A stretch of 64,000 bases of DNA from positions 1 through 64,000 of the forward strand of contig OZ220733.1 in the NCBI GenBank assembly GCA_965116875.1, written 5' to 3'. Below, one piece after another: positions 1-64,000 of the stretch. The notes beneath the pieces are model-generated. The model was not told where the DNA came from and searched no databases. It was given only the letters and a program-made list of their open reading frames with translations. Position 1 is the stretch's first letter; the number at the start of each line of letters is the position of its first letter. The position numbers and the translations under genes are program-made. Source of the DNA: Candidatus Latescibacterota bacterium. Lineage in GTDB: Bacteria; Latescibacterota; UBA2968; GCA-2709665.

Positions 1-1
1 G

Positions 2-379
2 GTGCCTCAGGACAGGAGCGTTGCCTTCGGGGCTGGGGCGGTACATCCACTCCGGATGATGGATCAGCATGTTATCTTCGGGAATAATGTGCCCCACGGG
101 AATGTACCCGATGACGCGTACCTCCCGCGCATGGGCTTCGGCGATCGTCTCGGCGAGCAGGTCGCGCTCACCTAATTGAGGGTGCGGGGGAAAGAACTCA
201 TTGGGGAAGACCGCCCATTTACCCGCGCTGCCGAACCAGATCGCGTTGGCGTGGTATTTCCGCACGACATCGACGAGCTGCTTCGCGTCAAAGTCGATGT
301 CGGGCCAGAAGGGCGGGTGGTATTGCTCTATCTGAAAGGTGCGCGCCCGCCGTACCCACTCGTGACCTGGCTTGATCAT
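2..379 (-). CDS. Putative glycoside hydrolase (GHL6/family-10-like TIM barrel), N-terminal part, runs off window start
   Basis: Manual translation MIKPGHEWVRRARTFQIEQYHPPFWPDIDFDAKQLVDVVRKYHANAIWFGSAGKWAVFPNEFFPPHPQLGERDLLAETIAEAHAREVRVIGY...HPEW; GGAGG RBS upstream; not in the ORF track because it has no stop in the window. Confidence 0.6.
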   Translation of the reverse strand, partial: MIKPGHEWVRRARTFQIEQYHPPFWPDIDFDAKQLVDVVRKYHANAIWFGSAGKWAVFPNEFFPPHPQLGERDLLAETIAEAHAREVRVIGYIPVGHIIPEDNMLIHHPEWMYRPSPEGNAPVLRH

Positions 380-571
380 AGCGATGACCTCCAAAATCTG
401 TACCGTCTCTTTTTGCCGCAGAGACCGCAGAGAACGGCCTTCCATGACTCACGGCCGCTCACCATGATCGAGAAGCCGAGAAATATCAGGCTGAACCCCG
501 GCCAGCAGCCCAAGCTCGGCTGTCGGCGCCAACTCAGGACCCGAGCGAACAGGAGCAACGTCGAGAATGGA

Positions 572-649
572 CGAAGAACGCTTTGGTTGCCGGCGGAAGG
601 TTTCCTGCGCAGGCCGAATGGCCGGAGCCGCGCACGGGCGTGTTACACG
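572..649 (-). repeat. Degenerate attC-like site
   Basis: CGTGTAAC (minus) ~20 nt after the NUDIX stop; shares aggtttc..gcg..aggccgaatggccggagccg..cgtgtta with the sites at 14.5 and 22.8 kb; far boundary uncertain. Confidence 0.5.
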
Positions 650-669
650 TTGCCATGGCCGGGTGGACG

Positions 670-1149
670 TCACCTGTCGTCCATAGCCAGACGCCCGTCA
701 ATCTTGTCGGAATTCAGACGTTCGTTGAGTTCCCAGAGTGCAGTTCGGTTGCTCTCCCATGTGAGCAGCCTCGTCGCTTCCTTAAAGGACAACCAGCTCA
801 CCTTGTCATGTTCATCGGACAGATCGAGTTCCTGACCACCTACATCAACCGCAAACGAGTATTCAGGCACGACAAAGATGTCCCTGGACCAGTGTCTTGT
901 TGGTGAGAATGCCGTCCTGGGGACGGATGCACGAGAATCCAGCCGAAAGAAACGTGCCCCCTTTGGAATGCCTGCCTCCTCTTCCGCCTCACGCCGTGCG
1001 GTTTGCTCTGCCGTCTCATCGTCTTCGGCGCCACCTGCAATGAACTGCCACATAGAGTCATCCGACCGATGGAACACGGCAAATTCGTGCCCCACACTCT
1101 CACGCTCCCTGAACGGTATCACGATCACTTGTATTGGTTGCCTTGCCAT
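670..1149 (-). CDS. NUDIX hydrolase (dNTP pyrophosphohydrolase-like)
   Basis: Nudix box GGAEDDETAEQTARREAEEEAG; WQFIAGG and LSDEH segments typical of NudB-like enzymes. Confidence 0.85.
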   Translation of the reverse strand: MARQPIQVIVIPFRERESVGHEFAVFHRSDDSMWQFIAGGAEDDETAEQTARREAEEEAGIPKGARFFRLDSRASVPRTAFSPTRHWSRDIFVVPEYSFAVDVGGQELDLSDEHDKVSWLSFKEATRLLTWESNRTALWELNERLNSDKIDGRLAMDDR

Positions 1150-1229
1150 GCGAACTGTACTCTCGGGCGGAGTCGCTCAGAATCGTCTTTCACAGCAGAA
1201 ATATAATCCGGACACGGTTTTCGTGTTAC

Positions 1230-1282
1230 GTTTTCGACCGCAATGGCCGGCCGTAGCCCGGATGGCCTTCTTCAACGGGCTG
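1230..1282 (-). repeat. Partial MITE-like repeat (same family as 37860, 44004, 48732)
   Basis: Minus strand reads cagcccgttgaagaaggccatccgggctacggccggccattgcggtcgaaaac, nearly identical to the start of the 37860 copy. Confidence 0.7.
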
Positions 1283-1768
1283 CTATACTCCGATCTCATC
1301 GTGTAGAATCTGATCAACGATGCAGCCAAGTTGCTGCACTTTCGCAAATTCCGCAGAGAGTTTCTCAATCAGGTCATCGTCGCCGAAGCGAACGTCTCGA
1401 CTGAAAACCTTCATCGTACTGTTCGACACCTTGTATCCCTTCCATGTCTCAATCATACGGCGTGCTTCTTTCACAAAAGGCCGGCTGAAAGCAGCGCGCT
1501 TCAATCGAGTTCCCCGGAATGTGTCTTGATGAAGCACGTGCATGACAAGACGTGTCTTCTTCTGTTGCATTTCCCGGTCAGTAATCCAGGTCTCGAAATG
1601 GATACCCATTCCGTCTTCGTTGAACCATTGGGCCTTGTACAACTGAAGACCAGATCCTCCGCTCTTTGGAAACGTCTCCAGTCGCGTTTCCCACCCATCC
1701 GAAAACCAGCCTGCCGTACGCAAATTACCGTCCAGCTTCTCCATCAGGGACGAATAGTCACTCTCCAT
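1283..1768 (-). CDS. Hypothetical protein (161 aa)
   Basis: Protein-like composition, overlaps the stop of the upstream gene; no motif recognised. Confidence 0.65.
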   Translation of the reverse strand: MESDYSSLMEKLDGNLRTAGWFSDGWETRLETFPKSGGSGLQLYKAQWFNEDGMGIHFETWITDREMQQKKTRLVMHVLHQDTFRGTRLKRAAFSRPFVKEARRMIETWKGYKVSNSTMKVFSRDVRFGDDDLIEKLSAEFAKVQQLGCIVDQILHDEIGV

Positions 1769-2876
1769 CGGCTTCTCCTCTGCTTTCTGAGGGGTGATCC
1801 ATCACTGCGGGCAAGACATGCCTTGTTACAATGCGAAAGACCTGGTTGGCAACTGCGGATCCGTAATTTCCACCTGTGAATACAATCACCATTTCAACAT
1901 CGGGAATCACGAACATGAACTGACCGCCATTTCCTTCGGCAACGAAGCTTTTGACAGGATGTCCGGCAACACGGAAGCGATCCAGCCACCAGCCAAACCC
2001 ATATCGATCGTTTCCAAACTGAGGGCTGACAGATTCTTCGATCCATTCCGCGGGCAGCACCTCAACTCCGTTCCGCACCCCACGGTCCAGGTACAGCTGC
2101 CCGATCTTGGCCAGATCACGGGGTCTGAGACGAAGACCTGCATGAGTTTGCGGCAATCCTGTCTTTGTCCGCCACCAATCACTCCGACGGATGCCCAGAG
2201 GTCCAAAGAGATGTTCGTTAGCGAAAGCATCCGCGTGCAGGCCGGAAGCCTTCTTGATCACGCCCGCAAGAAGAATTGCACATCCGCTATTGTAGTTAAA
2301 TCGTTTGCCGGGTTTGTCAGACATGTCAGATGACAGTACATATCCGATGAAGTCGTCACTGTTCTCCATCTGAGCTTCTGAGTTAGGAGAACCGGGCTCA
2401 GATTGATGCGCTCCCGATTGGTCCCACCTGAACCCGGAAGTCATCGTCAGTAGATGTCTCAAAGTGATCTGTTTTTTCTCTGCGGTTATGTGCGCGGCGT
2501 GATCCGGGAAGAATTGATGCATTGGTACATCAACAGAGTCGATAAAGCCCTTGTCAATGGCGATTCCAACGAGCGCGGACGTTACACTCTTTGAAACTGA
2601 ACGTGTGTCGTGCAGCTTGTCCTTGTCGAATACGACATGCCCCCTCCACCCATCGGTGCCCGCAAAGTACTCCTCCAGTACCAGAATGCCTCGCCGTGCA
2701 ATCAGAATGCTGTGGAGATTCCTGTACTCCCCATCCCGGATCCTGGCCAGACACTCCGCTATCGTATCCGCATCCAGACCTTGCCCGGCCGGAGTACCAG
2801 TCCTCCAACCATCGGATGCCTCCACATGACCTGTGCTGCACAGAGCGAGGAACATTGACAAGAACACACGTTTCAC
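1758..2876 (-). CDS. Secreted serine hydrolase, beta-lactamase/AmpC-like fold
   Basis: Signal peptide; SxxK (SVSK), YNS, LRHLLTMTSG, LRPRDLAKIG, GNGGQ motifs. Confidence 0.85.
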   Translation of the reverse strand: MKRVFLSMFLALCSTGHVEASDGWRTGTPAGQGLDADTIAECLARIRDGEYRNLHSILIARRGILVLEEYFAGTDGWRGHVVFDKDKLHDTRSVSKSVTSALVGIAIDKGFIDSVDVPMHQFFPDHAAHITAEKKQITLRHLLTMTSGFRWDQSGAHQSEPGSPNSEAQMENSDDFIGYVLSSDMSDKPGKRFNYNSGCAILLAGVIKKASGLHADAFANEHLFGPLGIRRSDWWRTKTGLPQTHAGLRLRPRDLAKIGQLYLDRGVRNGVEVLPAEWIEESVSPQFGNDRYGFGWWLDRFRVAGHPVKSFVAEGNGGQFMFVIPDVEMVIVFTGGNYGSAVANQVFRIVTRHVLPAVMDHPSESRGEADGE

Positions 2877-2976
2877 CGAACTGACTCCGATCTATTCAAG
2901 ACTGCGGGTTGCGACCGCATGGCTGGGGTTGTGACGGGAAATAAGCCATTGCAACTCCTCCCGGATATACATTGAT

Positions 2977-3948
2977 CTACCCCGGAAACTCAGTCCTCAA
3001 CAGCGGTTGAACACGATACCTCCATTGGCTCTCAATCAAGGAATGGTCTGGTGATTTTTCGGCTGCTTCCAGGATATTCGCAGCTGCTCGACTGGCCATG
3101 AGGGTAGGTATGTACTCTTCCAAATCCTTGCTGAGGGAACGAACTTCACGATACCCCTTCAATAACGCATCAGACCTCTCCTGGAAACCGGGACGACCGT
3201 AGGGGCCGGCCAGGATAACAGCGATGTCATACAAGTAGTAGCCGAATCCGCAGTCGCCGAAATCAATCGCGATGGCGTGACCCGGTCGAAAGAGGACATT
3301 TCCGAAACTGAGGTCCGCGTGAATGAGGCCGAACATCTCTGTGTCGCCGCCCATCTGTTGTTCCGCTTCTGTTAGCCTACCATAGACCGTTTCCAGATCG
3401 CGGCGAACAGGAGCCGGTCCGATCTCATTTAAAGGAAACTTCGAACGGGAACCGACAAGTCCCTCAGCGTCATACGTGGGGCGACCAAATCCCATCGGTG
3501 GCGACCACTCTTCAGAGTGATTGTGCAACTCACCCGCAACGCGGCCAAGCAATTCGAAGTGCCGAGGCGATCGGTGGTCCTGATCCAGGATACGTCCGTT
3601 GAGCCAGGAAGTAACGGATACCGGGAATGGTCCGGGTACGCCTGGAACTTCTGCCACGATAACTCGTTTGCCGTCAGGCGACCGATAGGGCTGTGGAACG
3701 GAGAGCGTGGTATCGTGGCAGAGAGCCTCCAGCCAATCCAATTCAGATTCAATTTTCCGGGGCGCTTTCTTGTCACGGTGAATCCGCACTCGATACTCGC
3801 CTGAATCGCAGGTCCACTTCAACTTGCGACAACGGCATTTTCCGAAACCCAGTTCGCGGAGCGCGGCCTCTTCCACCTTGCGTAACCGACGGATTCGTCC
3901 CTGGCGAGTTAGCTCGTCGAAGCTCCGTATGGCCATTCCGACCTCCAC
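2977..3948 (-). CDS. APH/type II homoserine kinase-fold phosphotransferase
   Basis: Brenner motif IHADLSFGNV, IDFGDCGFG, YDIA. Confidence 0.8.
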   Translation of the reverse strand: MEVGMAIRSFDELTRQGRIRRLRKVEEAALRELGFGKCRCRKLKWTCDSGEYRVRIHRDKKAPRKIESELDWLEALCHDTTLSVPQPYRSPDGKRVIVAEVPGVPGPFPVSVTSWLNGRILDQDHRSPRHFELLGRVAGELHNHSEEWSPPMGFGRPTYDAEGLVGSRSKFPLNEIGPAPVRRDLETVYGRLTEAEQQMGGDTEMFGLIHADLSFGNVLFRPGHAIAIDFGDCGFGYYLYDIAVILAGPYGRPGFQERSDALLKGYREVRSLSKDLEEYIPTLMASRAAANILEAAEKSPDHSLIESQWRYRVQPLLRTEFPG

Positions 3949-4043
3949 ATAAGCACCGTCACGATCGGTGGAGTACCGACTCTCTCTTGTGCCGCAGGAC
4001 CTGGAACTGTGTCCGGGTCAGGCGTGGTTGAGGGAATTCCACC

Positions 4044-4072
4044 TTGACAAGTATCACGTTACACGTTACACT
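4044..4072 (+). promoter_or_regulatory. Sigma70-type promoter of higBA
   Basis: TTGACA (4044-4049), 17-nt spacer with tandem CACGTTA repeats, TACACT (4067-4072); GTG start follows 6 nt later. Confidence 0.65.
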
Positions 4073-4078
4073 TATTCG

Positions 4079-4360
4079 GTGATAAAGACATTTGCAGACA
4101 AGGAAACCCAACGCATTTACCGCACAGGCGAATCCATGAGGTTGCCGGTTGACCTTGTGCGAAGAGCAATCCGCCGCTTAGAATACATCGACCTCGCCAA
4201 CACGTTGAATGATCTGAGGGTTCCACCTGGCAACCGCCTGCACCGGTTGAAGAGGGACCGCAAGGGACAGCACGCCATCGCGATCAACGAACAATGGCGC
4301 ATCTGTTTTCGGTTCGTCGACGGGGATGCTTACGACGTCGAAATCACGGACTATCACTGA
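4079..4360 (+). CDS. higB: HigB (RelE-family) toxin
   Basis: MIKTFADKET...DLRVPPGNRLHRLKRDRKGQHAIAINEQWRICFRF...DVEITDYH is the typical HigB killer-protein sequence; GTG start chosen from the family N-terminus. Confidence 0.9.
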   Translation: MIKTFADKETQRIYRTGESMRLPVDLVRRAIRRLEYIDLANTLNDLRVPPGNRLHRLKRDRKGQHAIAINEQWRICFRFVDGDAYDVEITDYH

Positions 4361-4372
4361 AGGGAACCTTCC

Positions 4373-4687
4373 ATGGCCATCACAAATACACAAGAACGCG
4401 CCATCCCACCAACTCATCCTGGTGAGATGCTGCGTGAGGATTTCTTGCCGGAATATGCGCAAACAGTGACTGCCGTGGCGGAGGCATTGGATGTTTCCCG
4501 TCAAACAATAAATGAGCTTCTGCGGGAGCGGCGCGCCATCTCACCCATCATGGCATTGAAACTTGCCCGCTTGTTTGGGAACTCTCCGGAATTTTGGATG
4601 AAGGCCCAACACAAACGAGACCTTTGGGAATCAGAGCAGCGACATCAAGGCGAGCTGGCGGATATCCAACCGCTCGCGATTCCGTAA
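4373..4687 (+). CDS. higA: HigA antitoxin (HTH)
   Basis: PTHPGEMLREDFL, HTH region, MALKLARLFGNSPEFW; directly downstream of the toxin. Confidence 0.9.
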   Translation: MAITNTQERAIPPTHPGEMLREDFLPEYAQTVTAVAEALDVSRQTINELLRERRAISPIMALKLARLFGNSPEFWMKAQHKRDLWESEQRHQGELADIQPLAIP

Positions 4688-4800
4688 ACGACGTTCCCCT
4701 GCGCAAACCCCTTCCCTCTTTTTCTCGAAACGTCTTCCGTGCCCCCGAACCGCGCAACGGTTGGGCGAGAAGCCGAAAGGCCCGGGTCCGCAGCCCGCAC

Positions 4801-4920
4801 GGTTACACGCTGGCGGCGCCCCCTTAACGGCGAAGCCCTTCCCGAGGCAGACGAAAAGTGCACACCATAAACAATGGTTTGCTGGCTTCGATCTGTTTCT
4901 CAGGTAAACTCGCCTTCGCC
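4801..4920 (-). repeat. ~120-bp repeat ending in attC-like CGTGTAAC box (copies at 14538 and 12642)
   Basis: gttacacgctggcggcgccccctt...caggtaaactcgccttcgcc aligns by eye with 14538-14657. Confidence 0.75.
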
Positions 4921-4928
4921 ACTTCGTG

Positions 4929-5255
4929 TCAGGTTGGCTTCCTGCCGATGTAAAGAATGTGGCCCGCGCCATCCACCAACGAGGCGTCCGAGGTTGTCTC
5001 AATTACGAGGTTGAACCATCGATCCCAGGCTTCTTTGTCCTGGGCAAGCGCATTCGTCTCTTCCTCATATCCTGTGGATAGGCCTTCGCATTCTGCCATC
5101 TCCACAGTTTCCAAGCCTGCGGCTTCGGCAAGCTCACGGATTTCGTCCGAGCGGAAGAAATGGACAGGCACGCCATGTACCGGTGTGGTTCCGGTCCTCA
5201 ACAAATCAGTGAACAAAGGCTTAACGAGTTCATCAGAACGATACCGGGTTTGATC
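4929..5255 (-). pseudogene. C-terminal fragment of a class I SAM methyltransferase
   Basis: HFFRSDEIRELAEAAGLETVEMAECEG...HILYIGRK resembles a methyltransferase C-terminus; in-frame stop upstream and no SAM-binding N-terminal half. Confidence 0.55.
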
Positions 5256-5273
5256 GCCAATTTCCTATCAGTT

Positions 5274-6266
5274 TCATTCCTCCCACGGCAGGAAACAGAC
5301 TTTGACGGCCTGAAGGTTCTCCAACAGGTCTACGCCTTCAGCGTAGCGTTCGAGCGGCAGCTTGTGCGTGACCAGCGCGGCCAGGTCGAGCTTGCCGTGG
5401 CGGATGAGGTCGAGCGCATACTCGGCCGATTCGCGCGAGTGGCCCTTGTACCCGCACAGCCGCAGCCCGCCGTAATGTCGCGTTCTGAACGTGTAGTCTT
5501 CGCGCTGCACGCCGAACAGGGCCAGGGCGTCCTGAGTCCGGTCCATGAGGAACTCCACCGACGCCCTTGCGCCAACGCAGTCCACTGCCGACTCGAGTCT
5601 TGGCCATTCCGGCCGCGCCGGGAACTTCCCCGACAAGTCGGCCCGCGGGTCGTAGCAACCTGCCGCGCCGAGACGCTCGGCCATGGCGCGGCGGTCGGAT
5701 ATGATGTCGAACCCGTACACTTCCCTGGCGCCCTCGGCTCTGGCCATCTGTAGCGCCACCAGCCCGGCCCCGCCCAGGCCGCAGACGCCGAAACAACGGC
5801 CAAGGATTGCGTCCATATCACGCAGCATCCGGAAGCAGGCGCCTACGCACATCGCCAGTTCGAGTGGAGCCAGCGCCACGTCAGGCAATTCTCCGGGGAC
5901 GCGTATTACGCTTGCCGCGTCAATCGCGACGTATTGCGCATAGCAACCGTGATGCCCCTCGCCGCTGTCGCGCCAGGCGCATACACGGTCGCCTGCCCTC
6001 AAACCAGCCACACCTTCGCCAACAGCCTCGATGCGGCCGACGGCTTCGTGGCCGGGCTTGCCCGGCGTGAAGGGGTAGTGGAATGCATGGCCGACAAACA
6101 TCGGTTCGTTGTGACGCAGGTGCAGGTCCCACTGCGGGCAGGTCGTGACCGCAGTGATACGCATCAGCACCTCGTCCGGACCGGGCTCGGGAACGGGGAC
6201 GTCGAGAATCTCGAACTCGCGCGGCGATGTGACTTGCAGGATCTTCATTGTCCGCGCTCCCGGCAT
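5274..6266 (-). CDS. Zinc-binding alcohol dehydrogenase (MDR family)
   Basis: TCPQWD, PGHEAVG, GLGGAG nucleotide-binding motif. Confidence 0.85.
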   Translation of the reverse strand: MPGARTMKILQVTSPREFEILDVPVPEPGPDEVLMRITAVTTCPQWDLHLRHNEPMFVGHAFHYPFTPGKPGHEAVGRIEAVGEGVAGLRAGDRVCAWRDSGEGHHGCYAQYVAIDAASVIRVPGELPDVALAPLELAMCVGACFRMLRDMDAILGRCFGVCGLGGAGLVALQMARAEGAREVYGFDIISDRRAMAERLGAAGCYDPRADLSGKFPARPEWPRLESAVDCVGARASVEFLMDRTQDALALFGVQREDYTFRTRHYGGLRLCGYKGHSRESAEYALDLIRHGKLDLAALVTHKLPLERYAEGVDLLENLQAVKVCFLPWEE

Positions 6267-6300
6267 GCCCTTGAAGTAGCAGAAGTCTTCATCATTCCGC

Positions 6301-7248
6301 CTATCTTACGTGGCCCTGAATTCGTCCGAAGAGTTCGCGCAGCTTCTCCACCCGCGGTGTATCCAGGTACGGCGGGTCAACCACCAGCAGGTTCCCGCGA
6401 AACCGTTCCGGGCTACGCGTCCCGACACAGCAAGTGCTCACGTCCTGCGCGAGCACGTAGCGTAGTGCCGCCGCGGGCACGCTGTAGGGCTTCAGGAAAT
6501 CAAACAGGTGGGGATCCGTGTATGGCGGCCGGGACGGCAGATAGCCGGCCGCGACATGCCGCCGCACGCACTCCAGCGCCGCCGGCACACTGACCAGACC
6601 GGACTCCTGGTTCGCCTGGTTCAGCGGCATCATCACCGCCGTGCCGACATCGTGCCGGGCACACAGCGGCAGTACCGATTCCACCGCGTTTTGCAGCAGA
6701 AGATTGATCGTGAGCATGACCACGTCCAGGCCGCCAGTGGGAACCGCGCGCTTCAGAATCTCGTGTGTTCCGTCAACCGTGGAGAGCTCGCTGATACCGA
6801 TGAAACGGACCTTGCCCTGCTCACGCAGCCTGACCATGGCCTCGTAGCAGCCATCGTTCATAAAACGGTCCAGAGATTCGAGCGTGCGGATGCCGTGGCC
6901 GAGAAGAATATCAAGACGATCACGGCGCAAGCGGCGCAGGCTCTCCTCGGCTGAGGAAGTCAATGCCGCCGCTGAACCCGTGTATGCCGCATCGCCGCCC
7001 CAGCCATCGTAAGGCTGATACTTGGTCTCGACAACGATATGGTCGTGGCCCCGCAACGCTTCGCCCAGTGCGCTCTCGCTGTCACCGTTGCCGTAGTCGG
7101 CGGCGGTGTCGACGAAGTTGACGCCGCTCTCGATTGCTGCGTGTACGGTGGCAATGAACTTCGCCCGGTCCTGCGACGCGCCCCGTGCTGCACCGTAACT
7201 GAGTTCCGAGACCTGCAGTTCTGTTCTTCCCAGGCGGCGATACCGCAT
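6301..7248 (-). CDS. Aldo/keto reductase
   Basis: MRYRRLGRTELQVSELSYG, DTAADYG, SLRRLRRDRLD, GKVRFIGIS; GAGGA RBS. Confidence 0.9.
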   Translation of the reverse strand: MRYRRLGRTELQVSELSYGAARGASQDRAKFIATVHAAIESGVNFVDTAADYGNGDSESALGEALRGHDHIVVETKYQPYDGWGGDAAYTGSAAALTSSAEESLRRLRRDRLDILLGHGIRTLESLDRFMNDGCYEAMVRLREQGKVRFIGISELSTVDGTHEILKRAVPTGGLDVVMLTINLLLQNAVESVLPLCARHDVGTAVMMPLNQANQESGLVSVPAALECVRRHVAAGYLPSRPPYTDPHLFDFLKPYSVPAAALRYVLAQDVSTCCVGTRSPERFRGNLLVVDPPYLDTPRVEKLRELFGRIQGHVR

Positions 7249-7252
7249 GATC

Positions 7253-7343
7253 AGTTCCTCTATTTGGCCGTCACTGCTGCTGAGCTCCCAGCTGCGGTTT
7301 GACCAGATGCTGCCGCGCCCCTTGCTCCGGGAACGCCGGTTTC
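7253..7343 (-). repeat. ~90-bp leader module carrying an RBS, second copy at 16845-16934
   Basis: ccgtcactgctgctgagctc(c/a)cagctgc(g/a)gtttgacca..tg(c/g)tgccgcgcccc..tccgggaacgc shared by both copies. Confidence 0.7.
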
Positions 7344-7408
7344 ATCACCTTAATCGCAATTCGCCGGTCCGTCGACACTTGCCGGGCCAACAGCCAGGTC
7401 TCCCGGCC

Positions 7409-8392
7409 TCATTCCCGTTCGAATTGACCCGAACGAATCATCGCATGGATCAGGTTCAGGATCAGCCGGCCGGCCGTATGTCCGCCCAGGCCGTGCAGAT
7501 CGTGTTGCGGAACGAACTCAACCAAATCCATTCCCACCACGCGCCCCTTCTGCGGCAAGCCGCGGAGCAGGTCCGCTGCCTCGGCAAATGTCAGCCCACC
7601 CGGCTCCGGGTGGCTCACCGCTGGACTGATGGCCGGGTCCAGCCCATCAAAATCCAGTGTTATAAAATAGTTTGCGTCGTCCGGAATCCGCTCCAGCACC
7701 GCCGCAATCCCCTGCTCGTGCACCTCCCGCTCGGAAATCAGCACATTGCCTGTTGCCAGCGCATCCTCTACGTCGGCAATGCGACCGCTGCCCGTCCCGC
7801 GCAGCCCGACCTGGACAATCTTCTCTACCCAATCCATCTCCGAGACCCGTCGCATCGGACTGCTGTACCCTTCCCGCACCCCGTCCACCTCGTCTCTGAA
7901 GTCCAGATGCTGGTCAATCTGTACCACAACAATCGGCCCGAACTCGCGGTACGCCCGAATCACCGGAATGGGAACCGCGTCGTCTCCGCCAAACACAATC
8001 GGCACCGCGCCCCGGGAGAGGATCGTCTGTACCGCCTCAGTGGCCCGATCCACTGCGCCCTTCAGATCCATCGGATCGCCCGGTACATCCCCGCAGTCCA
8101 CAATCCGGATCGCCCGACCGTCCAGCAGTGGTCCGCCAAAATCGAAACTGCAAAACGGCCCCATTGCATTGCGGAACCGCAACGACTTCTCGCGCAAATA
8201 TCCGGGCGCGTCGAATGTCCACGACTGTCCCATCTCGTACGGAATGCCGTAAGGCACACCCAGAATCGCAATCTCCGCCTCCAGCGCCGACACATTCGTC
8301 TCCACCGGCGCCTGGATAAAGGAGATGAACCCACCGCTCGCCGGTTTTCCGAGGGTCCGGTACGACGGAACCGCGGTCAAAGGCAACGCCAT
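7409..8392 (-). CDS. Ureohydrolase (agmatinase/arginase family)
   Basis: GGDDAV, DQHLD, QVGLRG, LDFDGLDP, PEPGGL, DLVEF; GAGGAGG RBS. Confidence 0.85.
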   Translation of the reverse strand: MALPLTAVPSYRTLGKPASGGFISFIQAPVETNVSALEAEIAILGVPYGIPYEMGQSWTFDAPGYLREKSLRFRNAMGPFCSFDFGGPLLDGRAIRIVDCGDVPGDPMDLKGAVDRATEAVQTILSRGAVPIVFGGDDAVPIPVIRAYREFGPIVVVQIDQHLDFRDEVDGVREGYSSPMRRVSEMDWVEKIVQVGLRGTGSGRIADVEDALATGNVLISEREVHEQGIAAVLERIPDDANYFITLDFDGLDPAISPAVSHPEPGGLTFAEAADLLRGLPQKGRVVGMDLVEFVPQHDLHGLGGHTAGRLILNLIHAMIRSGQFERE

Positions 8393-8499
8393 CGCGTTAT
8401 CCTCCTCAAATTAACGTATCGTTTTATTACCGGGCGAAGTAAATAGTTGACGTCTATCGTGCCGGCTACGGTGGAGAGGAACCTACCCAAACGGGGACG

Positions 8500-8565
8500 C
8501 TGAGCTTGTCGAAGCGCCCGCGGACCGGCACCCTCTTTCCTGCGCCGACCCTTCGACAAGCTCAG
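8500..8565. repeat. REP-like inverted repeat
   Basis: Perfect 15-bp arms ctgagcttgtcgaag (8500-8514) and cttcgacaagctcag (8551-8565). Confidence 0.7.
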
Positions 8566-8990
8566 GGAGCGGCTCAGGGTCCCCGGTCAATGTTGTGGAA
8601 AAAAGGCAAACTATCGGGTGCTCCCCGTGATAAGTGGCCATGCATGCGTTTTCTGACCATCTTTTCGATTTAGAGACGTAATTGTATTCGCTACTTCTCG
8701 TAGTATTTCCATCGATAATTGTGTCCCACGATAAAACATAACTTGCGACTCTGCAGAAAACATTCGGGATTTCTCAGTCGGGATAAAGCAAATTCAGCCA
8801 CAGGATCGTTCATCCGCTGTCGGTGAGGAGATTCTGCATGTAGGCTTCGTGTGCGATTTGTCTCGGTGGGGTTGGTGGGTGTCGCTTTTTGCGCCGTTTT
8901 CGTGAAACGTCTTGCCGCTTCCCGAACCCGATCGGAACGAGGAAGGGTTGGGTCGGAGGGAGCGCAGCGACCGGAGCTGGGAAACGGCTG

Positions 8991-10283
8991 TTACCCGCCG
9001 TTTCCATCTTCTTGCAGGTCCCGCCCCAGCCTATTTCTCCATACCTGTCTGACGGCAGCAAGTCCGGCGGTACTATTGTCGCCGTAGGTCAGGCCGTCAA
9101 GGAAATCTTCCACTTCCCAGGCCTTTCCTTCGATCAGGTTGGCTGCACCGGCCCTGCTGCGGGTCCTGACGTCTTCACGCTGAGCCATGAAGTCGTGGAA
9201 CCGATGGATCAGCTGATCGACGAGAACCATCTTTGCCCGGTACCCACATGCGTGAGGAAATGAACTCAAGAACTCCTCATAGTACGGTTCCATCCCGCCC
9301 GCAGTGAGCCGCCTGCCTTTGTAGAACTCCCTGATCGCGAACCCTGTGCTGACCCAACCGCAATCACACGCAATTGGCCGTTCGGACAGCAGACTGGCCT
9401 CGACGACCCTTGGGCATAGCGGGCACTTGACCTGACCGTGATATGTTCGCGTCACTACCATGATGCTCTCGATACGAGCAAGCAGATGACAACCCACCTC
9501 ATCGAGCAGGTCTTCATCATAGATGCCCTTCGCATCAAGGTAGTACAGCCTTGCAATTACCTTCTGCGGGACCCGAGGCGTCGGCATGGGAGCAGGAGGG
9601 CCAACTGCCTTTACCGCATCGGCCCGCCTCCTGATCATGTCTTTCTGTTCCCGTCTGATCTGTCTTGCCTTTTCCTTCTCTTTCTTCCTTACGGTCTCCC
9701 GCTGACTCAGCCCCTCCCTGTAGTGGGCTCTCATACGGACCAGTTCGGGAGTGGACTGCTCCCCGTACTCCAGCGTCTCCAAGAACTGCTCTATATCCTT
9801 TTCTTTGCCCTCCAGCAGGCTGGTGGCGAAGACTTCCCCCGTAAAATCACCTTTGCTCTGGAACTGGTGCAGAAGGGTGTCGATCTGAATCAGGCGCTCG
9901 CGAGAAGTTCCACAGTGAGCGAAATGGCCAATGAAATGCTCTACGGCAGGACGTAGATTTCCGAGCCGCAGATTCTGCCCCTTCAGGCTTTGTCGATAGG
10001 CCCCCCATGTGCCAGCCCAGGAACAACCGGAGCAAACCAGCTGTTCGTCTCCCCTGGAGTCGTGATCAATGATGCAACCACACTGGGGACATTCAGCCCT
10101 GCCTCGAACCGCCGCGTCAGCGGCCAGTAAGCTCTCGCACCTCGCCAGCAGACGAGTCCCGATCGCGTTGACCGCCGCATCCTCTACTCGCCCACTTGCG
10201 TCCTGCTCGTATAGTTCGCGAATGTCCGCCTGCCGAAGCCTCGGGGTCCATTCCGGTTCTGCCAGATCTGGATACAGACTCAA
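8991..10283 (-). CDS. Hypothetical protein made of two tandem Zn-ribbon-containing domains
   Basis: Internal duplication (LYEQDASG/LYYLDAKG, LLARCES/LLARIES, CPQC..CSGC/CPLC..CDC, FLETLEYG/FLDGLTYG); TTG start 7 nt after AGGAG. Confidence 0.7.
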   Translation of the reverse strand: MSLYPDLAEPEWTPRLRQADIRELYEQDASGRVEDAAVNAIGTRLLARCESLLAADAAVRGRAECPQCGCIIDHDSRGDEQLVCSGCSWAGTWGAYRQSLKGQNLRLGNLRPAVEHFIGHFAHCGTSRERLIQIDTLLHQFQSKGDFTGEVFATSLLEGKEKDIEQFLETLEYGEQSTPELVRMRAHYREGLSQRETVRKKEKEKARQIRREQKDMIRRRADAVKAVGPPAPMPTPRVPQKVIARLYYLDAKGIYDEDLLDEVGCHLLARIESIMVVTRTYHGQVKCPLCPRVVEASLLSERPIACDCGWVSTGFAIREFYKGRRLTAGGMEPYYEEFLSSFPHACGYRAKMVLVDQLIHRFHDFMAQREDVRTRSRAGAANLIEGKAWEVEDFLDGLTYGDNSTAGLAAVRQVWRNRLGRDLQEDGNGG

Positions 10284-10440
10284 GGATTTACTCCTGCTTG
10301 AGCTATTCGAAATGGCGGGTAACGTTCTTGCCGGTTTGCGAACCCGGAGCTTGTAAGGGGTTGCCGAAGGCCAAGTCGCCAGAGGCGGCGCAGCGCGAAC
10401 CGTGTTGTTATGTGCTGCAGGCTGGCGCGGCGATGTGGGG

Positions 10441-10632
10441 TTATGAAGCTTCGTGCTCTTCACGAACGGCCCGGCTCTCGCGTCTCCTGGTAGGGGACCA
10501 ATCTACGACCCTGTCGGCATAGGCACGCTCTCTTTCGCGGACCATGGCGCCCAGGCGTTCTACGTCGTAGTCGTGCTCGCGAGCGATGTCTTCCTTAATC
10601 TTCCACAAAGACGCGATGACTTCATCCTTCAT
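10441..10632 (-). CDS. Small protein, probable partner (antitoxin-like) of a PIN-domain toxin
   Basis: MKDEVIASLWKIKEDIAREHDYDV; AGGAGG RBS; start overlaps the stop of the upstream PIN remnant (TGATG). Confidence 0.55.
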   Translation of the reverse strand: MKDEVIASLWKIKEDIAREHDYDVERLGAMVRERERAYADRVVDWSPTRRRESRAVREEHEAS

Positions 10633-10697
10633 CACGGTAAGCCTCCTATCATTTCCTGCGGAGTGCAGATCTCCGGACACGGATGCCCATGCTCAGT
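10632..10697 (-). pseudogene. 3' remnant of a PIN-domain (VapC-like) gene
   Basis: Manual translation TEHGHPCPEICTPQEMIGGLP*, resembling the PxICTPxE C-terminus of a PIN family; upstream part replaced by repeat DNA. Confidence 0.5.
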
Positions 10698-10719
10698 CGT
10701 CTAATCGCCTTCGTTTACC

Positions 10720-10960
10720 CCAATTCAAAAAATACAGCAACCGGGCGTCGTGGTAAAACCCTCCGAAACGGGGTGTTAACGTCGTATGGAAGGACATTTT
10801 TTCAGCTGACGTCCAGCAACATGGTGTATCCTGGGTATCCGCAGTTTAATCGCCTTTATCTACGTACACATGTACGAATTAACGTTCCCGAAAAACGACG
10901 AATCCTGGTTTACAAGCACATATTCGAATTAATGTCCCCGAAGACCTACGAATCAAGGTT
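10720..10960 (-). repeat. Diverged copy of the ~330-bp repeat, with a duplicated terminus
   Basis: aaaccctccgaaacggg...taatcgcctttat...gaatcctgg followed by tttacaagcacatattcg...cccgaagacctacgaatcaagg; matches the 16514 and 19416 copies. Confidence 0.7.
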
Positions 10961-11108
10961 AATCGCATGTTCGGTTAGGATGTACTTGTACTGGACCTGG
11001 TACAGAATTCAAGGCCGTTTCTTGACGATTGACTGCCCGTCGAGCAAAAAACAGCTTTCGGGCTTGTAAATTGGCCACAAATTGACAAGACCCCGATATC
11101 TGAAGATA

Positions 11109-11492
11109 TCACTCAGAAACCGTGTTGCTGTCTTTCAATGGCTCCCCAAAAGTGATAATATTGCCATCCGGGTCCATCACTTGGAAGTCTCTCATTCCGT
11201 AGAATTGATCTGCTGGTTCCCGGTGGATTTTGACATTTCGTCGTGTAAGGAAAGCGAAATATTCGTTAACACCGCTCATTTCGACTACTGCTGCCGACAA
11301 ACCTGCACCGGTACCCATCTTCGTTCCCAAGTGGATGATATGTTCATCCATACTCAAAACGGAGTAAACGACATCATTTCTAAATATCTCCTCAAAGCCA
11401 ATACCGGTGTAATAATCAACCGCACGGTCAATATCGGAGACGATTAAGACTGGTCTTGTAGCTGTTATTTTCCAATTTTCTGGGTTCGACAT
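11109..11492 (-). CDS. VOC/glyoxalase/bleomycin-resistance family protein
   Basis: PVLIVSDIDRAVDYY...GF; YGMRDFQVMDPDGNIITFG; AGGAGG RBS. Confidence 0.85.
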   Translation of the reverse strand: MSNPENWKITATRPVLIVSDIDRAVDYYTGIGFEEIFRNDVVYSVLSMDEHIIHLGTKMGTGAGLSAAVVEMSGVNEYFAFLTRRNVKIHREPADQFYGMRDFQVMDPDGNIITFGEPLKDSNTVSE

Positions 11493-11594
11493 TTAGTCCT
11501 CCTTATGTAATGATCCTGTTAACGAATCCTGTAGAAAGGCAACGTAAAATTCACAGCCTTTGATGTATGAGGCTTAATTGGTGGGAGAGACTGC

Positions 11595-11668
11595 GGCTAA
11601 CTTAGAGTTCAGGATTAGAGGTTGCGCGAAGGGAGTATGCCCGAAACCGGGGACGTACGGGTTATGTG
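11595..11668 (-). repeat. attC-like site
   Basis: Minus strand CACATAAC...GTTAGCC, ~74 nt, ~20 nt after the frameshift-corrected APH stop. Confidence 0.55.
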
Positions 11669-11686
11669 AAGTGCGCTATTTCCCTC

Positions 11687-12482
11687 TTAGTCTACAAAGT
11701 CATGGATCCTTTGATATACGCTCAACTTGGCCGGATCCAATTCTTGTCCATACTCCCCAAAAAAAAAGTGAAACCCACCTCCCACCTAGATTTCTGCGAA
11801 TGGTATTGTACGCGGCGACAAAGTCGAGATATCGATCTCCCATACCTGCATAACCCCAATCAATGTAGCCACTCAGGTGGCCATTGAGGATTATGATGTT
11901 GGGAAGGCAATAATCCCCGTGGGTGAACACAACGTCTTCTGGCGGCAGGTCGGCTCGTATGCTAGCCAGTTCATTCCGCAGGACATTTCTGGTGCCGCCT
12001 TTGGGGATCTGACCATCCAGCACTCCAGAATCAATCAGGTCTGTCGCCCACGCAAAATAGCGTTCAAAGCGCCAATCCAATGGGCACGAATCGACTGGAA
12101 CTGCGTGAATCTCGCGAAGCCCATGAGCGAAAAGACGTATCAGACCAGGGATATCTGTCGTGGCGTCTTCGTGGACACCAGAGACGCCAGCGATCCGGGT
12201 CATCAGCAGATACTGAGTATTGTCTTCCTCGTGGAAGCAGACCATGCCAGGCACACTCAGTTTGTCGTGCAACCAAGACATAGCCGCTTTTTCGGCACGA
12301 AGATCAGATTCTTGTGGCGCAGCGAGCGCATCTCTGATTTTGAGGAACAAACCCTGCTTGCTCGGGTGAGCAAATGAAAATACATCGGCGCACGATTCAG
12401 TCCTGAGATTGTCGCCGTTTGAAACGAAACCCTTCAGATGGGCTTGGACCGGGCCTGGTAGATCTTGGACTATCAACGTCAA
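11687..12482 (-). CDS. APH(3')-like aminoglycoside phosphotransferase with a +1 frameshift near the 3' end
   Basis: LFLK, VFTHGDYCLPNII, GYIDWGYAGMGDRYLD; the family-like C-terminus FFGEYGQELDPAKLSVYQRIHDFVD* lies in another frame after the A9 run at 11759-11767. Confidence 0.8.
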
Positions 12483-12641
12483 CCTGCGTTCGAGAATTAT
12501 CTAAAATACATCTCATGTATCGTGGGAGTGCCCGACGCAACCGCCCTTCAGAAAAGTGATAAAAGCCTTTGATAATCAGTCTGATATTTCAGACGCGGTT
12601 GTGTAGATTTAAGGTGGATAGGAGTAAAGCGGGCACACGGT

Positions 12642-12720
12642 GTTGCACGCTGGCGGCGCCCCCTTCACGGCGAAACCCATGGAGGGGCAACATTATAGTG
12701 CACGCCATATACAATGCTTT
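12642..12720 (-). repeat. Partial copy of the ~120-bp pre-attC repeat
   Basis: gttgcacgctggcggcgcccccttcacggcgaa...agtgcacgccatatacaatg matches 4802-4876. Confidence 0.65.
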
Positions 12721-12958
12721 TCCGTCTCTTGGAAAACCAGCCAGTTCCGTCCCTCACGCGATTGCTGGGCGACAAGCATCCGTGCCACCAAACTCCTTGA
12801 GCACGACCCCCAGGGCGACCCACGCCCTGTCACGGATCGCCCAAATCAGGCCACCCTTGATCGGCAGAACGGAGCCACCTGGAGGTGGGTCATCGGGAAA
12901 TACAAAGAGGGACGTACATAGGTTCCCTGTCTGCTCTGTTTCCTGATCCTGTTGAAAG

Positions 12959-14269
12959 TCAGTTCACCGTCCCCAGCGTAACCACATACCTGATTTTGTC
13001 AGGGGTGTGCCTCCGCTCGATAGACGCACCGTGGTCATAGAGTACCTGGTCTATCAGGAATCCTTCATATCCAACTGTAGACCGGTCGTGTTCCTCCGGG
13101 GTACTACACGAAAACGCGCAAAACACTTCACACTTCCCCCCACGTTCGCATAACTCAACTCTGAAGGGGGTGCCGGGCGGGCGCTTTACTTGCAGCCTGT
13201 TAAACAGGCCCTGAAACGCCGCAGTGAGCTGCTTCCTATTTGCAGACACATAGCAGGATCGCTCACCATGGATCTCAGGGAATTGCGATTCATCGGCACT
13301 CCAGACCCAAGAGACGCCTAGCCTCGCTTCTCGCAGGACATCCCTAAGAAGCACTCGTTCGTAGGGGCCCACCATCCCGAAGTGCTCTTTGAGCGTCTTG
13401 TAGGCTTCCCGCTTGAAATCGTCTGGAAAATAGTGAGCGTACTTCAGACGACGGAAGATTAGATTCCCGCTGGCACCATCTGCCTCATAGAACTCTTCGG
13501 CATCAGCAAAGACATCCTGTATTTTCTGGTGATTCTCTGGCGTACGCTTCTCCAGTTCTCCTTCCACAGAAATCAGCAAACGTGGAGAGATTAGGGGGAG
13601 GAATTCGAATGCTCCACCACAGCTTGTTATACCAGCCCTAATCCTTTGATCATGGGCCATGGAGTGGAAAGTAGCACCGGCTCCCATCGAATGTCCAATT
13701 GCACCAATGCGATCCGGATCAACGAACTCGAGCGACTGAAGTAGGTCCACTTTACGGTTGGTTTCGTATGCGGACTTATAGGGGTATTGGTCTAGGAACG
13801 GCATAAGTTCAGCGTGGCACAGTCTGCATTCATCCGCTTTCCTTATGGATGGGATGTTTCTCTCGCCACAATTCAGAGCATCTGGCGCCAATACCACAAA
13901 GCCCTGCGAGACCAGTTCATACCCATATGCCTGCTCTGGTCTTTGGAACACCTTCCCGACAACGGCCTCTTTCGCCAACAAGCAGTCAACACCGCATTGA
14001 TGAGCACAAATCATCGCCGGGTATGGTGGACTATAGTCATCGCTGTTGGGAATCAGCAAATACGCTGGCACCGTTTGGCCAGCAGGCTCTGGCATGGTCT
14101 CAGGGGTCTCAACCGTGTACCGAATTTTCCATTCTTCATATAGGATATCCCCTTGCTTTGTGCATTTCTCAAGCACTTTCAAGTCAAACGGTGGCGGAGC
14201 TGGCATCGGACCTGTTTTTTTCGTGAATCTCGCCCGTAGCTCAGCACGCTGGTTTTCCAGAGACATCAT
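12959..14269 (-). CDS. Alpha/beta hydrolase (dienelactone hydrolase-like) with C-terminal extension
   Basis: VPAYLLIP, GFVVLAPD, VDPDRIGAIGHSMGA nucleophile elbow; GGAGGAG RBS. Confidence 0.8.
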   Translation of the reverse strand: MMSLENQRAELRARFTKKTGPMPAPPPFDLKVLEKCTKQGDILYEEWKIRYTVETPETMPEPAGQTVPAYLLIPNSDDYSPPYPAMICAHQCGVDCLLAKEAVVGKVFQRPEQAYGYELVSQGFVVLAPDALNCGERNIPSIRKADECRLCHAELMPFLDQYPYKSAYETNRKVDLLQSLEFVDPDRIGAIGHSMGAGATFHSMAHDQRIRAGITSCGGAFEFLPLISPRLLISVEGELEKRTPENHQKIQDVFADAEEFYEADGASGNLIFRRLKYAHYFPDDFKREAYKTLKEHFGMVGPYERVLLRDVLREARLGVSWVWSADESQFPEIHGERSCYVSANRKQLTAAFQGLFNRLQVKRPPGTPFRVELCERGGKCEVFCAFSCSTPEEHDRSTVGYEGFLIDQVLYDHGASIERRHTPDKIRYVVTLGTVN

Positions 14270-14455
14270 TTGCTCCTCCGGCGCATAATACGGTTACGGC
14301 AATTCAGACTCGTGTAATCATATGACCGGACCAAATTACGGCGTGTTTCAAGTAAAACATCCCTTCTATAATAAATAAAAAGCGCGATATGCTCAAAACG
14401 CTGGATTGGCTGCCTTTGTCCCCTTCTGCTCTTCCATCAATGCATTAACAGCCTT

Positions 14456-14545
14456 GCGCATAACGTCCCGCGTGCTGCGAACCGGCCGCAGGCAGGTTTC
14501 CTGCGGAGGCCGAATGGCCGGAGCCGGAGTCCGTCGTGTTACACG
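14456..14545 (-). repeat. attC-like site
   Basis: Minus strand CGTGTAAC...GTTATGCGC with internal inverted repeat ccgcagg/cctgcgg. Confidence 0.65.
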
Positions 14546-14657
14546 CCGGCGGCGCCCGCCTTCACGACGAAGCCTTTACCGAGGCAGGCGTAAAGTGTAC
14601 ACCATAGACAAGGGATTGCTGGTTTCGATTTGATTCTCAGGTAAACTCGCCTTCGCC
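14538..14657 (-). repeat. ~120-bp pre-attC repeat
   Basis: Aligns with 4801-4920; begins immediately after the stop codon at 14658. Confidence 0.75.
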
Positions 14658-15152
14658 TTAGAGGGGGTTCGCTTTAATGAGTTGGAACAGGTCACCTTTC
14701 CTGATGCGCTCCGATGTCAAGATTTGAATCAACTTTGCCAAAACGTCATTCCGGTCGAAGCGTTTGAATTCTGGGTAAAGGCCGATGCGCCATTGAAGAT
14801 AGCCCTTAAGCTGCGCCAGGTCTGGAAAAATCTGTCTTGCTGCAAGGAACTCTGCTTGCAAGGCACGGCGATGTGCGTAGGCATGCGAGCGTGAGGCCAG
14901 CTTGTGCCGGATTTCCACATGCTCGTGCACTGCACACAAATGAGCGTACTGCCCGTTGAACTCTATCAGGTCCGATGGGATGTAGATCGTCCCTTCCTCG
15001 TCGTAGAAGGCAAAATCGGGTGTTTCGCCTTCATAACGAAACACCGCATACGAGAGGGGAATATCAGCCACGACTGCCTGCTCGGTGCGAATGACCTTCT
15101 GCTTAATCGCGTCGAGCGTCTTCGTGGCTTCCGGATGTGGTAGTCGAAGCAT
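14658..15152 (-). CDS. Hypothetical protein with His-rich putative metal site
   Basis: HLCAVHEHVE and HAYAH motifs; ATG preceded by GAGG. Confidence 0.55.
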   Translation of the reverse strand: MLRLPHPEATKTLDAIKQKVIRTEQAVVADIPLSYAVFRYEGETPDFAFYDEEGTIYIPSDLIEFNGQYAHLCAVHEHVEIRHKLASRSHAYAHRRALQAEFLAARQIFPDLAQLKGYLQWRIGLYPEFKRFDRNDVLAKLIQILTSERIRKGDLFQLIKANPL

Positions 15153-15424
15153 TGGTTCGCCTCGTGGGTGACGTAAGTCCAACCTTTTGGTTCTTGTGCA
15201 CAATCAGCAGGGGTAGGGTGGTCGGGGATCCTCCGCCGTTTGCGAGGAACGTTCAAGCACCGCCGAACCTGCTGCTGGCGCGGCGCTTGCCCCTCGCGGT
15301 TTTGGTCAAACAAGCGCCGTGAAAGCGAAGCCTGGTGTGCCGTTGTTTGCCGCCGTTCCCAGGGACACGTCCCTCGGAATCTCGCTCCCGGCGAGACAAT
15401 ATCACGCACCCTCACACCTGGATC

Positions 15425-16408
15425 TCAATCCGCTCTAACCAGAACGCGGTTCTCAAATCCACCCATCGTGCTTCCACCAACGGTCACCCTTTCAGGTGAT
15501 CCGCTACCGTCTGGCTCGAATATGAGATCGCAGCAACTTGCTTCAATGGAGAATACGTTCTGATCCTTCGGGATGAGCCTGGACTTACGTAGCCAGAGAT
15601 TGTAGACAAAAAGGCTGCCATCCTCCAGCTTGACTTCGTGCTTCGTGGTGCCATATCTTGGCGCGCCTTCCACGGTCTCATAAGTCCCCACAAACGACCG
15701 AAGATAGCTTTCAGGCTTTGGATCATCCCCTTTGAAAGGCACCGATAGGAAGTTAAGGATTTTCCTTCGACGGTCTCTCCAATCTCCGCCCGAAGTCTCA
15801 ACGCCAATTTTCAAGCATTCAAACTCCGCGAATAGTTCATCGGTTAGGCCTCTGCAAATGCGGTAGAATGCAACAAGGCCTCCAAATCCAGTCAGATTCT
15901 CACTTCGGGCGAATGGCTTGGTTGTAATTTCGTCCACGAACCAATCCTGCCAGTCAGCGCCTCTCTTCCTACAGATTTCCCTGAGCGCGAGTTCAACATC
16001 ATCTTGATAGAGATATATAAGAATGGGTTTTAGGTGCCCGACGATAGCCTGAACCGAATGCGCGAATTCCCTAATCTCGTCCCGCTCTACATTCGCCAGC
16101 AGTAGCTCTTCAACCGTGCACTGGAAGATGCTGCTCTCAAGAATCGTGACGACGTCCGATTCTCCGGCTCGATGTGCGAAAGAACGCCACTTGGCGAGCG
16201 TCGTTTCGACGAATTCAAGTGTATCTTGGCCGTCCGCCAGTTCCGTGTAGATGGGATGGTCGCTCTCGGTTTCGTAGAACCACCTTGCCTCGAACCCATT
16301 CCGTTGAAGTTGCATGGCCAGATATTGCGCTGTTGTTGACTTACCCGATCCCGGTAAGCCATCAATAAGGATCAGTCTCGAGGAGTGGGTCAACGGAGTC
16401 TTCACCAT
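15425..16408 (-). CDS. P-loop NTPase, nucleotide-kinase-like, with beta-rich C-terminal domain
   Basis: LILIDGLPGSGKST Walker A at the N-terminus. Confidence 0.75.
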   Translation of the reverse strand: MVKTPLTHSSRLILIDGLPGSGKSTTAQYLAMQLQRNGFEARWFYETESDHPIYTELADGQDTLEFVETTLAKWRSFAHRAGESDVVTILESSIFQCTVEELLLANVERDEIREFAHSVQAIVGHLKPILIYLYQDDVELALREICRKRGADWQDWFVDEITTKPFARSENLTGFGGLVAFYRICRGLTDELFAEFECLKIGVETSGGDWRDRRRKILNFLSVPFKGDDPKPESYLRSFVGTYETVEGAPRYGTTKHEVKLEDGSLFVYNLWLRKSRLIPKDQNVFSIEASCCDLIFEPDGSGSPERVTVGGSTMGGFENRVLVRAD

Positions 16409-16513
16409 CAGGAATCGGCTCTTGGTCTCGTTCGTACTTTAAAACGTATGACGGGGATGGGGCAATGGGCCCGTAGTACCCAAACTTGCGAAGGCATGTT
16501 CGGTCGAAAGGAG

Positions 16514-16844
16514 CGGAGCGACTGGAGGGCGCTACGCTGCAAACCGTTGTTATGGATCTGTGCGTCCCCCTTTCGTGAAGCAACGAACGTGCAGAGATTG
16601 CGCGCAAGCCTTCAGATTTCCTCCCGATGTCTCGGTCTATTGAGCAATCAGCCTCAATCCGAAAAAAACAGCAACGCGGCGACGCGATAAAACCCTCCGA
16701 CCCGGGGCGTTATCGACGAATAGATGGACGTTTTTTCCGTACACGTCCAGTGACCTGGTGTATCCTAGGTATCCGCCGTCTAATCGCCTTTATTTACAAG
16801 CACATATTCGTATTATCGTCCCCGAAGACTTACGAATCAAGGTT
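16514..16844 (-). repeat. ~330-bp non-coding repeat (IS-end-like start, attC-like end)
   Basis: Close copy of 19416-19744; minus strand starts AACCTTGATTCGTAAG and ends through CCATAAC. Confidence 0.85.
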
Positions 16845-16934
16845 AGTTCCTCTGTTCCGCCGTCACTGCTGCTGAGCTCACAGCTGCAGTTTGACCAAAT
16901 GGTGCCGCGCCCCTTTTTCCGGGAACGCGGTTTC
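16845..16934 (-). repeat. Second copy of the ~90-bp leader module, with no gene downstream
   Basis: Matches 7253-7343 including the GAGGAAC RBS. Confidence 0.7.
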
Positions 16935-17057
16935 TGTCAACAATGCCCCGTTCTTGAGACCTTTCCAGCCACGAAACTCAACCGTTTCAACGTCCACCTC
17001 TCTTTGGAAGTAATGCCTAAGTCGGATCGGTATATCCTCGTCAAGAAGCACTCGCAT
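16878..17057 (-). pseudogene. Truncated DUF5615/VapC45-like PIN toxin
   Basis: MRVLLDEDIPIRLRHYF...VETVEFRGWKGLKNGALL, then reads into the repeat and stops at 59 aa; overlaps the DUF433 gene. Confidence 0.75.
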
Positions 17058-17289
17058 CCTGTATCCTCAAGTGATCCAGTCCTTCAGATGAAAGCTCGAG
17101 ATATGATTCTATCTGCCAACGCTCGACCGTGGGAAAATCCTGAAGAAACTCTTCTATGGAATGTCCCCGTTTGAGATAGTCCACCAGGCTATCAACAGGG
17201 ACCCGAGTACCGGCGAATACCAGATCTCCGCTGTGGATTTCAGGATCACGTGAGACAATCTTTTCCAATCCAATAATGTTCGCCATCAC
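17041..17289 (-). CDS. DUF433 (VapB45-like) antitoxin
   Basis: SRDPEIHSGDLVFAGTRVPV...GHSIEEFLQDFPTV. Confidence 0.85.
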   Translation of the reverse strand: MMANIIGLEKIVSRDPEIHSGDLVFAGTRVPVDSLVDYLKRGHSIEEFLQDFPTVERWQIESYLELSSEGLDHLRIQDASAS

Positions 17290-17515
17290 AAATCTCCACT
17301 TTTTGAAGGAAGTATCCTCGGTCTAAAGAAATATCGGCTAAGAAGCTTCCGCAAGCGAAAACCTTAAAAATAGGGAAACATCCCCCTGATAGGTGCGGCT
17401 CAATGCTGCCTTAATTAATCGCGCTTAACGTTCTTCGGCCTTGCGTCACGTAAGGTCTAGTCGGCAACCAACGAGGCAATACTGGTACGGGTCTCCGGAG
17501 TCTTGGCTCGCATTT

Positions 17516-17595
17516 CAGATAACGTTTTCGCCACTTGCGAACCCGCCGCAGGCGGGTTGGGCGAACGTAGTGAGCTGCACTTCTTTCGTTAACGG
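17516..17595 (-). repeat. attC-like site
   Basis: Minus strand CCGTTAAC...GTTATCTG with central hairpin aacccgcc/ggcgggtt. Confidence 0.65.
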
Positions 17596-17640
17596 GCGTG
17601 CGGCACGGGCCGGAAGCAGTTCCACGCCATCATGGATGAC

Positions 17641-19272
17641 CTACTGATCACCCTCGATTCCTGCGTCGCCGTTTTTTGCGATACGACCGGCGGCGAACCT
17701 GAAGCTGAACAGGTCCGCGTGTATGAGTTGAAACTGTACGCGCACGGGCCTTCCGGCGTAATCCCCGGGAGTGAGTCCGGACTGCCACGTGACCGGGTGG
17801 TCGATTTCGTCACCCCGCAGTGGCTTGCAGTCGTTCAGCGTCAGGCCCTTCAAGGGCTCGCCGTCTGCACCCTGGATTTCCACCCGGATTTCCCCGGCAG
17901 GTCGGGGCCAGGCGATGTAGTTGAGCTCCAGTTGGCTGCCGTTGAGCACAAACGGTTTTGTCACGATCGTTCCGCCGTCCGGACCGGATCGGACGGAAAC
18001 GAATCCGTCGACACGGAACGTAAAACGCCTGAGGCGCATCCTCGGCACGAATGACTTCCTCTTCCACTCCGGCAGCACGTCGATTTCCTCATATCCGTAC
18101 CCTTCGGTGGCGTAGACGAAGTACTCGCCCTCATTGCCACGAACCAGACCGTGGGCCAAGTAGTTGGCGCGGTTGCCATCGCGTTGCCGGGGCGCACTGC
18201 AGGGAATCAATGGTTCGCGGCGTCGCAGGAACGAATACCCGCCGTCGCAGCTGGTCATCAGGATGGGTTGGACCCGGGCGACGGCAAACCGGTCCGTGTA
18301 TTCGGTGGGAAAGGCGATCAGAATGTGTGGCGCGCGTTCATACGGAAGGACGCCGTTGGTGTACATCTCCCGGTCGACATTGTCCGAATACTTCAGCGGG
18401 ACGGGTTCCGTCCAGTTCACAAAATCGTCCGACACAGCCATGTGCACATTGCGCATATAGCCTTTTAGCAGATCCCGCACGAATGCGACGTAGCGGCCGC
18501 GAACCGAATCCCAGAACGCCAGGTTCTGCGAATCGAATCGCCCCTTCGTAATCACGGGCTTTTCCGTCATCAACGTCCAGTGAAGTCCGTCCGGCGACTT
18601 GAACGGATACATGCCGTAATCGGTGTATCTTCCCGGAATCTGGTGCGCACCACGAGCCCCGCGGACCAGTGCCTTGTACCGAGCGTCGGGTTCTACAGTT
18701 GGGCTGTTGTCGATGAACGGCACCATGTCGCCCCGCCATCCCAGGCCGGTGTGGGTTCCCAGTTTGCCTTGCCACTTGTCGGTGGGAAGATACTTTTTTC
18801 CATCCCCACCGAGGACGATGTTGTTGTCCGAAGATCCTCTGAATCTGAATAGACCAAGGTTTGGCTTCGTCCACCGGATGCCGTCGCGGCTTTCCGCGTA
18901 ACACATCGGTTCGCCTCGGACGTCTTCGCCGCTGCCGTGATGATGGCCGCGGTAGTACATGCGAAACAGATCTCCGTCCTTCAGTACCGAGACGTAGCCC
19001 AAAGAAGTGTCTTCCCAGGCCTTGTCGTTCATCAGCACGACCTCTTTGCCCAACGGCTCGTGCAGATGTAGCGCCGCGTCGCCCTCGAAGCGTTCGACAA
19101 GCCAGTCATCAACGAACAGTTCGAGCCGTGAGCGGTTCTGATGGAAGACTTCGAACTCGGTCAGCGGCGATGATGGATTGATGTCCGTCAACTGTATACA
19201 CCCAGGGTGAAATGCCGGATCGACGTGTATCGGCGACTCTTTGCTTTTGGCGGCCAGGGATAACCGCCGCAT
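17641..19272 (-). CDS. Putative beta-propeller glycoside hydrolase-like protein (GH32/43-like)
   Basis: ELFVDDWL, FRMYYRG, Asp-box-like repeats ESRDGIRW, SPDGLHW, SDDFVNW, C-terminal RVDGFVS jelly-roll region; true start may be downstream. Confidence 0.7.
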   Translation of the reverse strand: MRRLSLAAKSKESPIHVDPAFHPGCIQLTDINPSSPLTEFEVFHQNRSRLELFVDDWLVERFEGDAALHLHEPLGKEVVLMNDKAWEDTSLGYVSVLKDGDLFRMYYRGHHHGSGEDVRGEPMCYAESRDGIRWTKPNLGLFRFRGSSDNNIVLGGDGKKYLPTDKWQGKLGTHTGLGWRGDMVPFIDNSPTVEPDARYKALVRGARGAHQIPGRYTDYGMYPFKSPDGLHWTLMTEKPVITKGRFDSQNLAFWDSVRGRYVAFVRDLLKGYMRNVHMAVSDDFVNWTEPVPLKYSDNVDREMYTNGVLPYERAPHILIAFPTEYTDRFAVARVQPILMTSCDGGYSFLRRREPLIPCSAPRQRDGNRANYLAHGLVRGNEGEYFVYATEGYGYEEIDVLPEWKRKSFVPRMRLRRFTFRVDGFVSVRSGPDGGTIVTKPFVLNGSQLELNYIAWPRPAGEIRVEIQGADGEPLKGLTLNDCKPLRGDEIDHPVTWQSGLTPGDYAGRPVRVQFQLIHADLFSFRFAAGRIAKNGDAGIEGDQ

Positions 19273-19360
19273 TTATGTGCCGCATGCCCGTTAACGATGA
19301 AGATTCACGAACCTGCCGGTGCTTTTTCGGTAGGCTGTGGGTTGTTGGGTTCCGCCGCTT

Positions 19361-19458
19361 GCGTGTAACGTTTCAGGATTGCAGACGCCTGCCGAAGGCA
19401 GGTGTGCCGTCAGGCCGGAGCGACTGAAGGGCGCGAAGCTGCAAACCGTTGTTATGGG
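19361..19458 (-). repeat. attC-like site
   Basis: Minus strand CCCATAAC...GTTACAC with internal hairpin cctgcc/ggcagg. Confidence 0.65.
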
Positions 19459-19744
19459 TCTGTGTCTCCCCCATTCGTGAAGCAACGAACGTGCAGAGAT
19501 TGCGCGCAAGCCTTCAGATTTTCCCCCGATGTCTCAATCTATTGAGCAATCAGCCTCAATCCGAAAAAACAGCAACGCGGCGACGCGATAAAACCCTCCG
19601 AAACGGGGCGTTATCGACGTATGGAAGGACGTTTTTTCCGTACACGTCCAGTGACCTGGTGTATCCAGGTAATCCGCCGTCTAATCGCCTTTATTTACAA
19701 GCACATATTCGATTTAATGTCCCCGAAGACTTACGAATCAAGGT
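19416..19744 (-). repeat. ~330-bp non-coding repeat
   Basis: Close copy of 16514-16844; abuts the methyltransferase stop. Confidence 0.85.
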
Positions 19745-20427
19745 CAGGCTTTGGTTGCAACGATCCCCAGCAGAGTTGGGAGCGTGTCACCATCCAATTC
19801 GGCAACTGATTCGAGCCGCAAGTCAGCAGCGAGCAGTTTGTTGAAGAGTTCGGCAAGAGGAACGTGCCGGACACCCACCTTCGACCGAATGCCCTCACCC
19901 AATCCAGGACCTTCGAAAACTCGTGTTGTTTTCCGGTAACCCGGATGGATCCTGGCAATTCCCGTGTCTCTCTCGATGGTCGCAAAGGGTCCCAGAAAAC
20001 AGGGATGTGTGCCCAGGATAACGAAACGCCCGTGACGATCCAGGACGCGGTGTGCTTCTGAGAAGAATGGCCCGACATCATCGAAATCAGTAAGTGTCAA
20101 TACCGACACGACGCGTCGAAACGTGGCTGACGAGAAAGGCAGACGACACGCATTGGCCTGGACAACCCTCGGAGAGCGATCACTTGCCAGTCGAAGCTGG
20201 TCGGCTGAAAGGTCGACTCCAATCACGGACCAGCCAAGCGATTGCAGTAGCTGGAGATGCACACCTGTCCCGCAACCAATGTCCACACAGAGTCCGGAGC
20301 CGGGTCCAACCAAACGCGATAGATGAGCCGGGATGTTCTCGTAGAAAGGCATCTTGAGATATTCATCGTACCACGTCGCCCAGCCGTCGTATCGGGCGCC
20401 ATCCTGGTTGGAATTCAAGGAAGGCAT
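19744..20427 (-). CDS. Class I SAM-dependent methyltransferase
   Basis: VDIGCGTG motif I, GVDLS, ANACRLPF; AAGGAG RBS. Confidence 0.9.
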   Translation of the reverse strand: MPSLNSNQDGARYDGWATWYDEYLKMPFYENIPAHLSRLVGPGSGLCVDIGCGTGVHLQLLQSLGWSVIGVDLSADQLRLASDRSPRVVQANACRLPFSSATFRRVVSVLTLTDFDDVGPFFSEAHRVLDRHGRFVILGTHPCFLGPFATIERDTGIARIHPGYRKTTRVFEGPGLGEGIRSKVGVRHVPLAELFNKLLAADLRLESVAELDGDTLPTLLGIVATKA

Positions 20428-20531
20428 AGTCTCCTTTTGATTCTGGACGGCTTCCGGTGTTTCGCACCCTTCCGACAGCTACGATGCCTGGGGAGGCATG
20501 GCCCATAACGCCGGAATTACCGACAGACTTC

Positions 20532-21452
20532 TCACTCACCAAAAAACGGGTACGGCTCGCCGGCTTCCACCAGCCTTTGTACCAGACTCGAGTACTTCAA
20601 TACCTCCGACAGCCGGGCACGCCAATGCGGGGCATAGAAGTCGACGAATTCCTGGAAGAACGCTCGCGCATCCTCACGGACGCCATCGAAGTATTGCGGC
20701 AGCAAAAACCATGGCTGGTCACTGGCGTAGTTCAGCCCCCGATGGCGCATCGTGAACTCTGCGGCGGCCCGTTTTTTTACCGAGATCATCAGCGAGCGCC
20801 TGAGCTTGTCGGTGTGATAGCGGCCCCGATGAATACACAACTGGGTAAACAGCACCGCGTCCCCGGGTTCCTGGTGGAGACGAACGGCGCCTGGCATATC
20901 GTTCGAGCGGTTGTGGTTCCCATTATCCGCGACGCAGATCGCGTGCTCTTCGGGCGAGTAGTCACGCAGGTGAGACCCCGGCACCACCTCGAGATCGTCC
21001 GTAGGGACCAATGCGATTTGCATCTGCAACCCGGCTCCGGTCTCCGGTCTCCGGGATACGTCTGCTTCCGCACCGATCTTGTCCTTGTGCCAAAATCCGT
21101 CCTGGCTTTCTCCGGTCGGATTAAAGTAGAGACTGCTCAAGGCGAAGAGAAACTCTTCATCCAGGGCTGCGCTCAGCGATTCGACAACCTGGGGCGATCC
21201 CATGGCATTCAGCAGAAAGGCAAGATCGTCGGGGTGATCGCGGTGATATTCCGGGTCGTTCAGGTGCCTCATGTAATTGGCCCTGGGCCCCACCGGTGGA
21301 TTGTCACAGCGAGGAGCGCGCCGCCACTGTTCCAGCACCCGCTCACAGATCTCGCGTAGCCTTTCTGTCGTCGCTGCGTCGAACAAACCGCGCACCACGG
21401 CGTAAGAGTGTTGGCGTAGCTGCCCAGGGCACGGTTCAGTAGAAATGTTCAT
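20532..21452 (-). CDS. Phytanoyl-CoA dioxygenase (PhyH)-family Fe/2OG enzyme
   Basis: WHKD (HxD), VVPGSH, PGDAVLF...IHRG. Confidence 0.85.
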   Translation of the reverse strand: MNISTEPCPGQLRQHSYAVVRGLFDAATTERLREICERVLEQWRRAPRCDNPPVGPRANYMRHLNDPEYHRDHPDDLAFLLNAMGSPQVVESLSAALDEEFLFALSSLYFNPTGESQDGFWHKDKIGAEADVSRRPETGAGLQMQIALVPTDDLEVVPGSHLRDYSPEEHAICVADNGNHNRSNDMPGAVRLHQEPGDAVLFTQLCIHRGRYHTDKLRRSLMISVKKRAAAEFTMRHRGLNYASDQPWFLLPQYFDGVREDARAFFQEFVDFYAPHWRARLSEVLKYSSLVQRLVEAGEPYPFFGE

Positions 21453-21525
21453 TGTATCCTCTTGTGTTGCTGTAAGGATTGCATCGTAATTGGACAGTAA
21501 AAGTACGGACAGGTTGTCTCGTGCT

Positions 21526-21659
21526 GCCTAACTACGCATGGAAATCAATGCTCTATTAATTGCGGCTGACTAAGGTATTACAGAACAGTTACGGCAATGG
21601 GTACCTGATCCGAAGATCTGCGTACGTTCGGGACGCAGCGGGCATGGATCTGTTACACG
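21526..21659 (-). repeat. attC-like site
   Basis: Minus strand CGTGTAAC...GTTAGGC; core 21579-21633 nearly identical to 23819-23873. Confidence 0.6.
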
Positions 21660-21686
21660 AAGAGAGATAAAGACCCCACCATCAGG

Positions 21687-22634
21687 CTAAGATTCTCTTA
21701 CTTCGAAAAATGAAAGACACTCTCCAGTGACCATTTGCCCAATGCCTGCAGAGAACTTGAAGCCTGCCACCCGTAGAAGTTCAAGCACTTGATCCAATTC
21801 CGTTCCATGACTTCCATTTTGCTGCCATCTCAACACGATAGGTAGCGCTCTATCGATTCCATTCTGTACAAGCCTTTGGACGAAGTCTTCGGGGGATAGA
21901 GTTTCGTTGCCAAACTTCATACGATGAGCCACGCTATCTATCGTAGCCTGGACTAACCAGACTTCGTCATCTTCAGTTATAAAGTCATCGATCCAGGATG
22001 TCTCAGTGCTAACAGTAGGGGATTGCCATTCCTCACCAGACTTCTCCAGGGGAAGTCGCTGAAAGATGTCACGATTGGAGGGAGTCACCTGAGACAGAAA
22101 TTCATAAACTTCCATCCATAATGAATGGGTTTTAAAGTTATCGATTGTAGGCTCAAAGTTAAGATTCAGATACAGAGATATGGCGTATAGTCCGTTCGTC
22201 ATGCCCGTCACAATTGCACTTTCACATCCGTTGTTCGCCATGTGTTGCAATGCGTTTACAACTACCATACGGCCCAGTCCACGTCGGTGCCAGCTTCTTC
22301 GTACGGCGACTCGGTGCAGAATACCTATATCTGGGCGTCCTGGGTCGATCCTTGCGGTAGCTGTGGCTACTGCAGTCCCATCGCTACTCTCGATCACGAA
22401 GATCCCGTTCGGCTCGATACCAGGACATGCACGCCAGAAAGGCTCAAGATCAAGTTCAAACACAGCCATTTCAGGATCTTGAAATGCGTCACTGAGTAAT
22501 TCACTTACCGTCACTTCATCCCCCTCTTGCCACGTTCGTAAGCGGAAACCTCTTGGCAACATATCCAGAGCCGGAAGCCCGCTCGCGAAAAAACGTCTCA
22601 TAGGAAGGCGGAGTGGGAGTCTTTCAGTAGGCAT
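21687..22634 (-). CDS. GNAT-family acetyltransferase with C-terminal extension
   Basis: VAVRRSWHRRGLG acetyl-CoA loop; AISLYLNLNF. Confidence 0.8.
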   Translation of the reverse strand: MPTERLPLRLPMRRFFASGLPALDMLPRGFRLRTWQEGDEVTVSELLSDAFQDPEMAVFELDLEPFWRACPGIEPNGIFVIESSDGTAVATATARIDPGRPDIGILHRVAVRRSWHRRGLGRMVVVNALQHMANNGCESAIVTGMTNGLYAISLYLNLNFEPTIDNFKTHSLWMEVYEFLSQVTPSNRDIFQRLPLEKSGEEWQSPTVSTETSWIDDFITEDDEVWLVQATIDSVAHRMKFGNETLSPEDFVQRLVQNGIDRALPIVLRWQQNGSHGTELDQVLELLRVAGFKFSAGIGQMVTGECLSFFEVRES

Positions 22635-22660
22635 TTGGTATGAACTTTATTTTCTTTTTC

Positions 22661-22804
22661 CGTGTAACGGCCTCGACAACCACGAACCTGCCACTGACGT
22701 GGCGCTTGCCCTCGAGAATTTAATCAAGCGAGCGCCGTGACAGCGTCAGGCAGGTTTCGCGGAAGGGCGAATGCGCCGGAGCCGTGGGTGCTCGTGTTAG
22801 GTGC
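22661..22804 (-). repeat. attC-like site (best example in the window)
   Basis: Minus strand GCACCTAAC (contains the upstream stop)...GTTACACG; long imperfect internal inverted repeat aacctgcc..tgacg..ggcgct / agcgcc..cgtca..ggcaggtt. Confidence 0.75.
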
Positions 22805-23786
22805 AGGTGCCCTCGCTCCCGGAAATCCGATTAGAATTCTCGACTACTGTCTCCAAGTTTAGATGCATCCACTCCAAGGCATTCAGTTGGTCCTCTGTTC
22901 CTTCGCCCTCGCTGTTTTCGAACATCCATGATGCGAATAGCAGATAGATGTACATCATCATGTAGGGAAACGCCTTCCTTTCCCCGACAGAAAGTGGGCT
23001 TGTCTCGTGGTAACCTTCAAGAATCATCGGGAAATCGTTGAGCCATGCCTTACAGACCTCTTCATCATCAGACCGTCTCATCACGAAGTGAGCCGTAAAG
23101 TAGGCCAAGTCAACAAGGCGCGGCCCTATGCTGAAGTGATTACAGTCAACGATTCCTGTAACCTCAGTTCCGTGGACGACCACATTTCCTGGGTGACAGT
23201 CCCTGTGGATTAGTTGCTCACCAAGACCCTCGAAGGAAACCCGCATCTCTGGTTCGACATTTCCGACGATCCCGTTGAACGTCGACAATCGCCCGCCATC
23301 GATGTTCTCTCGTATAATTGAGACGTGGTTAGGAATAGCTTCGGAGGGATTGGTTTTCCAGAGCACCTCCAGCTTGTCCGATCGGAATGACTTCAATGCA
23401 AGGTGCATCATCGCGATTGCGATACCGTAGTTGCGATACAGCTCTGCGCGGCCCCTTGCATCAGAGGCAGGACGGCCACTGCGAAATCCTGGTGTCAGGA
23501 TGTAGAGATGCCCGGCCTGCTCGGATGTGATCTTCCCATTGCGATTTAGGATTGGTAAAGGGACGGGGATGGACTCAGCGGAGAGATGTTTCAATATCTC
23601 GTAGTGAAGCTCAAGACCCCGGTTCAGGTCTTCGTCTGGTTCTCCAATATCCTTCAGCACCAGGACTACATCGTCTACAGTGGTGATCCGATGGACATAA
23701 CCCTGGTGTATTTCCTCAATCACACGAATGGGGTCTAGGTCCCAAGCCTTGAGAACATCGACCATGCTTCGAAGTCTCCGCTGCAA
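22797..23786 (-). CDS. APH/type II homoserine kinase-fold phosphotransferase
   Basis: LIHRDCHPGNV, GIVDC, DLA. Confidence 0.8.
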   Translation of the reverse strand: MQRRLRSMVDVLKAWDLDPIRVIEEIHQGYVHRITTVDDVVLVLKDIGEPDEDLNRGLELHYEILKHLSAESIPVPLPILNRNGKITSEQAGHLYILTPGFRSGRPASDARGRAELYRNYGIAIAMMHLALKSFRSDKLEVLWKTNPSEAIPNHVSIIRENIDGGRLSTFNGIVGNVEPEMRVSFEGLGEQLIHRDCHPGNVVVHGTEVTGIVDCNHFSIGPRLVDLAYFTAHFVMRRSDDEEVCKAWLNDFPMILEGYHETSPLSVGERKAFPYMMMYIYLLFASWMFENSEGEGTEDQLNALEWMHLNLETVVENSNRISGSEGTCT

Positions 23787-23800
23787 TCGGTTCTGGTACT

Positions 23801-23873
23801 TGCACCTAACTACAGTTTTACCGAACAGTTACGGCAATGCGTACCTGATCCGAAGATCTGCGAACGTTCGGGA
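23801..23873 (-). repeat. Partial attC-like site at the upstream end of the array
   Basis: GTTAGGTGCA (minus) just before the kinase gene; core shared with 21579-21633; no clear RYYYAAC box. Confidence 0.55.
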
Positions 23874-24010
23874 ACATTTCACACTAAAGTTTGCAGCCCG
23901 AGCATGTTCAGAAATGCTCCCATGGTGGCGTCATCCCTAATCAAAAACTGCTTCCCTTGCTTCCATTGGTGCATCGAGCGGGCTCTGGAAAGTCGCTCTC
24001 ATAACAAGCG

Positions 24011-24757
24011 TCACCGCTCCGCCCACCGATTCCGCAACTCGATCACGGTCAGCATGGTCACTTCCCCTGTCGCTTCCAGTCCGGCATCCGCCTGGAACTT
24101 GCGCAGCGCCTCCCGGGTGGCGTCGTTCAGTTCTCCGTCGACCGGTCCGGTTTCGTATCCCAGCCCATTCAGGATCGTCTGCACCTCGTAGTTGTGCTCC
24201 GGTCCCGCGGGCATGTCGGACGCTTCTTCGGATTCTTCAGGTTTCTCTTCAACAACCGCCGTGTCCTCCGAAATCAGCACCCAGCGCAGGAGCCTGATCT
24301 CAAAGAAAACGGCGACGGTTCCCACCAACCACAGCACGCCGAACAGCAGCGCAATCCCCCATCGTATCGCCGGGTCCGCTTCCCCGCCGGCCGACGCGCC
24401 GGAACGATCGAAGACTTCGGGCGCAAGCAGATAGCGCATGCACAGCCAGAGCCCCGTATGCAGGACGACGAGGACGATCGGGGTTCGAGCAGGCACCCTC
24501 AGAGGCGACCGCGAAGGACGCCAGAACCGGGCGATGGCGAGGGTCCAGAGATCGACGAGGATCAGAAACAGGGGAAACGCCGCAAGGAATCCCACCGCCC
24601 GGCCGGCGGCGTCGGGCTCCCGTGTCCAGGCCCACCACGCCGGCCCCGCCAACGATACCGCCAGCACAATCCACGTGCCAGCGCGAAGCAGCAGCGCCGT
24701 TCGCGACCGCTCAGGAGCGGGTGTGGAGGACCCGGTCTCAGGCTGCAATCGGTTCAT
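24011..24757 (-). CDS. Membrane protein with C-terminal peptidoglycan-binding domain
   Basis: Four hydrophobic helices; VQTILNGLGYETGPVDG...TREALRKFQADAGLEATG (PG_binding_1); GGAGG RBS. Confidence 0.75.
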   Translation of the reverse strand: MNRLQPETGSSTPAPERSRTALLLRAGTWIVLAVSLAGPAWWAWTREPDAAGRAVGFLAAFPLFLILVDLWTLAIARFWRPSRSPLRVPARTPIVLVVLHTGLWLCMRYLLAPEVFDRSGASAGGEADPAIRWGIALLFGVLWLVGTVAVFFEIRLLRWVLISEDTAVVEEKPEESEEASDMPAGPEHNYEVQTILNGLGYETGPVDGELNDATREALRKFQADAGLEATGEVTMLTVIELRNRWAER

Positions 24758-24873
24758 TTTCAATCCTCCGCCGGGGTTGTTCTTCCGCATCACCCTTCCG
24801 GGACGCGGATCACTTGGCTATATTGTATAGTACACATCCCGGTCCCGACCCATCATCATGCGAGCCGCGAATC

Positions 24874-27000
24874 ATGCGTCCAAAGTCCGAAATCCTGGCC
24901 GTCGAACTCGTTGACGGAAACAAGATGGCGTACTATACCCGCACAGGACGCGAGACGCATCCGTTTTCACCCTGGCTGCTGGTCGAGGCGCCCGAAGAGT
25001 GCGACCGGGCCGGCCTCGCCGGCGTAAAGAAGATAAGTCATCTCAAAGGCGGCGGCCAGTTCCGGTTTCTGGTCCACTTCCACTCCTGGAGCGATTTTCT
25101 GGATGCCCGCGGGCGACTGTCTGCCGACGGCATCGTCCACTTCGACTTCAACAACCCGGTCAAACAGCACCTGCTGCTTTCAGGAAACACACTCTTTCGG
25201 GGACTGCGTTACAACGACGCACATCGCCTTCAACTGGATATCGAAACCACCGGACTGAATGCCGAGGCACGGGACGCACGGATCATCCTGGTCGCGCTCT
25301 CCGACAACAGGAACTACGAGGAAGTGCTCGGCGCCGGCGGGATGCCCGAAGTCGCATTGCTGGAAGCGCTGAATCACCGCATCCGGAGCCGCGACCCGGA
25401 CATCATCGAAGGCCACAACATCTTTGATTTCGACCTCAACTACATCCGGGCGCGCGCCCGCGCGTTGAACGTAAACCTGCCCTGGGGCCGCGACGGCTCC
25501 GATCTGAAAGCCGGGAACGGCATACGCAGGTACAGGGTGGGCGCCCGAAGTCCCACGTTTCGTCCGGCATACATCCACGGCCGTCACATGATCGACACCT
25601 ATCACCAGGTCCAGCGATACGACATCGGCGGGCGCCTGGAGAGTTACGGCCTGAAGAACGTCGTCCGTTCGCTTGGCCTGGAGCGCGGGGATCGCGTTTT
25701 CATCCACGGGGACGATATCCGGAAGACCTGGCGTGACGACCCGGGCCGGGTCGCGGACTACGCGCTGGACGACGTCCGTGACGTGCGCGTGTTGAGCGAA
25801 ATGGTCGCAACCACCGAGTTCTACCAGACCCAGGTGTTGCCTTACCGGCTTCAGGATGCCGCGATTACCGGACCGGGAGAGAAGATCAACGCCCTGATGA
25901 TCGGCGCCTATCTCCGCCGTGGCCTCGCCGTTCCGAGGCCTCAACACGCTGAGCCGTTCGGGGGAGGATATACCGAGCTCTTCGCCTCCGGCGTCTTCAA
26001 CCGGGTTGTCAAGGCCGACGTGGAGAGCCTTTACCCGTCAATTATGGTAAACTACGGTATTCGACCCGCTTCCGATACAGAAAACGTGTTCCTGCCGATG
26101 CTGAAGCGCCTGACCGGACGACGCCTGGAGGCGAAAGCCAGCCTGAAACGCGCCAATACCAGCGTGGACCGGTCCTACTGGGAAGGCCTGCAGGGAAGTT
26201 ACAAACTCCTGATCAACTCGTTCTACGGATACCTGGCATACGGAAGGGCGAATTTCAACGACTACAACGCGGCGGCACGCGTTACGGAACTCGGCCAGAA
26301 AATTGCACGGCAGGTCGTGACGATGCTGCGGGAGCGGGGCGCACGGCTGATCGAAGCCGATACCGACGGTGTGTATTTCGTCGTGCCCCCCGGAATCCGG
26401 TCGGAACGTGAAGAGCACGATTTCGTAGATGCACTATCCGGGGAACTGCCCGACGGCATCCGGCTTTCTCACGACGGCCGGTTCCGGGGTATGATCAGCC
26501 TCAAGGCCAAGAACTACGTGCTGGTCGACTACGGCGGGCGCCTCATCGTCAAAGGGAGCAGCCTGCGCAGCCGCCGCGATGAACGGATTTTCCGTGAATT
26601 CGTCCGGGAGCTCGCCCCGCTGCTGATCAGCCGGCAGTCCGATGCCGCATCGGCCACGTACACGCGGTACGCAGACCGTCTGGGGACCGGTCAATTCGAT
26701 CGGACAGACATCTGCCGCAGGGAGACCATTACCGAGAAGACGTTCTCGAATCCGAACCTGCGGCGTCTGGCCGCTGCCGCGGAAGGATGCAAAGCCGGGG
26801 ACAGGATTACGGTGTACCAGCGAAACGACGGCAGCCTGGCACGAATTGAAGACTACGAGAACGACGAGGACAGAGGATATCTGTTGCGAAGACTGCACGA
26901 TATGGCAGGGCGCTTCCGCGGCCTCTTCGGTGAAATCGAATTCGATCGACTCTTTCCACTCCGGAAACAACCCGCGGGAGGGCAGCTCAGCCTGTTCTAA
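24874..27000 (+). CDS. polB: Family B DNA polymerase with 3'-5' exonuclease (Pol II-like)
   Basis: Exo motifs DIETTG, HNIFDFD, YALDD; Pol motifs DVESLYPS, KLLINSFYG, ADTDG; C-terminal QLSLF. Confidence 0.9.
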   Translation: MRPKSEILAVELVDGNKMAYYTRTGRETHPFSPWLLVEAPEECDRAGLAGVKKISHLKGGGQFRFLVHFHSWSDFLDARGRLSADGIVHFDFNNPVKQHLLLSGNTLFRGLRYNDAHRLQLDIETTGLNAEARDARIILVALSDNRNYEEVLGAGGMPEVALLEALNHRIRSRDPDIIEGHNIFDFDLNYIRARARALNVNLPWGRDGSDLKAGNGIRRYRVGARSPTFRPAYIHGRHMIDTYHQVQRYDIGGRLESYGLKNVVRSLGLERGDRVFIHGDDIRKTWRDDPGRVADYALDDVRDVRVLSEMVATTEFYQTQVLPYRLQDAAITGPGEKINALMIGAYLRRGLAVPRPQHAEPFGGGYTELFASGVFNRVVKADVESLYPSIMVNYGIRPASDTENVFLPMLKRLTGRRLEAKASLKRANTSVDRSYWEGLQGSYKLLINSFYGYLAYGRANFNDYNAAARVTELGQKIARQVVTMLRERGARLIEADTDGVYFVVPPGIRSEREEHDFVDALSGELPDGIRLSHDGRFRGMISLKAKNYVLVDYGGRLIVKGSSLRSRRDERIFREFVRELAPLLISRQSDAASATYTRYADRLGTGQFDRTDICRRETITEKTFSNPNLRRLAAAAEGCKAGDRITVYQRNDGSLARIEDYENDEDRGYLLRRLHDMAGRFRGLFGEIEFDRLFPLRKQPAGGQLSLF

Positions 27001-28247
27001 GGTGGGGTCGCGGGCTGGCAGAACGCTTCTCTCCGGCTACATACAAGCCACCACAGTACAACGCCCGGCACACATCCCGCGACCGCAGGAACAAACGCCG
27101 TCAATGCGGCGCCATCGTAATGGTGCGTGAAGACGCCCGCGCCCACGCCACCGACAACCAGAACCAGCATCCACGCTGCAGCGGGTCCCTGCTGGTGGGC
27201 GGCGAGCAGTGTGGTGTGCGCCAGGCCGCACAACACAAAGGGCGGCACGCACCAGACCAGCCGCATTGCGAACGGCAGCGCGGGAAGCCAGGCCTGTCCC
27301 AGAAGCCACGTTACCGCCGGCCCAAGCATCAGCTGTACGGCCACCGAAACCGCTATGGCGATGCCCGTCAGCGTAACTGCGGACCGGACGACGAGCTTCA
27401 TGAACGCCTGTCGATCGTGCAGCCGCGTGCTCAGGGCGGGCAGCACGGCCTCGAAACTCGCGCCAATCAGAATAAGCAGCGCCGCCGCAAGACGGTACCC
27501 GACGGCCAGATATCCGGCTTCGGCGCCGCCTCCGGTCTGATAATAGACCGTCAGGTAATTCAGACTCAACAGGTTGATCAGATAGTACACCGCCGGAAGA
27601 TGTTTCAACCCCTCCGCAATCCGACGTCGATCGAATCCCTTCCGAACCAGAGGACCGAGTTCACCCGCCGACCGCCGCACAAGGACGAACGCGGCGGCGA
27701 GATAGCCTGCTCGACAGACCAGATAGCAGATTGCAACGCCGATGAGACCCCCGCCGGCAATCATCGCGCCGATCCCGCCTGCCAGCAGAAGGACGTTGAG
27801 TCCCAGCATCAGCATGGCGCAGGTTCCGGACCGCTGGAGACCCTTGAACACCGCGTTCAGGCCGTCTCCCATGCTCAACGAAACCGTGGAAACGCCCACC
27901 AGCAACACGGCCAGCGCCACATCCGCCCTGGCGCCGATCGCAAGGGCAACCCCTGCCATCACCGCCAGTGCGGGCAGGGCCAGGACCAGCTTGAACGACA
28001 GGGCTTCCAGACACGCGACGCGGCCCTCCGCCGGACTTGAAGCCGCGGCCTTGATGATCCGGTTGTTCGTGCCCGCATCCAGAACCGGAACGAAGAAAGC
28101 GGTCAGGCCAATGACAAGGGCGTAGTCGGCCAGTCCGCTCTCCCCGAGAAGGCGCGCCACGCCCACCAGAAGCAGCATGCCACCAAGCAGGTGGGCGCTC
28201 TTCTCCACGGTGATAAAGACCGAATTCCCCGAAACCCGCGTCAACAT
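26997..28247 (-). CDS. Oligosaccharide flippase (Wzx/MATE-like)
   Basis: Polytopic membrane protein; VARLLG...DYAL and EAGYLAVGYRL patterns; stop overlaps the polB stop. Confidence 0.7.
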   Translation of the reverse strand: MLTRVSGNSVFITVEKSAHLLGGMLLLVGVARLLGESGLADYALVIGLTAFFVPVLDAGTNNRIIKAAASSPAEGRVACLEALSFKLVLALPALAVMAGVALAIGARADVALAVLLVGVSTVSLSMGDGLNAVFKGLQRSGTCAMLMLGLNVLLLAGGIGAMIAGGGLIGVAICYLVCRAGYLAAAFVLVRRSAGELGPLVRKGFDRRRIAEGLKHLPAVYYLINLLSLNYLTVYYQTGGGAEAGYLAVGYRLAAALLILIGASFEAVLPALSTRLHDRQAFMKLVVRSAVTLTGIAIAVSVAVQLMLGPAVTWLLGQAWLPALPFAMRLVWCVPPFVLCGLAHTTLLAAHQQGPAAAWMLVLVVGGVGAGVFTHHYDGAALTAFVPAVAGCVPGVVLWWLVCSRREAFCQPATPP

Positions 28248-28323
28248 CCCCTCCGATGCCGCCGGAAACAAGAAAAGCAGGGCAGCCCCTGCTTTCCGAT
28301 TCATTGAACAGCGTGAAAGGCTC

Positions 28324-29022
28324 TCAGAAATCAAACCCCAGACGGTCGTCCACGCGCAAGATCACGGTGTCGGGTTCGCTTGTAATGGCACCCTCGGCAA
28401 CAACAATATCGTCCACGACACGCAGTTCGAAAACAAAGTCGGCCGGCGCAACGGCCCGGAAGACCGGCATGCTGTTCTCAGCGTCGAAATCGACGCCGGG
28501 GCCGTCGAGCTGAGTCCAGGTATACCGGAGGGGGTCCCTGTCCGGATCCGAACTCCCCGTGCCGTCCAGTGTCACGCTGAGTCCGCTCGAGTACGCGATG
28601 GTGCGGTCCATGCCGGCATCCGCCACGGGCGCTCCCTGGGTGACATGAATCTCGACCATCCCCTCTGTAATGGTGCCTGATTTCCCGTCGTCAACTTCAA
28701 CCTTGAGCGTATAGACACCCGTTACGACCGGCGCGATCCATACCACGGTCACCGAATCCTGAAAGAGTCCCCTCACGGAATCCTGGTTGCTGGCCGCGAA
28801 CTCCCCGCCATCCTCCCTTTTCAGGTCCGTCCACAGATAGTCCAGTTCGTCGTTGTCCGCGTCTTCGGTGAAAAGCGTAATCTGGACCTTGCTTCCACGG
28901 CCCACGGATGAATGGTCATCCTGGTCCGTGCTAAGCTCCACAATCTGCGGCTGTTCCTGTCTGTCCAGCAGACCACAGCCCGTCAGGAGAGACAGGCAGA
29001 ACAACACCAGTGTCCAGCGCAC
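28324..29022 (-). CDS. Lipoprotein with Ig-like/PKD domains
   Basis: Lipobox LLTG-C; PVADAG...VTLDGTGSSDPDRDPLRYTWTQ; GTG start after GAGGGA. Confidence 0.75.
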   Translation of the reverse strand: MRWTLVLFCLSLLTGCGLLDRQEQPQIVELSTDQDDHSSVGRGSKVQITLFTEDADNDELDYLWTDLKREDGGEFAASNQDSVRGLFQDSVTVVWIAPVVTGVYTLKVEVDDGKSGTITEGMVEIHVTQGAPVADAGMDRTIAYSSGLSVTLDGTGSSDPDRDPLRYTWTQLDGPGVDFDAENSMPVFRAVAPADFVFELRVVDDIVVAEGAITSEPDTVILRVDDRLGFDF

Positions 29023-29255
29023 GATATCCCTCGGAAAAGATATGGCAGGCGGGAAAACACGGTAGACAGGCTCCGACAAGGCCTCGCCGCAATTCTGCCG
29101 GAGCCGGGTCGGAACACCCGTTCTAACTCTCTGGCCGTTATTGAGTTCCATGAAACAGGCGGGACTGTCAGCATCCGCCGCCGTCGAATCCGTACGGCGG
29201 CGAGAGGGCATCGACCGAATGGGAGTACGTGCCGTCAAGCCCAATGCAGGGGAAC

Positions 29256-29897
29256 TCAGTCGCTTTCCTTCAACAGCATCTTCATGTCGGGCAACAGCTT
29301 CTTCGAGAGTCCGGGATCGGTCCCGTCGTAGTAGGCCCTGACCCGCCCCTTCCTGTCCACCAGCGCAAAGCGCAGGCTGTGCATGATCTGGTCCGTGCCT
29401 TCTTCCACACCTCCCACACCCAGCTGAAAGCCATCGCGAATGACGCTGTACACACCGGACTTCTCCCCCGTCAGAAACAGCCAGTGATCCGGATCCGCCA
29501 GATAACGTTCGGCATACCTTGAAAGGACCTCGGGCGTGTCCCGCTCCGGGTCCACCGAGAAAGACACCAGCCGTGTGTCCGGATATTTCCTCAGCGGGGC
29601 CTGTAGCGCCTGCATCTGCGCCGAAAGCAGCGGGCAGGGACCGGCGCAATGCGTGAAGATAAAGTCCGCAACCCAGACGTGGCCGAGCAGGTCCGAAAGC
29701 CCCACCTCATTCCCGTTGCGTTCCAGGAGTACGAACTCCGGCACCTCACTCAGAACCGGCAGGCGCTGAGACAGGGCCCTTATGGCCTTGACTTCGCGCA
29801 GGAAGAGGAACGTGCCCACCGTCAGCATCAATAGCGTCGCGCCTGTCAGCACGAGCCAGAAAACACGAACCTGCCTGGGTACGCCCATCGGTTTCAT
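29256..29897 (-). CDS. SCO1/SenC copper chaperone
   Basis: FIFTHCAGPCP (CxxxC), SVDPERDTP, conserved His in MHS; N-terminal TM helix. Confidence 0.9.
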   Translation of the reverse strand: MKPMGVPRQVRVFWLVLTGATLLMLTVGTFLFLREVKAIRALSQRLPVLSEVPEFVLLERNGNEVGLSDLLGHVWVADFIFTHCAGPCPLLSAQMQALQAPLRKYPDTRLVSFSVDPERDTPEVLSRYAERYLADPDHWLFLTGEKSGVYSVIRDGFQLGVGGVEEGTDQIMHSLRFALVDRKGRVRAYYDGTDPGLSKKLLPDMKMLLKESD

Positions 29898-30703
29898 CAC
29901 ACTCCTTCCCGCCGCCTGATCACAAACAGGGAAACGGCCAATGTCACGAGAACGAACAGGCTGGTCACAAGTAGGCACACCTCGATCGACGGGACCCGTC
30001 CCGCCAGCTCAGGCGCCTCCATGTACAGCGTATGCCGAACGCCGGCAACGCCATAGGTCAACGGATTTATCCGCATCACCCACGCGAGCCAGTCCGGCAC
30101 GCCGGAAAGCGGGAACAACGCCCCCGAGAGCGCCCACATCGGCAACAGGAACAGGTTCATGATTGCATGAAACCCCGCCGTGGACGCCATCCGCCACGCG
30201 ATCGCGAAACCCAGGCCCGTGAGCGCCATGCCCACCAGAAACAGAAACGCCACCGTTGCGGCGAGAGAAACCGGGTTGACCGGAATGTCCAGCTGGTACA
30301 CGAACAACAGGAAAACCGCCCCTTCCAGCACGGCCAGCGTCGTACCCCCCAACACCTTGCCGATGACCACGCCGCTTTGCGAAACCGGGGCGACCAGCAC
30401 GGACTGCATAAATCCCTCTCTCCGGTCCTCCACCACCGAGATCGTGGAGAATATGGCAGTGAAGAGCAGGACCATCAGGAGGGCGCCAGGATAGATATAC
30501 TCCAGGTAACTCATCGATCCCGAAATGCCGGCGGGCGCGAAGGATGCGCTCATTCCAATGCCCAGCAGCAGCCAGAACACGAACGGCTGCAGGATCGCGC
30601 CAAGCAGCCGGTGCCGGTCCCTGGCGAATCGCACGAGTTCCCGCTTCCACAGCGTAGCCGCCGGGAGGAAAAACCCTTCGCCGCGCCGCGTGTCATCTGG
30701 CAT
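29897..30703 (-). CDS. ABC-2 type transporter permease
   Basis: Six TM helices; EDRREGF..VLVAPV; LSGALFP; NPLTY. Confidence 0.85.
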   Translation of the reverse strand: MPDDTRRGEGFFLPAATLWKRELVRFARDRHRLLGAILQPFVFWLLLGIGMSASFAPAGISGSMSYLEYIYPGALLMVLLFTAIFSTISVVEDRREGFMQSVLVAPVSQSGVVIGKVLGGTTLAVLEGAVFLLFVYQLDIPVNPVSLAATVAFLFLVGMALTGLGFAIAWRMASTAGFHAIMNLFLLPMWALSGALFPLSGVPDWLAWVMRINPLTYGVAGVRHTLYMEAPELAGRVPSIEVCLLVTSLFVLVTLAVSLFVIRRREGV

Positions 30704-31634
30704 TCCCGCCCTCCCCCGTCTCGAACGGACGCCCCGTCTCCCGGATGAACACGTCCTCCAATGTGGGCCGTCCGAGCCTGACCGCGGAAATCCGTTCCCG
30801 GAAACCGGCGTACAGCGATGCCATCATCGCCTGCCCGTCGTCGCATTCAATCCGAACGGTACCGTCAACAAGCGCCGTGGCAGCGCCCACCTTCGTTTCG
30901 ATTTCGGCACTCAGCGCCTCCGTATCTTCGCCTTCGATCACCAGAACGTCTTTGTTCATCGAACGCTTTAGCGCCTCCGGCGCACCCTGCGCGACAAGCC
31001 TTCCCCGGTCCAGAATGCCAACGCGGTCGCATCGCTCCGCTTCCTCGATGAAGTGCGTGGTCAGCAGGACGGTAACACCCTGATCGTCACGAAGTCTCTG
31101 CAAATCATCCCACAGGGTTCTGCGGGCGAGCGGGTCCAGGCCGCTGGAGGGTTCGTCGAACAACAACAGCTCCGGCCGGTGCAGCAACCCTCTTGCCAGG
31201 TCCACCCGCCTTCGAAGTCCGCCGGAAAGCGCTTCCGTCCGGTCGTTTTTTCGATCCGTGAGGCCGACGCTCCCGAGAATCAGCTCGATCCGCTCCTTCA
31301 ATGCGCGCCCGCGCAGACCATACAGATGGCCCTGATGGCGCAGGTTCTCAAGTACCGTCAGCTTGAGGTCCAGGCTGGCATGCTGAAACACCACCCCGAT
31401 TCGGGCGCGTATTTCCGCGGCATCCCGAAACAGGTCACGGTCCAGTACTCGAACCGTTCCTTCGGAGGGTTCGAGAAGCGTGCTCAGGATCCGAAACAGG
31501 GTTGTCTTCCCTCCCCCGTTCGGGCCCAGCAGGCCATAGACTTCGCCCCTCTCGATTCGAAGGTCGATTCCGTCGAGCGCACTCCGGTTTCCGTAACGAT
31601 GGCGCAACCCTGCAACTGTGATGGCAAACGACAA
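30693..31634 (-). CDS. ABC transporter ATP-binding protein (DrrA/NodI-like)
   Basis: GPNGGGKT, LSGG, LLLFDEPSSGLD, TTH. Confidence 0.9.
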   Translation of the reverse strand: MSFAITVAGLRHRYGNRSALDGIDLRIERGEVYGLLGPNGGGKTTLFRILSTLLEPSEGTVRVLDRDLFRDAAEIRARIGVVFQHASLDLKLTVLENLRHQGHLYGLRGRALKERIELILGSVGLTDRKNDRTEALSGGLRRRVDLARGLLHRPELLLFDEPSSGLDPLARRTLWDDLQRLRDDQGVTVLLTTHFIEEAERCDRVGILDRGRLVAQGAPEALKRSMNKDVLVIEGEDTEALSAEIETKVGAATALVDGTVRIECDDGQAMMASLYAGFRERISAVRLGRPTLEDVFIRETGRPFETGEGGNAR

Positions 31635-31801
31635 AGGGACCCCTCGGATGCTGTCTCGAGACCGCCTGGCAGACGCAGCGGCCCGAGGCTCACGGAAAGT
31701 TCAGGTCTGACAGATAGAGGAAGACGACGCCATCCGAAAAGAGAAAGGTGATAGGCAACCCCTATCACCCGGCAATACCTGGTTTGCAGCGCCCGACTCA
31801 A

Positions 31802-32704
31802 CTACAGCAACGTATCGAACAACAAGGCGATCCAGAGTAGAGGCAAATAAACGAGCGTTGCGCGCAGCAGCCGTCTCGCGTTCTGCAGTGTCCGGACTCT
31901 GGCGAACAAAATGACAGGATACAGGAGACAGAATCCTGCCCCCGCCGCCACGGCCGCGTAGAGCAGACCGGTCAATCCCGCAAGCCAGGGCAGGAAGGAA
32001 AACGCCAGCAGGATGGCGCTGTATACGCTGATCTGCGTCGCTGTCCTCCGGCCCGCCGGATCGTCGATGGAAATCATATTGAATCCGCCGCGGGCGTAGT
32101 CGTCCCGGTAGATCCACGCGATGGAGAAAAAGTGCGGAAACTGCCACAGGAACAGAATGCCGAACAACAGCCACGCGCCTGTGCCGACCTCCCCCTGCGC
32201 CGCGGCCCAGCCTCCCATTGGCGGCAGGGCGCCCGCAACGGCGCCGACGGCGGTGTTGTGCGTCGACCTCCGCTTCAACGGCGTATACAGGAACAGATAG
32301 ATGACCGTTGTCAGCCCTGCCAGAAAGCCCGCCAACCAGTTGATTTGCAGCCCCATATACAGGACACCGGCGCCGGACAGCAGCAACCCGAATAGATAGG
32401 CTTCCTCAGCGTACAGGCGGCCGGCAGGCAGGGGCCGGTTCGCTGTACGCTCCATCCGGGCGTCCGTTTTTCGTTCCAGATACTGGTTCAGAACGGCCGA
32501 TCCGCTCGCGACCAGGACCGTCGCCAGCAGCGTATGAAGGAGCCGAGCGGACTCGAAGACACCGGCCGCGCCCACAACGAATCCAACCGTTGCACTCAAG
32601 ACGACAAAGACCGTTATCTTGGGCTTGGTGAGGGCCAGATAATCCATCAGGCGCGCCCACGACAAAGCCCCATCCGCCATCCCGGCCTCAACCCGCGGTT
32701 TCAT
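31802..32704 (-). CDS. ctaB: Heme O synthase (protoheme IX farnesyltransferase)
   Basis: LTKPKI, NQYLERKTDARMERTANRPL, YTPLKR, GALPP, WQFPHF. Confidence 0.95.
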   Translation of the reverse strand: MKPRVEAGMADGALSWARLMDYLALTKPKITVFVVLSATVGFVVGAAGVFESARLLHTLLATVLVASGSAVLNQYLERKTDARMERTANRPLPAGRLYAEEAYLFGLLLSGAGVLYMGLQINWLAGFLAGLTTVIYLFLYTPLKRRSTHNTAVGAVAGALPPMGGWAAAQGEVGTGAWLLFGILFLWQFPHFFSIAWIYRDDYARGGFNMISIDDPAGRRTATQISVYSAILLAFSFLPWLAGLTGLLYAAVAAGAGFCLLYPVILFARVRTLQNARRLLRATLVYLPLLWIALLFDTLL

Positions 32705-32725
32705 GGAACAATAGACCTCCAACGA

Positions 32726-33745
32726 TCAGCGATCTGTGAACACAGAGACGACCCCGGGGTTTACGGCAGCGCAAATCCGCCATATGCGCAGCGTCAGCAC
32801 CAGGCTGGTGGCAAGCGCCATCGCTCCCACGACCACGTGCAACGTCGTTATGGCAACCGCCTTGCCCGTCCAGATGACCAGGGCCCCCAGCGCCAGTTGA
32901 ACGATAAGCAGCACCAACAAAACCACGGAGGGCGTCGTCAGATCGGGCCTGGACCCGTGCCTGCGCAGGACGCGGTACGCCGTCCAGATGAGAACACCGG
33001 ACACCACAACCGCCCACGCCCGATGGGCAAAGTGAACGGCAACACGGGTCCGCAGCGTTTCGATTGAAATGGGAAACGGGTCCGTGGCGTCCACGGTCAA
33101 TTCGGAAAACGGCGGAATCAAACGGCCGAAGGAAAGCGGGAAATCGGGAATGGCAAGACCGGATTCGGTATGCCGCATCAGCGCGCCGAGTACAAGCTGG
33201 ATGAAAACCACAATCGTGCCGGCCGCCGCCAGCCATTTCAGCGGCGCCCCACCCGCGTCCGGCATCGGTTCCGCCGCCGCTCGCCAGCCGGCCGAAGTGA
33301 ACAGCGCGATGCCCACGGTAAGACAGAAAAAGGCCTGCGCCAGGCAGGCGTGACTCACGGATATCCACGTGGGCAGGAGAAAGAGTACCGTCAACCCGCC
33401 CAGCAGGCCCTGCAGGACAACCGCGGCCAGGGCTGCCGCACCCAGGTTGCACAACCACCGCCGCTCCTCCCGCCGCCACAACCAGATGGCGAGAACCGTC
33501 GTCAGGATTCCCACGAACGCCGCCACCATCCGGTGGCCGTGTTCGTAGAAGATTCCGCCGACCATGGGCGGAAATACCATTCCATACGAAAGCGGCCAGT
33601 CCGGTACCGCCAGCCCCGAACCCGTACTGCTGACCATCGCGCCGGCGAAAATTAAAAAAAGGGTCGCGCCAGCCGTGAACACGGAGAACCGGTGCAGCCA
33701 GCGATACCCCTTCGACGTCGCGAAATCCGTTTCCGTCCGGCTCAC
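32726..33745 (-). CDS. ctaA: Heme A synthase
   Basis: GLAVPDWP, EHGHR, QGLLGG, HFAHR; start uncertain (33745 or 33817). Confidence 0.85.
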   Translation of the reverse strand: MSRTETDFATSKGYRWLHRFSVFTAGATLFLIFAGAMVSSTGSGLAVPDWPLSYGMVFPPMVGGIFYEHGHRMVAAFVGILTTVLAIWLWRREERRWLCNLGAAALAAVVLQGLLGGLTVLFLLPTWISVSHACLAQAFFCLTVGIALFTSAGWRAAAEPMPDAGGAPLKWLAAAGTIVVFIQLVLGALMRHTESGLAIPDFPLSFGRLIPPFSELTVDATDPFPISIETLRTRVAVHFAHRAWAVVVSGVLIWTAYRVLRRHGSRPDLTTPSVVLLVLLIVQLALGALVIWTGKAVAITTLHVVVGAMALATSLVLTLRIWRICAAVNPGVVSVFTDR

Positions 33746-33758
33746 CCGCCAACCCTGC

Positions 33759-34061
33759 CTATTCCGCGTCGGCGGCAAGCCATTTGCCGTCCATACCGAG
33801 CATCCCTGATCCGCCACGGGACTGCTCCCGCACGTTCCCGTAACGTCGCGCCCGGCGCACCCAGAATATCGTCACGCCGACAATGCCAACCAGCACGGAC
33901 ACGACGATGCCCATCAGCACCAGAACCCCCGCGGCAGCGCCCTTCGCCATATCGGATTCGGGATCCCCGTAACACACCGCGCAGGCCCGGGCTATTTCAG
34001 GAAGCATCACTCCGAGGGCCGCGGCCGCGGCAACCCAGATGCGTCTCACAGATAACTCCAT
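33759..34061 (-). CDS. Small membrane protein with CxxC motif
   Basis: Signal-like N-terminus ending ARA, then CAVCYG, then one TM helix; overlaps the upstream gene in the cox cluster. Confidence 0.6.
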   Translation of the reverse strand: MELSVRRIWVAAAAALGVMLPEIARACAVCYGDPESDMAKGAAAGVLVLMGIVVSVLVGIVGVTIFWVRRARRYGNVREQSRGGSGMLGMDGKWLAADAE

Positions 34062-34252
34062 CCCTTGAGCTTTTTCAGAAACCAGAGGCCGTACCAGACA
34101 AGGACGCCGCTCCCCGCGAATGAACCCGCGCCCAGTACGAGATTCGTCCCGTTGCCCGTTGTGACCCAGTCCTGAATCGCCCAGACGCCAAAACCCAGAC
34201 AGCAGAGAATGGACACGGTGACAAAGACCACGTGGAATGCTTTCAGAGACAT
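34046..34252 (-). CDS. Small two-TM membrane protein of the oxidase cluster
   Basis: MSLKAFHVVF; two hydrophobic helices; RBS; operon context. Confidence 0.65.
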   Translation of the reverse strand: MSLKAFHVVFVTVSILCCLGFGVWAIQDWVTTGNGTNLVLGAGSFAGSGVLVWYGLWFLKKLKGWSYL

Positions 34253-34271
34253 TGCTTTCTCCGATTCAGGA

Positions 34272-34583
34272 CTACCCGTCCATTTCGCCCGCGCCGGTGA
34301 ACTCCGTAAAGGACGGCAGCAGCATCAGTACCACGAAAAAGGCGACCGTGAGCGCCAGAACCCAGTATATGATCTGTTTTTCAGATACCAGATGCATGAA
34401 ATACCCGGCGACCAGCCCGCCCTTGATACTCGCGATGAACAGCGCGATCAGAACCGTAGCCGCCACCGACTCGATCTGGAGATAGGAGACGCCAACCGTT
34501 ACGACCGTTAGCACGGCCAGCGCGGCAAACACCAGAATGTAGATCCGTACGTGTTTTCTGATCTCTTCAGCGCTCTCAGCCAT
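34272..34583 (-). CDS. Cytochrome c oxidase subunit IV (CtaF-like)
   Basis: Three TM helices; IASIKGGLVAGYFMHL; AAGGAG RBS. Confidence 0.85.
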   Translation of the reverse strand: MAESAEEIRKHVRIYILVFAALAVLTVVTVGVSYLQIESVAATVLIALFIASIKGGLVAGYFMHLVSEKQIIYWVLALTVAFFVVLMLLPSFTEFTGAGEMDG

Positions 34584-34593
34584 ACCACGCTCC

Positions 34594-35193
34594 TTACAGC
34601 AGATAGAGAATCGGGAACAGGAAGATCCAGACCAGATCCACGAAGTGCCAGTAGAGTCCGGCGCACTCGATCCGGTTGGCGAATTGCTCGGGCGCCGTAT
34701 GCCAGAGCTTGCTTCCGGGGAAGAGCAGGTAGAGATTCACCACGATGCCGCCGATCACGTGCAAACCGTGCAGGCCGGTCATCGTAAAGTACGTTGCGTA
34801 AAACGTACTCGTGGACGGATAGATACCAAGATGAAACTTGTGGGTATATTCGAAATACTTCACAACAAGGAACACGAACGCCAGCAATACCGTCAGGCCC
34901 AGATAGAGCTTGAACCTTCCGAAATTGTCCAGTTTCAGGGATGCCCAGGCCATAACCATCGTCACACTGGAGGCGATGAGCACGAATGTATTCAACGTGG
35001 CCAGCGGTACGTTCAGCAACTCCGAGCCGTGAGGCCAGGTTGGCGCCCCCACCCTGAGCAGGACCAGCGTTGAGAACAGCGCGCCGAACAGCATGACCTC
35101 GGAGGCCAGGAACAACCAGATCCCGAACTTCCCGTTATACACCCCCGTTATCGGATGCGGTTCCACCGTGTGGGGAATTTCTTCAACGGACAC
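34594..35193 (-). CDS. coxC: Cytochrome c oxidase subunit III (short form)
   Basis: WLFLASEVMLF, NTFVLIASS, TGLHGLHV, YWHFVDLVWIFLF; AAGGAG RBS before GTG. Confidence 0.92.
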   Translation of the reverse strand: MSVEEIPHTVEPHPITGVYNGKFGIWLFLASEVMLFGALFSTLVLLRVGAPTWPHGSELLNVPLATLNTFVLIASSVTMVMAWASLKLDNFGRFKLYLGLTVLLAFVFLVVKYFEYTHKFHLGIYPSTSTFYATYFTMTGLHGLHVIGGIVVNLYLLFPGSKLWHTAPEQFANRIECAGLYWHFVDLVWIFLFPILYLL

Positions 35194-35260
35194 CGTCTGT
35201 CTCCTTTGCGTTTGTGGCGGTCGAACCAGGCGGTTCCACAATCATTCCCGGGCGACCGGC

Positions 35261-37057
35261 CTAGTCGTCGTCTGCGGAGGTGGGCGCCGGCTCAGGTTCC
35301 GGCCGGGCCGCCTGCCCGTTCTCAGACGCGTGCTGCGGCGTGAAATCGCTCGACGCGCCGGGCACACTGTATTCGTAAGGCCCCCGGTATACTCTGGGCG
35401 TCACCGCGAAATTCCCGTGCGGCGGGGGCGTGGGTGTCGCCCATTCGAGCGTGGTGGCCTGCCATGGATTGTCCGACTCCACCTTCCTGCCCTTCCTGAT
35501 ACTGATAAAGAAGTTGATGATGAAGAAAATCTGCGCCAGCCCCAGCAGCCATGCAGACCAGGAACTCATCGACGTCAGGCCCTGCACCTGCGCCCCGTAA
35601 GCGTACTGCGTCTGGTCGTACAGACGCCTGGAAACCCCCGCCATACCCACGAACAACATCGGCATGAACACACCGTTCATGAAAATCAGGCTGCTCCAGA
35701 AGTGCAGCTTGCCCAACGCATCGTTCATCATGCGTCCCGTGACCTTGGGGAACCAGTAGTAGATCCCGGCGAACAGTGCGAAAATCGTGCCCGGCGCCAC
35801 CACATAGTGGAAGTGGCCGATCACGTAATAGGTATCGTGCAGATGCAGGTCCGCGGCCGTGAGGCCCAGCGGCAGCCCTGTCAACCCGCCGATGGCGAAC
35901 ATGGGAATGAACGCCAGGCAGAACAGCATGGGTACCGTAAACCGGATGGACCCGCCGTGGAGGCTCAACGCGAGCGCCGTCAGGATAATAACCGACGGGA
36001 TGGAGATGATCATGGTCGTGGCCTGGAAGAAGGTACTGATTGTCGTGCCCATTCCGGTCATGAACATGTGGTGCGCCCAGACGATAAACGACATGAACCC
36101 GAGAAAGATAATCGAGTAGACCAGCGTGCGATACCCCCACAGCGGCCGGCGCGTGTTGTTGGCCACGATCTCGCCGACAATGCCGATTGCCGGAAGAATC
36201 AGCACGTAGACTTCCGGATGCGCGAGAAACCAGAACAGATGCTGCCACAACAGCGGGCTGCCGCCGCCGCTCACCTCCAGCGGCTGTCCTGTTACGACCA
36301 GTCCGCTCGGCATGAAAAAGCTGGTACCCGCGATCCGATCCATAAGCTGCATGACGCCGGCGGCTTCGAGCGGCGGAAACGCCAGCAGCAGCAGAAACGC
36401 CGTCACGAACTGCGCCCACACGAAAAAGGGCAGCCGGAAAAACGAAAGCCCTTCGGCCCTCATCTGCACCGTAGTTACGATGAAATTCACCGAACCCAGC
36501 AGAGAAGACGTGATCAGGGCGACCATGCCCCACAGCCACCATGTCTGCCCCGTCGGCGCGATATTGGCCAGAGGCGGATAGGACGTCCAGCCGGACTGCG
36601 CCGCGCCTTCGGGCACGAAAAAGCTGGCCAGCATAATGATTCCGCCCACGACGAACACCCAGTAACTGGCCATATTCAGCTTCGGAAACGCCATGTCCGG
36701 CGCGCCGATCTGCAGTGGCAGCACGTAGTTTCCAAATCCGCCTACCGCCAGCGGTACCACACCCATAAAGACCATGATTGTGCCGTGCATCGCGCCCAGC
36801 TGATTGTAGAACTCGGGAACCATGATGCCTTCCGGCATGTTGATCTCGCCGAACAAACCCCCGATCCACGGCATCGGCTGTCCCGGATAGGCCAGTTGCC
36901 ACCGCATCATCATCATCAGGCAAAAGCCGAAGAACAGGAAAAACAGGGCCGTTACCGCATACTGGATCCCGATGACCTTGTGATCGGTTGAGAATACGTA
37001 CTTCTGCCAGAACGGCAACTCGTGGTGTCCGTGGTCACCATGTTCGTGCTCAGCCAT
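35261..37057 (-). CDS. coxA: Cytochrome c oxidase subunit I, family A
   Basis: Six His ligands (MHGT, HPEVY, AHHM, HFH); D-channel DMAFP..N; SRR. Confidence 0.97.
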   Translation of the reverse strand: MAEHEHGDHGHHELPFWQKYVFSTDHKVIGIQYAVTALFFLFFGFCLMMMMRWQLAYPGQPMPWIGGLFGEINMPEGIMVPEFYNQLGAMHGTIMVFMGVVPLAVGGFGNYVLPLQIGAPDMAFPKLNMASYWVFVVGGIIMLASFFVPEGAAQSGWTSYPPLANIAPTGQTWWLWGMVALITSSLLGSVNFIVTTVQMRAEGLSFFRLPFFVWAQFVTAFLLLLAFPPLEAAGVMQLMDRIAGTSFFMPSGLVVTGQPLEVSGGGSPLLWQHLFWFLAHPEVYVLILPAIGIVGEIVANNTRRPLWGYRTLVYSIIFLGFMSFIVWAHHMFMTGMGTTISTFFQATTMIISIPSVIILTALALSLHGGSIRFTVPMLFCLAFIPMFAIGGLTGLPLGLTAADLHLHDTYYVIGHFHYVVAPGTIFALFAGIYYWFPKVTGRMMNDALGKLHFWSSLIFMNGVFMPMLFVGMAGVSRRLYDQTQYAYGAQVQGLTSMSSWSAWLLGLAQIFFIINFFISIRKGRKVESDNPWQATTLEWATPTPPPHGNFAVTPRVYRGPYEYSVPGASSDFTPQHASENGQAARPEPEPAPTSADDD

Positions 37058-37069
37058 AAAAGGGACTCC

Positions 37070-37840
37070 TTAGAAGGAAAAATCATCTTCTTCGGCGGCT
37101 GCGCCGGACTGCTCGTCGAACCAGGCCTGAAAGGCCTCTTCCGACTCAACCGTCAACTGCCCGCGCATGCGATAGTGACCCAGACCGCACAACTGGGCGC
37201 AGGCAATGTCGAATGTTCCTGCCCTGGTTGCCTCGAACCAGATCCGGATATCCTGTCCGGGAATCGCATCCTGCGTCAGGCGCATCACGGGGATCTTGAA
37301 ACTGTGAATGACGTCTTTCGACGAAATGTGCGCGATGACAGGCTTGTCCTTCACAATATGCAGGTTGTTGATGGAATTGAAATCGTCGTTGCCGTCGGGA
37401 TCGTCGGGGTCCAGTCCCAGCAGATTATCGGCGCTGACAAACACGGGCGCCGTCCGTCCGAATTTCCCGTCTTTCCCCGAGTAGTGGATATTCCAGGCGA
37501 ACTGTTCCGGTACCACCCGCACCACGAGCGCCTCGGATTCCTCCGGAAACGCGTGTTTGAAATCCGCCCAGAGCGGCATGGAAAGCCCCAGAAGCAGCAC
37601 GGCCTCGACGACAATCACGCCGTACTCCACGTACTTGGCGATTTTGCCCTTTATGGGGGCGTAGGTCGCGTCGGGGTTTGCCCTCCTCCGGTAGCGGACA
37701 AGGCAGTAGACGAAGAAGACGCCCCAACCCAGAAACAACGCGATCATGAACACGTGCAGCCAATTGATCAGCCAATCCACGGTTGCGCCGTGGGTTGAGA
37801 TGTCAATTGGCAGCCAGTAACCGTACACCTTTTCTTGCAT
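37070..37840 (-). CDS. coxB: Cytochrome c oxidase subunit II (CuA)
   Basis: Two TM helices; DVIHSF...CAQLCGLGHYRM; no fused cytochrome c. Confidence 0.95.
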   Translation of the reverse strand: MQEKVYGYWLPIDISTHGATVDWLINWLHVFMIALFLGWGVFFVYCLVRYRRRANPDATYAPIKGKIAKYVEYGVIVVEAVLLLGLSMPLWADFKHAFPEESEALVVRVVPEQFAWNIHYSGKDGKFGRTAPVFVSADNLLGLDPDDPDGNDDFNSINNLHIVKDKPVIAHISSKDVIHSFKIPVMRLTQDAIPGQDIRIWFEATRAGTFDIACAQLCGLGHYRMRGQLTVESEEAFQAWFDEQSGAAAEEDDFSF

Positions 37841-37859
37841 TCGGGACCCCTCCCCTTTT

Positions 37860-37958
37860 CAGCCCGCTGAAAAAGTCCATCCGGGCTACGGCCGGCCCTT
37901 GCGGTCGAAAACCTGCGTTGCTCGGTCTCGCCTGCAGAGCAACTTTTCCAACGGACTG
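37860..37958 (+). mobile_element. MITE-like element with 17-bp imperfect terminal inverted repeats
   Basis: cagcccgctgaaaaagt ... acttttccaacggactg; related copies elsewhere in the window. Confidence 0.65.
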
Positions 37959-38020
37959 CAATTTTCGCGGGGCGGACCCGAAATCCCGCCTCGCATGGTC
38001 AATCCTGAGGATTGCGCCTG

Positions 38021-38764
38021 CTACTTCTTTCTCGGCTTGATCTTGAACGTGAAGTCCAGGGTCATGGACTCGCCGTCGGCGACCGTGACTTCCTGCGTCA
38101 TCGTGCCCAGCCGCGCACTTTCGTGCCACGCCTCGATCGTGTACGTGCCCGCCGGCAGCCCCGCGATCTCAAATTTGCCGCCTTCCCCGCTGACGGCGAA
38201 GAACGGGTGATCCATCACGCCGATATAGGATTGCATCCAGGGATGCACGTCGCACTTGACCGGTACCATCACCTCCGACTTCGCGAACGAAATCGTGGTC
38301 TTCTTCATGAACTTCGGCATCGCTTTGTTGATTTCGGCGGAGTTCTGCGGCTTCGGGTGGATATTGTGGAGCGTCCCGTCGCTGTTGAGCACCGTGATCG
38401 GCTGCCCTGCCCTGACGCCCATAACGTGCGGAACGTAAATGCACCCCTGCTGGTCCAGAACGGCGGGTTCGGAGGGCGCGTCGAACTTCCTGCCCTCCAG
38501 GCCCTTCTTGACGTAGACGAACACGTTGTGCAGGCCCCCGTCGTCTTCAACCACCACGACCTCGCTCAACGCCGGACCGCTCGTGTGTTTTCCGGCACAT
38601 ACGGGGTCGGCCGCCATCTGAATCTTCTTCCGCCCCGGTTTCTTTCCGCCCGGCAGTTCCAGCTTGACGGTGCCGGTAACCGTACCACCGGCCACCGCGT
38701 CTCCGGACGCAAAACTGGCGAAACTCAGGGCCATGAATGCTGCGATCAAACCGCGTCGTTTCAT
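38021..38764 (-). CDS. Secreted protein with amicyanin-like type-1 copper motif and carboxypeptidase-regulatory-like beta domain
   Basis: Signal peptide; HNIH...CDVHPWM; GKFEIAGLPAGTYTIEAWH. Confidence 0.75.
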   Translation of the reverse strand: MKRRGLIAAFMALSFASFASGDAVAGGTVTGTVKLELPGGKKPGRKKIQMAADPVCAGKHTSGPALSEVVVVEDDGGLHNVFVYVKKGLEGRKFDAPSEPAVLDQQGCIYVPHVMGVRAGQPITVLNSDGTLHNIHPKPQNSAEINKAMPKFMKKTTISFAKSEVMVPVKCDVHPWMQSYIGVMDHPFFAVSGEGGKFEIAGLPAGTYTIEAWHESARLGTMTQEVTVADGESMTLDFTFKIKPRKK

Positions 38765-38873
38765 TTTACATCCCCTCTCTTCTGGTTGCAGTTTGCCGGC
38801 CGGACGCCCATTGCTCCCGCGCCGGCGGACGCTCCTTTGACATTTTCAATCGTAAAGACACTCGAAGTTCCAA

Positions 38874-41800
38874 CTATCTGCTGGTGAGTCTGGAACCCTG
38901 ATGGAGTCCATGGATGATGTAGTCCGTAAGGGCCCGGATGACCACGTCGGTCGGCAGCACGAGCAGGCCGTCCTCCGGCTTTACCCCCTCAGGCAGATTC
39001 AGATAGGCGGCCATTTCCTCCGGGAGGTAGGTCATTTCATCGCCGAAGAACGTGGGCATCTTGGTACCCGGCTGAAGCTTCTGCGGATCCCACAGCCAGT
39101 CTCTGATCCACGCCGGTTTCAACCGCTCCCTGCCCAGCTTCAGGTCGGGCGCCCAGCTTGCAGGGTCGCCCGTGGGCTTGATATCACCCTGCTGGTGGCA
39201 GGTGAAACAGTTGTAGATGTCCGCGCTGAACAGCTTCTTCGCGCCGCTCAATTCCCGTGAACTCAACCTCTTGTGCACAAACGTGGCGTAGGGGAACTGC
39301 TCCTTGTCCAGCCGGGAGAAATAGGTAACCAGGTCGATGGCCTGCTGGTCTTCGAAACCGAACGTGGGCATCCGTACCTCGAGCCACGGACGGATCGGCT
39401 GCACGTTCTTCAGGAACGCGAAGAACCAGTCCGGCTGGACCTTCCGGCCCTCGCCGTTCAGCGATGGCGGCACGAAACCCACGGCGTCGGCGGCTGAAAC
39501 ATCCTCGGCTCCGTATGCCCTGACCAGCGGATCCTGGATGGCCCCGCCCTGATTCTCCACAACGTGGCAGCCTTTGCAGTTCCTGTCGTACGCCAGCCAC
39601 CGGCCCTTCTCGATATCCACTTCATCCGGGGACAGGCGTTTGATCGCGTCGGTGCCCGCCTGGCTCCGGTTCATGCTCAACAGGGCCGTCGTCACCGCGT
39701 GCGCGTCATCGTCGCTCAGACCGAACTGGGGCATGCGCAGCTTGTCGTCGAACAGCTTCACCTTTCCCTTGTCGAAGACCCTGGGCTGTTTGAGCTTTTT
39801 GTAGAACCAGTCGTGCCGGGTATACGGTATGGCGTCGGGATCGGTGTTGTAGGAACCCGGCTTCTTGGCCAGCAGACCGAAGTCCAGCTTGTCTACGTCC
39901 TTGCTGCCTTCCTCTGTCAGTTCCGTGCCGATGGGTTGCGCGTCCTCGAATCCCTGAATGAGGTGGCACCCGTAGCAACCCTGTCGGGAGATGATCTTTT
40001 CACCCAGCCAGATGTCCCGCTCGTGCCCGGACATCTGAGCCAGCCGTTCGTTCGCGGTCTTCACCGGCAACCTGCCTCGCAGGTAGTTCAGAACCAGATC
40101 GTCCCGCACCCGGGGATCCACCGGCGCAGCCTGCCGGGCTTCAAACTCGGTATTCCGAAGGGTGAGCAGATAGGCCGTAATGTCTGCCGCCTCCCGGTCG
40201 GTCAGCCGCAGATTCGGCATGCGGGTGTCCGGGAAATAGGCCGTGGGATCTTTCAGCCATGCGAAAAGCCATCCCGGGGACAGCTTGCTGCCCACGTCGT
40301 TCAGGTTCGGGCCGAAATTCCGCAGCCCGTACTCCTGGCCAAGCATGTCGTTGGCGCCCACCACGTGGCACGCTTTGCAACCCACCATTCCCACGAGACG
40401 CTCTCCGCGGCCGGCATCGCCCTGTACCGGCGGCGAGGGGTATTCGGGCCGTTCGGACTTGTCGAAGATATACGTCACAACGGCGTTGACCGCGGCCGTA
40501 TTGCGCGCGATATCCTCAGGACCGCTCACGTTGGCCAGGTCGAAAATCTTGGGCATCTTGGTGGATGGCCGGAACCCTTTGGGATCCCTCACCCACTTGA
40601 TGGTCCAGTCTCGATCCAGCTTCCCTGCCGCCTTGCGCAGGTCCGGACCGACCCTCCGCAGATCCTGCAGGGTGTGTTTCGCAATTTTGTGACAGCCGGC
40701 GCAACCCAGCGTCCGAACGAGATGGATGCCGCGATTCAGCCGGTCCGCCTCGGGTACGTCCACAACGCCGGCGTGGCATTGGGCGCACGTGGCTTCCACG
40801 TAGCGGCCGGGCAGCATCGGGTGGTCCCAATATTTCATCTTCTTCCAGCCGTAAAGCTTTTTCCAGCGGGCGGCTTCGACGTCGTCGCTCGGCGTATGCG
40901 CCGTATTCTTGAACGTGACGCCCCGGTCGCGACCGAGATGACACGTGGTGCATCCTGACTCGTCAATGGGATGAGGCGATCCGCTGCTCAGGAAAAGGTC
41001 CAGTCTGGGATGCGTGGAGAACGCCCTGGTGCGGCCGAGCCGGACATCATCGTCCGCGTAGACCGTTTCCATGTACGCCCGAAGCGTTTCATCCCTGAAC
41101 CAGCCGGATTCCGGATCGAGTTCGTAGCCCGGCCGATCGATGTTCACGTGACACGTTGTACATCGGTCCACCCGGGGAACCCGGGTAAAATTGAGTTCGT
41201 TCCGAAGGTCCGCCAGCACGACCTGCCGTACCTTAATGGAAGGATCGATAAAGTCAACCATCGGCAGGTTTCGGAACACATTGGGGAAACTGGGGACGAG
41301 ACCCGTCAACTTGCGCCTCAGGTTCTCTTCATCCTTGCGCAAGGTGCGCCGCCTGGACTCAAGCGCCTGTCGCTGCCCCGCCACCTCGTCGATGAACTTC
41401 TGCTGCGCCGCCTGCTTTTCCTCCACGGCCTCTCTGGCCAGCCGGAACTCGTAGATCCGGGCGTCCATGGCCTCCATCTCGGCCTTTTTCTTTGCCGCCG
41501 TATCGTCATGCCCGGCTTTGGCCGCGTCCTCGTACTCGAACTTGACCACGTCGTACTGGGCCTTTTCGAATTTCAATTTCTGATCGGCGCTGTACCATTC
41601 CGCCTGCGTAAGCCGTTTCAACTCGTCCGTTGCCGCATCGAATCGGTCCTGGTGCGCCTGAATTGCCGCCTCGATCCCCTTGAGTTCCTCCTCGACCGCC
41701 GTAAACGCGTCCTGGTCGACGTTCTGCTGCGCCAGCTTGATGTCCGCTTCGGTCTTGTAGGCCTCGAGCGCCATCGCTTCCTTCTGAATGCCCTTCCACT

Positions 41801-41927
41801 CGCGGTCGTAGTCGTCCCAGACCATCCAGAGTACGGAAAGAACCAGCACCACGCTGGACAGGGCGAAGATCATGTTCATTTTGTCTACATTGTAGACGAA
41901 GTCTATGAAGCGCTTCGGCTCATTCAT
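38874..41927 (-). CDS. Membrane-anchored octaheme cytochrome c with coiled-coil stalk
   Basis: Eight CxxCH (CTTCH x2, CAQCH, CAGCH, CKACH, CYGCH, CKGCH, CFTCH); N-terminal TM helix; long charged helical segment. Confidence 0.9.
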   Translation of the reverse strand: MNEPKRFIDFVYNVDKMNMIFALSSVVLVLSVLWMVWDDYDREWKGIQKEAMALEAYKTEADIKLAQQNVDQDAFTAVEEELKGIEAAIQAHQDRFDAATDELKRLTQAEWYSADQKLKFEKAQYDVVKFEYEDAAKAGHDDTAAKKKAEMEAMDARIYEFRLAREAVEEKQAAQQKFIDEVAGQRQALESRRRTLRKDEENLRRKLTGLVPSFPNVFRNLPMVDFIDPSIKVRQVVLADLRNELNFTRVPRVDRCTTCHVNIDRPGYELDPESGWFRDETLRAYMETVYADDDVRLGRTRAFSTHPRLDLFLSSGSPHPIDESGCTTCHLGRDRGVTFKNTAHTPSDDVEAARWKKLYGWKKMKYWDHPMLPGRYVEATCAQCHAGVVDVPEADRLNRGIHLVRTLGCAGCHKIAKHTLQDLRRVGPDLRKAAGKLDRDWTIKWVRDPKGFRPSTKMPKIFDLANVSGPEDIARNTAAVNAVVTYIFDKSERPEYPSPPVQGDAGRGERLVGMVGCKACHVVGANDMLGQEYGLRNFGPNLNDVGSKLSPGWLFAWLKDPTAYFPDTRMPNLRLTDREAADITAYLLTLRNTEFEARQAAPVDPRVRDDLVLNYLRGRLPVKTANERLAQMSGHERDIWLGEKIISRQGCYGCHLIQGFEDAQPIGTELTEEGSKDVDKLDFGLLAKKPGSYNTDPDAIPYTRHDWFYKKLKQPRVFDKGKVKLFDDKLRMPQFGLSDDDAHAVTTALLSMNRSQAGTDAIKRLSPDEVDIEKGRWLAYDRNCKGCHVVENQGGAIQDPLVRAYGAEDVSAADAVGFVPPSLNGEGRKVQPDWFFAFLKNVQPIRPWLEVRMPTFGFEDQQAIDLVTYFSRLDKEQFPYATFVHKRLSSRELSGAKKLFSADIYNCFTCHQQGDIKPTGDPASWAPDLKLGRERLKPAWIRDWLWDPQKLQPGTKMPTFFGDEMTYLPEEMAAYLNLPEGVKPEDGLLVLPTDVVIRALTDYIIHGLHQGSRLTSR

Positions 41928-42039
41928 CGGACGGCTCCAGGGAGGCAGCGCACACCCGAACACCGGACGTGCAACGCCACAAACCCCTTCACTTAATGCA
42001 CACGTTGCTGCGGCGGCGCCGGAGAATCAAAAAGGACCC

Positions 42040-43116
42040 TCAGATATTGAAGAAATACTCTGGAATGGCGACGATGTATTTCAGGTTGAACAGCCAGCGA
42101 AGCAGCATCTTGATGGGGAGGGCGACCATGCAGAGGAAGAACAGTATCATCACGCTGTAGCGCGCGAATCCCATGGTCTTGTAGAATTCCTTGAACACCG
42201 TTTGCGCAAGTACAGGCGGCGGCACCAGAAAGTACAGGATAACCAGCAGGAACCCCCATATCTCGCGCGTCAACCAGAAGGATGGCAATCCCGTGCCCAG
42301 CCACTGGACGTAGATGTATTCGGACAGATTGACATTGACCAGCGCTTCCAGCTTGTGCACGTCCCAGAATTCGTACGGTCCGAAAAAGTTCCAGTTCGGG
42401 CCGCGCAGAAACGTGCCGATCATGATCAGAACCACCCACAGCACCACAAAGCCGAATAGAAAGACCGTAATGGCGAACCGGCGTTCCCTGAACGTGTAGT
42501 AGCCGAGCCCCTTGGGATTCCGGTCCATATATGGAATGGCCATGAGACCCACGATGACAAGCGTGGGCAGGACGACCCCGGCGATCCATGGATCGTAATA
42601 CACGAGCATTTCCTGAAGTCCCAGGAAATACCAGGGCGCCTTGGAAGGATTGGGGGTTTTCGCGGGGTTGGCCGGCTCTTCGATGGGCGCCTTGATGATC
42701 ACGGACCAGAGAATCAGGAAGACCGTGGCAAGGGTCAGACAGATCAACTCCGTGTACACCAGATGGGGCCACGTCAGGACCTTTTCCTTGAATTCGGCCT
42801 TCTCGATCGGCCCTTCGCCCCGTGCGATCCGTTCATCGTTGTCGTATCCCTGTTTCAGGCTGTACCAGACAAAGAACCCCACCAGGAACAGCAGCATGAC
42901 AATGGGAATATTGTCTCCCTTGGTCACGATGATGCGAAAATTCTCATCCTGAAAACTTACGATGAAGAATACGATCGAGGCGATCAGGGCGGGGAGGCCG
43001 AACCGGACCGTCCATACCCAGCGGGTCCGCAAGGCGAGAATGAAGAGAACGGCAAACAACGGCATGAAATATTCAGGCGTGAGAAGCCAGTTGACGAAGC
43101 CTTTCAGAACGTCCAT
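42040..43116 (-). CDS. Cytochrome b C-terminal subunit (subunit IV/PetD-like) with extra TM helices
   Basis: WPHLV, EPANPAKTPNPSKAPWYF (PEWY-equivalent), IPYMD. Confidence 0.85.
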   Translation of the reverse strand: MDVLKGFVNWLLTPEYFMPLFAVLFILALRTRWVWTVRFGLPALIASIVFFIVSFQDENFRIIVTKGDNIPIVMLLFLVGFFVWYSLKQGYDNDERIARGEGPIEKAEFKEKVLTWPHLVYTELICLTLATVFLILWSVIIKAPIEEPANPAKTPNPSKAPWYFLGLQEMLVYYDPWIAGVVLPTLVIVGLMAIPYMDRNPKGLGYYTFRERRFAITVFLFGFVVLWVVLIMIGTFLRGPNWNFFGPYEFWDVHKLEALVNVNLSEYIYVQWLGTGLPSFWLTREIWGFLLVILYFLVPPPVLAQTVFKEFYKTMGFARYSVMILFFLCMVALPIKMLLRWLFNLKYIVAIPEYFFNI

Positions 43117-43161
43117 CGTCTTCCTCGAAGATTCCCCGGATCGGCCGGACCGGGGACGCTG

Positions 43162-43947
43162 CTACATTGGACCGGAAATCCCTCCGTCCTTTCGGACCCG
43201 CCAGAAGTGGACCGCCATGAGCACAGCCGCAACGAACGGGATGAACAGACAGTGAAGGACGTAAAACCTCAGCAGCGCGCCTTCCCCGACGAACCGCCCC
43301 CCCAACAGCGCGAATCGGGCGTCGTCGCCGGCGTGTACAAGATTGATGTCGCCAAGCACAAGAAACGCCGCGCCGGGCCCCTCGTGACCAAGAAACGGGG
43401 TTGCCCGCGCCATATTCGATCCGACCGTAATCGCCCAGATGGCGAGCTGATCCCAGGGCAACAGGTACCCGGTAAAGCTCAACAGCAGCGTCAGGAGAAG
43501 TAGAATGACCCCGATCGCCCAGTTGAATTCCCGGGGAGGTTTGTAGGAACCCGTCATAAACACGCGCAACATGTGCAGCCAGACGGTAATCACCATGGCG
43601 TGGGCGCCCCACCGGTGGATTTCCCGCATGATTCCCAGCGGCACCTGTTCGCCCAGGTCGATAATGTCCGTATAGGCGTATTCGAGCGTGGGCCGATAGT
43701 AGAACATGAGCAGAATGCCGGTTATGGTCTCGATCAGAAATATAAAAAAGGTGAGCCCACCCATGCACCACGTGTAGCGCACCCTGATTCCCGACTTCGG
43801 GGTCCGAACGGGATGAAGATGCAGGAAGACGTTCGTCAATACCACCTGCGCCCGGCCGCGCTCGTCTCTCGGCACGTCGTGCCGGAAGATGGACTTCCAT
43901 ATTTGAGAGCGTTTCGTCCTGTCCAGCAGGCCGGAAATCCTCGGCAT
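43162..43947 (-). CDS. petB: Cytochrome b6-like N-terminal subunit
   Basis: TWCMGG (heme ci Cys position), HRW...[16 protein letters not shown], helix-D His pair with 14 residues between, GISGPM end. Confidence 0.92.
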
Positions 43948-44003
43948 ACCGTATTCTCCAAGAGTAAACCGCTATTGTACCGCCATATTGAATTTGACTA
44001 TAA

Positions 44004-44028
44004 CGGCCCGTTGAAAAGGTCCATCCGG
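44004..44028 (+). repeat. MITE terminus remnant
   Basis: cggcccgttgaaaaggtccatccgg matches the left end of the 37860 and 48732 elements. Confidence 0.55.
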
Positions 44029-44029
44029 A

Positions 44030-44977
44030 TCAGATCCGCAAAAAGGACTCCGGGTTGTCCCAGTGCCCTTTCTCGTACTGGAATTTCCGTGTCTTGTCCA
44101 CCAGTACCTGCCCGTCTTCGGCCAGGACGATGCGCGCCCTTTCCAGCGGACGTGGCGCGGGACCCTCGAAATTGATGCCAGACATATAAAAGCCGCTGCC
44201 GTGACACGGACATTTGAATTTCTGTTCGTTACCCAGCCAGTTGGGCGTACAACCCAGATGCGTGCAGACCGAAATGAGCGCGAACATGTCCTGTGTGGAC
44301 TTGACGATCCAGACGCTGAACTTGTCTTTCCACCGTTCGTCCACGCCCAGGTCGTAGTCTTCCGCAAACCCGATCTTGAAAGACTGAGGGGGCTCGAACA
44401 GCACATTCGGAAACAGAAAACGCCCGAATCCCAGGAGACCCGCCGCTGACGCGGCCGCAAAAGACGCCCAGGCCAGTGTCAGCCAGGTAAAAAACCCGCG
44501 GCGGGTGGTCATGCCGCCCTCGGCGACGGCTTGCGTCCGTTCCGGCCCGGGGCGGATTGCGGGCGGGGCCGGAGACGTCTGAACGATTACGCGCTCCGCG
44601 GCCGGCTCGTCGGTTTTCTGCGTCAACGCGCGAGCCGCGGCGGCCCGTTCCGCGGTGGACGCGGCCTTTTTGGCCGGCGCGGCGGACGGCGCCGATTTGC
44701 CGCCCCCGCGCGCCTTGCGCATCAATTCGGCCTTCGCCTTGGCGCGGGCGACGCGGTCCTGAATCTCGTCCAGGGACGAGAGATCCACTTCGGCGGCCCC
44801 GGAACCGTCTCCCGATTCCTCAGGGGCGCCCGCGGAAGCTCCGCCGGCCGGCGCCGCCGGGGCTTCACCCGCTGCAGCCTCACGGGCCTTTCGCAACGCC
44901 TCTGCTTTGGCCTTTGCCCTGGCTACCCGATCAGGGATTTCGTCAAATTCCGAAAGATCGATCTTCTCTTCCGACAT
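44030..44977 (-). CDS. petC: Rieske [2Fe-2S] subunit with ~155-aa N-terminal extension
   Basis: CTHLGC and CPCHGS boxes, GPAPRPL; twin-arginine TRRGFF at residues 158-163 followed by a TM helix. Confidence 0.92.
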   Translation of the reverse strand: MSEEKIDLSEFDEIPDRVARAKAKAEALRKAREAAAGEAPAAPAGGASAGAPEESGDGSGAAEVDLSSLDEIQDRVARAKAKAELMRKARGGGKSAPSAAPAKKAASTAERAAAARALTQKTDEPAAERVIVQTSPAPPAIRPGPERTQAVAEGGMTTRRGFFTWLTLAWASFAAASAAGLLGFGRFLFPNVLFEPPQSFKIGFAEDYDLGVDERWKDKFSVWIVKSTQDMFALISVCTHLGCTPNWLGNEQKFKCPCHGSGFYMSGINFEGPAPRPLERARIVLAEDGQVLVDKTRKFQYEKGHWDNPESFLRI

Positions 44978-45100
44978 GGCATACCCCGGAAACCGGCCTG
45001 GCGGTCTCGGATCGGAAATTTGTCAGCTATGGATAATATGCGATATAAGTTAAAAAAATACCGGAAATTGCATCATTTACGACGCGGAAGACACCGCGCC

Positions 45101-45129
45101 AATATATCCAAACCACCCCGGAATGTCAA
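45101..45129 (-). promoter_or_regulatory. Sigma70-type promoter for the respiratory cluster
   Basis: TTGACA (45129-45124) N17 TATATT (45106-45101). Confidence 0.7.
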
Positions 45130-45235
45130 GCGGGATTTTCTCCAGATTCGCTTCTTCCGGATCCAAGGAAAAAGGGACCCGAAAAGCGCCCGATCGGGCC
45201 GGATCCCCCATTGAAATTCCGTCGATTCCTGCCGT

Positions 45236-46144
45236 TCATTTCTCTTCCCAGCCATTCAGCACTTCAATCGCCGCCTGTCGGACCCGCAGGTCCGGGTCCT
45301 GATTGCGCAGCCTCTGCAGCGAGGGGGCCAGCGACGCCGCGTTGAGAATACCCACCGCCCTGATCGCTTCGACCAGGATATTCCGCCTCCCCTCTCCGCT
45401 TATCCGGTCGAACCCTTCGAGGTATCCGGGGCTCAGTATCTCTCCCAGCACCTCCAGGCCCGCGCTGTTTCCCGCTCCGGCCAATTGCAGGGCGGCGTTC
45501 CAGCGAACATCGGGCGCACGGTCGTGAAGCGCTCGCTCCAGCGCGGGTGGCGCCCGGGGATCGTCCAGTCCGCCAAGGGCGTATACTGCGGCCTTGCGCA
45601 ATCCCGCATCGTCGTTCGACGCGATCCGGATCAGGTGCGGCACGGCGTCCGGGTTATCCTGCGCCCGGAGCGAAAACATCGCATTGATCCGTGTTTCGTC
45701 GTCGGGGTCGTCCAGCGCGGCGATCAGAACGCCGACGAGTTCGGGATCCCGTACCCTTCCCATGGCCGCGGCCAGAAAGCGCCTGACGCGAGGGTCGTCC
45801 GAACGGGAAGCCTCGAACACGCGGATCAACTCTCCAACGAACCTGCGGCCAATCCGTCCTTCGCGCTGCTCCTGGTCCAGCACGGTGGCCAGTTCGTACG
45901 CGGCCTGCCACCTGCTGTTGATCCCGCCCACCCGAATCGTATTGAGATAGTCCTCCGCCGTTTTTCGCTCGACCGTCAACAAACCCAATCCCAGATAGAT
46001 CGCGAGCCCGACCAGAATGATCGCCACGGGAAAAATGACGAACTGCGAGACCAGTCTCGCCCGCGAGACGTCCGCGTCCGAAACCGGGGCGGTGGCGTCT
46101 TCGGCGATTTTTCTGAGTTCCTCATCGGGAGTCGGTTGGTCCAT
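45236..46144 (-). CDS. Membrane-anchored HEAT-repeat protein
   Basis: One TM helix then repeats such as DDPRVRRFLAAAMG, DAGLRKAAVYALG, APDVRWNAALQL, DLRVRQAAIEVL. Confidence 0.85.
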   Translation of the reverse strand: MDQPTPDEELRKIAEDATAPVSDADVSRARLVSQFVIFPVAIILVGLAIYLGLGLLTVERKTAEDYLNTIRVGGINSRWQAAYELATVLDQEQREGRIGRRFVGELIRVFEASRSDDPRVRRFLAAAMGRVRDPELVGVLIAALDDPDDETRINAMFSLRAQDNPDAVPHLIRIASNDDAGLRKAAVYALGGLDDPRAPPALERALHDRAPDVRWNAALQLAGAGNSAGLEVLGEILSPGYLEGFDRISGEGRRNILVEAIRAVGILNAASLAPSLQRLRNQDPDLRVRQAAIEVLNGWEEK

Positions 46145-46212
46145 GCAACAACCTCTGTCTCGAAAAATGACTGATGTTTCTCTTCAGGCCAATCCGAAAG
46201 TACACGAGGTCC

Positions 46213-46242
46213 AATATAACCAGAGGCCGCACACGCTGTCAA
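46213..46242 (-). promoter_or_regulatory. Sigma70-type promoter for the HEAT gene
   Basis: TTGACA (46242-46237) N18 TATATT. Confidence 0.55.
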
Positions 46243-46352
46243 GATCGGTGTCCCGTCACGAAGTTTGCTCCGGCCCGGCCTTCCGCCTTGACCGCCGCTT
46301 TTTCGCTCGCGCCCGGGAACTCACCGGTAATTTTAAAACAACCTCTTACTCC

Positions 46353-46381
46353 TTGACAACCCGCGGGAAAGACCTTATTTT
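46353..46381 (+). promoter_or_regulatory. Sigma70-type promoter for the ferredoxin gene
   Basis: TTGACA (46353-46358) N17 TATTTT. Confidence 0.5.
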
Positions 46382-46440
46382 AGCCCTGAATCATCACGCG
46401 AAACGCAAGCACATAGCGCACCACAGGAGATCGCGGCACA

Positions 46441-47175
46441 ATGAACGTCGACCTTACCCAGTTCGATCATATTTCCGATCGCGTGGCGCGGGCCAGGGCC
46501 AAGGCCGAGGCCATGCGGAAAGCCAAAGAAGGCGCCGGCGACGCCGATGAGGCCGCGCCCGATGCTGCCGGCGCGGAGCTGGAAGCCGCCGCCGCTCCCG
46601 TTGAAGTCGAAGCGGAGCCGGCCGGCCTGACCATACTGGAGTTCAGGCCCGGAATCCATTTCAAGTTGAACGGACGGGCCGGGCGCACAGTGGGCATCCG
46701 TTACGACATGGTCAGTTTCGTCTACGACGACGACCCCGACCAGCTCGTGACCGCGGACCGTTATCGCCTCAGCCACGCCCACGCCGAGGGCACGCTGGAA
46801 TTCGCCCCGAAGTCAGAGGTCTACCGTCCGGAGCGCGTCTCGAGAAAAGAACGCGTCGATTACCACGAACACCTCTGGCTGGAGTCCCGCTCCGGCATGA
46901 CGGCCAAGAAGAAACGGCCGCGGCATATCGCCATTATCAATCCGGACTATTGCACCGGCTGCAATGCATGCATCGAAGTCTGCCCGACGGACTGCATCGA
47001 GGAAGTCGACGTGGCCGACGCGGGGCTGGACGGTATCGGCACGTTCTGCGAAGTCCGCCTGGAAGACTGTATCGGCTGCATTCAATGCGTGCATATCTGC
47101 CCGTGGGAAGCCATCGAAATGGTGGATACCCAGCAGGTTGAAGAGGCATACGGTATCCCCGCAGGGACGTTGTAG
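46441..47175 (+). CDS. Multidomain 2x[4Fe-4S] ferredoxin-like protein
   Basis: CTGCNACIEVCP and CIGCIQCVHICP; N-terminal motif shared with the Rieske protein; AGGAG RBS. Confidence 0.88.
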   Translation: MNVDLTQFDHISDRVARARAKAEAMRKAKEGAGDADEAAPDAAGAELEAAAAPVEVEAEPAGLTILEFRPGIHFKLNGRAGRTVGIRYDMVSFVYDDDPDQLVTADRYRLSHAHAEGTLEFAPKSEVYRPERVSRKERVDYHEHLWLESRSGMTAKKKRPRHIAIINPDYCTGCNACIEVCPTDCIEEVDVADAGLDGIGTFCEVRLEDCIGCIQCVHICPWEAIEMVDTQQVEEAYGIPAGTL

Positions 47176-47201
47176 TCCACGAACGTCCATGAATCAAATG
47201 G

Positions 47202-47237
47202 AAGAGCGTCAACCGGATCCGGTTGACGCTCTTTTTT
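47202..47237 (+). terminator. Intrinsic terminator between convergent genes
   Basis: Perfect 32-bp palindrome aagagcgtcaaccggatccggttgacgctctt ending in a T-run. Confidence 0.8.
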
Positions 47238-47268
47238 CGTGTCCGGGCTGCCGGTTCTCTCTAGCCCG

Positions 47269-48237
47269 TCAGCCGTCGCAGGATGACAGCAATTCGCCGA
47301 CGCGACGCATGTCCTTCGGCAGCTCCGCGCGGAACTCGAGCACCTTGTCCGTGACCGGATGGACGAATCCGAGCGTCCCGGCGTGCAACATCTGCCGGTT
47401 CGCCAGATTCAGGACCGCCCTGGCCACATTCCGGAGGGACGGCGAAATGCCTCGAATTCGTTTCGCGCTTCCTCCGTACACGGCATCGCCCAGGACCGGA
47501 TGGCCGATATGGGAGAGGTGGACGCGAATCTGATGGGTTCGCCCGGTCTCCAGACTCAAATCCAGTGTGGACGCGAATCCATGGAACGCTTTCGCTACGT
47601 ACCGGGTAACGGCCCGGCGCCCGCCGGTATCCACCACGGCCATGCGCCTGCGGTCTGCCGGACTCCGGCCGATGGCCGCCTCAATGCGGCCGCTTTCCGT
47701 TTTAGGCTGCCCCCATACGAAGGCCGAATAACGCCTTACCACCGTCCGTGACTCGAGTTGCGAGGCAAGCCCGCGATGCGCCGCGTCGTCCTTGGCCACC
47801 ATCAGCAGGCCCGAGGTTTCTCTGTCCAGCCGGTGGACGATTCCGGGACGCAGTACGCCGTTGATTCCGGAAAGACCGTCGCAATGGGCAAGCAGACCGT
47901 TCACCAGCGTACCCGACCGCATGCTGCCCGTCGGGTGCACCACCATGCCCGCAGGCTTGTTCACGACAAGCAGATGCGCGTCCTCGAAAAAAACATCCAG
48001 AGGAATGCGCTCCGGATCGAGTCCGGCGGGCTCGGGAGCCGGAAGACGAACCACGATCTTTTCGCCGGCCGATACCCTGTAGCTGGATCGAACCCGTCTG
48101 CCGGTTACGAGTACTCCCCCCGAGGCGATCAACGCCTGGATTCTGGACCGGGAGAGCGGTTCGCAGACGTCAGCCAGCATCCTGTCGAGTCGAGCGCCCG
48201 CGTGTTCCGGAAGGACGGTAGTTTCAAACTGCCTCAT
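47269..48237 (-). CDS. rluD: 23S rRNA pseudouridine synthase (RluA family with S4 domain)
   Basis: RLDRML..LSRSRIQ S4 domain; VNKPAG, HRLDRETSG, TGRTHQIRVH. Confidence 0.92.
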   Translation of the reverse strand: MRQFETTVLPEHAGARLDRMLADVCEPLSRSRIQALIASGGVLVTGRRVRSSYRVSAGEKIVVRLPAPEPAGLDPERIPLDVFFEDAHLLVVNKPAGMVVHPTGSMRSGTLVNGLLAHCDGLSGINGVLRPGIVHRLDRETSGLLMVAKDDAAHRGLASQLESRTVVRRYSAFVWGQPKTESGRIEAAIGRSPADRRRMAVVDTGGRRAVTRYVAKAFHGFASTLDLSLETGRTHQIRVHLSHIGHPVLGDAVYGGSAKRIRGISPSLRNVARAVLNLANRQMLHAGTLGFVHPVTDKVLEFRAELPKDMRRVGELLSSCDG

Positions 48238-48688
48238 CCTTTCCGCCCTTGAGTATACCACAGCCAAGAATCAACAACACGGCGCCAACCGTGACGGCGG
48301 CGTCGGCGACGTTGAACACCCACCAACGAACGGACCCGATTCCGAAATCCAGAAAATCAATCACCGCGCTGAAGCGGATCCGGTCGATGACATTGCCAAT
48401 GGCGCCGCCCAGCACGAGCGCCAGACCGGCCGCTGCCAACCGCTCATGGGGCGGCAGGCGAAGCCACATCACCGCCACCAGAATCAACGCCACTCCGGCG
48501 AATACCAGATGCGCGACGTTTCCACCCAGCCTCAGCCCGAACACGGCGCCCGGGTTCTGAATGTAGGTCAACCTGAAAAACGAGCCCAATACCGGAATCG
48601 AGTCACCGAGCATCATCGATTCCACGACCATCCGCTTTGACACCTGGTCCAGTAAAAGGACGACACCCGAAATCCAGAGGCTCCGCAC
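48224..48688 (-). CDS. lspA: Lipoprotein signal peptidase II
   Basis: LDQVSK, NPGAVFG, GGAIGNVIDR, FNVAD. Confidence 0.95.
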   Translation of the reverse strand: MRSLWISGVVLLLDQVSKRMVVESMMLGDSIPVLGSFFRLTYIQNPGAVFGLRLGGNVAHLVFAGVALILVAVMWLRLPPHERLAAAGLALVLGGAIGNVIDRIRFSAVIDFLDFGIGSVRWWVFNVADAAVTVGAVLLILGCGILKGGKDEAV

Positions 48689-48731
48689 ATCGCCTCCCGT
48701 GGCAACGGATCGCTTGAGCCCGTTGGCCTGA

Positions 48732-48807
48732 CAGCCCGTTGGAAAAGTCCATCCGGGCTACCTGCCTGCTGCAGGCATGCCTTCAGAGCGACTTTATCAA
48801 CGGACTG
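48732..48807 (+). mobile_element. MITE-like element, shorter internal region
   Basis: cagcccgttggaaaagt ... actttatcaacggactg. Confidence 0.65.
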
Positions 48808-48827
48808 ATAAACGTGCAGCATTCGAA

Positions 48828-49211
48828 TTACGTGGCGCGAGTACCCCGCCGTTGTTCGTCTTCTTTGCAGGGTACGCAGAGCCGGGTTGTGGGTACGGCT
48901 TCAAGACGCGCTTTCGGGATCGCCTTTTCGCAGACCCTGCACGCTCCAAACGTCCCGCGCCTGATGCGCTCAAGCGCGTCCTCCACCTGCGTCAGATACG
49001 CGCCGTCGCGCGATGCGAAAAGGAACGCCTTCTCCCGCTCGATCGAATCGCTGCCCAGTTCCGGCATGTGATCCGAATAAATCTGCCCTCCCGACGCCTC
49101 TTCGGAGGTCGCGTGCATGGACCGCTGCTCGAGCATCCCCAGATCTTCAACGATGGACAACCGCTTCTTTTCCAGGATGTCCCGAAAGTATTCCAGATCT
49201 TTCTCGTTCAT
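48828..49211 (-). CDS. TraR/DksA-family zinc-finger protein
   Basis: Coiled coil then CRVC...IPKARLEAVP...CVPC; GAGAGG RBS. Confidence 0.9.
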   Translation of the reverse strand: MNEKDLEYFRDILEKKRLSIVEDLGMLEQRSMHATSEEASGGQIYSDHMPELGSDSIEREKAFLFASRDGAYLTQVEDALERIRRGTFGACRVCEKAIPKARLEAVPTTRLCVPCKEDEQRRGTRAT

Positions 49212-49316
49212 CGACCTCTCCGCCTGTCGGTTCGAACTGCGTACACGAACCCGATGCCGCCGCCTTCCTGCCAGCATGAGGCCCGGAACGCATATTGCAC
49301 CAATGCTCTGCGAGCG

Positions 49317-52300
49317 TCAGTTGCGCGAAACCCCGATTGTGCCGCGCAGTCCGTTCACCTGCCATTCCCGGATAAACGGGCCGGCGTCCGGCAGTTGACC
49401 CACCAGCAACTCCTCCGCGAGCGTCTCCCCGCTGACGTATGCCCGAAAGCGGGTGACCGCACGCTCCAGGCAGCCTTCTCCGGAAACCCCCACCTGAATG
49501 CGGTCGACAACCTGCAATCCCATCTCCTTGCGCATGTTCTGTACGCGGTTGACGAATTCCCGCGCCGTACACTCGTCGACCAGCTCTTCGTCGAGGTGGA
49601 CGTCCAGCCCTACGCACAGGTTGTTCTCGACGGCCACCACGAGGTCGTCTTTCTCCCGCCGCTGGATTTCCAGATCCTCAAGACCGATTTCCCCTCCCGC
49701 AACCGCCAGTTTCCCCCCCGCTCGCAGGTGTTCGACCTCCCGCGGCGCCAGTTCGGCGATGCGTCCGGTCACCTCTTTCATGCGCTTCCCGAAACGCGGC
49801 CCCAGCGCCCGGAAGTTGGGCCTGTATGAGATCTCGCTCAACTCGGTCTCGTCCTCCACAAATACCACCTCTTTGATGTTCAGTTCCTCGGCGATCAGGC
49901 CCCGCATGGACGTGAGCGCCTCTCGACCGGCGGTATCGGGCGGAAGCATGTAGACCCGGCGCAGCGGTTGACGCACCTTGAGATTGTGTCGGTTGCGAAG
50001 CGACCGGCCCAGAGCGACCGCACGCATTGCCAGATGCATCTGCGCCTCGAGTCCGGGATCCCGCAACGTCTCATCCGCCTGCGGCATATCGCACAGATGT
50101 ACGCTTTCGGGGGCCTCCCTGTCGACGCTTCTGACCAGATTCTGATAGATCTTCTCGGTCACGAACGGAAGCACGGGCGCCATCGCCTTGACAAGCGTAA
50201 CCAGCACCTCGTAGAGCGTCTCGTAGACCGCCGCCTTGTCCTCGTCGTCTTCCGACTTCCAGAATCGGCGGCGGCTGCGGCGGATGTACCAGTTCGTCAA
50301 CTTTTCAACAAACGAAACCATCACCGGCACGGTCCTGTACAGCCGGTAGGCCGCCATCTCTACATTCATTTCATGCAGCAACGTCTGCAGTTCCGACAGG
50401 ATCCAGCGGTCCAGTTCGTGCGTGCGAGGCGCCCCCCGCGCGCGGGAGGGCGTCCAGCCGTCGATATTCGCGTAGGTGACGAATATGCCGCCATAGGCGT
50501 TCCACAACGGAATGATGACCGATCGCAGACTTTCCTGGATACCGCGTTCGCTGATTCTCAACTCCTCGGCCTTCAGCGCCGGCGAGTTCAACAGATACAG
50601 CCTCAACGCGTCTGCGCCGTACGCGTCCAGCATTTCGGTGGGTTCCGGATAGTTCTTCAGCCGCTTGCTCATCTTGCGTCCGTCCTCGGCAAGCAGCATA
50701 CCGGAAACAATGCAATTCCTGAACGCCGGCTCCTGGAACAGCGCCGCGGCGAGAACCGTCAACGTATAGAACCAGCCCCGGGTCTGATCGAGGCCTTCTG
50801 AAATGAAATCGGCCGGGAAATTCGCCTCGAAAAACGAACGGTTCTCAAACGGATAGTGGGTCTGGGAATAGGGCATGGACCCGGACTCGAACCAGCAATC
50901 CAGCACTTCGGGCACACGCGTCAGGACGCCTCGTCCGGTGGGGCTGGGGATTTCGATGTGATCGATCAGATGCTTGTGCAGGTCATCCACTTTCTCCCCG
51001 CTCAGGCGTTCCAGTTCTTCACGGCTTCCGATGCAGATCGTCTCCTTCGTGTCCTCATTCCGCCAGACGGGCAGAGGCGTGCCCCAGTAGCGGTTCCGGC
51101 TGATCGCCCAGTCGCGCGCATCCTCCAGCCAGCGGCCGAATCGTCCGTCCTTGATGTGCTCCGGCACCCAGCGGACCCGCTGGTTCGAGGCGATCATCTC
51201 TTCCTTGATCGGCTCTATGGCCACGAACCAGGTTGAGATTGCGCGATAAATCAGGGGAGAATCGCATCTCCAGCAGTACGGATAACTGTGAACCAGCGTG
51301 CCCTCGGAAAACAGCAGACCTTCGGTTCGCAACCGCCGCACGATCTGGCGATCCACGTCCTTTACGAATTGACCCGCATATTCCGGCACCGCCTCCGTAA
51401 ACGCGCAATCCTCGTCGATCGGGCACACGACGGGGATGCCGCGTTTGACTCCCAGCTGATAGTCATCCTCACCGAATCCCGGTGCGACGTGCACGATCCC
51501 GGTACCGTCTTCGGTAGACACGAAATCGGCCGCATGCACGCGATACGCGCCCTGATTGGCAAGGTCCGAAAAATAGGGAAACAACGGCTCGTACCGCATT
51601 TCGAGTAGTTCCGCGACGGGTTCCGTCTCGACCCGAAGCACCTCCCCGCCGCAACTGCCGAACACGGCGTCGAATCGCGGTTCCGCAAGGATCAGCTGCT
51701 CTCCGTTTTCCATGTGGACGCGCACGTACGGGATGTCTTCTCCCACCGCGAGCGCCATATTCGATGGCAGCGTCCACGGTGTGGTCGTCCACGCCAGAAT
51801 CGACGTATTCGACTGCCCTCGGACGCGGAATCGCACCGTGATGGATGGATCCCGGGTATCCCGGTAGCCCCCGAGATTCACCTCGAAATTGGAGAGCGGG
51901 GTGGCGCACCTGGGACAATAGGCAAGCGAATAGTATCCCTCATACACCAGGTCCTTCTCCCAGAGGCTCTTGAACACCCACCACACGGACTCCATGAAGT
52001 CCGGATCCATCGTCCGGTATTGGTGGTCCCAGTCCACCCACCGTCCGCACCGCTGGATGACCTGCTTCCACTCCGCGGTATATTGGAGTACCTGTTCACG
52101 GCAGAATTCGTTGAATCTGCCCACGCCGAATGCAAGAATGTCTTTCCTGGACTTCAGCCCCAGCTGCCGCTCGGCCTCGTTCTCTACCGGGAGCCCGTGA
52201 CAATCCCAGCCGAAACGACGGTCCACCCGATATCCGCGCATGGTCCAGTACCGCGGTACGACGTCCTTGATAATGGAGGCCAGCAGGTGACCGTAATGCG

Positions 52301-52487
52301 GAAGCCCGCTGGCAAACGGCGGCCCGTCGTTGAAGATGAACGGATTGGATTCCGGCCGGGTTGCCACCGACTTCGCAAACGTGCGGTTTTCCTCCCAGAA
52401 CCGAAGGGTCTCCCGCTCCATTCCGGGAAAATCCATTCCGCCGGAAACGCCTTCAAACGCCTTGTCTGCCTCTTTAACCGTCGCCAT
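49317..52487 (-). CDS. ileS: Isoleucine--tRNA ligase, type 2
   Basis: DGPPFASGLPHYGH, GWDCHGLP, ISRNRYWG, DQTRGWF, KMSKR. Confidence 0.97.
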   Translation of the reverse strand: MATVKEADKAFEGVSGGMDFPGMERETLRFWEENRTFAKSVATRPESNPFIFNDGPPFASGLPHYGHLLASIIKDVVPRYWTMRGYRVDRRFGWDCHGLPVENEAERQLGLKSRKDILAFGVGRFNEFCREQVLQYTAEWKQVIQRCGRWVDWDHQYRTMDPDFMESVWWVFKSLWEKDLVYEGYYSLAYCPRCATPLSNFEVNLGGYRDTRDPSITVRFRVRGQSNTSILAWTTTPWTLPSNMALAVGEDIPYVRVHMENGEQLILAEPRFDAVFGSCGGEVLRVETEPVAELLEMRYEPLFPYFSDLANQGAYRVHAADFVSTEDGTGIVHVAPGFGEDDYQLGVKRGIPVVCPIDEDCAFTEAVPEYAGQFVKDVDRQIVRRLRTEGLLFSEGTLVHSYPYCWRCDSPLIYRAISTWFVAIEPIKEEMIASNQRVRWVPEHIKDGRFGRWLEDARDWAISRNRYWGTPLPVWRNEDTKETICIGSREELERLSGEKVDDLHKHLIDHIEIPSPTGRGVLTRVPEVLDCWFESGSMPYSQTHYPFENRSFFEANFPADFISEGLDQTRGWFYTLTVLAAALFQEPAFRNCIVSGMLLAEDGRKMSKRLKNYPEPTEMLDAYGADALRLYLLNSPALKAEELRISERGIQESLRSVIIPLWNAYGGIFVTYANIDGWTPSRARGAPRTHELDRWILSELQTLLHEMNVEMAAYRLYRTVPVMVSFVEKLTNWYIRRSRRRFWKSEDDEDKAAVYETLYEVLVTLVKAMAPVLPFVTEKIYQNLVRSVDREAPESVHLCDMPQADETLRDPGLEAQMHLAMRAVALGRSLRNRHNLKVRQPLRRVYMLPPDTAGREALTSMRGLIAEELNIKEVVFVEDETELSEISYRPNFRALGPRFGKRMKEVTGRIAELAPREVEHLRAGGKLAVAGGEIGLEDLEIQRREKDDLVVAVENNLCVGLDVHLDEELVDECTAREFVNRVQNMRKEMGLQVVDRIQVGVSGEGCLERAVTRFRAYVSGETLAEELLVGQLPDAGPFIREWQVNGLRGTIGVSRN

Positions 52488-52625
52488 GAGCGCTATTCAC
52501 TGTCGTTGTGGTATTCGGGGAAACTGCGGACCATTCCGGTCTCGTCGTCGATGAGGTCCCGCGAACTGACGCGCCGTAATGCAGACCGGTTCAGAAGGAA
52601 GCGCCCTGCCTGAGATTGCAGGGAT

Positions 52626-53096
52626 CTATCGAGTCGGCTGTCCATTCACCATCGCGACAATCCGGGGCTGGTTCTCCCGTAACAGGGCCTTCTGTTCCGG
52701 CCACGTCATCACGGGCAGCCTGTCGATCGGAAACCAGTCCACGACTTCGTGATTTTCGACGTCGGCAGGCACGACGTCCACCTGTTCGGTCCGGTACAGG
52801 AAATAATGCGTGGTCTTCCACTCCGTTCGACGATAGTTCATCCTTGCCCGAACGCCCATCGGCCGGACCAACTTCAGTTCCGTAAACCCCGCCTCCTCCT
52901 CGATCTCCCGGCGCGCAGCCTCCTCGACGGACTCGCCCGCATCCACGTGTCCCTTGGGAAGTACGTACTCCTCGTAGGACTTCTCGCGAATCAGCGCCAC
53001 CATCACCCGGCCGTCTTCCACCCTGACAACCACGCCCCCCGCCGCCACGGCTTCCGGTACGCCACCGGGTCTTCTGTACCATCGTTCGTCGATCAT
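52626..53096 (-). CDS. NUDIX hydrolase
   Basis: LPKGHVDAGESVEEAARREIEEEAG. Confidence 0.88.
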   Translation of the reverse strand: MIDERWYRRPGGVPEAVAAGGVVVRVEDGRVMVALIREKSYEEYVLPKGHVDAGESVEEAARREIEEEAGFTELKLVRPMGVRARMNYRRTEWKTTHYFLYRTEQVDVVPADVENHEVVDWFPIDRLPVMTWPEQKALLRENQPRIVAMVNGQPTR

Positions 53097-53980
53097 CCCG
53101 TCCCGTCCAGATAGTGTCCATAAAGGACGCGCAGCCGGTGTTTCGCCTCATCGGAAACCGCGCCTGGCGCCGTTATAATCGCATCCCGCGCAGAGCGCTG
53201 GCACTCGCAATCCGTCGCTTCCGGCAGCAGCCCCGAGATTTCCTTCACCACCGCATTGGCCGTCCGTGTATTCGCCTTCAGGATAGCCAGAACCGACTCG
53301 ATATCGACGTCCCCTTCCTGCTCGTGCCAGCAATCGTAGTCCGTACCCATGGACAGGACGGCGTAACACATTTCCGCCTCACGGGCCAGTTTGGCCTCCG
53401 GAATCGCCGTCATTCCGATCACCGTAGCGTCGGCGGCCCGGCGATAAAAGTGCGATTCCGCCCGGGTGGAAAACTGCGGCCCTTCCATGCAGACATACGT
53501 ACCGCCGTCGTGGACCGCAGCGCCCGCTGCCTTTGCAGCCTGAACGACAAGACCGCGCATTTCAGCACAAAACGGGTCGGCGAAGGACACGTGTCCCACC
53601 ACCCCGCCCCCGAAAAACGTGGACGCCCGATTCCCCATGGTGCGATCGAAGACCTGATCCGGAACGATCATGTCTCCCGGCGCGATGTGTTCCTTCATGA
53701 TTCCCACGGCGCCCACAGCGAGGACATGGGTAATACTCAGCTGTTTCAGGGCGTGTATATTGGCGCGGTACGGCACCTCGGACGGCAACAATCTGTGTCC
53801 GCGCCCATGCCGGGGCAGAAAGAACACCGTGCGTCCGTCTATGTCCACCTCCGCCAGCAGGTCCGAGGGCTGTCCGAATGGCGTGTCCACCTCGTGCTCC
53901 CGCACAATCCTGACGCCTTCCATCTCGTAGAACCCGGACCCGCCGATGACGCCAAGTCGTAACGGCTTCGTGCCTGTCAT
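53093..53980 (-). CDS. mtnP: S-methyl-5'-thioadenosine phosphorylase
   Basis: GVIGGSG, PRHGRGH, YRANI, MEGPQFSTRAES, GMTAIPEAKLAREA, TDYDCW. Confidence 0.93.
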   Translation of the reverse strand: MTGTKPLRLGVIGGSGFYEMEGVRIVREHEVDTPFGQPSDLLAEVDIDGRTVFFLPRHGRGHRLLPSEVPYRANIHALKQLSITHVLAVGAVGIMKEHIAPGDMIVPDQVFDRTMGNRASTFFGGGVVGHVSFADPFCAEMRGLVVQAAKAAGAAVHDGGTYVCMEGPQFSTRAESHFYRRAADATVIGMTAIPEAKLAREAEMCYAVLSMGTDYDCWHEQEGDVDIESVLAILKANTRTANAVVKEISGLLPEATDCECQRSARDAIITAPGAVSDEAKHRLRVLYGHYLDGTG

Positions 53981-54050
53981 GGATCCGCCCCACTCCCGCC
54001 GGGAACAACCCGGTCCCGCAACGCCGCGCGTTTGGTGCACGCTCGGAAAA

Positions 54051-54599
54051 TCAGTCTGCCGACTGCGCGTCTTCTCCGTTCGGAACCTGGCCGTTGCCGA
54101 CTTTCACGTACGCTTTCTCACCGCCGTTGCTCCCGTCGACACCGTCGCAATCATCGTCTGACAACTGAGCCAGGAATTCGGTATGCGCCTGCAGGAGGGA
54201 CTGAAACCTGGCGACGAACATGTCCCTTCGACCCTTTAGATTCACCATCTCGTTCCGCATCTGCCGCACCTGCGCGCGCGCTTTCTCCACGGCGCGATTT
54301 CCCAGCGCCTCGGCCTCCTTCACAATCAGCCTGCCCTCCGTCCGGGCGTTCTCGCGAACGTCATCCGCCGTAAGCTGCGCCGTCTTCAGCATTTCCTGCA
54401 ACGTCGCCTCCATCTGCGCGTACTGCTCCACCTTCTCCTTCAAACCGGCCTCGCGCTCCAGTGCCTGCAAGCGTTCGCGGTTCAGCGTCTCAAATGCATC
54501 CGCGACCGTTTCCAGAAATGCCGCCACTTCATCCGGGTCGAGACCACGAAAAACCCGTTTGAACTCCTGCTTGCGGATATCCAGCGAATTCAGCTTCAC
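54051..54599 (-). CDS. divIVA: DivIVA-domain protein
   Basis: LDIRKQEFKRVFRGLDPDEVAAFL followed by coiled coil; GGAGG before GTG. Confidence 0.88.
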   Translation of the reverse strand: MKLNSLDIRKQEFKRVFRGLDPDEVAAFLETVADAFETLNRERLQALEREAGLKEKVEQYAQMEATLQEMLKTAQLTADDVRENARTEGRLIVKEAEALGNRAVEKARAQVRQMRNEMVNLKGRRDMFVARFQSLLQAHTEFLAQLSDDDCDGVDGSNGGEKAYVKVGNGQVPNGEDAQSAD

Positions 54600-54765
54600 G
54601 GGAACCACCTCCATAAACGTCCTCGGCGCCGGCTGCGCCGGGATGGATCGGGCGGACGGCAGGGGATGCCGCCCCGCGGGGAGAGGAAAAGCGTGAACGA
54701 GGATTCAGGACCCGGCAATGAGGCGCCGTCGGCCGAAAAAACTGTCCGGTACCCGGCTCAGACAC

Positions 54766-55368
54766 CTACGACGCGCCCAGTCCGAAGACGGCCAGAACCG
54801 CACCTTTTGCGAAATTCAACAGCAGGATCAACAGTATCGGCGACAGATCGAACATCCCAAGCGGCGGAATCATGCGCCGGAACGGGGCCATGACGGGCTC
54901 GGTAAGCGCATACAGCGTCCAGATCAGCCGCCCGCTTTGCAGAAAGGGCATCCAGGAAACGATGATGCGGGCGAGGATCAACACCAGGAAGACCGAAATC
55001 GCGCCATAGAAGAGCCAGCCGATGACCTGAAGAAAGGCCACGTTCATCAATGCCCGGACCACCCCTTCCATCGCCAGCAGCACATCGTTGCTGACCCACT
55101 TCAGAAAAAACGCGGCCAACAGCGCTGCCAGAATCACAAACAGCGGCGCAATGCTGAGACTGTTGGACGCCGGCAGGCTCTGCGCAACCGGCCAGATCAT
55201 GGGGTCGGTCCACTCCCGAACAACCTGAGCAAGCCGTCCAAAGGGCTGCGCCCTGAACAGTATCCAACGCAGAACCATCAGGACGACAACAACGACAACC
55301 ACCGCGAATGCGGCGAAATTTACGGCTGCACGCAAATATTCGATTACCTGCAACAAGACGTATAACAT
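54766..55368 (-). CDS. yggT: YggT-family membrane protein (two repeats)
   Basis: WTDPMIWP and LTEPVMAPFRRMIPPLGMFDLSP. Confidence 0.88.
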   Translation of the reverse strand: MLYVLLQVIEYLRAAVNFAAFAVVVVVVVLMVLRWILFRAQPFGRLAQVVREWTDPMIWPVAQSLPASNSLSIAPLFVILAALLAAFFLKWVSNDVLLAMEGVVRALMNVAFLQVIGWLFYGAISVFLVLILARIIVSWMPFLQSGRLIWTLYALTEPVMAPFRRMIPPLGMFDLSPILLILLLNFAKGAVLAVFGLGAS

Positions 55369-55426
55369 TGCGATCCTTATCCTGGCAGCGCCGCCGCCAC
55401 CGACCGTGGGACGCGCCGTCCCCGCG

Positions 55427-56116
55427 TCATTGCCTTGAACCGAAGACCGCCGAGCCGACGCGCACCATCGTGGCGCCTTCCTCTATCGCCACTTCGAAAT
55501 CCCCCGTCATCCCCATTGACAGATGTGTCATCGACACACCCGGGATGCGCGCCGATTCAATCTCTTCACCCAGTTCCCGCAGTTGAACGAAACACGGTCG
55601 TACCGCTTCCGGCTCCGGAAGGAACAAGCCTATGGTCATCAACCCCTCCACACCCACACCTTCCACCTCCGATATCCGTCCGACAAGGTCGACCGCCGCG
55701 TGAGGCGCGGCTCCGAACTGCGATTCAGCCCCGGAGGTATTCACCTGTACGAGCGTCCGCGCGGAAATTCCGGCCTGTACCGCGCGTTTTCCAATCTCCT
55801 TTGCAAGCCGCAGACTGTCGACCGAGTGGATCAACTCGAACATGCGCAGCGCACTCTTCACCTTGTTGCGCTGCAGATGTCCCACGAGATGCCATTCCAC
55901 GGCATCCGTGACGTTGTCTACCTTCGTCTCGGCTTCCTGCACGCGGTTTTCGCCCAGCACCCGGACGCCCGCTTCCACCGCCTCCCCGATGGCCTCCACG
56001 GGCTTTGTCTTGGAGACCGCGACGAGGGTCACGTCCCGCGCCTGCCGCCCCGCGCGCTCCGCGGCCCGGGCGATGCGTTCCAGGACCCGTTTCAGATTCT
56101 CGGAAATCGACGTCAT
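55427..56116 (-). CDS. yggS: PLP homeostasis protein
   Basis: LVAVSKT, GENRVQE, WHLVGHLQRNK, LSMGMTGDF, VRVGSAVFG. Confidence 0.95.
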   Translation of the reverse strand: MTSISENLKRVLERIARAAERAGRQARDVTLVAVSKTKPVEAIGEAVEAGVRVLGENRVQEAETKVDNVTDAVEWHLVGHLQRNKVKSALRMFELIHSVDSLRLAKEIGKRAVQAGISARTLVQVNTSGAESQFGAAPHAAVDLVGRISEVEGVGVEGLMTIGLFLPEPEAVRPCFVQLRELGEEIESARIPGVSMTHLSMGMTGDFEVAIEEGATMVRVGSAVFGSRQ

Positions 56117-56277
56117 TGGCGTTGCGCCGAAACGAAAAACGGTGAATTGGCGTTCCGATACAGAACGGTAAATTTACAATAAGAAGGACTAATCCGCAAC
56201 CGATTCGCTGACCGACAGGCCCGAAATTCGTCAACGCGCTGAATCGGTATGCTCCCAAATAACTAAAAACAGGGATG

Positions 56278-58935
56278 TTACGCGGAAGTTCGTTTACAAT
56301 CGACGTGCCCGGCATGGTCTGCCGGATCGCAGGAAACAGGGGACCCGCTCCCGTCGCCGTGGATTTCGACGACACCACGACTCCCATCCACGGTTACGAA
56401 GTCTCCGGTGTGAATGCGCCGCGTGGCGCCCGGCACTCCAACGACCGCGGGAACCTGGTATTCCCGGGCGATCACCGAACTGTGGTTCAGTACCCCGCCA
56501 ATTTCCGTGACCACCGCGCTCACCCGCCGGAAGAGCGGCGTCCATCCCGGATCTGTACCCAGCGCGACCAGCACTTCCCCCTGCCCGAGCGCCCCGAACT
56601 CCTCCGGTCCGCGTATCAGCCTGGCGAATCCGGTTGCGGTTCCCGGGCTGGTTCCAACGCCCTCCAGCCGTTGTGCATCCTGACTGTTGTCGGCGACCGG
56701 ATTCTCGCCGCGCCCGTCAATCCAGAAATAAAACGGCTGTCTGATGCGCGCGCGTTCGAAATCCGCGATCCTTCGATCAATTTCATCTTCGGATGGTACG
56801 GAGCCCCCCTGGAACGCGTTCTCGACCTCGGAACAGGTCAGGAAGAACACGTCATCCTTCCGTCGAAGCTGCCCTCGCGATACGAGATGGTCTGCGAGGC
56901 CCAGATAAACAGCCCGGTACCCGGCGAACAATCTGTCGAGGTGGAACCGCAATTCCTCACGAAGTCCAAGATAGATCCTCGCATATCTCAATACGTACCG
57001 AAACACCAGGGCCCGCACCGCTCCGCAGGGCTTTTCGGACAGACACTTGAATACCTTCGATTCCGCCGTCTGCATCGTTTCCAGCGGATCCTTCCGTGGC
57101 GATACGGGTTCCGCGCCGAGGTTCTGCCGGAGCATCTGCACGACGATTTCCGGGCGTTCCCGCCAGCGCGCAACGGTGAAATCCCGATTTGCGGCACGTA
57201 CCCCGTACAACTGGATGAACGCCTCGAACCTGGATGCAAAGCGGCCTTCGCCCGCCCGCAGATGTTTCAGGAACGCCGCGTCCGTACCGGTTTCCAACCT
57301 CCGCCGCAGCCCGGCGTCGCTCCGGACCTCCTCCGTCAGTTCCTCCAGGGCGGCGTTGGCCTCCGACGTCTTGTTCCTTACGGGGACCATCAGCAGATCC
57401 TTGAAAACAGTCATATCGAGCTCCGCCCAACGGACCACCGTCATTCGCAGCACCCAGATGCAGTTCATCGCGAATGCGTAGCTCCACTGGTTGACGTGCC
57501 CCTGCTGGCGCATGGCCAGATCCGTGAGACGGTCTGCGGCCGTGAGCAGGTCATCCGGAGCCCGCGACGAGGATATCTGGCGCTCTATGGCACGAATCCG
57601 CCGGCTGAAAACCGGGAAAAACGCCTGCCTGACCCGCCGATGATTGCTGTGAATCAGGCCGTAGGGTTCCGTCATCAGAAGCCCCGGCAGGCGCAGCAGC
57701 GCCGGGAGAATCCGCCGCCAGGTCCGCGGTGAACCTTTTACCTCCTCCCGGAGACTCCGGGGCAGAATCTCAAGGGCGTCATCTGCCGTCAGCCTTTCAG
57801 GGATCAGCCGGAGCGCCTGCGCCACGGCGTCCGCGTTCACGTACATGTAACCGTCGATCACCTTCAAGATGTCATCGCGTATCAATGCTTTCAGGCCCAG
57901 GCGCCGCGCGGGACGCTGGAAGGTATAGGCTTCGCTCAGACGACCCGCAATGATGGACGCGGCCATCGGACAGAGGGCCTCGGACCAGAGGTCGTCGCAG
58001 ATCCCCCGTGACCACACGCCGCGCGGACGGGACACGTCCGTCGTAATCGGACGCGTCTGCAGGAGAAACAACCGGCCCCCGGAAAACGCCCATTCGACGT
58101 CCTGGGGCCGGCCCCCGGAAAACGCCTCGATCTTCGTGCCCTGCCGCCAGAGCGTGCGCAGTTCATCGGGACAAAGCGCTTCGGCATTCCGGAGCTCCTC
58201 CGGCATGGGTTCGGCCCGGCGGTCGCCCGGCAGGAGCCGCCACAGCTTCTTCGCGATACGTTTCTCGACAACCCGGCCCGTGTTCCGGTCCAGCACGTAG
58301 GAATCGGGCGAAACCTCCCCTCCCACCACCGTCTCGCCGAGCCCCCAGTTTGCCTCCACGAAAAAACCCGGTGCGCCTGATGCCACCGGGTTCTGCGTGA
58401 ACAGGATGCCGGACTTCTCCGCATCCACCATTTCCTGGACCACAACCGCAATACGGGGAATCAGATCCGGGGCGTAGGTTCGCAAGCGGACGTTCCAGGC
58501 GGACGCCCAGCACATCCGGACGTGTTCGAGTACGGAAGCGACGTCCGTCAGATTCAGGTACGTCTCGAACTGACCGGCAAACGCGAACGCGCTGCCGTCC
58601 TCCGAGGCGCCGGACGACCGCACGGCAACGGGTGTTGCGCCCTGTCGGAGGAGCGATTCGGAAGACGTCCTGATGGCCTGTTCCACGTATCCGGGAAACG
58701 AACCCCGGGCAACCGTCTCCTCGGTCGCACCGGCAGGATCAAGGCCATTGTGTTGCAGAAACCGTGTACAGGCGTCCGCCGTCACGCAGAATCCGTCCGG
58801 AACGCGGAATCCCCCGACAAGCAGACGCCCCAGGTTTCGCGCTTTTCCGCCAACCTGATCGAGCGAAGCACGGGAGGCCCGCGCGAGATCAACAACGATT
58901 TCGGTCATTTCAGCCATGGCAACGCTCAGAGTCAT
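56278..58935 (-). CDS. PEP-utilising dikinase-like enzyme with rifampin-phosphotransferase-type domain order
   Basis: N-terminal ATP-grasp (VGGKA, VAVRSS, FAGQFET, QDVEW, LLQTRPIT), helical middle region, C-terminal His swivel (TDPGW, GGVLNHSSVIARE). Confidence 0.85.
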   Translation of the reverse strand: MTLSVAMAEMTEIVVDLARASRASLDQVGGKARNLGRLLVGGFRVPDGFCVTADACTRFLQHNGLDPAGATEETVARGSFPGYVEQAIRTSSESLLRQGATPVAVRSSGASEDGSAFAFAGQFETYLNLTDVASVLEHVRMCWASAWNVRLRTYAPDLIPRIAVVVQEMVDAEKSGILFTQNPVASGAPGFFVEANWGLGETVVGGEVSPDSYVLDRNTGRVVEKRIAKKLWRLLPGDRRAEPMPEELRNAEALCPDELRTLWRQGTKIEAFSGGRPQDVEWAFSGGRLFLLQTRPITTDVSRPRGVWSRGICDDLWSEALCPMAASIIAGRLSEAYTFQRPARRLGLKALIRDDILKVIDGYMYVNADAVAQALRLIPERLTADDALEILPRSLREEVKGSPRTWRRILPALLRLPGLLMTEPYGLIHSNHRRVRQAFFPVFSRRIRAIERQISSSRAPDDLLTAADRLTDLAMRQQGHVNQWSYAFAMNCIWVLRMTVVRWAELDMTVFKDLLMVPVRNKTSEANAALEELTEEVRSDAGLRRRLETGTDAAFLKHLRAGEGRFASRFEAFIQLYGVRAANRDFTVARWRERPEIVVQMLRQNLGAEPVSPRKDPLETMQTAESKVFKCLSEKPCGAVRALVFRYVLRYARIYLGLREELRFHLDRLFAGYRAVYLGLADHLVSRGQLRRKDDVFFLTCSEVENAFQGGSVPSEDEIDRRIADFERARIRQPFYFWIDGRGENPVADNSQDAQRLEGVGTSPGTATGFARLIRGPEEFGALGQGEVLVALGTDPGWTPLFRRVSAVVTEIGGVLNHSSVIAREYQVPAVVGVPGATRRIHTGDFVTVDGSRGVVEIHGDGSGSPVSCDPADHAGHVDCKRTSA

Positions 58936-59007
58936 CTCCCGGTACGCTCGCGTTCAGCCCGTTGAACATCGGCCGTGCAAGGCGTCTGCCGAAGTTTGAA
59001 CCACCCG

Positions 59008-59997
59008 CTAACGGTCCGTCTTGAGCGCCTGCAGAAACCCGTGCATCTGCCCGACGCAGAGTGCTATATAGGCCCGCCCTTCCGCGTCACCGGCCAACTT
59101 CATAATATGGTCGTAGTCTATGGCGCCATCGAAACCCGCTTCGTGCAATGCCCGGACCACCTGAAACATGTTCAGGTCTCCCAGGTCCGGACTTACCTCC
59201 TCATACCCCCCGGTTTCAGGAATGGTTCCCCGTACGTTTCGAAAATGCACGTGAAAGATCCTTCCCTGCCCGCCAAACCGACGAATCCCCTCGAATACGT
59301 CTTCGCCCGACTCGTACCGCGTGCCGACGCAGAAGGTCATCCCGTTTGCGGGCGACGGCACCTCGGAGAACAGTCGATCGAACGACGCGAAATCGTACAG
59401 AATCTGAGGTACGCCATACAAACTGGGCACGGGTGGGTCATTCCCATGCATTGCGACCCGTGTGCCCACGGCCTCGGCGACCGGCACAGTCGCCCGAAAA
59501 ATCTCCAACGTCCGTTCCCAGAGTTCCTCGTGCGTGGGCGCGTCGTCCCGCGCAGGTCTGTTCAGCGCGTCCCGCAAATCGACCCTCAGGTGCCGATAGC
59601 CGCCGCGGCCTTCCACCCACTCGAACACGCCGCGAGGCAACCCTCCGAACTGGGCGGCCTGGAAGCACTGAATCCCCACGACGGGAAATCCGGTTTCCCC
59701 GCAGAGCGCGACGTTCGCCACGAGATGATCCAGTTCCTCAGCGGCACCCGATTCACCCAGGAAGACAGCGCGCATATAGTTGTTCGTGGCGTTCGCCCGT
59801 TCGATCTTGAGGCCGGCGCCGTCCACCACCTCCACCACGCGCTCCAGGCTTTCGCGACTCAGTCGCCCGGACTCCCTGTACCCCGGGAAAATGTCCAGCG
59901 TCACGTCCACCACGTCCACGCCGATCTGACGCAGGAACCGCAGGTCCTCCGGCCGGTCCAGCCAACCGGGATCGATACGCGTACCTATTTTTATCAC
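59008..59997 (-). CDS. Mannonate dehydratase (UxuA)-like TIM-barrel enzyme
   Basis: MHGNDPP, MTFCVG, HVHFRNVRG, DYDH. Confidence 0.75.
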   Translation of the reverse strand: MIKIGTRIDPGWLDRPEDLRFLRQIGVDVVDVTLDIFPGYRESGRLSRESLERVVEVVDGAGLKIERANATNNYMRAVFLGESGAAEELDHLVANVALCGETGFPVVGIQCFQAAQFGGLPRGVFEWVEGRGGYRHLRVDLRDALNRPARDDAPTHEELWERTLEIFRATVPVAEAVGTRVAMHGNDPPVPSLYGVPQILYDFASFDRLFSEVPSPANGMTFCVGTRYESGEDVFEGIRRFGGQGRIFHVHFRNVRGTIPETGGYEEVSPDLGDLNMFQVVRALHEAGFDGAIDYDHIMKLAGDAEGRAYIALCVGQMHGFLQALKTDR

Positions 59998-60105
59998 GGG
60001 ATTCCTTCCTGGCGATGAATTCATTTTTGCCGATCCGCGAGCAGGCCTATATTGCTTCCGTTCCGGCAAGAACCGAAAACCCGTTTTCCATGGAGCTCTT
60101 CCGAG

Positions 60106-61023
60106 ATGTTTTCCCAGGAATTAAGAGACCGACTCAAGAACGCACACGCCTACGTTGTGACCCCGTTTAAAAAGGAAGACCCGGGACGACTCGATATGAC
60201 CGCCCAGGAGACGAACGTGGGTTTTCTGATCGAGCAAGGCGTGAAGGTGCTGAACATCGGCGGTGGTACCGGGGAAGTCAACGCCCTTTCAAATTCCGAA
60301 CTTGCAACGCTGAGCCAATCCGCATTTGACATCGCCGGCCCATGCACGCTGGTCATACCCACGCTGCCCGGGAATCTTGGCGACGCCCTGGAACTCGCGC
60401 CGGTCTACGAACGAATGGGCGCGCGGGTCGTACTGGCCATGGCGCCGTACATCCGCAACGAGACGCCGGACGACCTGGAGGGCGTTCTCAGCCACTATCG
60501 GATCCTTGCGGGCGCAACCGGTCTGGCGTTAATGCCCTACAATACGCAGGCCTGGCCGGCGACGTTCTTTACCAGGCTTGCGGAGGTCGATCGTATCATC
60601 GGGATCAAGGACCCCTGCCGGGCGCCGCACAATCTGTTCGGCGCCATTCAGAGCCTGGGCGACCGCTTTGTCTGGATCGGCAACAAACGCCACGATCCCG
60701 GCGTGCTGCACCTGCGTTTTCAAATGGGCATCGAGGGTTTCTCCGCCGGCATGGTCAACTTCGCGCCGCAATACGAACTCAGACTCTTCGACCTCGCCCT
60801 CGAGAAGAACTGGGAGGCCATGGTCGTCATCCAGCGCCGGCTGGCCCCGATGGAAAGGCTGAGATTCCGGTACGGGGACGTCGCGATGATCAAGGCCGGC
60901 ATGGACCTGGTTGGTCTGCGGGGCGGCCCCGTACGACCGCCTCGCGTCGACGTACCGGAACCCGGTCGCGCCGAAATCCGTGCTGCGCTCGACAAACTCG
61001 GGTTAAACACGATACAGGGATAA
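60106..61023 (+). CDS. DapA/KdgD-family aldolase or dehydratase
   Basis: VTPF, GGTGE, PYN, IGIKD Schiff-base Lys, GPVRPP. Confidence 0.85.
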   Translation: MFSQELRDRLKNAHAYVVTPFKKEDPGRLDMTAQETNVGFLIEQGVKVLNIGGGTGEVNALSNSELATLSQSAFDIAGPCTLVIPTLPGNLGDALELAPVYERMGARVVLAMAPYIRNETPDDLEGVLSHYRILAGATGLALMPYNTQAWPATFFTRLAEVDRIIGIKDPCRAPHNLFGAIQSLGDRFVWIGNKRHDPGVLHLRFQMGIEGFSAGMVNFAPQYELRLFDLALEKNWEAMVVIQRRLAPMERLRFRYGDVAMIKAGMDLVGLRGGPVRPPRVDVPEPGRAEIRAALDKLGLNTIQG

Positions 61024-61070
61024 TCCGCTGACAGACGACGCGTGAGACCGCAATCACCACCGATCGGTCT

Positions 61071-62315
61071 TCAAGAGTCACCGGAAACGGCGGGGGCGGC
61101 ATCGAAGTAGCCCTCGTCGCCGAAGAACGGAAACATCCCGAACCCCGCCGCCAGGTCGCGTTGCTCCCAGACCAGGCCCGTCTCGCAATAACTCAGCGAT
61201 CCGTGTGCGGGTGGCGAGAATTCCGGTCGCCCCAGCAGGTCGCTCCGGAACCACACGCTACGGTGTCCGAAGCACACCCCCTTCTCCAGATTGTCCCGTG
61301 CAAATTCCACCATATGCGGAAACGTCCGCTGGTACTCCGCGCCGGGACCGTATTCGACGTGGTTCTTCAGGCTTTCTCCCGCGGCCTGGACCTCGCCCAT
61401 CGACATGGGTACACCGTTTCTTATAAACAGGGCATCGGTGTTCGGATCCACCACCGCCCACTTGCCGTACTCGTTGAACCACACCTCCGCCACGAAATGA
61501 CCGTTGAATCCGTTGACCGCCTCGGTCAGGACGGCGCATCGGGACGGAATACCCGCCGCCTGGGCGCAGCTGACGAAAGCCGCGGCATAGTGAACGCACA
61601 TTGCCACCGGCCGTTTCCCGTTGTGTCCGACCTGACGGGGAGCCCATGCGAGCAGGGTTTCGGCGTCCCATGGCGCGTATTGACCCGCCCGGAGCGAATT
61701 GGTGTGCTCCCAGCTGGACGCCAGCCAGGACGTCAATGCGCGGACCCGGTTCAAAAGTGGCCCCTGGTCTTTTGCGACGGGCGGCAGCAAACGCCTCAAC
61801 GACAGCAACCTGGGCGACTCCGCGACCTCCCACACCATGGAGGGAGGCGGCGGGTCCTCGCCCTCGGCCAGCCGCACCCGGACGACGTACTCGCCCAGGA
61901 CCGCGTTGAGATAGCCCATCCGGTCGCTCCGCCAGGTCTTCCCGCCGTCGTCACTCACCCCGCTGCCGGTTCCGGCACGGCCCGCTTCCATCGCGAGGGA
62001 CCAGCCGTCCATCGCCGTCCCGTCTGTCCACAGCTCGAATGTGTTGTCGCCGGCCCTTAGAGCAGAGACGGAAATCTCAACCCATGAATACGCGCCGGGC
62101 CGATCGGGCTCGATCTCGATGACTTCATCGCCGTTCACGGCCACCCGTAGCGGAGCCGCGTTTTCGGGATAGGGCCGGGCGAGGATATAGACCTGCCCCG
62201 GCGCGTCCGTAGCCGGCAGCGCGAGCCTCTTGCGGGCCCGGCGGAACGTCGTCAACTCCTCGCAAAGCGCCGGCATCACCCGCCCTTCTTCGCTATAATA
62301 CAATCGGCTCATCAA
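61071..62315 (-). CDS. Transglutaminase-like domain protein
   Basis: Cys-His-Asp triad pattern MCVHYA, GHFVAEVW, WAVVDP; N-terminal beta domain. Confidence 0.7.
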   Translation of the reverse strand: MMSRLYYSEEGRVMPALCEELTTFRRARKRLALPATDAPGQVYILARPYPENAAPLRVAVNGDEVIEIEPDRPGAYSWVEISVSALRAGDNTFELWTDGTAMDGWSLAMEAGRAGTGSGVSDDGGKTWRSDRMGYLNAVLGEYVVRVRLAEGEDPPPPSMVWEVAESPRLLSLRRLLPPVAKDQGPLLNRVRALTSWLASSWEHTNSLRAGQYAPWDAETLLAWAPRQVGHNGKRPVAMCVHYAAAFVSCAQAAGIPSRCAVLTEAVNGFNGHFVAEVWFNEYGKWAVVDPNTDALFIRNGVPMSMGEVQAAGESLKNHVEYGPGAEYQRTFPHMVEFARDNLEKGVCFGHRSVWFRSDLLGRPEFSPPAHGSLSYCETGLVWEQRDLAAGFGMFPFFGDEGYFDAAPAVSGDS

Positions 62316-62430
62316 GGCCTCTCACTGTGAGGTTGGCGGCTTCCCGCTGTCGGCTGACAGCTGTTCTGCTGCTCCTGGTCGGCCGAATTCAGGCAATCCA
62401 TTTCGGGAGCGGAAAACCGGTTCCTCGAAA

Positions 62431-63333
62431 TCATCGTCCGATATATTCCGGGAAGGCAAGTTTCCAGTTCTCGTAAATGATATTGTGGATCACTTCGTCC
62501 GGAACCGTTGGGAAACGGGTCCCCATGACCACGTCATTCACTTTCCACTGCCCGGCGATGACCTGCGCCGCCGTGGCCGACGGAAAGTCGGATCCGAAAA
62601 TCAGTTTGTGTTCCACTCCGTATTCGATCGCCGACATCAAGGCCTGATAGTGCCGCCGCGGCCGGTAGTGGAGCGCGGATATGTTCGTGTAGAGGTTGGG
62701 ATGCTTCCGGATCAGCACCACGCATTCATCTTCCCAGGGATGCCCCATGTGGGAAATGACGATGCGAAGATCCGGACACGCAATTGCGATATCCTCGAGT
62801 TGAATGGGATTCGCGTACTTCAGCGGCCCGTACCGGACGAACGAGGTCCCCTGATGGATATTCAGGGGAATACCCAGCGATTCCGCCTTTTTGAAGAACG
62901 GCAGGTGCCGGGGATCCTGCGGGTCCCAGTTCTGGTAGATCGGCGCCACCTTCAACCCCCGCAGCCCAAGGTCCTCCACGCAATATACCAGTTGATCGAC
63001 ACAATCCGCGTCGTTCGGATTGACCGAACACCAGCCGAAGAACCGGTCCGGGTTGTCGTCCACGAATCCGGCAACCAGTTCCTGGGGCACGTCGATTCCC
63101 ACGTGCGGCGCACGCAGGCCGAACACGATGGCGCGGTCGCAGTCTTCCGTTGCCTCCAGCAATTGCCCGGGCCTGGCATCGAACGCATTGCGCTCGTGGG
63201 TGGCGTCGTCGGCGTAATACACGTCGGGCGACAATCGCATCTTCGCCTTCTTGGCCGCAAGCGCAGACTCGATGAATTCATCCGACAGATGGTCCGGATA
63301 CCACAGCAGATTCGTATGCGTGTCGAAGAGCAT
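62431..63333 (-). CDS. Amidohydrolase_2 family metal-dependent hydrolase
   Basis: DTHTN, RGLKV, IHQG, SHMGHP, IFGSDFP. Confidence 0.85.
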   Translation of the reverse strand: MLFDTHTNLLWYPDHLSDEFIESALAAKKAKMRLSPDVYYADDATHERNAFDARPGQLLEATEDCDRAIVFGLRAPHVGIDVPQELVAGFVDDNPDRFFGWCSVNPNDADCVDQLVYCVEDLGLRGLKVAPIYQNWDPQDPRHLPFFKKAESLGIPLNIHQGTSFVRYGPLKYANPIQLEDIAIACPDLRIVISHMGHPWEDECVVLIRKHPNLYTNISALHYRPRRHYQALMSAIEYGVEHKLIFGSDFPSATAAQVIAGQWKVNDVVMGTRFPTVPDEVIHNIIYENWKLAFPEYIGR

Positions 63334-63358
63334 GCCGCGCTCCGTTGGCGACGGACTG

Positions 63359-64000
63359 TTATGCCAGAAACCGCCTCAGCACATTGCCCGTCAGCCGGGA
63401 CAGTTCATCGCTGACCAGCAGGGAACTGATACAGGTGATCGACCCCGTGGAAAAGACGGCGCCGCCCCCGTCCGGTTCGTGAATGACCATATGTGCGCCG
63501 CCGTCGTTGTCGTTGGTCCCGCGGGCGAGCAGCCTGACGTTTTCGGGAGAGAACCTGGCCGAGATCTTGTCCGTTTCGTGTCCCGACGCCCCTCCCGGAA
63601 TTCGCATGTGCAGACACTCCCGGCCAAAGAGTTCGCCGTCCTCGAGGCCGGTGCCCTCGAATGCCCAGTGTCCCGCGTCAACGACCCGGTACGGCGCCGC
63701 GGTCATGATGCCGGCATCGGTGAACACGACCCCCAGCAGGTTGGCCTCGGATTCCTGGCGCATATGCATCCGGCTTTCAAAATTTCCGTCCCGCTGCTGA
63801 CGCCGGTTTCCGTTGTGGACAATCATCGTTTCCTCGTCCGGCAATTCCACCTCGCAGTTCAGCCCGTTTCCGCCCATATACATCAGCCTCCCGCCGCGAT
63901 TGAAGACCCAGTCCTTCACCTCGTAATACATCCTGGACGACCAGTATTCAGGATGGGGACCCAGAATCAAAACGGCGTAATCGTCCAGATTGAGCGCTCC
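63359..64000 (-). CDS. N,N-dimethylformamidase beta-subunit-like protein, C-terminal part (5' end outside the window)
   Basis: HPEYWS, GGRLMYMGGNG, ASGHETD, GAVFSTGSI; frame stays open to base 64000. Confidence 0.75.
   Translation of the reverse strand, partial: GALNLDDYAVLILGPHPEYWSSRMYYEVKDWVFNRGGRLMYMGGNGLNCEVELPDEETMIVHNGNRRQQRDGNFESRMHMRQESEANLLGVVFTDAGIMTAAPYRVVDAGHWAFEGTGLEDGELFGRECLHMRIPGGASGHETDKISARFSPENVRLLARGTNDNDGGAHMVIHEPDGGGAVFSTGSITCISSLLVSDELSRLTGNVLRRFLA

Follow-up and report, generated by a model that had tools for sequence, protein, structure and literature searches.

Two divergently transcribed genes of a Candidatus Latescibacterota bacterium, one for the Rieske subunit of a b6f-type complex and the other for a cytoplasmic 2x[4Fe-4S] protein, carry the same 27-aa peptide tag, twice in the former and once in the latter. 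As a new observation, and judged by profile comparison, the same tag recurs independently in an order of Actinomycetota known from metagenome-assembled genomes (MAGs), again on a subunit of a bc complex and on a 2x[4Fe-4S] protein. We propose that the tag serves as a tethered docking module in the cytoplasm and connects the bc complex with an Fe-S protein through which electrons enter, a proposal for and against which we find the scales evenly poised. The window, i.e. the whole stretch of DNA analysed here, comprises positions 1 to 64,000 of contig OZ220733.1 (GenBank assembly GCA_965116875.1, forward strand); its features relevant to the tag are listed in Table 1.

Table 1. Features of the bc-complex locus and of the divergent Fe-S protein gene in the window.
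Feature	Position	Strand	Basis
Multi-heme cytochrome c, 1029 aa, last operon gene	38874..41963	-	Pfam Cytochrom_C, Cytochrome_CBB3, FixO, others; syntenic in related loci
Subunit IV (PetD-like), enlarged to 358 aa	42040..43116	-	Pfam PF00032, E 1.8e-08
Cytochrome b6-type subunit with 'WCMGG' (CxGG) motif	43162..43947	-	Pfam PF00033, E 2.4e-41
Rieske [2Fe-2S] subunit, 315 aa	44030..44977	-	ORF; PF00355 at residues 219-279, E 8.1e-08
Second Rieske linker, Ala/Pro/Lys-rich ('APAKKA')	44513..44707	-	invariant columns in orthologue alignment
Tag copy 2, Rieske residues 64-90	44708..44788	-	profile match, 62.4 bits
Ala/Pro/Gly/Glu low-complexity linker between the two Rieske tags	44789..44881	-	translation; length and sequence vary between genomes
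Tag copy 1, Rieske residues 6-32	44882..44962	-	profile match, 62.3 bits
Promoter-like site upstream of the long Rieske ORF	45101..45129	-	TTGACA, 17-base spacer, TATATT; consensus match only
HEAT-repeat protein, one N-terminal membrane helix, between the two tagged genes	45236..46144	-	Pfam HEAT_2, E 3.7e-39
Promoter-like site upstream of the Fe-S protein gene	46353..46381	+	TTGACA, 17-base spacer, TATTTT; consensus match only
Tagged 2x[4Fe-4S] protein, 244 aa	46441..47175	+	ORF, Pfam Fer4 families, alignment, AlphaFold2 model
Tag copy, Fe-S protein residues 3-29	46447..46527	+	profile match, 64.7 bits
Acidic Ala/Pro/Glu/Asp linker, residues 30-62, predicted disordered	46528..46626	+	pLDDT 31-42
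Small beta barrel, putatively SH3/Tudor-like, residues 63-125	46627..46815	+	pLDDT 77-84
Acidic 2x[4Fe-4S] ferredoxin-type domain, residues 156-244	46906..47172	+	Pfam Fer4_21, Fer4, Fer4_7

Tag copies in the window

The three copies had been pointed out in a first-pass annotation made from the letters of the window, and the coordinates and residue numbers given there are exact. In both proteins the first copy begins 2-6 residues from the N-terminus. Pairwise DNA identities between the copies amount to 53/81, 53/81 and 49/81; per pair, 13-15 of the 27 codons show synonymous differences only and 6-8 encode another residue, which bears out the earlier description of copies near-identical as protein with mostly synonymous DNA differences. 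The linkers behind the tags are unrelated (34-37 of 90 bases identical, ungapped). A profile built from the three copies and run against 112,277 six-frame pieces of the 5.45-Mb genome matched only the Rieske and Fe-S ORFs (E 2.9e-34 and 1.6e-17; next best E 0.87), so that the similarity of the tags exceeds chance. An alignment of 39 tags (15 loci, three families) has 8 invariant and 6 nearly invariant columns. Judged from these columns and from the synonymous codon differences, purifying selection acts on the tag peptide, not on the DNA. The copies cluster by position, not by genome, and are therefore old. The conserved face of the long helix is made up of D11, R12, R15, A16 and K19, plus A18, A22 and A26. 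Residues L3, F6, I9, V13, A16, A20 and M23 show a spacing of 3-4, such as the hydrophobic seam of a self-associating coiled coil or zipper might have, though the most conserved face is basic.

That the tag is not a named domain, as the first-pass annotation had held, agrees with all searches. Pfam returned for Rieske residues 1-100 and Fe-S protein residues 1-40 only DUF6243 (E 0.094, 13.4 bits at a cut-off of 25), NCBIfam had no match on the tag of either protein, and neither database matched the tag in 12 other carriers. The best E value of a tag profile search against PDB sequences was 3.5, i.e. no match, and the literature searched contained no description of the tag. A resemblance to PCP_red (PF08369) was rejected: a six-frame genome search (E up to 10) gave two unrelated places, none at the tags.

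Carrier proteins and gene neighbourhood

According to an alignment of six two-copy orthologues, the Rieske protein begins with a cytoplasmic extension of 155 aa, which is followed by the twin-arginine motif TRRGFF, a membrane helix and, at 32.5 bits with PF00355 (cut-off 20.3), the Rieske domain. A twin-arginine motif followed by a hydrophobic helix is the consensus of the Tat-dependent Rieske signal anchor; here the core of 'TTRRGFFTWLTLAWASFAAASAAGLLGF' is invariant across the six orthologues. The cyanobacterial/plastid PetC equivalog (NCBIfam NF045928) was rejected at 66.4 bits versus a cut-off of 250. By its sequence, the protein is the Rieske subunit of a b6f-type complex, not a PetC equivalog. 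The first-pass annotation had cautioned that translation might start only at M156, a reasonable caveat because 'MTTRRGFF' would give a normal Tat signal. This start can be rejected, and the tag is translated: the 155 codons upstream of M156 are kept as protein across three families, M156 is replaced by Ile in one of the six aligned orthologues, and each of the three long ORFs is preceded by a promoter-like site (4 sites versus 0.4 expected in a consensus scan, consensus matches only).

Rieske tag copy 1 has an orthologous copy in 14/14 related loci examined, and copy 2 is present in genera g1, g5, g9 and g11 and missing where the Rieske protein has one copy. The Ala/Pro/Glu-rich linker annotated behind each tag was generally found, with the exception of that behind Rieske copy 2, which is rich in Lys, not Glu. 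Before the Tat motif, this linker contains two further conserved stretches, 'AAAARALT' and 'VIVQTSPAPPAIRPGP'; in relatives, the former is matched by the tag profile, faintly and below threshold. Linkers of relatives also contain 'APAKKAPAKKA'-type repeats.

Neither a signal peptide nor a membrane helix is present in the translated Fe-S protein, whose parts are ordered as tag, acidic linker, small beta barrel and Fe-S domain. AlphaFold2 predicts for the tag a short helix (residues 6-8) and a long one (14-30) at a pLDDT of about 67-72. The linker has a net charge of -9 (-1 to -9 across 14 aligned homologues), the Fe-S domain one of -10 with a pI of 4.3 (-5 to -10 in 14/14 homologues). Structural matches of the barrel are weak and generic, both for the best one (7pik_A, Z 6.9, rmsd 2.5, 66 aligned) and for CarD (4l5g_A, Z 6.0, rmsd 1.8, 53 aligned); many Tudor, CarD and KOW structures score Z 4.5-6, and Z 6.9 is within the range of common arrangements. 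Assignment as NuoI (TIGR01971) was rejected at 31.7 bits versus a cut-off of 113.05, and the protein is not among the four TIGR01971 matches of its own genome at E up to 1e-5.

The cytochrome b is split into a four-helix b6 (PF00033) and a separate subunit IV (PF00032). Near the N-terminus of b6, the translation contains, as 'WCMGG', the CxGG Cys predicted to bind heme ci/cn covalently, in line with the mention of heme ci in the first-pass annotation; the motif is named for heme ci in PMC5600118.

The HEAT gene is found at the same position in 14/14 tagged loci, and its product is a possible receptor for the tag. It is a weaker candidate than the first-pass annotation held: a HEAT protein is also encoded downstream of a tag-less orthologous operon (genome G048), and no HEAT gene was seen among the ORFs listed around the tagged actinobacterial operon.

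Distribution across Ca. Latescibacterota

The tag was found in 30/168 genomes of the phylum, with 2-3 copies in all per tagged genome, and it is present on both the Rieske protein and the Fe-S partner in 30/30, so that the pairing noted in the window extends to the related genomes. The core of the Fe-S partner occurs in the same 30 genomes. Orthologous Rieske genes in G048, G049, G050 and G071 (56-64% identical) have neither tag nor partner. The one in G048 bears a different two-copy module, for which that genome has no second carrier; matched tags are therefore not the sole solution. Barrel and Fe-S domain are fused in one partner protein in families f1 and f2; in f3, the partner is made up of two tags, barrel and two membrane helices, with the Fe-S domain encoded downstream by an untagged gene of its own. 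Covariation between Rieske and partner tags is weak (mean identity 0.772 within a genome versus 0.750 between genera), with 136/5000 permutations reaching the observed value, and is partly a lineage effect.

Recurrence in Actinomycetota and on NuoI

In the actinobacterial MAG order, 16/17 genomes contain the tag, 11 of them at two separate places. It is located at the N-terminus of subunit IV, encoded in an operon of the order ferredoxin-cytochrome b6-subunit IV-Rieske-cytochrome c, and also at the C-terminus of a NuoI. In a profile-profile comparison, the tag sets of Latescibacterota and Actinomycetota match with a probability of 96.8% (E 2e-10). The NuoI-type carrier scores 89.6 bits with TIGR01971, below the cut-off of 113.05, yet it is encoded between nuoH and nuoJ. 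In genome G169, NuoI of the canonical nuo cluster (with F and G) is 189 aa long and untagged, and the tagged NuoI belongs to a second cluster, A-B-C-H-I-J-K-L-M, without NuoE/F/G.

In a third, metagenomic group, NuoI is the only carrier type found (8/8 metagenome loci, retrieved with NuoI-specific search patterns), and the tag forms the first half of a C-terminal 63-aa helical domain. The nuo clusters of this group are likewise devoid of E, F and G in 2/2 loci with upstream sequence, reading B-C-D-H-I(tag)-J-K (L082) and C-D-H-I(tag)-J (L085).

Of 419 database matches, the best 120 comprise 37 Rieske proteins, 37 short 2x[4Fe-4S] proteins, 20 NuoI-type proteins, one subunit IV and 25 others, of which about 14 are tag-barrel-membrane partners and the remainder fragments; full-length carriers in this set all belong to one of these five protein types. 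Depending on the carrier, the tag occupies the N- or the C-terminus. In the f3 loci and the actinobacterial operon, a neighbouring gene encodes a small 2x[4Fe-4S] protein without tag. The tag faces the cytoplasm in all carriers: on the Rieske protein it sits N-terminal to the Tat motif and membrane helix, the Fe-S protein is devoid of a signal peptide, NuoI belongs to the peripheral arm of complex I, and the N-terminus of b6f subunit IV is located on the n-side.

Proposed function and alternatives

According to our proposal, the tag would be a tiny helix-turn-helix, with a short helix 'DLSxF' and a long helix starting 'DRVARAKAK', attached through a flexible Ala/Pro-rich tether to proteins of two kinds: the cytoplasm-facing terminus of a b6-type Rieske/cytochrome b complex and a cytoplasmic 2x[4Fe-4S] electron-entry protein. 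It would hold the Fe-S protein as a loosely attached peripheral subunit at the n-side, near heme ci and the quinone-reduction site, and low-potential electrons would pass between the two. As the same tag is used in the same way in an unrelated bacterial group, it is probably an undescribed handle joining electron-transfer partners. Binding as such is inferred; the contact we would favour is between the invariant basic ridge (R12, R15, K19, small Ala flanks) and the strongly acidic Fe-S domain, and direct tag-to-tag pairing would be the second choice. The opposite charges of tag face and Fe-S domain speak for docking. A swinging tether would fit the terminal position of the tag and the disorder and variable length of the linker. 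The docking reading is further favoured by the purifying selection on the peptide, by the strict co-occurrence of tag and partner (including the four tag-less Rieske orthologues without partner), by the fusion or splitting of the partner, the independent recurrence in Actinomycetota, the restriction of carriers in type among the best 120 of 419 matches, the tagged NuoI without its usual electron-input module and the common cytoplasmic orientation. The weak covariation of Rieske and partner tags counts against it, as do the different two-copy module of the G048 Rieske protein and the third NuoI group, in which the NuoI-specific search patterns retrieved NuoI carriers only. In f3, moreover, the partner has a membrane anchor of its own and does not need the tag merely to reach the membrane. 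Overall, the interpretation given in the first-pass annotation, a helix tethering the ferredoxin to the bc complex or recruiting both to a scaffold, survives in part: the tag is unnamed, translated, cytoplasmic and co-occurring, and the HEAT protein has lost ground as its receptor.

It is also conceivable, if rather doubtful, that heme-ci b6-type complexes and NuoEFG-less complex I use the tag as a common handle, either to draw on one dedicated low-potential 2x[4Fe-4S] carrier or to be zipped into a single assembly. A direct electron path between NuoI and the bc complex has no obvious energetic rationale, which in the actinobacterial case favours a rival reading in which the tagged proteins do not bind each other at all and each captures, as with a fishing line, the same untagged soluble partner, e.g. 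a general acidic ferredoxin, a flavodoxin or a dehydrogenase. The tag would then mark machines of low-potential quinone reduction (the heme-ci n-side of the bc complex, and complex I without NuoEFG). A basic conserved face is what one would expect for catching an acidic carrier, tagged NuoI proteins occur in the clusters without NADH-input genes described above, the canonical NuoI of G169 is untagged, and the neighbouring untagged 2x[4Fe-4S] proteins of f3 and the actinobacterial operon are at hand; cyanobacteria, moreover, have a ferredoxin-dependent complex I with an SH3-like docking subunit. Such capture, however, fails to explain why the Rieske tag exists only where there is a dedicated tagged partner and why this partner, itself of ferredoxin type, carries the same tag, and the two NuoI-like genes of the window's own genome are untagged; on balance we consider it unlikely.

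A signal for biogenesis, quality control or localisation, read by a chaperone, protease or positioning system and unrelated to electron transfer, would suit a terminal tag exposed on a disordered linker, a Rieske tag placed unusually, some 150 residues ahead of a Tat signal, that might need holding, and a locus with a HEAT protein of no assigned function. The carriers, however, differ in cofactor and export route: the Rieske protein is Tat-dependent, subunit IV has no cofactor, NuoI is cytoplasmic, and the partner is soluble or membrane-anchored. This speaks against a signal for Fe-S insertion or Tat proofreading. In each genome the tag is borne by two proteins only, at either terminus depending on the carrier, and we regard a signal of this kind as improbable. 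Even less can be said for a polyanion binder, in which the Lys/Arg/Ala-rich helix and the Rieske 'PAKKA' stretches, repeated in relatives, would bind acidic lipids, nucleic acid or polyphosphate: although seven basic residues fall into the second half of the tag, its first half has three invariant Asp, basic residues are spread around the whole helix, and no membrane-seeking face is formed by the hydrophobic ones. Most carriers are already membrane proteins, and their confinement to two functional classes is not predicted for a generic binder, which makes this reading very improbable. Microcompartment encapsulation peptides consist of a terminal helix of about 20 residues and a poorly conserved linker, the same general shape as the tag, and the genome encodes shell proteins (8 PF00936 matches). 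Shell genes, however, do not track the tag: they are present in 152/168 genomes of the phylum, i.e. 30/30 tagged and 122/138 untagged ones, and in 0/5 tagged actinobacterial MAGs. With the Rieske protein, subunit IV and the f3 partner all integral membrane proteins, targeting to shells is hardly credible.

The defined 27-residue handle makes two long-standing questions testable: what interacts with heme ci and the n-side of non-photosynthetic b6-type complexes, and from where do complex I variants without the NADH module NuoEFG receive their electrons? Since both machines bear this tag, and do so in two or three distant lineages, peptide pull-downs or structures of the tagged complexes could name the partner directly. 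If true, the docking proposal would give respiratory membrane complexes a docking module of the swinging-arm kind, of which the literature searched contains no description in such complexes. If instead the common-handle reading is true, a previously unrecognised ferredoxin-linked quinone-reduction module would exist in non-phototrophic bacteria, and the missing electron-input partner of NuoEFG-less complex I would be identified in at least two lineages.

Comparison with known systems

A close relative of the tag is the 63-aa domain of the metagenomic NuoI group. Its homology extends along the entire tag (33 columns, hhalign probability 97.5%, E 7.7e-12), and it matches only the 30 tagged genomes in a reciprocal profile search of the phylum. 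It shares the short helix and the start of the long one ('DLSxLNxIxDRVxRxKAK') and is joined to a 2x[4Fe-4S] subunit by a low-complexity linker. In contrast to the window tag, which ends after helix two and has a charged, not hydrophobic, second half of this helix, it sits C-terminally on NuoI and has two extra helices predicted to form a compact bundle (pLDDT 80).

On photosynthetic complex I, which is devoid of NuoEFG, ferredoxin docks by way of the SH3-like NdhS beside NdhI, and electrons enter at NuoI/NdhI, aided by NdhS and basic residues. The window partner would similarly combine a putative SH3/Tudor-like barrel with a 2x[4Fe-4S] domain. However, the barrel is matched only in a generic way (Z 5-6.9), the 50 matches listed do not include NdhS, the Fe-S domain stays below the NuoI cut-off, and the module is encoded beside a bc complex, not complex I.

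Attached redox partners of bc-type complexes, as cited in PMC5600118, include FNR on chloroplast b6f and the NAD(P)-binding Fe-S subunits encoded in planctomycete bc operons. These too are low-potential cytoplasmic or stromal redox proteins at the n-side of a heme-ci-type complex; they are, however, flavoproteins or large oxidoreductases that are not known to share a peptide tag, whereas the link in the window has a repeated 27-aa tag on both sides.

A way of working like that proposed for the tag may be seen in the 2-oxoacid dehydrogenases. Their E2 peripheral-subunit-binding domain is a very small helical docking module on flexible Ala/Pro-rich linkers and is sometimes repeated. The two have no sequence relation according to a Pfam search of the tag (E up to 0.1), and the context of the tag differs in being that of membrane respiratory complexes, where the same module is found on both partners.

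Locus and tag copies

The tag is borne by the products of two divergently transcribed genes. In the Rieske protein, the twin-arginine motif and membrane helix are preceded by a 155-residue extension, and two copies of the 27-residue tag lie inside this extension; a third copy begins at residue 3 of the divergent 2x[4Fe-4S] (Fe-S) protein. We could thus confirm, to the exact coordinates, the three copies proposed in the first-pass annotation. Its remark that the copies differ at synonymous positions was also borne out: they have 49-53 of 81 bases in common, and of the 27 codons 13-15 differ synonymously only, with the residue changed in 6-8. The low-complexity linkers behind the copies are unrelated to one another. 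When the genome (5.45 Mb) was searched as 112,277 six-frame pieces, the tag profile had no further match (next best E 0.87).

Genes of the b6-type locus in the window
Feature	Position	Strand	Arrangement
HEAT-repeat protein	45236-46144	-	first in listed minus-strand gene order
Rieske protein	44030-44977	-	after HEAT gene
Cytochrome b6	43162-43947	-	after Rieske gene
Enlarged subunit IV	42040-43116	-	after cytochrome b6
Multi-heme cytochrome c, 1029 aa	38874-41963	-	last in listed order
2x[4Fe-4S] protein, 244 aa	46441-47175	+	divergent from minus-strand genes

Several other features of the locus deserve mention. The multi-heme cytochrome c starts with an N-terminal membrane helix, followed by a charged, probably coiled segment of ~200 residues (faint Trimer_CC hint, E 0.063) and then the heme domains. 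The Rieske extension has two more invariant stretches at 44513-44707 (-). One, 'AAAARALT', may be a decayed third tag; the other, 'VIVQTSPAPPAIRPGP', directly precedes the Tat motif. An interspersed repeat of 58-66 bases (46283-46346) occupies the intergenic region between the HEAT and Fe-S genes; it carries promoter-like hexamers and has ~95 other copies in the genome at 94-98% identity (96 blastn hits including itself), and its depth in two DNA-type runs was 290-1726, with many different flanks.

Translation of the Rieske extension

The first-pass annotation had cautioned that the Rieske protein might start at M156, leaving the tag untranslated. This caution was fair, since an M156 start would yield a textbook Tat signal, but such a start is unlikely on several grounds. 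The tag lies 3-6 residues past an ATG in each of the 14 related Rieske genes examined, the extension is conserved at the protein level along its full length and across families, and in one orthologue M156 is replaced by Ile. Moreover, a consensus scan found four promoter-like sites (consensus matches only) upstream of the long ORFs, versus 0.4 expected. In 13 related Fe-S genes, the tag follows the likely start by 2-4 residues. A promoter-like site close to consensus (11 of 12 matches) lies in the 258 bases that separate the HEAT and Rieske genes (44978-45235, -), so the Rieske operon may have a transcript of its own, independent of the HEAT gene. In an RNA-library run (X1, share of words 0.08) we found a 153-base contig identical to 44893-45045, i.e. 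tag copy 1 plus leader, and further contigs over 44361-44580 and 47044-47191; as this is a single library, possibly containing DNA, these contigs are no proof of expression.

Distribution in the Latescibacterota

The tag was found in 30 of the 168 genomes of the phylum, all of the sample being MAGs. It is present in all 21 members of family f1 plus the window's genome, in 6 of 31 members of f2 and in two of three members of f3, and in none of the 113 genomes of eleven other families. Each tagged genome has 2-3 copies, located on opposite strands and 1.4-3 kb apart. A check for co-occurrence of Rieske and ferredoxin tags, proposed at first pass, found both in every tagged genome, and a search with the Fe-S protein core devoid of its tag recovered those same 30 genomes; three additional ones match this core over the cluster-binding part only (E 1e-13 to 1e-17). 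The layout is identical in 14 of 14 fetched loci, with the Fe-S gene divergent from HEAT-Rieske-b6-subunit IV-multiheme c (the Rieske gene of locus L022 entered the Rieske comparisons and was left out of this layout table). Covariation of the partner tags is weak.

Four genomes from other families (G048, G049, G050 and G071) have orthologous Rieske genes (56-64% identity); in these we found neither the tag nor an adjacent partner gene. In G048, the cytoplasmic extension of the Rieske protein (L035 8792-9859, -) instead contains two copies of another module, ~45 aa long, with Ala/Pro linkers between them. With the query used, no second carrier of this module was detected in that genome, and Pfam gave only faint hints (Ribosomal_S3_C, E 1e-4, below cut-off; Rho_N, E 0.038). 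This repeat may be an alternative docking module.

Partner architecture and predicted structure

In f1 and f2, a small barrel is fused to the Fe-S domain, without a membrane helix. In f3, where the Rieske protein has a single tag, the product of the divergent gene has two tags and, behind a linker, the barrel, and ends in two membrane helices, and the 2x[4Fe-4S] domain is encoded by a separate, untagged gene immediately downstream. By the usual fusion logic, this fusion and split of the partner suggests joint action of the Fe-S domain and the tag-barrel part. In the AlphaFold2 model computed for the partner from a 14-row alignment (mean pLDDT 54), the tag forms a short helix (residues 6-8) and a long helix (14-30; pLDDT 67-72), followed by a disordered linker (pLDDT 31-42) and a confidently modelled barrel (residues 63-122, pLDDT 77-84), for which structural matches were generic SH3/Tudor/CarD-like rows (Z 4.5-6.9). 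Eight residues are invariant in 39 tags (D2, L3, I9, D11, R12, R15, A16 and K19, numbered within the tag), and those of the long helix form one face together with A18, A22 and A26. All 14 homologues have a strongly acidic Fe-S domain (net charge -5 to -10, pI 4.1-4.9). A complex prediction for Rieske residues 1-96, comprising both tags, with Fe-S protein residues 1-40 (score 0.00, mark 0.32) was run without controls and counts neither way.

Carriers beyond the phylum

An exhaustive profile search of 1.84 billion representatives returned 29 matches only at E <=0.001. Scanning one genome per species with a pattern gave 36 loci, 29 of Latescibacterota type and seven from Actinomycetota MAGs. In the latter, a NuoI-type subunit encoded between nuoH and nuoJ ends in the tag, present in 1-2 copies behind an Ala/Pro linker. 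Homology is supported by profile-profile comparison of this tag with that of the window (probability 96.8%, E 2e-10, 22 columns). A second carrier was present in all four searched actinobacterial genomes with tagged NuoI; this carrier is subunit IV (PF00032), with the tag at its extreme N-terminus, in three of the four loci fetched, the search pattern being unmatched in the remaining one (L079). The operon order is ferredoxin-cyt b6-subunit IV-Rieske-cyt c. Across the actinobacterial order, the tag was found in 16 of 17 genomes, in 11 of them at two separate places. Behind its linker, the actinobacterial subunit IV has a second stretch, 'ERQARVAAAMAKSG', comparable to the invariant ones of the Rieske extension.

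In a third group, metagenomic NuoI proteins, the tag makes up the first half of a 63-aa C-terminal domain (probability 97.5%, E 7.7e-12, 33 columns), and the reciprocal search with this domain returns the 30 tagged genomes only. The domain is modelled as four helices (pLDDT 80). Its best structural neighbour (2ip6_A, Z 6.2, rmsd 3.3, 67 aligned) is generic for a small helical bundle, its PDB sequence profile matched only designed repeat proteins and polycystin-2 (E 0.003 or weaker), and a protein atlas look-up gave no usable match.

A census (90% clustering, E <=0.001, 8000 scored) yielded 419 matching proteins. The best 120 of these comprise 37 Rieske proteins with exclusively N-terminal tags (two copies in 21, one in 16), 37 short 2x[4Fe-4S] proteins with a single N-terminal tag each, 20 NuoI-type proteins of >300 aa (tag C-terminal in 19, unplaced by the pattern in one), one subunit IV and 25 others, i.e. 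~14 tag-barrel-membrane partners and remaining fragments. Full-length carriers outside these classes were not seen among the best 120 of 419.

The genome G169, which encodes a tagged NuoI, has two tandem nuo clusters with a polyprenyl synthetase gene in between (L098, G169:C8:401000-420500). The canonical cluster (...F, G, H, I, J, K, L, M, N) encodes an untagged NuoI of 189 aa, and the second one (A, B, C, H, I, J, K, L, M) the tagged NuoI, without D, E, F and G; another NuoD-like gene is found on a different contig. In both of the third-group loci for which upstream sequence is available, the gene order is (B-)C-D-H-I(tag)-J, and E, F and G are likewise missing. The absence of these genes indicates that tagged NuoI belongs to complex I variants without the NADH-input module.

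Function of the tag

The tag is small and exposed, and sits at a protein terminus, attached through a flexible line. Its carriers are of two kinds only, 2x[4Fe-4S] electron-entry proteins and those ends of b6-type complexes that face the cytoplasm, and a genome with the tag always has it on both. A putative docking function is the best-supported reading. A signal for Fe-S insertion or Tat proofreading, or for biogenesis in general, is disfavoured by this carrier mix, which extends to a subunit IV that has no cofactor and to the C-terminal tail of a NuoI, and polyanion binding is disfavoured by the absence of an amphipathic face from the tag. As to targeting to a microcompartment or encapsulin, the window's genome does have two shell loci (C1:826227-834013 and 3878226-3879910), one of them with six tandem BMC domains inside two open frames. 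Such targeting is disfavoured, however, as shell genes occur in 152 of the 168 genomes of the phylum, a distribution that does not follow that of the tag, and no encapsulin was found in the window's genome (97.7% complete). A resemblance to PCP_red was not borne out, its profile giving no match on the tag. In the accessible part of the literature searched, including PMC5600118, PMC10068793 and PMC5449189 and with most subscription journals outside its scope, we found no published description of the tag.

According to the docking proposal, it is at the n-side of the complex that the tag would retain the Fe-S protein or a common Fe-S carrier. Our preferred putative contact is that of the tag's basic ridge with the Fe-S domain, which is acidic; this preference rests on the complementary charges, on the fusion/split pattern and on the adjacent untagged small ferredoxins. 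Tag-to-tag pairing is a possible alternative. The main rival to docking between carriers is that every carrier separately captures one common soluble carrier, an explanation favoured for the actinobacterial case by the NuoEFG-less context.

A second operon of G079 (L039 8171-13200, +) encodes a tag-less Rieske-b6-subunit IV set, in which the gene for an 85-aa 2x[4Fe-4S] ferredoxin separates that for subunit IV from that for the multi-heme cytochrome c. A small ferredoxin also opens the actinobacterial b6-type operon, and a ferredoxin gene within the operon may be more widespread among these b6-type complexes. The pairing of b6-type and 2x[4Fe-4S] tag carriers, for its part, arose or was retained in two distant phyla.
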